Part shown: piece after piece, positions 1-64,000 of the stretch | How the letters are laid out: the number at the start of each line of letters is the position of its first letter | Position numbering within the stretch: position 1 is the first letter of the stretch | Notes under the pieces: model-generated | Told to the model about the DNA's origin: nothing | Database searches by the model: none | The model's input: only the letters and a program-made list of their open reading frames with translations | Assembly (NCBI GenBank): GCA_029953675.1 | Contig: JAMWBK010000001.1 | Span: forward strand, 3,162,001-3,226,000 | From: Rhodosorus marinus CCMP1338 | Lineage: Eukaryota; Plantae; Rhodophyta | DNA length: 64,000 bases | Reading direction: 5' to 3' | Position numbers and translations under genes: made by a program

Positions 1-4
1 TAGA

Positions 5-2077
5 GTGGAGGAGCTATTGGATACCCTGAGCAGCGCTCGGGTTTTCACAACGTTAGACCTTTGCTCGGGATATTGGCAGTTGCCAATTGAACAAGCATCA
101 CGCGAGAAGACGGCCTTTGTCACGTGCTTCGGACAATACCAATGGAATGTCATGCCGTTTGGGTTGAAGAATGTGCCCTCGGCATTCATCCGCTACTTGA
201 CGGACGTATTATATGATCTTCTCAACCAGTGCGTGGTGTTATACGTTGACGACATTCTGGTATATTCCCCAGAGGACATACAACACCAGGACGATGTTCG
301 AAAGGTGCTACGACGCCTCGAGCAGCATCAGTTGATCGTCAAATACTCGAAGTGCGGTTTTGGATTACGCCAAGTTTGCTACCTAGGCCAAATCTTGGCG
401 GGAGGCACTCGACGTCCCGATCCGGAGAAGGTCAAAGCAATTCAGAATTGGAGGACGCCACCGACGGTTAAGGAGCTACGGGCCTTCATGGGTTTCGCGA
501 ACTTCTTGCGCCCCTTTGTACCACACTTCGCCCAAGTGGCGGCGCCCCTCCACAGGCTAACGAAGAAGGACCAGAAGTGCGGTTGGCACGCGGACGAACA
601 ACAAGCCTTTGATGGGTTAAAATCCGCCATATCAGCAACCACCATGCTGTACATGGTTGATCCGATCCTCCCCTTCACCGTGCAGACGGACGCGAGCGAC
701 ACCGGGGTGGGTGCTATCCTATTCCAGACCCGCCAGGATCAGGAGGTGCCCGTGGCGTATATGTCCCGATCCTTCAATAGTACCGAGAAACGCTACAGTA
801 CGTACGATAAAGAACTCTATGCCATCGTCCTGGCCATCCGCAGGTGGTCCGTGTATCTTGATGGGCACCACCAGTCTCTAACGGCAGGCCATTTCGGCGA
901 ACAAGCTACTAACCGTGTGGTGCGACGACGCTATTACTGGCCTACCATGAGGAAAGACATTTTCACGCGCGTACAACAATGCGAGATATGCGCCCGTGAA
1001 CAACCGCTTCGGCGCAACCAGGGCGAGCTGCAACCGCTCGCAATTCCGGAGAATCGCGCGGTCGACTGGACTATGGACTTCATCACAGGCTTTCCCAGTA
1101 TCGCGGGTAATGACGCTATACTAGTTGCGGTCGATCGACTCACGAAGTACGCCGAATTTATCCCGACGACGAAAATGGTAACCGCGGAAGGAGTGGCAAC
1201 ACTTATCCTGCAACATATCGTCGCCTGGTTCGGATTGCCACGGAGTTTTGTCACAGATCGCGATCCAGTCTTCACGGCAAATTTTTGGCGCCACCTAATG
1301 AGACTAACCAGACACTTCAAATCATGCTGAGATGCTGCTCTACAAATCGCACGTGGGTGCAGAGCCTCCCGCTACTTCAGCTGGCGTATAACAATCATCC
1401 CTCAGCCAGCACGGGGTATTCACCATATTTCCTGTTAACAGGGGGGCATCCGCGGCTCCACTTGGATGTCTCACTACCTACCACGCAAATTGAGAACCTC
1501 CCCGATGCCGCTACTGCGTTCTCCCAACGACAACAGCGAATTCTTGCAGATGCACGCAAATCACTGACCCTGGCACAAGAATTATCTGCGGCATCCGCTA
1601 ATACCCACCGTCATGCGAAGGTGTTCCACGTCGGCGATTACGTCTATTTGTCAACGAAGAATCTCTCACTGGAGGGCCCAACCCCGCTTCCAACCTCGAT
1701 GGTTGGGCCCGTTTCCCGTGATCGAGAAACACTCTAACGTGGCATACACTCTGCAGTTACCGGATGAGATGCGCATACATTCGACATTTCACGTATCCTT
1801 GCTAAAAGGTGCCCCTACGTGTCCTCCGAATTCTCCGATGCGGATTATCCCTCTCCAATCGGATCTCTATTCAACGCTACCGATCCTGTCGGTATTGGGG
1901 GTCCGCCATGCGGCTAATGGGATCCGACAGTTCCTATGTTATCGCGAAAAGGAATCCTGGACTGATGCGACTTGGATACCCGAGCCGGACTACCCGACCG
2001 ATCTACAATCTCGACGACGCTTACGACACTACCTCAATTATCGCAAGGCGCTTGACGCGCTACCTTCAACTTCTTGA
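5..2077 (+). pseudogene. pol: Gypsy pol (RT-RNaseH-IN-chromodomain) broken into three frames
   Basis: ORFs 5..1330, 1285..1737 and 1613..2077 are consecutive parts of one pol, with frame changes near 1300 and 1685. Conserved segments are missing near 870 and 1300. Confidence 0.92.
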
Positions 2078-2093
2078 GTTCGTCCCCAAACTC

Positions 2094-2104
2094 GGCGGGA
2101 GGAT
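2094..2104 (+). other. Polypurine tract of the retrotransposon
   Basis: GGCGGGAGGAT lies immediately 5' of the LTR start TGTTAGAAC. Confidence 0.8.
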
Positions 2105-2331
2105 TGTTAGAACCTTGCCCTGACAGCTGCGTAATCTGTGTAAGACACTCCCTACTTTAGTGCAAGATCCCTACTTTAGTGTAAGACGCTAGTGTGCTAG
2201 TATCCAACAGTTTCTACTTTACTGTCAGGTACGTCTTAGTTTACAGTAACCAAGACTATATGAGACCTAGCTTTGCTAGATCTTGAGACCTAGAATTAAG
2301 TAAAGACAAGTTGGTTAGAAGAGTTCTAACA
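2105..2331 (+). repeat. 3' LTR (227 bp)
   Basis: Starts TGTTAGAAC and ends GTTCTAACA, a perfect 9-bp terminal inverted repeat with TG...CA ends. It directly follows the PPT and contains internal direct repeats CCCTACTTTAGTG x2 and TGAGACCTAG x2. Confidence 0.93.
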
Positions 2332-2881
2332 ATTCCAATGAAGGGTTGACAACTGTCGAACTGAAGTAGCGCTAAGTGGCTCAAAAAGTAGCCTCACCAG
2401 CTACGTCTTGAGTATGTTTTCCGAAACAAATTAGATTGTGTACGCGAAATGAGGACAAAGTTGGAAAGACTGAGGGTGCGTAATGAGGTGCTGGTGAGGT
2501 CGAACATATGTTGTTGTCCAGAGTTTGTTTGGCTGGTAGGTTGGACTGCGGAATTGGGGCTAGAGGTCCTTTCGAAGGGGTTTTGATTTGGGATGCACTA
2601 CTGGATTGGTACTCCCGAGATTTTTGCGGAGGGGGACTCATCGGGGTGAACAAGATAGGGTCGCATCTGAGTAGTTGGGACAACTTTTGACAGCCATCAG
2701 AGGCGACAAAATGGAAGACCAGATTAGCACGCTTTGATTATCTGTTGGAAATTCTAGGGTACTGCCTCGGAAAGCGAGCGAGCTCAGAGAAAAAATCTAC
2801 GGAGGTCGAAGCAGTGGTTCGGGCAAGAGGGAGCTGGTCTGACCGTCGCATTGTGGATACTGTCATTTCCCGGTTACCAAG

Positions 2882-4222
2882 ATGGAAGAGGATTTAACCC
2901 GTGAGGATGCGGCTCGGTTCTGCGGATGTGGTAGAGGGAAAAAAAAAAAGAATTTTCCGACGGAAAATGGGGATAACAATCGGTCCCCATTCGCGTCTAC
3001 CATCAGTCGGCAAGTTGGGATCAGGGACAAGGAGGACATGCCACCGCGGTGGCAACAGAAGCTCTATCTGAAGACTCATATGTTTCGGAGAACTCTTGGG
3101 CCTTTCCTTTTGCTAAACATAGCGTTGTACGTGGCGTGCCTCGGCTTGTTTATTTATTTCACTGTAAACATTGTGAACGACTACCTGGATCAGCAGGAGA
3201 ACCCAAGAACGGTTCTTTCCACGACAAACGAGCCTTTCCAGGACTTTCCCGGAATCCTCATCTGCAACAACAGTCCCAGCGTTGAGCTGACCCTGATCGC
3301 AGCCTATGTGTTCCCGCAAGCGGCCCTGGCGGACCCCGAGTTGAATCTTGGGTTGAATGAATTTACCCTGACGAGCCGGATGGTACCTGTGCAGATCAAC
3401 TGCCCTGGGGTGGACGAAAAGCCGACCTACTGTTACAAACTTACGGATAGTATTCCGGCTTATGGATTTCAGTCGGGGGATTCGGTTTGTCAGGGCCAGA
3501 ATGAGCTCTACTTCTATTTTGACATCAACCCCGACTTATATGACTCACGAACAAGTGCTCTAGGGGTTTCTGCGGTGCTTCACAACTCCGAAGTGATTGA
3601 GGGACTGGATTTTTGCGAACTTAATATATGCACAACCACCAAGGGTGCGGCTCAGGTGGACCCTTGCAACGCTTCAAACGAGCTGCTTGACCCTGGGTTT
3701 GATGTATTGTATGCTTCTGTTAACGTTGAAACTTTGGTAACTTTGCAGAAGTCGGTAACGGAGGATTTACTATCTTGTAGCAAAAGTTTCCTTCGTTGGA
3801 ACCCAGTTACAGTAGTTGCAGTTCCGAACCCAAAGTTTACAGCTGAGGTCTTAGGCGACGAAACGGCTACTAGGCGCCTAGTACAGCTGCGTGTTCGTTT
3901 CAGATCACCCTTCATTCAGACAACTCGATTTGAGAGCCAAAGTTTTGCATCAATGATCGGTAGCATGGCGGGTTGGTTTGGATTCCTCAGCGATGGTTGG
4001 GGAGTTATCAGTCTTCTCTTCATACTCGAAAAGCTTTACGTGCAGCTGACGAAGCACAAATGGCGCCGATGGACAGACAGAATGAATCCTAAGGGACTGG
4101 ACAACTCAGCTGCTCTAGAGGCGGAATATATCAACTACTCAGCCGCACCGAGTCAAGCGGTCCGGGTTTCTAATGATGATCAGTCACACAATACCAGTCT
4201 GGATGAGATAGACGATGCTTGA
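2882..4222 (+). CDS. DEG/ENaC (amiloride-sensitive sodium channel)-like two-TM ion channel subunit
   Basis: Single 446-aa ORF. TM1 (FLLLNIALYVACLGLFIYFTVNIV) is followed by YLDQQENPRTVLSTTNEPFQDFPGILICN, matching the Y..YP..T.....FPAVTICN signature. A Cys-containing ectodomain leads to LRVRFRSPFIQ...SFASMIGSMAGWFGFLSDGWGVISLLFILE, which resembles DEG/ENaC pre-TM2/TM2. The start could instead be the downstream Met (MPPRWQ). Confidence 0.75.
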   Translation: MEEDLTREDAARFCGCGRGKKKKNFPTENGDNNRSPFASTISRQVGIRDKEDMPPRWQQKLYLKTHMFRRTLGPFLLLNIALYVACLGLFIYFTVNIVNDYLDQQENPRTVLSTTNEPFQDFPGILICNNSPSVELTLIAAYVFPQAALADPELNLGLNEFTLTSRMVPVQINCPGVDEKPTYCYKLTDSIPAYGFQSGDSVCQGQNELYFYFDINPDLYDSRTSALGVSAVLHNSEVIEGLDFCELNICTTTKGAAQVDPCNASNELLDPGFDVLYASVNVETLVTLQKSVTEDLLSCSKSFLRWNPVTVVAVPNPKFTAEVLGDETATRRLVQLRVRFRSPFIQTTRFESQSFASMIGSMAGWFGFLSDGWGVISLLFILEKLYVQLTKHKWRRWTDRMNPKGLDNSAALEAEYINYSAAPSQAVRVSNDDQSHNTSLDEIDDA

Positions 4223-5095
4223 CCTCCCGGCAAAGTCGCAGTCAATGATCTTGCAAGACATAGAGATCTTCATTTCGATCTGCCATGGAAGCAGGAGACT
4301 CTTCTTCGGAGTTTGGAGATGTGAGTGCCGAATCACTCGAGAATGCGAGAATCCTCATGGCGTTGATAGGTTGAGTACGTGTGCCCTGTTGGCCATGCTT
4401 CCGGAGCTGGTGTGTAAATTCAGCGTAGGCAGAAGTAGATGTCTGCATCCACAACATTTGAGGATCTTTAAAATCGAAGACGATTTTTTTTCCTTATCCG
4501 GGAAAGCAGGACCCACGGTGCTTAGGGCTTTGTCGCTCCAAGAGACGATCGCAAAAACTTCTGCCTCTCGCAGTTGAAGCACCTGCTCGATAGGCACATC
4601 CACTACAAACTGACTTCTGACTAACGTAAACTGAACCTTCACTAGGGGTCTCGACAGCCACAGTTCGTCAGGTCCAAACGCATATCCTCCCAAACGCCGT
4701 AGCCTCTCCAACATGGCCGCATACCCAGCAAGCGTTCAGTCAATATTGACAGCACTTACTTAGAGCCAATCAATATACCATTGTTCATGATACATTGAGA
4801 ATCAGCGTTTTCTCATTTTTTTCGGCAGGTGGGGTATGTTGCCCAGCTTCGGGGGGGGGTAGTTAGCGTCGATTTAGAGGTAAAAACCGACAGACGGGGC
4901 TGAATCCTCGAAACTGAAGTCGTTTTCTGCGTTTTTCACGAATCAGTCGCAGTTTCTGAACTAAGAGCCAAAGGGTGTGTGTGTATATGATATATGTAGT
5001 ATGTTATTACCTTGCTGGTTGTAGGGATGGTCATGCGTGTACGTGGCTTTATCGTTGAAAGGATGTAAGGGACAGGGCTGGTTGAGTTTGCGACT

Positions 5096-6355
5096 ATGGC
5101 AGGGAGACACATATCTGTTATCTCCCCGTATATTCAATGGGATTCTCTGCCATTGAATTGGCTGTTGTTCCGGTCGGAGAGGCAGGATGTCCCGACTCCT
5201 AAGTCGAGGGGGGTTTTGTTGTTTAACGTTACTTTTGAAATCCCGGAGATGACCGCTTTCGTACTAGCAAACAGCGATCAAAAAGCGAAGCGTCTGTCCA
5301 TATTCTCTCAACCTTGTTTACTGATGACCGAGCTCGTCGCTGAGGACTACGCGATAGGGTCCGGATATGCCTTCCTTGGGGGTCTGCCGGAACTGGAAGG
5401 AAGGGAAAACAGCGCGTTTGCAGGCTTTGGCAGGATTCGGTTCTTGACTTACTGCGAAGATGGCAGAGTCGTATCAATTGTAACTAGCGAGCTGGGGCCT
5501 GGAGTTATTGGCTTCTCGAGAGCCAGAGAGTTGGATGGAAGGCATAACGAGACCACTCTGGGGCTTCTTGATCCTGCAAGTGAGACAATAGATTACACGC
5601 GCACGACTACGGATGAGCGAATCTGTCAGTCCTGCTACGAAACTAAGGCCAGCTGCGCCCCAGAAACCTGCAGGAACGCGCAGATATATGACGAGAAGCG
5701 GAGCATGCGCTTGGCTATGGTCGCGCGATCGGAGCTCTCCGTTGCGACCTTGGAGTATACTCTATCGTGGATTGAAGGAATGTGGACGCTTCCGATGGGG
5801 CCCTTGGAGCCAATTATTTGCAAAGCCACGTGCTATTCGTCAGGAATATTGTTTGAGAACTCGCTGAAGGCTGTGCTACAGAATGAGGTCGCATCTGTTC
5901 ACCCTCCTAGGTCTTCGTTCAGGTTTGTGAAGCTAGCACTGGAGGAGATTGACCAGATCCTGAGTTTGGCGGACGAGGGGGGTCCGACAACAACATCATC
6001 GTTTGAGGGGAAGACCTCCAGCGTTACTGATAGTACCGGGTCTGTCGCAACGTCCTCGAAGAAGAATGCCATGTATGCTTGTCCGGATTGTGCAACATCT
6101 TTTCGGAGGAAGTATGACCTAAAAACGCATCGTGCCTCTGTGCACGAGAAGAGACGTAACTACAAATGCCCGCAGTGTCCAAAGACGTTTACTCAGAACG
6201 GTCACATGAACATGCACATAAGAGTGGAACACACTGGGGACAAACAGCACGCGTGTCCTTACTGCAAGAAGAACTTTCCCATCAAATCAAAGCTTGTTCG
6301 ACACGTTTTAGGGGTGCATGAAAATAATCAACTTTCCAAGGCAGCTGTGCAATAG
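5096..6355 (+). CDS. C2H2 zinc-finger protein (three C-terminal fingers)
   Basis: Fingers CPDC..F....L..H...H, CPQC..F....H...H and CPYC..F....L..H...H sit at the C-terminus of a 419-aa ORF. The start codon is uncertain. Confidence 0.88.
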   Translation: MAGRHISVISPYIQWDSLPLNWLLFRSERQDVPTPKSRGVLLFNVTFEIPEMTAFVLANSDQKAKRLSIFSQPCLLMTELVAEDYAIGSGYAFLGGLPELEGRENSAFAGFGRIRFLTYCEDGRVVSIVTSELGPGVIGFSRARELDGRHNETTLGLLDPASETIDYTRTTTDERICQSCYETKASCAPETCRNAQIYDEKRSMRLAMVARSELSVATLEYTLSWIEGMWTLPMGPLEPIICKATCYSSGILFENSLKAVLQNEVASVHPPRSSFRFVKLALEEIDQILSLADEGGPTTTSSFEGKTSSVTDSTGSVATSSKKNAMYACPDCATSFRRKYDLKTHRASVHEKRRNYKCPQCPKTFTQNGHMNMHIRVEHTGDKQHACPYCKKNFPIKSKLVRHVLGVHENNQLSKAAVQ

Positions 6356-8945
6356 GAGTTACAAGACGAAACGTAAATGGGAAAGCACATGTACGAGGTG
6401 GGGATGCACGACACGAATATTGATGACATGGCCAAGATTGAAGCAAAATCGCAAACAGCGCTGGAGCAGTGTTGACGAAGAGTAAACAAAGCACAAAAAA
6501 AATTGCCCCTGAGGTGATTAATGGCATACCCTATCGACCGACACGATCAAGCGGAAGATGGGAGAAAGCATCTTGAGTGCAGGGGATGAGCTTTTTTTTT
6601 TCCCTGGAAATGGGGACTGCTTGATGGTTTGCCATTGGCACTGCTCTGCGTTCGGTCGACGATGTCTACCTCCGTGACCGTCGTCAAATCAACAGCGCAG
6701 ATGCCGTGGGAACATCTGGTTGATGGCGATTTGGTATAGATGAGCAACCTACCTCTCTGGGTCCGTTGCCATACTTCTGGCCCAAGACAAAGTGACGACA
6801 AGACAGACTGAGACTGGCGAGAACGAAGCACTGCATTTTTCCCAAGAGCAGTGGATGAGCCAGAGAGGATATTATGGGTGACTCCAGAGCTCCGCTGTGA
6901 GTAAAGTCAGACTGGCAGTATCTATGAGATAACTGTATTTTCCGCTGAGCAGTTGCCCAGCGTAGTGCACCTCGAATCCAAGACCTCGCTTATCTTCACC
7001 AAGGCTGGAGTTATTCTTGGAAGGAAAGTTCAACAAACATGTCACCCTGCACACGGTAACACGAAGGTAGAGAATACCTGTGCGGATTGACTCAATGGAA
7101 CTGATGCGAAAGCTTGACGGGGTTTTGTCCGTTTCGTAACATCGCGAACTCGAATAATGAGGCCGGAACGCGGATACTTTCATCGAGGACTGGTGAGTTA
7201 CTGAAGACTTACGCATGACCTTGGAGGATCAGTGATTAAAGATCACAAGCCAAGACGGCATCAGTCACTCTTACTAGTGATGAAACCACGCGTCCCACGT
7301 TACAATAAACGGATGTGGCGGGGTCGAGAGGCGATTGCCTCTATTCCAGAAAAAGTTTTCCACATCCTCAAGAGACCTTAAGCTCCTTCCCATGACAGTT
7401 TCCGTACTAGTACTGCGTCCTTCAGCAAAGCTGCTTTTCTCGTAGGGAAGAGAAGCCCAAGCCAAGGTGCTTTGGGACGTTACTACGAGGCTCCCACATA
7501 GACTCACGAATATGCTCCGCAGGACGTTTAGCATGTTGTGAAAGCCGTGTGACGGACTGCATGAGCTCCTGCTTCGCATTATCGAGTAAGCGATGCGGAA
7601 GCCCTCCGCGCGGCTGAGTTGCCACTAACGTCTTAAAAAGCGCGTCGCCAAACATCAATGAGATTGAAGGCGTTTCTTCGGTGGATGCTCGGCCGTGGAG
7701 AGGTCGTGTCCTGGAGCCGAGATCTGGGCCACCAGCCTAGCTTTTCAAAGTGTAGAGGAGTTGGGGGTGGGTTGCGTCGGATTCATGTGGAAAGGCAATC
7801 ATGCTCGAACATTGAACTTTGGGCAGCTGATCCGGTTTTTTGGGTAGTTGCGAGTGCGTGGATGGGAAGAGCTCGCTTCTGCCGCGAGGTCTTCGTGATG
7901 TCGGATCGTTGAGCTCGCGGAAGTTGTGATTGTGTCGAGCGGAGTCATATCCGGCGTTTGGCTGAAAAAGCTTCGAGGACAATTGGTTGAGGTGAGATTT
8001 AAATATCCGATCCGCGAACATTGTTGATCACGAGATTCTTTTGCAGAAAACCCAAAAGTGCATTTTTGCCGTGGCCTGTCGATCCTAACGAATTTTCGTG
8101 AGATGTATCCCGGCTCGCCACCTTTCCTTCTTGCACGACAGCAAAACCAAGCACGAGGTTCATCAAGAAACGCCCACGACCGTCTTTGGACGCAATTTTG
8201 GACAGTTTCATACGACTTGAACCTCGACAAATTACATAGTTTTACACTATTTTCATGCTTGAATGTCAAGTTTAACAAACGTATGTTCTGATCCGCTGGT
8301 GTTTATCGCAAACTGCTCACTAACACTCGCTGTACATGCTTCCTCAGGTTGCCAGATCTTTCGTACTAGAATCGCGCAACGGATAGAACCAGGTAAAACC
8401 CAAGGAGGGATGTTTCAGAGCGCACTCCAACCCTTGGGCCAACTGTCCCAACACTTTCAAACGTGGATCGCGCGATAGGCCATGAATCGACCCCTTCATG
8501 TCCTTGTCAAGTTGACATGTGATAGCTGGGGACGACACTTTGGCAAATAAGGTCGCCCGCATACCAAGGTCGTGTTGTGGATCCAAAGGTTTTGCCGTTG
8601 GAAAGAGAAATTCGCCGGTCTGACCTGGCATGGATCTACATTAGTGTCCTGGAAATCCGTGGGCAGTGCCAAAGTTTCGGGTCCGGACTGGCTCTGCTGA
8701 AGTGTGTGTGACACTAGTTCAACCTAATCTACCCCGCTGAACCCCAATCTTGGAAAGTTTATTCCTCGAGAACAGAAGAGGCCGATTTTGCGTCAAGGCG
8801 TGCTCTCCTTCTATGAGGAACTTGTGAGTCGCGCTGCGGCACCAGAAAACGTCAACAAGTTGTTCTGTATTTTATTGGAGCGATCTCCGCTAAGGCTGCT
8901 TGCGAGCGGATGAAGGCCGTGAGTGCCTGGGCATCGGGTGGAAAC

Positions 8946-9638
8946 TTAATACCGGAAAATCCCGAAAAATTCTACGATACTCTTCGGATTTGGCAGGTTG
9001 TACGAGCCTGGCTTCAGCCTGTTGAACATTCCCATGAGCGTTTCGTGGAAGCTGGATTCTTCCAGAGCGTTTCTGGTCGTCGCAATGTTTCCCGTAGGCA
9101 TTCCATACCTTACAAATCCCATTGTCGCATCAACCCAATCTGCTTTTCTTACAGCATTGACGAGAGCCTCGTCTTCCCCATGCCACGGCGTAATTTTGTG
9201 ATGTTCCATAATGATGTTGTGGATAGTGGAGATCTGCTGCACTGAAAACTTGTCCTGCAGTGCTTCTTTGGCCCTTTCCGCGCTTTCCTCGATGTAGTAT
9301 AGCTCACCATCAGCCCAGAGACCGATATCGTGGTAGGCGAGCGCCGCTCCAAGTACAGGTAGGGCAATACTCACTTCACTCGCGTCAAACCCGCTTCCTT
9401 CCTTGAGGAAATGCACTGCATACGTCAACACTCGTAGACAGTGGTTTCGGTACCCATCGAAGTCGCCTCCAAGGCTCTCTTCAAACGATTTCAAGTGCTC
9501 ATCCAATTCGGATTGATCAGTTATCACTGAGAAGTTCTCACTCGGTGAACCCGGAAACAGCAGCGGCGCAATCACAGCTCCCAAGACGGCAAGCAAAATG
9601 CCAAGCAAATACGGGGTAGTTGTCCTGAAAACAGCCAT
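8946..9638 (-). CDS. HD-domain metal-dependent phosphohydrolase-like protein with N-terminal signal/anchor
   Basis: Intronless 230-aa ORF with a hydrophobic N-terminus (LLGILLAVLGAVIAPLLF) and motifs YRNHCLRV, AYHDIGLW, MEHHK and KADWVD. Confidence 0.8.
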   Translation of the reverse strand: MAVFRTTTPYLLGILLAVLGAVIAPLLFPGSPSENFSVITDQSELDEHLKSFEESLGGDFDGYRNHCLRVLTYAVHFLKEGSGFDASEVSIALPVLGAALAYHDIGLWADGELYYIEESAERAKEALQDKFSVQQISTIHNIIMEHHKITPWHGEDEALVNAVRKADWVDATMGFVRYGMPTGNIATTRNALEESSFHETLMGMFNRLKPGSYNLPNPKSIVEFFGIFRY

Positions 9639-11288
9639 TGTCTACCGAGAGCTTGGGTGAGCAGCGGACCGATATCATCAGATTCAATTTTCACTTATCA
9701 AATCCAGGCTCCCGAAGTCCACCTACCAGCATCCCCCCTTCCTCATCATTTAAGAACAGCCTACTTGGACGCTTCCTACGCTAAGAGAAACGCGTTCACT
9801 GACCGAGAGTTAACCATACGCTCTTGACCCAAAAGATATGATATGCGAGTTTCATGATTTGACAGGGTGGAGGCGAGGGGCTCCGCATGATTCACGTCAA
9901 CCTTCTGGTCAGAAAGACAGCGACCATGAAGCGACTGCCTAGTATTGACTACAGAACACAAGACACGTCGATCGTGTGAATGGAGCTTTAGCAACAAAGT
10001 AGGACTTCAACAGTCTCCGCGAGCTGTCAGCAACTGTTGCACAGCCAAGTTTTACGACGCTCGATTGTGGACGTAGAAAGACAAGGCGTACACATGGTTC
10101 TGTTGTTCGGTGAAGTAGCTGAACGGCGACTGGAAATGAGGTCTTCCTGCTCGTGGGGCGTGTCGCTGCCCTCAACATTTGTACATCCAAAAAACACTAA
10201 CCCAAAAGGTATCAAACCGTTCCCTCAAAATTCTATTTTGTATTCAAACCTTGTCAGGGCTAGTTTCTGTCCTTACAACTACAGTACTTAGTATATTTCT
10301 TCGTACAATAAGAAGAAATCTTCTTGCGACGCCGATTCTAGGAACCTCCTCAAATCATGTTCTCTACATCAGAGAGTTTCTCAAATCATGAACTTGAGAA
10401 AACTCTATCATGTGTTTACAAACAAACAGGGCGGTTAGTTATGGTTAAGGTTAGCTACTAGTTAGTTGGGCTCTGAATAAGCGGTTGAGAATTAAAATTA
10501 GCTCGACAGCATTGCATGAAAACGGACAGCAGTGCATGATTATGGAGATTGAAGAAGTTTATTAGCTGACTCAACGGTGGCGTGTTGGTAACAAGAGTGG
10601 AAACCTACGCTGAAGAGTGGAAGTCTACTCCTGTAAATAAACTAGCTTCTCTCGTGGGCAAGGAAAGTCGACCAATAGATAAGAAAGGAATGAAGACGTC
10701 CTTTCTCATTTTTTTATCTGTCCGGGATGATTAGGTTTCACATTGGAGATATTGGCATATTCCTGTTTTCCAGTCAGCGTACGCCGGTTTCCACCATTGA
10801 GAGACGGTTTCTTGGACGAGCAAAAATGGTCAATCTAGCTTTAACCTTTTTGCCGACTCCCTCTAGTCCGCCGCTACAGCTGCAGCCTTCCGGCTTCTAC
10901 CGGAAAGGAGTGTATCTCGCAGAAGCTTCGAAAGCGGTGATATGCGGGATGCAGTCCTGGGTAAAAGCTTGGTAGTTTTGTATAACCTCAACGGGTATGA
11001 GAATGTGCGAGTCCTCCGCATTCTGTCCAGATTGTCATGTTTGTTACATCAGTAGTTGAAATGGAGTTTCACATAGATTATCAGTCGTTTGATCCTGATG
11101 ACCCCGAAAGCCGGCCTGGCTGATTCTGGCTCTCAGAAGGATTTCCAATGACATGATGCAAAGCAGGTACATTCACTGAAGCTGACAGTGGTGATCTTCA
11201 ACACCTCGACATGTTGTCGATGTTTCCTGTTGTAAATCATATACTCTAACGGGCAGGCTGGGCAATGTTCAGGGCGAACCAGTACTCC

Positions 11289-12407
11289 CTATGCACTTTT
11301 TCTCGGAATTTTCAGTGAGAAGTCTACCACGGGTGCTCCTTGCATGATGCTCAGCGATAGGATATCCACGCCAGACACGCAGTAGTCCGCCAGAGATGCT
11401 TCTGAAAGACCCCCGCTTGCTTCAATGAAGAAATTGTGGCCCCCGGCCCATTTTCTCAGTTCCTGAGCGGCTCCCTGAAGAGCTTTCGGTTTAAAATTGT
11501 CCAGCATCACGACGTCCGCACCTGCCTCAACTGCCTACAACGAATAAAAACTGGCTCTGGTTCGACCTCGTGGATGCGAATTTTGCGGGGTGGGAGGCAA
11601 TACGTACCTCCTTAGCATCCTCGACAGACGAGCACTCAACCTCAATCTTCGCCGAAAAGCCCGCCACTATCTTTGCTTTTTCCACTGCTTTACGTATACT
11701 GCCACTTGAAGCGATATGGTTGTCCTACGCGTACAGGACGACAACGGAGTCTATGTCAGCTGAAAAGGTCGGAAGAACCTATTCACCTGGGAATTATGAA
11801 CCGCACCTTCAGCATTACCATGGAGGAAAGATCCATTCGGTGGGTGTCGGCGTTTCCAGCAAGCAAACCGTATTTTTCAACAAGTCGGAAGCCAGGTGTC
11901 GTCTTTCTAGTTCCCGCGATAATTCCTTTCCAGCCTGTTTGCTTTGCGATGTTCACGAGCCCAGAACTGCGCGTCGCGATACCGGAGCATCTCGATAAGA
12001 CGTTCAGGGCCAACCTCTCTCCTAGAAGGATCTTCCGAACTGGGCCTTTGACATCAGCCAGCGCGATGGGGAATGGTCCATCCAGAGCCTCGCCGTCACT
12101 CGCACTGGTACGCCACTCAACTTCGCAGTTCAGCTCATCGAACACAGCCTGAAAGAAGGGCTTTCCAGCAAGTATACCCTAAGCAATATGAAAGTTTGTC
12201 GGTCATTTTTTCCGAGATCAACTAGATTCAAGTCTACAAGCGGTCTAGAGAACCCCAAACCTTCGACTTTGAATACAAAACCGCTGTCTCTATTCCATCG
12301 CCAACAACAGCTCCTCCAAAATCAAAGCTCGGCACGTCCTCCTTCAGCCATCTCCTCACTAGCTCTGAAAGAGCAGTAGGCTCCAGCAGGCCTTCAAGCT
12401 CTGCCAT
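11289..12407 (-). CDS. QPRT: Quinolinate phosphoribosyltransferase (nicotinate-nucleotide pyrophosphorylase), 4 exons
   Basis: Spliced translation reads [10 protein letters not shown]...[13 protein letters not shown] / GILAGKPFF...[19 protein letters not shown]...[16 protein letters not shown]...[12 protein letters not shown] / DNHI...KIEVEC / [11 protein letters not shown]...IEASGG...VDFSLKI. Junctions are GT-AG. Confidence 0.97.
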
Positions 12408-13041
12408 TTATGCACCAGCTACTTGCTGTGATCTAAATTACAGGAGTCAACCACGGTGTAGCTCAATCCCACCAGCCCAAAGTTTGTCAACCGCCGGGCC
12501 GATCTTCTATCAGCGCGATATCCGTTTCACAGTTCTCGGGCCCAATAGAAGGGCCATTCTCAGTAGAGGTGGGAAGGAGCAACGTGACCATTTAGTTAAC
12601 AGCAAACGCCTTTAGGACGAACAGATCAGCTCTCGAACGGCACTTTTCGTGGGCGAAATCTGTTCCTGAGCACTGGGAAGGCTCCACGCTTAGTACCTCC
12701 GGGCCCTCTGGTCTGAATGGAGCTTCGATGAGGCAACCATGGTAATGAAGTGACTGTGTGATGTTGTGGGAAAGACATGAAGACTGATTCCCCGAGGCGG
12801 ATTGGCTCGAAAGCGGTTCGCTCATCGATCGAGCTAGCCGACTACTCAGTCCACCAGAAAACCGCAGTTAAGAAGAAGACGGCATGATTTTTATCCATGG
12901 ATGTTCAGCCGTTGGGCTGGATCTCTAAAAGTTTCGTTAGTATCCACTTCTGCATCCAGAATGATTATATACAGATACCTGAACATGGAAAACACAAAAT
13001 TGGGGGGGAGGGGGGGAGACGGCTCTCCGTGGCCAGGGTGA

Positions 13042-13730
13042 CTAGACCTGCGAAGTCACTGAACTAAGTTCTACAGGAACTCCGCTTAATGGAATTTCTC
13101 TTAGCTCGAGTCTTAGGCAGAGGAACTCAGATAAGAGTGTCGCAGCCCCCATCGATGTCGCATTGACAAGCCACCAGAGGAACCGAGCGGGGAATCCATA
13201 GTAAAACCAGCATAGCACTTCACGAGGAACCGCATGGCAAAAGAGTGAGGTAGAAGAATCGGGCATCAGGGAAAGAGGAACGATGGTGTCTATCACACAG
13301 TGAGAACTTACAGAAATGAATTAGAAACAAAGTTCCTACGAAGTCTAAGCACTTCTTCGCTCGTCCGATGATATAGACGAGTCCAAAAGTAACGAATACG
13401 ATTGTCGATACGAACATGCCCAAGCAGGTAACAAATCCTGTGGTGCCGTGCAAGTTGAAGTAGTCATAACGAAACATCTGATGAACTATATTCGCGTGCG
13501 ACGCGGTCACTCGATCTGCAATCAACAAAACAAAAACCTGCAAACGGTCAACACGATTTTTCAGTCGGTCCTTCCAAAGTAACGGCCAAAGCGAGTGTCC
13601 ACAGCGATCAGAGGCAAAAGAACCAGGATCATACATATCCCGAGTAAAAGACAGTCTGCATCAACAGAATCTGAAATCCAATCAGCCACGGGTTGAAAAC
13701 CTCGCGACCATAGAATACTCCGACAGCCAT
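13042..13730 (-). CDS. SYS1: SYS1 Golgi integral membrane protein, 3 exons
   Basis: MAVGVFYGREVFNPWLIGFQILLMQ / ...IIGRAKKCLDFVGTLFLIH / ...FPARFLWWLVN...LLSEFLCLRLELREIPL are SYS1 family motifs. Confidence 0.93.
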
Positions 13731-15556
13731 CCCTCAGCACATCAGCTCGTAAAGTTCGGTCTTTCCTTCTCGTGAAATCAGTACAGTTTCATAGGATCCA
13801 CGAGTTAATCAGCCAGAGTACGTTCTCCGTCAAAACTCCCTCCCATGACTCCCTCTTGTCCGCGACAGACCCCGAACGTTAAAGCTTATCAGTAGTTGTG
13901 TCAGTTGGCAAAGTCAACCCGGGCTCCTGCGTTCGAGCAAAGAAGAGAGAGGGGAAGAGCACAGGAGATCGCAATACGCATTGACGGGGTTGGCTGCTCA
14001 GTGTTGATTCGAGCGTTTGAGTCTTGGGAGCCGTGACTTGTACCTGGATTTGGATTAGCTAGTGAGGCACCGCCTCACATTGCACCGTACCACTGGCACA
14101 GTTTCCTTTCAGAATCGGACCCGCGTGTACATCTACGGCTAATTTCTGTGATTTTAAGGGAAGATGTGTAAATACGCCAGATGATTCCACAGGAGAGAAA
14201 AAAGTAGTACACAACAAGCTACGCTTGCTACGCTTGCTGGAAGCTGCCGTTGTAGTAGTCCCGTGATTTCTTTTCTGCTCCCGCTTCCTTCATTGGTGGG
14301 ACGAACAACAGGATAGGAGCTGGTGCTCTTTGTGGTCAAACCTTCTCTTTGAGCCTGTGCAGCTCCTTCCTAAGACCCTGCCTGTCCTCGGTGCACATCG
14401 GTACGCCGTCTGGCGCGGTGCTGCAGCGTCCGAGGTGCTGTGATTCGTATATGGGCTCCTTGCTGTCCGTTATTCGCAGATGGTAGACCATCTTCGAATA
14501 TTGCATGAAATACCTTCAGGTCTTGTTCACAAAACTCCAGCGATGCGCTTCATCGTTCATAGGACTCCTCTCCCAGCTGTCTGCTATGGTTTCAGTGACT
14601 GAAACCGCGTACTGAACCCGCTGGTAGATTAGGGTGAACGACTACTTTGGTGACGAAGCCAGCTGGGGAGGAGCGAATTGGTGCTCCCCGTCAGACCTTG
14701 GCTGGGGAGGGACAACACTAGCCCGTTGACTGGACCTGCGCCAAGAAGGTTTCAATGTCTAATTGGAGTAACACTTTGTAAAAAGTACTAATATTCTATG
14801 CGGTTGGTACCAATTGACTACAGAGAACTTTCCACGCCAATAACTTCATTGGTTGTAACTAGCCGCAGATACTATTATTTTTTTGGGCAACCCGAAACTG
14901 CGGATCAATTAGCTGTTTTTCTTGGGCCGATGGGACACGTGCTAAACTTTCATTGATGAACAAGCGGAGGTGTGCTAGTCGATATCCAAAAGAAGACGAC
15001 CTGTTGGACAAAAACTTATCGAATGTTTATTTTTTTTGCATTGATCAGTAAACATTAGCTCTTCCTGGTTTCGACCAGTTGGGGGAGTCCGTGGACGAGG
15101 GACAAGATCCTATCCAGATTTACCCCACTTTGAAGAAACTATATGGCAATAGCGTCGACAGATTCTGGATAGTAAGCCTTCACCTTCGTCGAAAAAATCC
15201 TCCGTTCTGAATATTTTAGAATCTGCAAGCTTTGGTGTGCTCGACTGCTTTCCCCGTCGCTCGCCCTGATGAGGAAAGACAACCCCAGAGCTTCGGAGTG
15301 AGGGTTGGGATAGCACAGGCCTAGTACGCTTTCAACCTCGTTGTTCGGATCAGGAGGCTAGAATCTTTACGCTGACTATGAGTAGCTTCTGTTGAGGAGG
15401 AAACTGGACCCTTGTTGGATTCTTCAAGGCATTGCTGAGAGCCGGATAGGCCATTAGAGTGGTTTCTGGACGAGCCGAGGTTCCGAGATTAGGGGCAAGT
15501 AGGAGGTTTGGTGCAGGAAGCTAACGGAGTTCCATCGTATTGAAAGTCTAGCGGCC

Positions 15557-16585
15557 ATGGCGTTCGTTGCTAGTGGAGGTGTGGTCAGTAGGAGAGGAGT
15601 GCGTGCCGTGAATATCCGTCGGAAAGCAGGCAAAGTAGATGGAGAGAAGGTGAACGTGGGGAAGACGCCAGTGGAGGACGGGAGCTCTATTGGGGATGGA
15701 CGGGATGGGTCCGTAGATTTCAACGCCCTCAGAGCGAAGATTGAACAGCGAGTGAAAGATGAGGGCGTTCCTCTCGATATCTTGATGAACCCTGCGAAGG
15801 TCCGTACTTTGTTGGGTACGATTTGGGTGATTGCAAGTGATCATGGACCCCTGAACGGACTGTTGTTTTGTTCTCTAGGTCCTTGATTTGGAGGCCAGGC
15901 TCGAGCTTGAAGCAGATTCGATTACGCAGGAGGAGAAAGAAAAGCTCCAAGCTACCCTCATTAAAGAGAAGCGGATGGTCATGCAGGATTGGCTGAGGAA
16001 CGTCTTCCTGGTCCAGGGGTGGGGCTCTGCCGCGATTGGCGGAGTCATGGCAAGTGGACACGTACCTTTCGTACCAGACGTTCCACTCGGTGCACGTACG
16101 TATAACTTCAACCCGCTGAGGGCCAATAGAGTACGGGCTGGGGTCCGCTCAAACCGCAGAACGAAGATGCTAACATATGCTACTTGCTGCGCTGTTTTCT
16201 CCTACACCAGGTGTGCTAGGATTCTGGCTTATATGGCTCTTCACTATTCCGGCGCTTCGAGCGAGAAAACCTGCAAAATGGGAAAAATCTGCCCTAAACT
16301 TTGCGTTCTTTGGAATCATTCTAGCCAACGTCATTACGCCGTTCTTCTCCAAAGAACCATTGATGCTTTGGACCATAGATATGGTAATCATGGGTCTCTG
16401 CTATGGATACTCCTATAATGCATCATCCAACGACGAAGGTGGGATTGCTTCGCCAAAGATCAAAGGTGCCCTCAGGTGAGTTGACGGAAAGACGTAGAAC
16501 ACCAGAAAATCTGTTTCGACTCATGCAACTAGCGCTGCGATATTCTTCCATTCGAAGGTGGTTGGACTGGGGCTCGTGGAAATAA
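15557..16585 (+). CDS. RPH1: Plastid membrane protein homologous to Arabidopsis RESISTANCE TO PHYTOPHTHORA 1, 4 exons
   Basis: VFLVQGWGSAAIGGVMA and GFWLIWLFTIPALRARKPAKWEKSALNFAF match RPH1 as I recall it (VFEVQGY...GG; GMWSIWMFTIPSLRAR...EKEALNY). The N-terminus MAFVASGG is transit-peptide-like, and the last exon reads WLDWGSWK*. Confidence 0.85.
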
Positions 16586-17659
16586 TTCTGTCTCGGTGAG
16601 GGACCAAGCACGCAGTTCGTTGCCTTTTCATCGTCGATGTTCATGATATGCTAATCCCAGGCGAATTCTAAAATATGAAGAGCGCTTTTCAACCCGTCGA
16701 AGGTTTCCATGTTTTGGCGGCTTGTCGAAATCCATGCGCCAGGCACTTTTGCGCTATGGGGACAGACCAAGAACATCTCCATCGGCTTCCGAGTTTAGCA
16801 GACATAGCAGTCCCCTTTCCAGCTGGCAGACTCACTAATTCCAGCACCACTGGGCGAGTTTGGATCGATTCAGGTTCTTCGACTAATAGATGAACAAATT
16901 CCTCGCTGAAAGTGCTCTCCCAGCAATACTTGGATTCGCAACCCTATGCTAGAGGGGCGCTGTGGGTAGTCCAACGCCTTCGCTGCCATTCGCACGATCC
17001 TCCGCAAGTGCGTGTACATCTAATTGCGGAATGTCTAAGTGTTAACCAAGTCTTCCAGTGGATGAATTCTGAAGGATCGCTGTGGTAGATATACGCTTGC
17101 TGTGCACCCCAATCCCGAACAGTGTGTTCGCCCCGTTCTCTCCGAATCCAGGCGTCCCGTATAAGACGAGTAGATCGATTTGCATCAACTCCTTCATATC
17201 AAAGACATTGTTCCTTCGCAGGATCAAAGTTTTGGCACTCTCATTGCAGTGCATGGAGCTCGACTGAAACGACCCAAAGTTGAGCTGCCCAATGCAAACC
17301 CAGCACTTTGGAACCCGACCGCAAGCCAAGTGCTGAAAACTTCAGGGAGCAAAGCTTGAGTGAAAAAATATGACAGCTCCAAAACATGGGACTCAAAAGA
17401 CTGACTCTGCTTGGAGTAACAGACAGCTATTTCCATATCCCAAGTATGATTTCTCCCACATTAGGTCGCGGACACGGTTCGAGATGTGTTGCATCCTATG
17501 ACTCACCCACTGCGAGAGGTAATCCGAGGCTTGGTCATAGTGTGCTGTCGCACAGGATTTGGCGAAGGCTTTGTACAGGGCTGCGAGAGTCTGCGAGTGC
17601 AGGAAATGGATGACCGTTGCAGTGCGTTTAGTTTTTTTTTGAAGGAGGTTTCTTGAAGA

Positions 17660-18436
17660 ATGAGTTCTCTGTTCGGAAGGTTGAGATCACTGAGATCGCT
17701 CCCGTGGAAGAGGATTGGAAGATCTAGTTCTTCGACACCGGTAGCTGAGGCGGCATCGGATACGAAGATCCCAACTGCACCAGCCCTTCTGGGTTTTGCA
17801 GGACTGATCCCGTTTGCTGCCGGTGCGTTTGGCTCGTATCATGACCGGTACAGATACGTCGCCGTGGACATGGAGCGTGCTTATGGTGCGGTCATTCTAA
17901 CGTTCCTTGGGGCAGTACACTGGGGCTTGGCGATACGTGTGAAAGGTAACTGTGGTGTTGGTTAAGTGCTTGTGCTTGGTCCCTTCTCTCCCTGCCAGGT
18001 TGGCCGGAACGCTGAGATTGTCCTGCCTCGTTTTTCGACTTCTGTCTCCCCAGGCAAAATGGCACTGCCAATGTATTTATTTTCGGTCGCACCCTCTATG
18101 CTAGGATGGTTGTCGACCCAGCTGCCAATTCTCTCAGCGTACCCTGTTCTCGTTGTGGCCTTCTCTGCCGTGCACTTCATGGAGGCACGAATCTTCCCGC
18201 GTCTACAAATCCCTCGTTGGTATTCCAAACTAAGACTCCGCCTCAACGTGCTAGCTGTAATCGCACTGATGGTCACGTTTTCTTTCTCAAAGAACGATCC
18301 TAAGCTTCTCGAAGAGTTGAAGAGCGAGAAGGATAATCCTACGACCCTCATGCAGCTGCTCACAGGGAATCGGAAGGAACCCCGCGATCCAAACTCAACC
18401 CCAGAGGGAACTCCTGCTCCCCAACCCAGTGACTAA
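17660..18436 (+). CDS. TMEM69: DUF3429 / TMEM69 family membrane protein, 2 exons
   Basis: LLGFAGLIPF...AYGAVILTFLGAVHWGLA is the DUF3429 signature. The second exon has further TM helices and WY..LR..L. Confidence 0.85.
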
Positions 18437-18624
18437 TCCCTCGCCGGTTTTCTTTTGTAGCCAAGCTCTAACAAGGACGTAGGTACTAACGAAAGAGGGC
18501 CCTCTTTCATGTTTTGTTCATGCGCCGAACGGAAGGCATATAATGAACCGAACATAAATCCACACTCCCACAGTTCCTCCACTTGCCCTCTCGAGACTAA
18601 CGTTTATCTGCCCTTTTTATTCCA

Positions 18625-19617
18625 TCATGAAACTTTGCAGTAAGCCCAATAGCTATCATCCTCAGGCGTTGGTTCAGATACCTTCACTAGGATAGAGTTG
18701 TCTAATCCACGATCAATATCACCTTGCTTGACACATGCAAAGTAAATCTGTTCCGACCCAGGCGCCCGACACAAAAAGTTTGCTCTCGTTGTCATACCAG
18801 CGTGACCCCAATAGCTGTAGGCCTCGTTGACATCCTTCTCCGGGTTGATCTCACGCACGAGAACACTCTCATCATTGGGTGAGCTCTCGAATTCCCAGAA
18901 CCAGTCCATTACCACGTTTTCATACATATTGAACTGAACCTGGTCACCCACGAAGCAGTTCATTTCGAAGTGTCTCTGGCCCTCAAGGACTTCCCTAGGA
19001 ACAACGTGAACGCTGCGCGGGGTCTGAAATTGATCTGCAAGCTCCTCCTGTAGTCTCCTCCTGTTGGCCAAAACATCCGCAACGAAGTCTTGGGACATTC
19101 TAACATCGTATGGCACTTCGCCAGAGTCTGCGATCGTGAGGGCCAGTTGGTATGCAGATCGCACCAGAATAAGAGGGCTGACGAACCCTTGGTCCAAGAT
19201 TCGATTGTAGACCCTTGCTAGCCCGTCTTCCCTGCCGTACCTAACCAGAGTCCCATTGAGTTGAACGAGGACGTATCCTTGCATAAGGTCGAGCAGTAGC
19301 CTGATCTGGTCTCCATCTTTGGCCACTATTCGCGTGTACCGGATAGTATCAGGGTTCTCCATTATGTCTCTGATGACGACAGGTGATTTACTGGTCTCTG
19401 CGGCTCCGATTTCAATGTCGGCAACCCCGTAAGCCGTCACCCGGAACGAAAACGCGTGAATTCCTCCCTGCAATGCCCGATTTCCTAAAAAAACAGCTGG
19501 AGCGCTGCCCACCTTCTGCAGCAACCCTTCCTCGTTCCATATCCATCCGTTCCCCTCGGGTTTCGCAAGCAAAAACTGTTCCGCAGGCTCCAGCTTGGTT
19601 ATCGGAATCTCGCTCAT
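18625..19617 (-). CDS. SPRY/B30.2-like domain protein with C-terminal chagasin (I42)-like beta-sandwich
   Basis: Intronless 330-aa ORF. GNRALQGGIHAFSFRV..IEIG..DGDQIRLLLDL..GYVLVQLNG is SPRY-like. The C-terminal VGDQVQFNMYEN...W...GHAGMTTRANFLCRAPGSEQIYFAC is I42-like. Confidence 0.6.
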   Translation of the reverse strand: MSEIPITKLEPAEQFLLAKPEGNGWIWNEEGLLQKVGSAPAVFLGNRALQGGIHAFSFRVTAYGVADIEIGAAETSKSPVVIRDIMENPDTIRYTRIVAKDGDQIRLLLDLMQGYVLVQLNGTLVRYGREDGLARVYNRILDQGFVSPLILVRSAYQLALTIADSGEVPYDVRMSQDFVADVLANRRRLQEELADQFQTPRSVHVVPREVLEGQRHFEMNCFVGDQVQFNMYENVVMDWFWEFESSPNDESVLVREINPEKDVNEAYSYWGHAGMTTRANFLCRAPGSEQIYFACVKQGDIDRGLDNSILVKVSEPTPEDDSYWAYCKVS

Positions 19618-20919
19618 CGCATCTCAGCCAGTCAGATCAAAAGCCCTCTCAAGATCATCTCACAGTGATACACTGTCCTTCAACTCTTAACTTGAATCCA
19701 TAGCTTCCGCTTGCCCCCCGGTACATCCTCAGCTTGACAGCACTAAGCGTCCTGCTCCGATCCGCGCCAAAAGATACTGCTCACCTCCACTGACATCCTC
19801 ACGGCCAAACAATTCCAGTTCAAGTAGAAAGCCAAAATTAAACTCAGGCTGTTATCAGTCAAAATTTGATCGATATAGACTGACTCCAATCATCAGTCAG
19901 TAGCGTGCCATGTAGTGACTGATCTTCAGGATTTCAAAGACTCTGATTGCTTACTACTCTCGAGGGGTGAAACATGCAAACGCAGGAAGGAAGATTGCAT
20001 GTTACAGGGCTGGATCAGAATACCACCTGGGCAAAGAGTGCCCGATGAGGACCATGGTCAGATCGTACTTGCTCGGCTTAGAAATTGCCTCTGGCACAAG
20101 GGGTTCCCGGCACGGGGCAATTTTGAAGGATCCGGTAAACCCCTAAGCAGGTAAAGGCTTTGTTTTGCGCCGCGGTTCAGATCAAAGACAATTGAAAGCA
20201 GGAGGCGGAACCGAAGGCGTCCTCGCCTCCTCGTTCGATGTCGTCTATCATCAACTGAAACAAGTCATCGCGAATGGCAGCTCTGAGCCGCGACCGATGG
20301 CGCGTGGAAAGCCGATCAGATGCCTCCAGTGTAGCTAGAGCTCATACATCACGTCATAAGCAACTGTGCTTATCAGTAGAGAAGAAAAGCGAAGGGACGG
20401 ACGAAAACGCCCTGGCGGTCAGGACAAGGATGGCAACGGCTGTCAAAACGAGAACGGGAATGCCGTCAAACGCCTATGGTGGGGATTCTTGCAGACCAAC
20501 AAAACTTCGCGTCCTGATAGTACTTGTTCGTTGCGGGCTTTACACCCCAAGATGCAAGCTCTTCAAACTCAATTGTACAGCCGTTGAGGAGCGGGCGAGA
20601 AGATGCGCTCACGGTTTTCGACCGCCACGTCAACACCGACAACACGGAGAGCGATGGTTTTTCATTGGCTGTGCTACCAACTACTGAGCTTGGGGCGCCG
20701 CTAGAATTGTGTGAGGACTTATTTGCATAGGAGCTCTCCACCAGTATAGTCTCAGAAACAAAAATCGAGTGCAGACCCGGGCTACCGTGGGAAGGGAAAG
20801 GGGAGCATGCGCACCCCGGGCTCAGAATAGATCCTTCTGTGTGGAGTCGGTGGGGCATTGAAATAGTTCAGCTCGAAGCCCTTGTGGATTACTATTGGAA
20901 GTTTCGTGTCAGTTCGCCT

Positions 20920-21566
20920 TTATTCCAAAACCCAGGAAGCATCAGCCTTGTCCCAGGAGATGATGCCCTCTGGGAACCAAAGTCCGATCTCATGGTTCGC
21001 GGAGTCCACAGAGTCGCTTCCGTGGCAGACATTGCGTCCAACCTGTAGAAAACATAGTAGACGATGCATTTGTCAGATGGTCCTTCGGCAGAATACTCAA
21101 GGACACACACGAGAATCTCTTCCCGAGAAAAAGGATCAACAATGGCTCTTACGTCGACGCAAAAGTCTCCCCGGATGGTTCCCATGGCGGAATCGGCCGG
21201 CTTAGTCGCTCCAAGCATCTTGCGGCCCTCCAAGACGACATTCCTTCCTTCCCATACCATGCAGCAGACCGGCCCTGAGTTCATGTAGGTGATCAGGCCA
21301 GGGAAGAAGCTCCTTTCGGAGAGATCAGCATAGTGCTGCTTCAACATCTCTTCGCCGGGCATGGCCAATTTCATGGCAACAAGTTTGTAGCCTTTCTGCT
21401 CGAAACGCTTAATAACCTCACCTGAAAAAGCACGGAATGGATCTTTCAATGACCAGTGCATCCCCGGACATCCCCAAACCGATAAAAGGGTTCCTTACTT
21501 ACCGACCAATCCACGTTGGACGCCGTCAGGCTTAACCATAATATATGTCCTCTCAGCTGGATCCAT
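20920..21566 (-). CDS. NDK1: Nucleoside diphosphate kinase (151 aa, 3 exons: 21566-21503, 21421-21153, 21042-20920)
   Basis: [22 protein letters not shown] / [10 protein letters not shown]...[10 protein letters not shown] / [11 protein letters not shown]...WVLE*. Introns of 81 and 110 nt are GT-AG. Confidence 0.98.
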
Positions 21567-22570
21567 TTTTCCTTCCTCGATTTCTGCTTCTGAACTACAC
21601 GAATCTAATCAACAGATCCCTTGTTCAACACCGCTCACTACGCCTCGGACTCCCGCTGCAAGTGCAGCTCGCTCGCTTTTACGCCCTGATCGATCGGCAA
21701 CTGAATAAGCTTTTCAGCTTGCGAAAAACAATCGCCGTGGAGATGACACTTTAAGACTCCAGTGCCTACTCGCAAATAGAAAACAGATCAAATTAATAAT
21801 ATTTTAAAATATTTCAACCGAGTTTCTCGCGATACAGACATGTAACTGTCACATCTCTTTCTGTGGTGTGGCTCTGGTGGTGGCTGGGAGTCGCCGGGGT
21901 GGTGACTTCTACGCAATACACTGTCCTGCTTGCCAAACTACAATATTAAAAATAATTTAAATTGTCGCCGATTCGTTTGATCGTACGCTTTGATTGTGCG
22001 TGAATAACTGTCACCATTTCATCTTCAGCGGCCAAAAATGACCGGAATCTTCGCGATCCAGCATATTCTAACAAAATATTATATCACTCCCAACGTTCCT
22101 TCCGGATTCCATAATCTAGAGAAGTCACCGTTGCACAAGGCCCAGGAATACCAACATTAAAGGCGACAAAACGTCGATTGTTCTTGAAATTTTGGATACA
22201 TTTGGGTTGCTCTGGTCTAAAAATAGCCACCAGCGTCTCGCCACTTGTCCCCTCTGATGAAGTTCATTCGACCGGGACCAATTCGGCCAAACGCACAAAG
22301 TCGTTGCCGACGCGTCGCGAGGTCTTCGGTCGTTAGTCTGGAGAAAAGGTGGCAGCTCAGCTCTTGTGAACCGCAACAATCTCTGATGAATCTCAGCTGA
22401 CTAGTTTGAATGGTGGTGGCCTCATCGGTCCATAGACATGTTGTTTTTTACATGGTGAAACAAACCAGCTGTGGGTTTCCTGCGTCACCTCGGCGTCTCG
22501 GTCACAGAATCCCAGCATCCGATCGTCGCATTAAGGCTTTGAGCTGAGAAGACGCTGCACCATCTAGCAT

Positions 22571-24142
22571 TCAGACAAGGTTCCAACCCCTCGGTGGCGT
22601 CACGTACTGCCTCTTGGCCTGGACGCTAGCAAACCGATTCTCAGGAAGAATTAACGCTGTCAGACGGCCTCCATATACGCAGCCTGTATCTACGCCACAT
22701 GCGTACGGATGCTGCTGCAGGCCTCTAAACGCGTCGTGCCCGAACACAACAGTCTCGGGTCCAGGCCACAACCGAGCCCACTCTTTGGTCGGGACGTGCT
22801 TCGCCGTCACTGTCCCATCCACCAACACAGACCGCATATTCATCATCAACCTAGGATTCTGCTGGGACAACCTAGTGCCAGGAATGAAACCCGCATGGAC
22901 GAAAAGTACGCCAAGGTCTGGGGCGGATATAAACCAAGGGCAGGCGCGAAGCCACTCCTGATCCTCCGGAGAAAGAGCTCTCGCAATTCTGTAGTGTTCC
23001 AGTGACACCAAAGGCGGCCGCTCTCCGCGGTTTACTGCCTCCCTCCATTTGACAACTAAGACCACCCAAACGAAATCATTCGCACGAGTAGGTCAGTAGA
23101 CGCGAGCAAAGAAAAAGCCCCCCTTCTCTCGTACTACCTCAGAATACTCACCTTCATGATCATGGTTTCCCCGGACAGATTTCGCGTTGATTTCCCTGGC
23201 GAGTTGCACTACGGATACAGAGTCTGGCCCCTTCGCGACGAGGTCGCCTAGAAAGATAACTTGGTCACCAGGTCTATAACCGACGACTCTCATGAGCTCC
23301 TGCAGTTCATCGATACATCCGTGGACGTCTCCAATGGCGATAACTCGTGGCTCCTTGTCAGCGCTCCTGCGAGAAGCACCTGCGTTCAGAAGCCTCGTAA
23401 ATCGCCCTGCTTCTTTGTCAGAGCTTGCTCTTCGGTTCGGTCTGTGAATGGTTTGATCGCTCTCAGTTCTAACTGGGCGTCGGTCGCTGTCAAAGGTGAG
23501 GACATCCCTCGATGTTCTGCGGAGCAGGCCCCATGAATGAGCCGTTTCATACCACTGTCGGAGCGTTCCGGTAACGCGCGGGTTCGAACAATTGAAGGAG
23601 TGCCTGGAGCCGGGTAGGACGTAACCAAAGTTGATCTCGAGAAACCGCTGGGGTGGGTCGGAAGACCTGCGGGGAGTGGTGAGGTTGTACATTTCTCCAA
23701 CACCTCCCGCTTCAACGTAGAATGCATACAGTGCCTCCTCCCTCTGCAGAAAGCTCGCCTGCGAGGTGGAGCCAGGTTCTACTGGGGCGGAGACCTTCGC
23801 GTTCGACCTACGTAGACTGAGCGGCAGCGAATTCTGGAGTAGGGTGTCCTTTTCGTTCTTCGTTTTTCTCCGAAAGGAGCTCACGGTCACCCTCCTCGTC
23901 AAGACCAGCGGTGGACGCTCAGAAAACGGATCATCCACTCCTCCATTCGGACCGCTGCCTCCGTTCAAGGCAACCAGTCCAGGATTATCAGCTCCGATAA
24001 CTTGCTCCAAATCAATCCCATTCTCTCCTCCTTGCTCGCTTATCCTCCCACTCTCCTCACACATACACAGAGCCGTCCTCCTCCTCCTCCGCACAGTACT
24101 ACCACCGCCCCTCCCAACATACAATCCTTGAACAAAACCCAT
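22571..24142 (-). CDS. ApaH-like phosphatase (calcineurin-like metallophosphoesterase), probably plastid-targeted, 2 exons
   Basis: Motifs IGDVHG, LGDLVAKGP, VRGNHD, VHAG, FGHD and DTGCVYGGRLTA. The long N-terminal extension starts MGFVQGLYVG. Confidence 0.9.
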
Positions 24143-53104: not shown

Positions 53105-54905
53105 TCACGAGCTTGCAGAGGCTTCGGAAAACTTGGCGTTTCGCTCGTTCAGCAGCCGTACGATTCCGTTCACGTGCAGCAATCCACAGACACCAATTAT
53201 CTGATTTCCGTCCGGCAGTGACAACTTGAGTCAGTAAATAAAGGACTCTGTGAGACGGAAAAGCTCTCGGGGAATGCCTACCGCTGTTAGCTCTTCTCTC
53301 TTATCTACAACCGAAGCGTCGTCGAGTATTTTTTCCAGCGATTCGTACAGATACACGTCTCGTTCGTGGATGACGACCTGATGAAAAACCAAACACCAGT
53401 ACATGCGAGCTCAAAAGCTCAGAACTTTGAACCATAAACGGAACTTGAGCAGTAATGCTTCCCTCCCGCTCCCCTCTCACTCAACCCTACCTTCAGAAAG
53501 GATGCAATGGCTGATATCACGAGGCCCAGCAGTGTGTAATAAAACGCGTCTTCTATTGTCGACGTGCTCAAGATCTCGACGTTTTCTATCATCAGGGCAT
53601 GAACGGGAAACAGGGCGTCCCCCACGAATCCCATCCCTTGCACGGCAACAAAGGAGAGAAGTGTAGTCGGGAAGGTCAATACGAACATCTCCCTCATCCT
53701 TTGCAAGGGTAAAACAAAACACCACACAACAAAGCACGAGGGAAATCATAGTTGACGTCAGAACTTGTCGCCTTGGTGGTGTTAGGCCTATCTAGTTCTT
53801 GACAGAAAGCGGTGATCTCCTTAAATCGTCTTTTCGACGCAGAAAGAGGACTGAGCAGAATGCAATCGATTCTTGATCTTTCAACCACGACAGCCAAGAT
53901 AGGGACTACCCATAAAACCATATTGAGGAGATCGTATGGTATTCCGTTACCTCTCAACGTCCAAGAAGGTGGAGACGAGATTGACACCATTCCTGGGCGG
54001 CAGGTCCGGTAGCAGCAGCTTCAGAGTTTGAAGAGGAGAAGTGAAAACTTGCAGAGGGTTGAGTGCTTTAGAGAGCCGTTGTATGGTATCATTCGCCTAA
54101 GAGAACAAACACATTCGTCTTGATTGGTCCACACAGTTTATACGCGTACGTACAGCAACGGGTCCCGCGGACTTACAGGTCTATCCCCGAGGACAAGCTT
54201 TGCACCTAATCGTTTCGCTTCATCAGCAGCGCACACAAATTCCAAGCCCGGTTCAAATCCAGACAGCTTCTGAAGGTTTGATATCCCTACTAGAACCGAC
54301 CCAACCAGAGCTGGGCCACTACCGCCAAACCTTGCAGGAGCCCGGAGTAGCGAGAACAGGTTGAAGCTCTCTTTGCGCAATTTGCTTGACCCTGTACAAA
54401 CGAAAAAGTTCACGATAATGATTCTTTCGAGGATTAGGACCGGCCTCGAGAGAGCTCTCGAACTTGTGCATAGTCTCGGTGGGGAACGCCATCCTACTCT
54501 TGTCCTTTTTGAGCTTCGAAATCACTCGCCATCTATCCTCGCACAGCTCGATCATTACAGCTCGAATTGGGCTTGTCACGCTTGCCGCAACTGTCTCTAC
54601 ATCCCGCACTGAGCTCCTAAACCCATGAATGCATCCTTTCCGAAAAAGTAGTGAATCGACAATTCTGTCAGGCCCAATACAACTCAGCTGGAGAGCCAAA
54701 ATTCCTATCCGATAATCTTACCAACGACGTAAACATCCACCCCACTCTTCTCATCCCTCACCACGGAAACCGATCCCAGCCTCCGCAGCTTGTCATCAGG
54801 TGGTGGATCGACTCGCACAGTACAGTGCCTAACCAATCTATTCCTCCGGCTCACGCCAGGCCTGACACCATATGGCGCAACCCCAATCCCATGGAAAGCT
54901 AGCAT
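53105..54905 (-). CDS. TraB/PrgY-domain (TRABD-like) protein, about 7 exons
   Basis: VYVV/GCIH...DVE...AVMIELCEDR; FEPGLEF..A..EAK..GAKLVLGDRP; VIHERDVYL; IIGVCGLLHVNGI. Exon boundaries are partly inferred. Confidence 0.82.
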
Positions 54906-55906
54906 TTCCCTACCACTGGCCTACCCCTCCCCCAAAACAGGAGGAAGGCCCTGACTCCAATAACAACCTATTCCCTTCGCTCCCCAAACTCAATTGTACT
55001 CTTACCCTCAAATCGAATCTTAAAAAGTTCCCAAAAAGTAAAAGGTAACACCCCGAAACCACCAGCCCCCCGACTCCCAGGCTCTCCAAACCTTGTCCCC
55101 CCTTTCCTCCCTTCTCTCCAAAATTCCCTTCGCTACCCATCCACCTTCCCAACGTATTTGAGTTCACCCTAGAGAAGCTCGCACTGCTGAAATGCAGCCA
55201 CATTTACGTCACGTTCCGTTTCTTCTTCTCGATCCGAATTAGGATCTCAAATGCGTCGATTCCCATGTGAAAAGGCATGCTTTGAAAAGCAAATGACGTG
55301 TTTGGCAGGCAGATAAAAGCCTTCTAAAGGCCATGGAAGGAAGATAGTAAATGGATAGATCACGCTCTTGTTCTATGAAGCTTCCTCTTCTGTCGAGATG
55401 TGGCGAGAGCACCCTAGTGAGGCTAGTTCAATGTCCGCAGTCCCCCTCAACTTGGATATCGCTTCTCCCGCGATCTTCACGTTGATTGGTGTGGATGGGT
55501 TTCAGGGTTGGTGGGCTGTGCGGGCTTCCTAGGGTGTGGGTTACTCGTTACCGCATTTTCCGAGGGACCACCTGACCTCTTTTGATATGTCTACAGTAGC
55601 AAGCCACCGCCTCGTTTGCCTCCATCGGCCTCAAAGAGTTGACAAACATATCCGAATTCACTAGCTGGGAAGACCGGAAGGGTTCACCCATCACCATGTC
55701 ACGCAGATTTTCCCCAGCTCCCAAGCACGTGAAATTTCAAAGATCGTTTTGTTCTCGGCCTAGTCTCTAACTTTGCGACAATGAAACTTAGGACGATAGC
55801 CGTCTGTTTATGTACAAGCACGGACTGGCTGGGGAACAGAATAGACGGAATCGGGCTTCCAACAGTAGAAGCCGGGCTCGTCTCCTAGATGATCAAAATT
55901 ACCTCA

Positions 55907-58900
55907 TCACTCGTTGCCCTCGTCTGTGGCCTCTCCTTCCGTCTCGGATTCAGTGTAATCGGCGTTCCCGTCAGTGTCCGCTTCCGCTTCCGCCTCCTCC
56001 CCATCTGCAACCTCGTCGACTCCTGCCTCTTCGACAGGTTCTGGTTCTGGTTCTGGTTTGGGCTCAACATAGTCCGAATCCATAACCTCCTCAAGGTCCT
56101 TGAGATGTTCTGCTCCCATCGCACTTGCAGCCATCTGTCTAGTGTTCTCATCGTGGGAGCGATAGCAAAGAACCATGGAGTACACGCCTTCACACCTCGA
56201 GACAATATTCGGACTTGACCTACATAGAAACGTAGAGAACGACGCTTGAGCAAGGAGTACTCGGGAATACAAAGCATGAAGGGATTTTCTGGCAAAACCC
56301 AGAGGGTTCTATTCCAGGCGTGCACGAGAAGCACCCACCGTTGCATAACCTCGTCGAGTTTCTGCCTACACAGGTCTCCCAAGGATCCTCTGCTTGTCAA
56401 GGCAAACATAGCAATCCTAGCCCATAGAGCTCCCAACGCCTTGGGACTGGATTCTGGTTTCGGGTCGTTCAATCGGTCGATGGCAGCTGTTATCAACTTA
56501 TCATTCTGCAGCAGCTGGTAAACTATGTTAGGGTCTGCACCGGCAATGGCGCGTTGAACTCCTGCAAGACATCCACAGCAAAGCGGTTCAGGAATTTGTC
56601 GGTTGGTCGCTCCGCTGGGAATAGAGGTTCTTGAATACTATCAGTACCGTCGAAGATCCGGTCGAGGCATTTCGTTTCCCGTGGGCCTCCAGCCGAGGCC
56701 TCATATCCCTGCCACGCAATGCCTAGTGAAAGTTGTGCCGATGCGAGGTCTCCAGTCTTCGTAAACTTCCTCACAGACGCGATTGCTTTCACCGTAACCA
56801 GTTCATCTAGGTCACGCCCGACCTCTGTAAAGAACACAATAAAACCAAATTGCAACGCACGTAATGAGACAGTTAGCTCTGGCTCCTTTTTTCCCGCTGA
56901 CGCGAATCGTTAATGCGGCGCTGCTTACCGGCACACAGCCCGAGACTGGTGGACACCAGCGAGATCAGCTCTTCCCCAAGCTCCGCCTTAACCGGGTTTG
57001 TACTCTCCAGCAAGCCAAAGACGGCGTAGAGAGCTGCATACGCGTATCTGGCCAAAGGGGTGGTGGAGTAGTCTACAAAATAGTAGATCGGACATTGACG
57101 GTGCGACGTTGAGCACACTCGTATCGCTCATGAGATCATGACAATGCTTTCTTTTTCAAGCATACCGTTGGAGCTCACTTCGAGCTTTGCAGACAACCAT
57201 TTCGCAGCCTGCTTGATCGCCTCCGGTGCGCTTTTAGCCCTCCTCAGTATCGAAACGCAGTTCACGAAGTCTTTGTGAGGTGGCAGGTCCGGCAGCTTCA
57301 GCGATGGCTGCTCCCCACCCACCAATCCGCGCAAACTGTTTGCGGACGACTCATCGTGAAGGGCTACCGCTTGAAGCACCTCTTCTAGAAGTGGGGCCGG
57401 TATTTTCCTTGCAATACGTTTCAGAGAAAAACCGAGGGCCGAAACGCACTGGTTGTACATACGTTTCTGGATGAAGACAGGGACAAGAGCTGGTTTTCTT
57501 AGTCTGCTTTTTCCAAACAGATGTTTGTCATGTGGCGGGGGTCCGTACCTCTTCCTCGGTTTTCTTCGAGCGCGAGAGGCAGACACGTAGCCAAAAAACG
57601 GTCGTTGCCGTAAGTATCACCGTAGGATTTTGCGATCGGGACAAATGCACGCCAGGTGCGTTTGAATTAAACCACTCCACAGATTGCAGCAAAGTATCAG
57701 CGATGTCGAATTCCAGAGACTTGTGCGAGTATATCAGCAGAGACGAGAAGAGCAAGGCTGGCGCGTATTCATTAAACAGCTCCTCCGTAGAGGTTTCAAA
57801 AGCAGTTGAAGCAATTGCGGATCCAAACGGTTTCAGCTCCCTCCCCTTATCAACTGCAATCGTCGCAAAGTCTCCACAAACGCCAGCAAAGATTCCTGAC
57901 AGGACATGCACTCAATTCAGCACCCTCGAAAACGCACATCGAACGTCCGGCACCACGAAGTACAGGGCAACTTACTGAACAATACTCCAACTCTGGATCG
58001 GATTTTTTTGACGAACTGGTCCTTTCCTGATACTGTGGCTAACCAAACAGTATCCGCGAGAGCCTTCACAGCTCCAAACGATGCTGCAGTGCTGAAATGC
58101 TCGGCAATGTTGTCATACTGGAAGCCCAAGTGAAATCCGGCCAAGTCCTTGCTGAAAACCGACCTCACCAGTCCATCTTCGAAGAGCTCAGTCCCGGAGG
58201 TTGTTGTGAGGATTGAGCCAGTTGCGGATATTGCCGTTGTCAGAACGTCCGGGTGCAGTGATGACCTGAGGAGCCCTGCAATATTACAAGAAGACAAACA
58301 CCGCAAAAATGATAAGATTATGGTTGAGAGCTTTTCCTGATTATTCCACAGGGTTGAACAGCGGCACGAAGGGTCTTGGATCACATTCCGCACGCAACGG
58401 CAAGAATGAGAGCTTACTCCGTAGTACGCGGCTGAGCCTTCCAGAAGGGAATTCATCTACAAAGGAAATCCGGTTAATACCGAGCTTAACAATCTTATCC
58501 AGAATCTGTAGTCCCTGTGTAATAGTGACAATGTTTCTGTTTTCGCCGGAAATCGCGTCCATGGAAAAGTACAATAGATCCTTGAGAGAGGAGTACACGT
58601 TTCGGTGACTCGCAGGGGTTTTCTTTTTCCCCTTCACTAGCTGAGCAGGGTCCTTCGGGAATGAAAAAAGGGAACACAAAGGGGGATCAGTGACCACCGG
58701 TAGCAGAGCTAGATGCTTGTTCTTAACAAACTATGGTATGGAGTTACCTTCTCTGCCGCATCCAACGCAACTCGAGCAATGTAGACAGCCATCCCCCTCG
58801 TGAGAGTTTTCGCATCCCACTCTTCACCGTACAAGTTCTTCCCTGCGTCCTCCATCAACTTGCCAATAACCACCTTGATCCCATACCGTGAGATGTTCGA

Positions 58901-61900
58901 CTCCCATCGCTGGTTGATCTCAATATCTTGCATCCGCGGACCGCCGTTGGAGATGTTCTTGGTTATGTTGAGCCAAAACCCGAATCGTCGCGGAGCATCG
59001 ACACGAGCCAGTGCAAGAAGAATAGGAACCGCCGTCATGCAACCATTGTCAAAGGCAACAAAAAGCATCTCTGGAAGATCTTGAAATGCGCCTATTGTTC
59101 TCTCTGCTCCGACCGCATGTAGCAAAGAGACGAGGGCAGATGTGGCAGCCTCGCGAACCATGTTGTACTTTGCCTCCGGCGGGCATATGAGTGACTCGTA
59201 TATTGCCCAGCCGATCTTTTTAGCTGACGACGCCGAGGACCACAAGTCGGACAGGTGCAGGGGTCTACCTTGTCGAAGAGCTTCTTGATATTTCTGCTTC
59301 CAAATGGCGCTGAGCAAACTCAAGCCCGTTGCCCTCGTGACCGCAGACGGTAGGAGATCCCAGGATACGAGCTCCAGAGCAATCTCCTCCGCGACTGTGA
59401 GAACGCTCGGGTGCGCTTGCAGCGCCTGAGCACTGAACGAGTTCACTATTCCCTCGGCCCCGAACCCAAACGCTGCCACGTCCCCGCAGTTCTCGATAAC
59501 AGCCCTCGTATCCGCCAGATGAGATTCAGGCACGTACAGATTGGAAGAGAAGTCCCAGTCGCGTTCTCCTTTCTCGTTCGCCATCGCGGTAGCCATGGCG
59601 TTCATTAGGGTGTTCGCCCGCTTAGCAATGTACTTGGACGTGCATGCGGGACCCACAGACAGAGCTGCTGAAACACTGGTTCTATCATCTTTTCCAGTCA
59701 AAGCATCCTCAATCACAAAAACTGCCTTCTCCGCCAGCTCAGCATCCACCTGAACAGCACCTTGAAGTAGCTTGCCCATGAGGTACACACTTGCAACAGA
59801 ATATTCCGGGTACTTCTCATGAAGGCTGTAAGCGTTCTGGAGGAGGCCCGTTAGAAACGAGTCCCCACAGCGCTTTCCAAGCTCATGATAGGCTTCCGCA
59901 ATTACCGCAAACGCCGACGTGTTCAGAATCGAGAGTCTGTCATTGTCCCGATCGTAGATATCCGCTGGGTGTATGGAGAATGCTGCTGACGTTGTGAGAG
60001 CAGTCTTCTGCAGAAGCGCCTGCAAATGCGCCAGAAGATTTCCGTGCCTTGCAAGGGTTGCCTTGTCCAATTGAGAAGTCATCGACCGGCAAACGTAGGA
60101 CGAGAACGTTGTTGAGAAACTGGAAGGGTTGGACGCAACGGTTTCTACAACCGCAACACCGTAGCGAGAATCCACACTCGCTAAAGACGCAATCGCGTTC
60201 GAGGCAACCATCAACGTTTCTGCGCTGATGGTAATCGTCTCTGGAGTGTTGAATGCGTCCACGTGAAGCAATGGAAGAAGTTGGTCGTAGAGGGGCTTCT
60301 GCAGTAGGTCATCCCGTAGCTTGGCCGTCCCTATGTCGCTAACCTGGTACTGCATACCAAACGCGACGTTGACAGCCAGGTGAAAGCAAGCGTCCCCGGC
60401 CCGTCCGGTTGGCGGATGGACCGCAATTGCCCGAAGGAGCCACCAGACCTCTAAACTCCATATATACTTTTCCACATACTTTGCAATGTCATTGGAAAGA
60501 CGTTCTGCCGCGTAGCTGGCGGCAAGGCCAAGGATTAGCCTCTTCTCTGCGTCTGAAATATGAGGCCTGCAAGAAAACACGAAAACCAAAGTAAACATTT
60601 AGATTAGTTACCCAATACCTGAAGGCCTTGGTTGGAAGAACAAGGCGCACATTTTCTTCGCCAAAATTTGGTACAGTGCGGATGTCGCCGCTGCTCGGGC
60701 AGTACTGCGGTGGTCGGTTACAGACGCTACAGTCGAGGAAACATGGCCGACCTTCACAATGCCGGTTCTGGAGGTGGTATAGCCGGTGAAACCAGGATCC
60801 TTTGTAACCATTTCAAATCGTCTCTGAATTCGCAGCAAGTCGAAACTATCTTCGAAAATGTCAAATGTTTCCTCTTCATAGACCTTATCCCTTCTCCCCG
60901 AGCGACTCGATCCGCGGCTGAAAAAGTTCGACATACGGCTGCTACGCCTGCTAGATCGGGAGCTGGTGCTACTGCGACCGCTACTGCGCCTAGATCCTGA
61001 GGAACTTCTGCTAGAGCTTCTTCCAAGAGATGATGTCGCTCTTCCAGAGGAGCGGCCGGAAACCGATTTCGAGGCCGAACGACGCCCGAGCGAGAACTTT
61101 GAAGAACGAGAGGATCGAGAGCTCTCCACATTTGTCTGCGAAATCATTCCATCTTCGGACGTCTTCTTCGGTACCTTCTTTGGCAGGCTCATCGTATCCA
61201 AGTTCTTTGCTAGCCTCGTGTTGGCAGCTGCATCCGCCGACCGCGAAAACGTCCGCGCGTCATCGTTTTCACCGCCAATGCCCACTCCGGTCACTTCGCC
61301 AGCGTCCTTCCGGTACTTTCTGATCTCCTCTTTCGCAGCGAGATCCCCATATTCTAATCTCCAAAGGGCAATCAAGGTACCGACACGAGCCGGGGAGAAG
61401 AACTGGGGAACATCAAATCTGAGCAAAGCCGCAAGGAGTGACCATCCGCACCGGCGACAAACGTTCTGGATCATCTCCCCGTGCTTGTCTTTCGAGGTAC
61501 TCAAACCGGTGATCAACGAGAATCCGATCTCACCAAGCCTCTCAACGACATCAAAAGGGAGGCCAAGCGACCCGTTCGCTCCGTCGATCAGGCCTACCAA
61601 AGCCGTGGTACAGCCAAGGACCGTGTATAGTCCCGTTGGCGCTCCGGATTCTCCTAACAAGCGTTCAACACGGAGTTAGCGGATCATCGTAAAACCCGTT
61701 CAACACGGAGTTAGGAGATCATCGTAAAACCCTGCTCAACTGGGCTTTCGAGATTGTCTCATACCTAGAGATGCTTCAGTTGCAATTTCAATCACAGCTA
61801 CACGAAGGCGTTCAACGGCTTTGGTGACAACCACTTCCCTCTTCATCGGTACGGCTGCACCCACAAGCGAGAGAAACTATACAGCATAGCACAGAGACAT

Positions 61901-64000
61901 AAATGCGACAAGGGGGCAGGTTGAGCCTGTGCTGTCTAGTCCATAAGAAAAAGTGTTGAAAGCACGTACCTCTGCACCGGCAGCTCTGCTGTACATTGAC
62001 CTTGTACCAACTATACCCAATGCCAACGATACGAGCCTGTCAAGAACGCGTCCAACTCGGAGAACATCGCTGGAGACCTCTCGAATGCATGCAGCCGCTA
62101 CCAGGAGGGACACACCATCACTCACATCCGAGCCCATGTGATCATCCCTCGTAAGCAAGGCGTGAATAGCTTCCAGAACTTGCAAGAGAACAGTAGACGG
62201 CACTGCGCGAGTGAGACCAAGAACAAACCCATCCGCTACTGCCGGCAGAATGCCGCCGAGCTCCTCGCTCTTCTCGACAATCACTTCCAATGCTTGAGGA
62301 AAAATAATATCACCAAACTCTTTGGTTCTCCAGGCCTGTATGCTTGCCGCGACTGCCCAGGTCACGCCTTCAACGTTCTTGTACAGTTTCGCCCGCACAA
62401 GCTTGAGACCATGAAGGAGAGCGATTCACAGCAATTAGCAAAATGACCTTCAAGGATTTTCATCGTATAGATGAAGGTCTCAGTCTGCTTACCAGATCGA
62501 TTGTACCCACGAACGAATCAAAATTAACTGCCGGTGCGTTTCCAAGTTCGACATTATTGTGTTCTACTGCGTGCACAGTACTGTCCGCTCTGCTCTGCTC
62601 TGACCTCCGAAACAGTTTTGATTGGGTTCGGACAGATCCTTCACCTCGTAAGCTTCTCCGAGACATCGATCCACGCAGCTCCTTCTTTCCAATCCCTTTC
62701 CCGGACAGTATCTTCCTTTGGCGCTGGCTATTCCTGTTTCGGCGGAACAGGCTCCCTGCCGAGGCTGCTGAAGCATCCGAAGTACGGGAGTCCCGAGTGG
62801 ACTCCGTTCTCGCTGAGCCACGAGCGGAATCCGGGACAGAGTCCCTGGATACATCTCCGGTTTCATCCGAGATAAACGACTCCGCCATCAAGGACGAATC
62901 TCCAATGGGTACCGAGCGCTCCGAGTCCCTCATCGCGTCATGATCCTGGCAACCAACAAACCTGGATGAGACCTCGGACGCAGAACCTCCAATGCTACAA
63001 GATGGCAACAAACTTCAAGAAGCATCAATCAACTACAACGGCTGAATCTCAACAATCGCTTACCACAGAGGCATCTAGCGTAGTATCTTTCTGGTCGTTC
63101 TCTCCGATTTCCGCCTCCTCATCGGCCGGTGGTCCTCCGTTTTCCCCAACTCCAGGAGGCATGTCATCTGTTTCGTTAATCTCTTTCATTTCGTCGTCCA
63201 GGTTAATCACGATCTAGACGAGGCGGAGACCATATACACATCGCTCTGATGAGATGCCGGTGTCAGTCAGGCAGAAACACACAAGCAGTCACCTACCGTC
63301 TCATAGTTGTATATCCCGTCGTCCTCATCCTCAAAAATAGTCCTGTTTTGATTTGCGTTCTTCATCTTGTCCACAGCAGAGGCGCGTGAGAGGTAATGCT
63401 CCCATACCGTCTGCGCCTTGGCCTGTCCAATACGAGCCACTGCAAGTCCATAGAGCTTCTGCTCATTTGGCTCAGAACTGTCAGCAAGGTACTCAACGCA
63501 TGCCGTTCGAAATGAGGCTGCGTAGGGGCTCGGTCTGTTCAATGGCACAATTCACGAAGTTCAGCAAAAGTCAAAGCCATCACCTGCAAGGCGAGGGTTG
63601 CTCCGTACTTGATCAACGGGGCGAAGACAGCAGCTAGGAACGCGACTCCGCTTGAGCAGTCCTCAGTCTTGTTGACGATCACCTCGATCGCCTTTTCGAT
63701 GGTCTCCTCGTCTGCAATACCAGCCAAGTGAGATCGTACCAATTCTGCAGCGCAGAAGCAGCTCTCGTTCTTCAGCGTTTCCCAATTGGATTTTCTCAAT
63801 AGTAGTCGGACAGATTTGCCAATCTTTTCATCCTTAACACGGCACCTGAGGGGACACGGCGCAAACCCTTTGTGTTCAGTCGTTCAACCGAGATGACCTA
63901 GTCAAACGTGGCAGATGAATGCCGCCGACTGTCGAGCTTTGAAGCAAATGGTGGATCAGCAGCGTACCTCAAAAGTAAGGCTGTAAACATTGCCATCGAG
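55907..64000 (-). CDS. HEATR5: Large HEAT-repeat protein, HEATR5/SWEETIE/Laa1-like (5' end outside the window)
   Basis: Chain of minus-strand exon ORFs (63539-63799, 63267-63548, 62460-63011, 61877-62398, 60608-61660, 58709-60598, 58341-58697, 57917-58456, 57528-57911, 57128-57586, 56523-56855, 55885-56496, 55907-56272). All are helical HEAT-like, and CGWSLLAALL...LIALW recalls HEATR5 AGWLLL..L...LLLW. The acidic C-terminal tail stops at 55907. The family call is by recall only. Confidence 0.65.
61662..61731. repeat. 35-bp tandem duplication inside an intron
   Basis: CGTTCAACACGGAGTTAGCGGATCATCGTAAAACC followed by CGTTCAACACGGAGTTAGGAGATCATCGTAAAACC (2 differences). Confidence 0.95.

What the first reader, a model, noticed from the sequence alone, without database searches (positions are those of the whole stretch)
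2882..4222. DEG/ENaC-like ion channel in an alga
Seen: two TM helices flank an ectodomain of roughly 270 aa with about 8 Cys. The post-TM1 motif is FPGILICN, and the pre-TM2/TM2 pattern (LRVRF...SMIGSMAGWFGF) aligns with ASIC/ENaC LDIFF...LLGDIGGQMGLF. Known: DEG/ENaC/ASIC channels are characterised mainly in animals, and their ectodomain is usually larger. Inference: a minimal, non-metazoan member of the superfamily whose ligand and ion are unknown. This is the strongest candidate in the window for undescribed biology.
Basis: partly seen in the sequence, partly recalled or inferred. Interest (0 to 1): 0.78.

Follow-up and report, generated by a model that had tools for sequence, protein, structure and literature searches.

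The report
Algal two-helix channel linking PAC and ENaC
A red-alga gene encodes a small membrane protein predicted to fold like two animal channel families, the proton-activated chloride channel (PAC) and the acid-sensing/epithelial sodium channels. It belongs to an unnamed family in algae and marine protists whose sequences weakly match both animal families, which hints that the two share an ancestor older than animals.

Summary
Window 2882..4222 (+) is an intact 446-aa ORF with two TM helices. They flank a ~255-aa ectodomain that is net acidic and has 8 Cys. FPGILICN follows TM1, and a Gly/Trp-rich TM2 block is conserved.

The gene is real. Rhodosorus marinus transcriptomes hold full-length orthologues at 79-80% identity, dN/dS is 0.35 (0.12 in TM2), and the downstream gene is syntenic.

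An exhaustive profile search found 37 relatives. Named ones come from red algae, green algae (Tetraselmis, Chlamydomonas euryale) and the labyrinthulomycete Mucochytrium. None has a Pfam domain or a name.

The family profile hits only two kinds of solved structure: PAC/TMEM206 (E=8e-8) and ASIC5 (E=3e-4). An AlphaFold model (pLDDT 78) matches PAC best (E=7e-14, TM 0.67-0.70), then ASICs (E=4e-11). It does not match P2X.

The protein fails both Pfam models: ASC scores 16.7 bits against a 23.6 cut-off, and TMEM206 gives no hit. It has no HG motif, no strict GxS motif and no helical thumb or finger.

I read it as a distinct third family of the PAC/DEG-ENaC fold. It is probably a trimeric, cation-preferring channel gated from outside. 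Function is untested.

The parts
2882..4222 (+). Complete intronless CDS (446 aa plus TGA) of the two-TM channel-like protein
   Evidence: ORF list. Start and length match the R. marinus transcript proteins P0002 and P0003. dN/dS 0.35. Upstream in-frame stop at 2840.
2882..3097 (+). Cytoplasmic N-terminal region (aa 1-72). It contains a conserved CGCG motif plus a polybasic run (aa 14-23) and the pre-TM1 motif LYLKTHMFRRTLGP
   Evidence: 16 K+R against 10 D+E. Conserved among the three Rhodosorus sequences. AF2 confidence is low here. The cytoplasmic location is inferred from the positive-inside rule.
3098..3172 (+). TM1 (aa 73-97, GPFLLLNIALYVACLGLFIYFTVNI)
   Evidence: Hydropathy. AF2 helix 76-106 with pLDDT >90. 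Aligns to PAC TM1 by HMMER and hhalign.
3173..3937 (+). Extracellular domain (aa 98-352): almost all beta, 8 Cys, net charge -16
   Evidence: AF2 secondary structure. Foldseek matches to PAC and ASIC ectodomains. Cys and charge counts.
3245..3268 (+). Post-TM1 motif FPGILICN. Cys128 is invariant in the family
   Evidence: Invariant C128 and P123. Aligns with FPAVTFCN of ASIC5 and with APGIAL of PAC.
3878..3937 (+). Last two beta strands before TM2 (aa 333-352, LVQLRVRFRSPFIQTTRFES)
   Evidence: AF2 strands 333-340 and 344-351. Aligns to the 'FVVFEWKDPYIQE' strand of PAC and the 'LVKIEINYSDLNYKIT' strand of ASIC5.
3944..4048 (+). TM2 (aa 355-389), the proposed pore-lining helix, with the family signature FGSLxGWFGxLSDGWG...LFxxE[KR]
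   Evidence: Column counts: G360 27/27, W365 25/26, G367 25/26. dN/dS 0.115. Aligns to the ASIC5 TM2 sequence LLADLGGQLGLFC-GASLITIIEIIEY.
3989..4003 (+). SDGWG (aa 370-374): predicted break in TM2. It aligns with the GAS belt of ASIC and carries the conserved Asp371
   Evidence: AF2 gap between helices 355-370 and 375-389. D371 21/24, G372 23/25, W373 22/25, G374 21/25. Alignment 'sDGWg' to '-GAS'.
4028..4033 (+). Glu383-Lys384 at the inner end of TM2. Glu383 aligns with the second acidic residue of the ASIC lower pore
   Evidence: E383 20/23 and K/R384 19/23. Alignment to 'EIIEY' of ASIC5.
4049..4219 (+). Cytoplasmic C-terminal tail (aa 390-446) with the basic/Trp motif KHKWRRWTDR and the acidic end SLDEIDDA
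   Evidence: 6 K+R against 1 D+E in the 20 aa after TM2. The Trp motif is shared with subgroup B and with the C. euryale fragment P0021. AF2 confidence is low.

Best explanation
The ORF is an expressed nuclear gene of a Rhodosorus-like red alga. Its product belongs to a family of two-TM membrane proteins, unnamed in every source looked up, that has the beta-rich ectodomain-plus-two-helix fold of PAC/TMEM206 and DEG/ENaC/ASIC channels. I propose that it assembles as a homotrimer in the plasma membrane with both termini in the cytoplasm. The disulfide-braced, acidic ectodomain would sense an extracellular cue. Protons or another ionic change in sea water are the most likely cue, because both related families contain proton-gated members. 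Movement of the strands next to the membrane (FPGILICN after TM1, LRVRF...TRFES before TM2) would open a pore lined by TM2. TM2 is interrupted at SDGWG, the position of the ASIC GAS belt. The pore would carry rings of Asp371 and Glu383, so I expect it to prefer cations rather than chloride. Shown here: the gene is real and constrained, the family exists, the fold prediction is confident and matches PAC then ASIC, and the motifs are conserved. Inferred, not shown: trimer, channel activity, plasma-membrane location, cation preference, stimulus.
For: Gene reality. Family of 37 representatives with one shared architecture. Specific sequence links: with the whole-family profile, 11 of the 12 PDB hits at E<10 are PAC or ASIC chains (PAC 8e-8, ASIC5 3e-4). 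The Cys-rich subgroup hits PAC at 1.9e-5. Subgroup B hits ASIC5 at 3.3e-4, with collinear FPxxxxCN and beta12-TM2 alignments. hhalign against the PAC N-terminal part gives E=2.7e-5, probability 74%. A weak Pfam ASC hit appears in 4 of 28 members. Fold: the AF2 model has mean pLDDT 77.6 and pTM 0.67, with residues 70-400 mostly >85. Foldseek finds PAC at E=7e-14 with TM 0.67-0.70 normalised to PAC, and ASIC2a/1a/5 at E=4e-11 to 1e-8, all with probability 1.0. The TM-score to a viral P2X model is only 0.17. By my own knowledge, PAC structures postdate AlphaFold2's training set, so the compact PAC-like model was not memorised. Pore chemistry: D371 is conserved 21/24 and E383 20/23, and every ectodomain in the family is net acidic, -8 to -27. 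E383 aligns with the lower-pore acidic residue of ASIC5, and SDGWG aligns with GAS. AF2 predicts a break in TM2 at that spot. Topology: basic flanks on both cytoplasmic sides, with Cys and N-glycosylation sites in the loop.
Against: No functional data exist for any member. The sequence links to known channels are weak and depend mostly on TM1 plus the first strand. Profiles of the ectodomain alone or of TM2 alone find nothing significant in the PDB. The closest relative, PAC, is an anion channel. A conserved Lys/Arg sits next to Glu383 (19/23), and a basic cluster follows TM2, so anion selectivity cannot be excluded. The aligned 'filter' is G-W-G, not G-x-S, and a ring of Trp there could mean a different pore geometry. 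The model is a monomer, and I could not inspect its coordinates. The stimulus is a guess by analogy.
Confidence: 0.55

Rival explanations
1. It is a PAC-like, proton-activated anion channel: an algal counterpart of TMEM206 working in acid or volume responses, or in acidic endomembranes.
For: PAC is the best match by sequence profile (E=8e-8; 1.9e-5 for the window's own subgroup) and by structure (top 16 Foldseek hits, TM 0.67-0.70). Size and ectodomain simplicity are PAC-like. A conserved K/R384 at the inner end of TM2 and the KHKWRRW cluster could act like the PAC selectivity lysine (own knowledge).
Against: Pfam TMEM206 (PF15122) does not hit any of the 28 members at E<=0.1, although it recognises every PAC fragment retrieved. 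TM2 does not align with PAC at all, but does align with ASIC5. The conserved Asp371 and Glu383 in TM2 and the strongly acidic ectodomains argue for cations.
Confidence: 0.2
2. It is a true but minimal member of the DEG/ENaC family, an amiloride-sensitive Na+ channel.
For: Weak ASC hit on TM1 and the first strand. FPGILICN aligns with FPAVTFCN, and beta12-TM2 including the GAS-belt position aligns with ASIC5. AF2 predicts a discontinuous TM2. Foldseek to ASIC gives probability 1.0. Bona fide DEG/ENaCs are reported in Cafeteria and Tunicaraptor (PMC10507113).
Against: The ASC score is below the gathering cut-off, and only 4 of 28 members give any hit. There is no HG motif. The filter position reads G-W-G instead of G-x-S. 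There is no helical finger or thumb, and there are 8 Cys rather than the larger conserved set. PAC matches better by both measures. A BLASTp survey of Rhodophyta and Chloroplastida for Deg/ENaC reported no candidates there (PMC10507113).
Confidence: 0.15
3. It has the fold but is not a channel. It would be a two-pass receptor, adhesion protein or regulatory subunit whose conserved TM2 serves only for packing.
For: No functional data. The Gly-rich small-xxx-small pattern of TM2 is also typical of helix-packing motifs. The ectodomain evolves fairly fast (dN/dS 0.36).
Against: Every PDB match in the top 50 is a trimeric channel. The strongest constraint lies on TM2, where charged Asp and Glu are conserved inside the membrane span. 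That is hard to explain without a pore.
Confidence: 0.08
4. It is a P2X-like ATP-gated channel, or the gene comes from animal contamination or is a chance ORF.
For: P2X receptors also have two TM helices and a Cys-rich loop. A ChoanoV1 P2X model is the top hit in the viral structure library (E=2e-4).
Against: That hit has a TM-score of 0.17 and an rmsd of 25 A. There is no P2X among the top 50 PDB matches and no P2X Pfam hit. The window's neighbours and the gene itself are collinear at 80-87% nucleotide identity with a Rhodosorus marinus contig. The source contig is 3.8 Mb. Purifying selection and distant homologues rule out a chance ORF.
Confidence: 0.02

Closest known systems
PAC / TMEM206 / PACC1 / ASOR (proton-activated chloride channel; Pfam PF15122)
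   Same: Two TM helices. A compact, almost all-beta ectodomain of about 220-255 aa with only short helices. Best Foldseek match (E=7e-14, TM 0.67-0.70). Best sequence-profile match (E=8e-8). The match covers TM1, the D[YF]-x6-P-x13-PG stretch after it and the strands before TM2.
   Different: No PF15122 hit. TM2 is unrelated in sequence. The algal family has FPxxxxCN with an invariant Cys, up to four putative disulfides, and conserved Asp and Glu in TM2. [quoted passage not shown]
DEG/ENaC/ASIC family (Pfam ASC PF00858); closest solved member ASIC5/BASIC (9mky, 9mkz)
   Same: Topology. The FP(A/G)xxxCN motif after TM1. The beta12 strand and the Gly-rich TM2 (LGGxxGL / LxGWxGL). A break or GAS-belt position in TM2. 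An acidic residue at the lower pore. The shared beta core (Foldseek E=4e-11).
   Different: Below the Pfam cut-off. No HG motif. G-W-G, preceded by a one-residue insertion carrying Asp, in place of G-A-S. The first lower-pore Glu is replaced by Phe. The ectodomain is about 110-170 aa shorter and lacks the helical finger and thumb. TM-score is only about 0.4. The family occurs in algae and labyrinthulomycetes.
Non-metazoan Deg/ENaC homologues of Cafeteria roenbergensis and Tunicaraptor unikontum (PMC10507113)
   Same: Protist members of the same fold class. They show the superfamily is not confined to animals.
   Different: Those cluster inside the ASIC/ENaC sequence space and are found by BLAST. 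The present family was not picked up by that study's BLASTp survey of Rhodophyta and Chloroplastida. It needs profile or structure methods.
P2X receptors
   Same: Trimeric, two TM helices, Cys-rich extracellular loop. Known in algae and protists (own knowledge).
   Different: Different ectodomain fold. TM-score 0.17 to a P2X model. No Pfam or PDB sequence hit.

Membership tests
DEG/ENaC/ASIC (Pfam ASC, PF00858) | Scores above the curated Pfam gathering threshold | tested here: not met
   16.7 bits against a 23.6 cut-off, E=0.004, covering only aa 80-133. Only 4 of 28 family members give any ASC hit, best E=0.003.
DEG/ENaC/ASIC (Pfam ASC, PF00858) | Two TM helices, cytoplasmic termini, large extracellular loop | tested here: met
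   Hydropathy, AF2 helices, basic flanks, and Cys and N-glycosylation sites in the loop. This is a prediction only.
DEG/ENaC/ASIC (Pfam ASC, PF00858) | Post-TM1 FPAVTxCN motif | tested here: met
   FPGILICN at aa 122-129. Pro123 and Cys128 are invariant or nearly so in the family. HMMER aligns the subgroup B motif with FPAVTFCN of ASIC5.
DEG/ENaC/ASIC (Pfam ASC, PF00858) | G/S-x-S selectivity-filter motif in TM2 | tested here: not met
   The aligned position reads (D)G-W-G. The first Gly is kept, and the Ser is replaced by Gly.
DEG/ENaC/ASIC (Pfam ASC, PF00858) | Pre-TM1 His-Gly (HG) gating motif | tested here: not met
   There is no HG in aa 1-72. The nearest feature is T65-H66-M67. Subgroup B has TGFGR at that place.
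DEG/ENaC/ASIC (Pfam ASC, PF00858) | Palm/beta-ball core decorated with helical finger, thumb and knuckle, and many conserved Cys | tested here: inconclusive
   The beta core matches ASICs (E=4e-11, probability 1.0). The model has only short helices, about 255 aa and 8 Cys, and the TM-score is about 0.4.
DEG/ENaC/ASIC (Pfam ASC, PF00858) | Trimeric, amiloride-sensitive, Na+-preferring channel | not testable with these tools
   Needs expression and electrophysiology. No multimer prediction was available.
PAC / TMEM206 (Pfam PF15122) | Recognised by the TMEM206 Pfam model | tested here: not met
   No PF15122 hit for the window protein at E<=10 or for any of 28 members at E<=0.1. All 43 PAC fragments retrieved carry PF15122.
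PAC / TMEM206 (Pfam PF15122) | Significant sequence similarity to PAC proteins | tested here: met
   The family profile hits Xenopus PAC at E=8e-8 in two collinear stretches, and other PAC chains at 2e-5 to 4e-3. hhalign on the N-terminal part gives E=2.7e-5.
PAC / TMEM206 (Pfam PF15122) | Compact beta-domain ectodomain fold with two TM helices | tested here: met
   The top 16 Foldseek PDB hits are PAC, with E down to 7e-14 and TM normalised to PAC of 0.59-0.70 for resting-state chains.
PAC / TMEM206 (Pfam PF15122) | TM2 with the pore lysine that sets anion selectivity; proton activation | not tested
   TM2 did not align with PAC in any search. Function is not testable here.
P2X receptors | P2X ectodomain fold and Pfam P2X_receptor match | tested here: not met
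   No Pfam hit. No P2X among the top 50 PDB matches. TM-score 0.17 to a P2X model.

The most novel reading that the evidence does not exclude
This algal and protist family is a sequence-level bridge between PAC/TMEM206 anion channels and DEG/ENaC cation channels. The literature treats those two as unrelated in sequence, and one paper calls the resemblance 'structural convergence'. If the bridge is real, both animal families and this one descend from a single small two-TM channel that already existed before animals, in a common ancestor of Archaeplastida, stramenopiles and opisthokonts. The compact PAC-like ectodomain combined with a DEG/ENaC-like TM2 would then be close to the ancestral state.
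Probability: 0.35. Interest if true: 0.8.

Novelty: new variant of a known kind. Interest (0 to 1): 0.62.

Why it matters
The origin of DEG/ENaC channels and of PAC is unresolved. [quoted passage not shown] A structure paper describes PAC and ASIC/ENaC as lacking 'discernible amino acid sequence homology' (PMC7904269). Deg/ENaC outside animals is known only from a few protists (PMC10507113).

A family in red and green algae and labyrinthulomycetes that hits both PAC and ASIC5 by profile, and has their shared fold, would do three things:

- Extend this channel architecture to Archaeplastida.
- Argue for divergence from a common ancestor rather than convergence.
- Offer a small, intronless, single-gene model for asking how one scaffold yields cation or anion selectivity and proton gating.

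It also points to an uncharacterised ion-sensing route in marine algae.

Tried and rejected
1. Single-sequence searches found almost nothing. Pfam gave only the weak ASC hit, and phmmer against the PDB gave nothing.
2. AF2 with the three Rhodosorus sequences was useless (pLDDT 30). The 41-sequence alignment was needed.
3. Word-indexed homologue searches returned only the Rhodosorus proteins, and P0029 when the query was the family alignment. The exhaustive representative search was what found the family.
4. A TM2-only profile (A4) hit only chance matches at E~0.7. An ectodomain-only profile (A5) hit nothing relevant. So the links to PAC and ASIC need TM1 plus the first strand, or the full-length profile.
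5. My attempt to obtain full-length PAC sequences yielded only exon-1 fragments. The profile-profile comparison was therefore limited to the N-terminal part, and TM2 of PAC could not be compared.
6. I looked for viral or giant-virus copies. The IMG/VR pattern scan found none, and BFVD gave only a non-homologous P2X model.
Prokaryotic homologues therefore remain untested.
8. No paralogue exists elsewhere in the window.
9. Three cluster look-ups named only four taxa. The Cys-rich subgroup closest to the window protein is entirely environmental or unnamed.
10. P2X, animal contamination and chance-ORF readings are rejected (see the rival explanations).
11. Literature searches for TMEM206 or Deg/ENaC relatives in algae found no prior description in the held library. 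Several of these searches were poorly targeted, so absence from the wider literature is not proven.
Full report
**1. Observation**

Window 2882..4222 (+) is a single open reading frame of 446 codons, from ATG to TGA, with an in-frame stop upstream at 2840. Hydropathy gives one strong hydrophobic segment at aa 73-97. A second, Gly/Ser-rich segment at aa 355-389 is predicted as a helix by AlphaFold2. The loop between them (aa 98-352, about 255 aa) has exactly eight Cys (128, 174, 184, 203, 245, 250, 262, 299), two N-x-S/T sites and a net charge of -16. The segments next to the membrane on the other side are basic: 16 K+R in the N-terminus, and 6 K+R against 1 D+E in the 20 aa after TM2. That fits termini inside the cell and the loop outside.

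**2. It is a real gene of a red alga**

The only close relatives are two Rhodosorus marinus transcriptome proteins (MMETSP/EukProt). They are 79-80% identical over the full length, with the same start and end.

A 5-kb R. marinus contig (L002) is collinear with window 2533-7174 at 80-87% nucleotide identity. It carries the same downstream 419-aa C2H2 zinc-finger gene. The source contig of the window protein is 3.8 Mb.

Nei-Gojobori dN/dS between the window and L002 is 0.35 overall and 0.115 over the TM2 block.

Animal contamination and a chance ORF are therefore excluded. No second copy lies in the window. A degraded Ty3/gypsy pol remnant lies upstream at 5..2077.

**3. It belongs to an unnamed family**

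An exhaustive HMMER search of 1.84 billion representatives, using the Rhodosorus profile, found 37 proteins at E<=1e-3. Of these, 21 were at E<=1e-10. They are 300-485 aa when complete and share one architecture:

- a pre-TM1 basic motif
- TM1
- D[YF]xxxxxNPPT
- FPxxxxCN
- a beta-rich loop
- the signature FGSLxGWFGxLSDGWGxxSxLFxxE[KR]

None has a precomputed Pfam domain or an informative name.

Named sources are:

- Rhodosorus, a red alga
- Tetraselmis striata and Chlamydomonas euryale, green algae
- Mucochytrium quahogii, a labyrinthulomycete, with at least two paralogues

The rest come from environmental assemblies.

BLAST clustering separates two subgroups. One has 8 Cys and includes the window protein at 27-31% identity. 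The other, subgroup B, has 2-6 Cys. Subgroup B includes the Mucochytrium and Tetraselmis proteins.

**4. Sequence relationship to known channels**

The window protein alone gives only a sub-threshold Pfam ASC hit (E=0.004, 16.7 bits against a 23.6 cut-off, aa 80-133). It gives nothing against the PDB.

The 28-member family profile, searched against all 177,635 distinct PDB sequences, returned 12 hits at E<10. Eleven of the 12 are from two channel families:

- Proton-activated chloride channel PAC/TMEM206: best E=8e-8, in two collinear stretches covering TM1 plus the first strand and the strands before TM2.
- ASIC5 at E=3e-4, and ASIC1 at E=1.1, which is not significant.

The subgroups split as follows:

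| Profile | Best PDB hit | E-value |
|---|---|---|
| Cys-rich subgroup | PAC only | 1.9e-5 |
| Subgroup B | ASIC5 | 3.3e-4 |
| Subgroup B | PAC, nearly the whole ectodomain | 3.3e-3 |

The subgroup B alignment to ASIC5 has two collinear stretches:

- 'vslevqvgeeldlPsillCn' aligns with TSIEVQYVEKMEFPAVTFCN.
- 'lvvvelsfsdsrvlei.kqkpqsFSvfFGsLgGWlGllsDGWglLtllFlleKfl' aligns with NLVKIEINYSDLNYKITQQQKAVSVSELLADLGGQLGLFC-GASLITIIEIIEYL.

It places DGWG on the GAS belt and Glu383 on the second acidic residue of the ASIC lower pore.

A profile-profile comparison with PAC N-terminal fragments gave E=2.7e-5 and 74% probability over TM1 to the PG motif.

There are caveats. Profiles of TM2 alone or of the ectodomain alone find nothing. 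Pfam TMEM206 hits no member. Only 4 of 28 members touch ASC. The sequence evidence is specific and collinear, but weak.

**5. Structure**

With a 41-sequence alignment, AlphaFold2 (no templates) gave mean pLDDT 77.6 and pTM 0.67, with residues 70-400 mostly above 85. The model contains:

- a long TM1 helix
- about 14 strands with only short helices
- two strands (333-340, 344-351) leading into TM2
- a TM2 split into helices 355-370 and 375-389, broken at DGWG

Foldseek against the PDB found 95 matches at E<=1e-3:

- The top 16 are PAC/ASOR/TMEM206 chains, with E from 7e-14 and TM-score normalised to PAC up to 0.70.
- ASIC2a, ASIC1a and ASIC5 follow, with E from 4e-11 and probability 1.0. TM is about 0.4 because ASICs carry large extra domains.
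- No P2X appears in the top 50.

The best viral-library hit, a P2X model, has a TM-score of 0.17. By my own knowledge, PAC structures were released after AlphaFold2's training cut-off. The compact PAC-like result is therefore not recall of a template.

**6. Membership**

Against DEG/ENaC:

- Met: topology, FPxxxxCN, and the shared beta core.
- Not met: the Pfam threshold, the HG motif, and the G-x-S filter (G-W-G here).
- Absent from the model: the helical finger and thumb, and the larger Cys set.

Against PAC:

- Met: fold and profile similarity.
- Not met: the Pfam TMEM206 model.
- Could not be compared: TM2.

I therefore file it under neither. I treat it as a third family of the same fold class. 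What it works like is a separate question. Everything points to a trimeric, ligand- or ion-gated pore of this class.

**7. Likely mechanism**

The mechanism is inferred. I propose a homotrimer with the pore lined by TM2.

TM2 is the most constrained part of the protein. Column counts are G360 27/27, G364 25/27, W365 25/26, G367 25/26, D371 21/24, G372 23/25, W373 22/25, G374 21/25, E383 20/23 and K/R384 19/23.

The predicted helix break at SDGWG mirrors the discontinuous TM2 and GAS belt of ASICs (own knowledge of ASIC structures; alignment). Rings of Asp371 at the break and Glu383 at the inner end, together with uniformly acidic ectodomains (-8 to -27), favour cation permeation.

The ectodomain probably acts as the sensor. 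Protons are the leading candidate because both related families include proton-gated channels. Nothing here tests that.

My rough probabilities:

- channel of this fold class: about 0.85
- cation-preferring: about 0.55
- proton or ionic stimulus: about 0.4

**8. Rivals**

A PAC-like anion channel is the main alternative (0.2). PAC is the closest relative, and a conserved Lys/Arg sits beside Glu383. A true minimal DEG/ENaC is less likely (0.15), given the failed membership tests. A non-channel role is unlikely (0.08), given charged residues conserved within TM2. P2X, contamination and chance ORF are rejected.

**9. Novelty**

[quoted passage not shown] - Deg/ENaC outside animals is reported only for Cafeteria and Tunicaraptor. 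That study's BLASTp survey included Rhodophyta and Chloroplastida and reported no candidates from either (PMC10507113).

I found no description of the present family in the held literature, though those searches were not exhaustive. It is best rated a new variant of a known kind. The more novel reading is that it is the sequence bridge showing PAC and DEG/ENaC diverged from one pre-metazoan ancestor. The evidence does not exclude that reading, and I put it at about 0.35.

**10. Limits**

- All functional statements are inference.
- The model is a monomer, and I could not inspect its coordinates. Disulfide pairing and pore-facing residues are therefore unverified.
- Full-length PAC and Deg/ENaC alignments were not available for HMM-HMM tests.
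- Prokaryotic genomes could not be scanned.
- Most family members have no taxonomic label.

Noticed in passing
window 5..2123 (+): Degraded Ty3/gypsy-type retrotransposon pol. It is split over three overlapping frames (5..1330, 1285..1737, 1613..2077) and carries RVT_1, RNase H, integrase zinc-binding and core domains and an SH3_Tf2-1 domain. It ends about 750 bp upstream of the channel gene.
   Followed up: partly
window 5096..6355 (+); L002 2496..3755: A 419-aa protein with C-terminal C2H2 zinc fingers lies just downstream of the channel gene. It sits in the same place and orientation on a 5-kb Rhodosorus marinus 'transcriptome' contig. That contig spans both genes and the spacer at 80-87% identity, so it is either a read-through transcript or genomic DNA in the RNA library.
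   Followed up: partly
window 2921..2950 (aa 14-23) and 4049..4219 (aa 390-446): The cytoplasmic tails carry motifs conserved among the three Rhodosorus sequences. These are CGCG followed by a polybasic run (possible lipidation or membrane-binding site), KHKWRRWTDR just after TM2, and an acidic end SLDEIDDA. The Trp motif is shared with subgroup B and with the Chlamydomonas euryale fragment P0021, but it is absent from the Cys-rich subgroup that is otherwise closest.
   Followed up: no
P0009, P0011, P0014, P0030 (family members from metagenomes): Several environmental members lose the family signature part-way through TM2 and continue as unrelated sequence. This looks like gene calls running into introns or frameshifts. 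Some source organisms therefore probably have introns in this gene, unlike Rhodosorus.
   Followed up: no
L001 6001..7236: Family member P0029 lies on a 273-kb environmental contig of densely packed genes, apparently without introns. Neighbours include leishmanolysin-like peptidase M8, methylmalonyl-CoA mutase, an acyltransferase and DnaJ. This is a compact heterotrophic eukaryote genome of unknown identity.
   Followed up: partly
window 61662..61754: A 35-bp tandem repeat (2.2-2.6 copies, 80-90% match) directly follows the ORF 60608..61660 (-). That ORF has no Pfam match, nor does the adjacent 629-aa ORF 58709..60598 (-).
   Followed up: no
window 23093..24190 (-), 26342..27160 (+), 28381..29733 (-): Other long ORFs carry partial Metallophos, DAO (FAD oxidoreductase, C-terminal part only) and EF-hand domains. 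The partial domain coverage suggests these are single exons of spliced genes.
   Followed up: no
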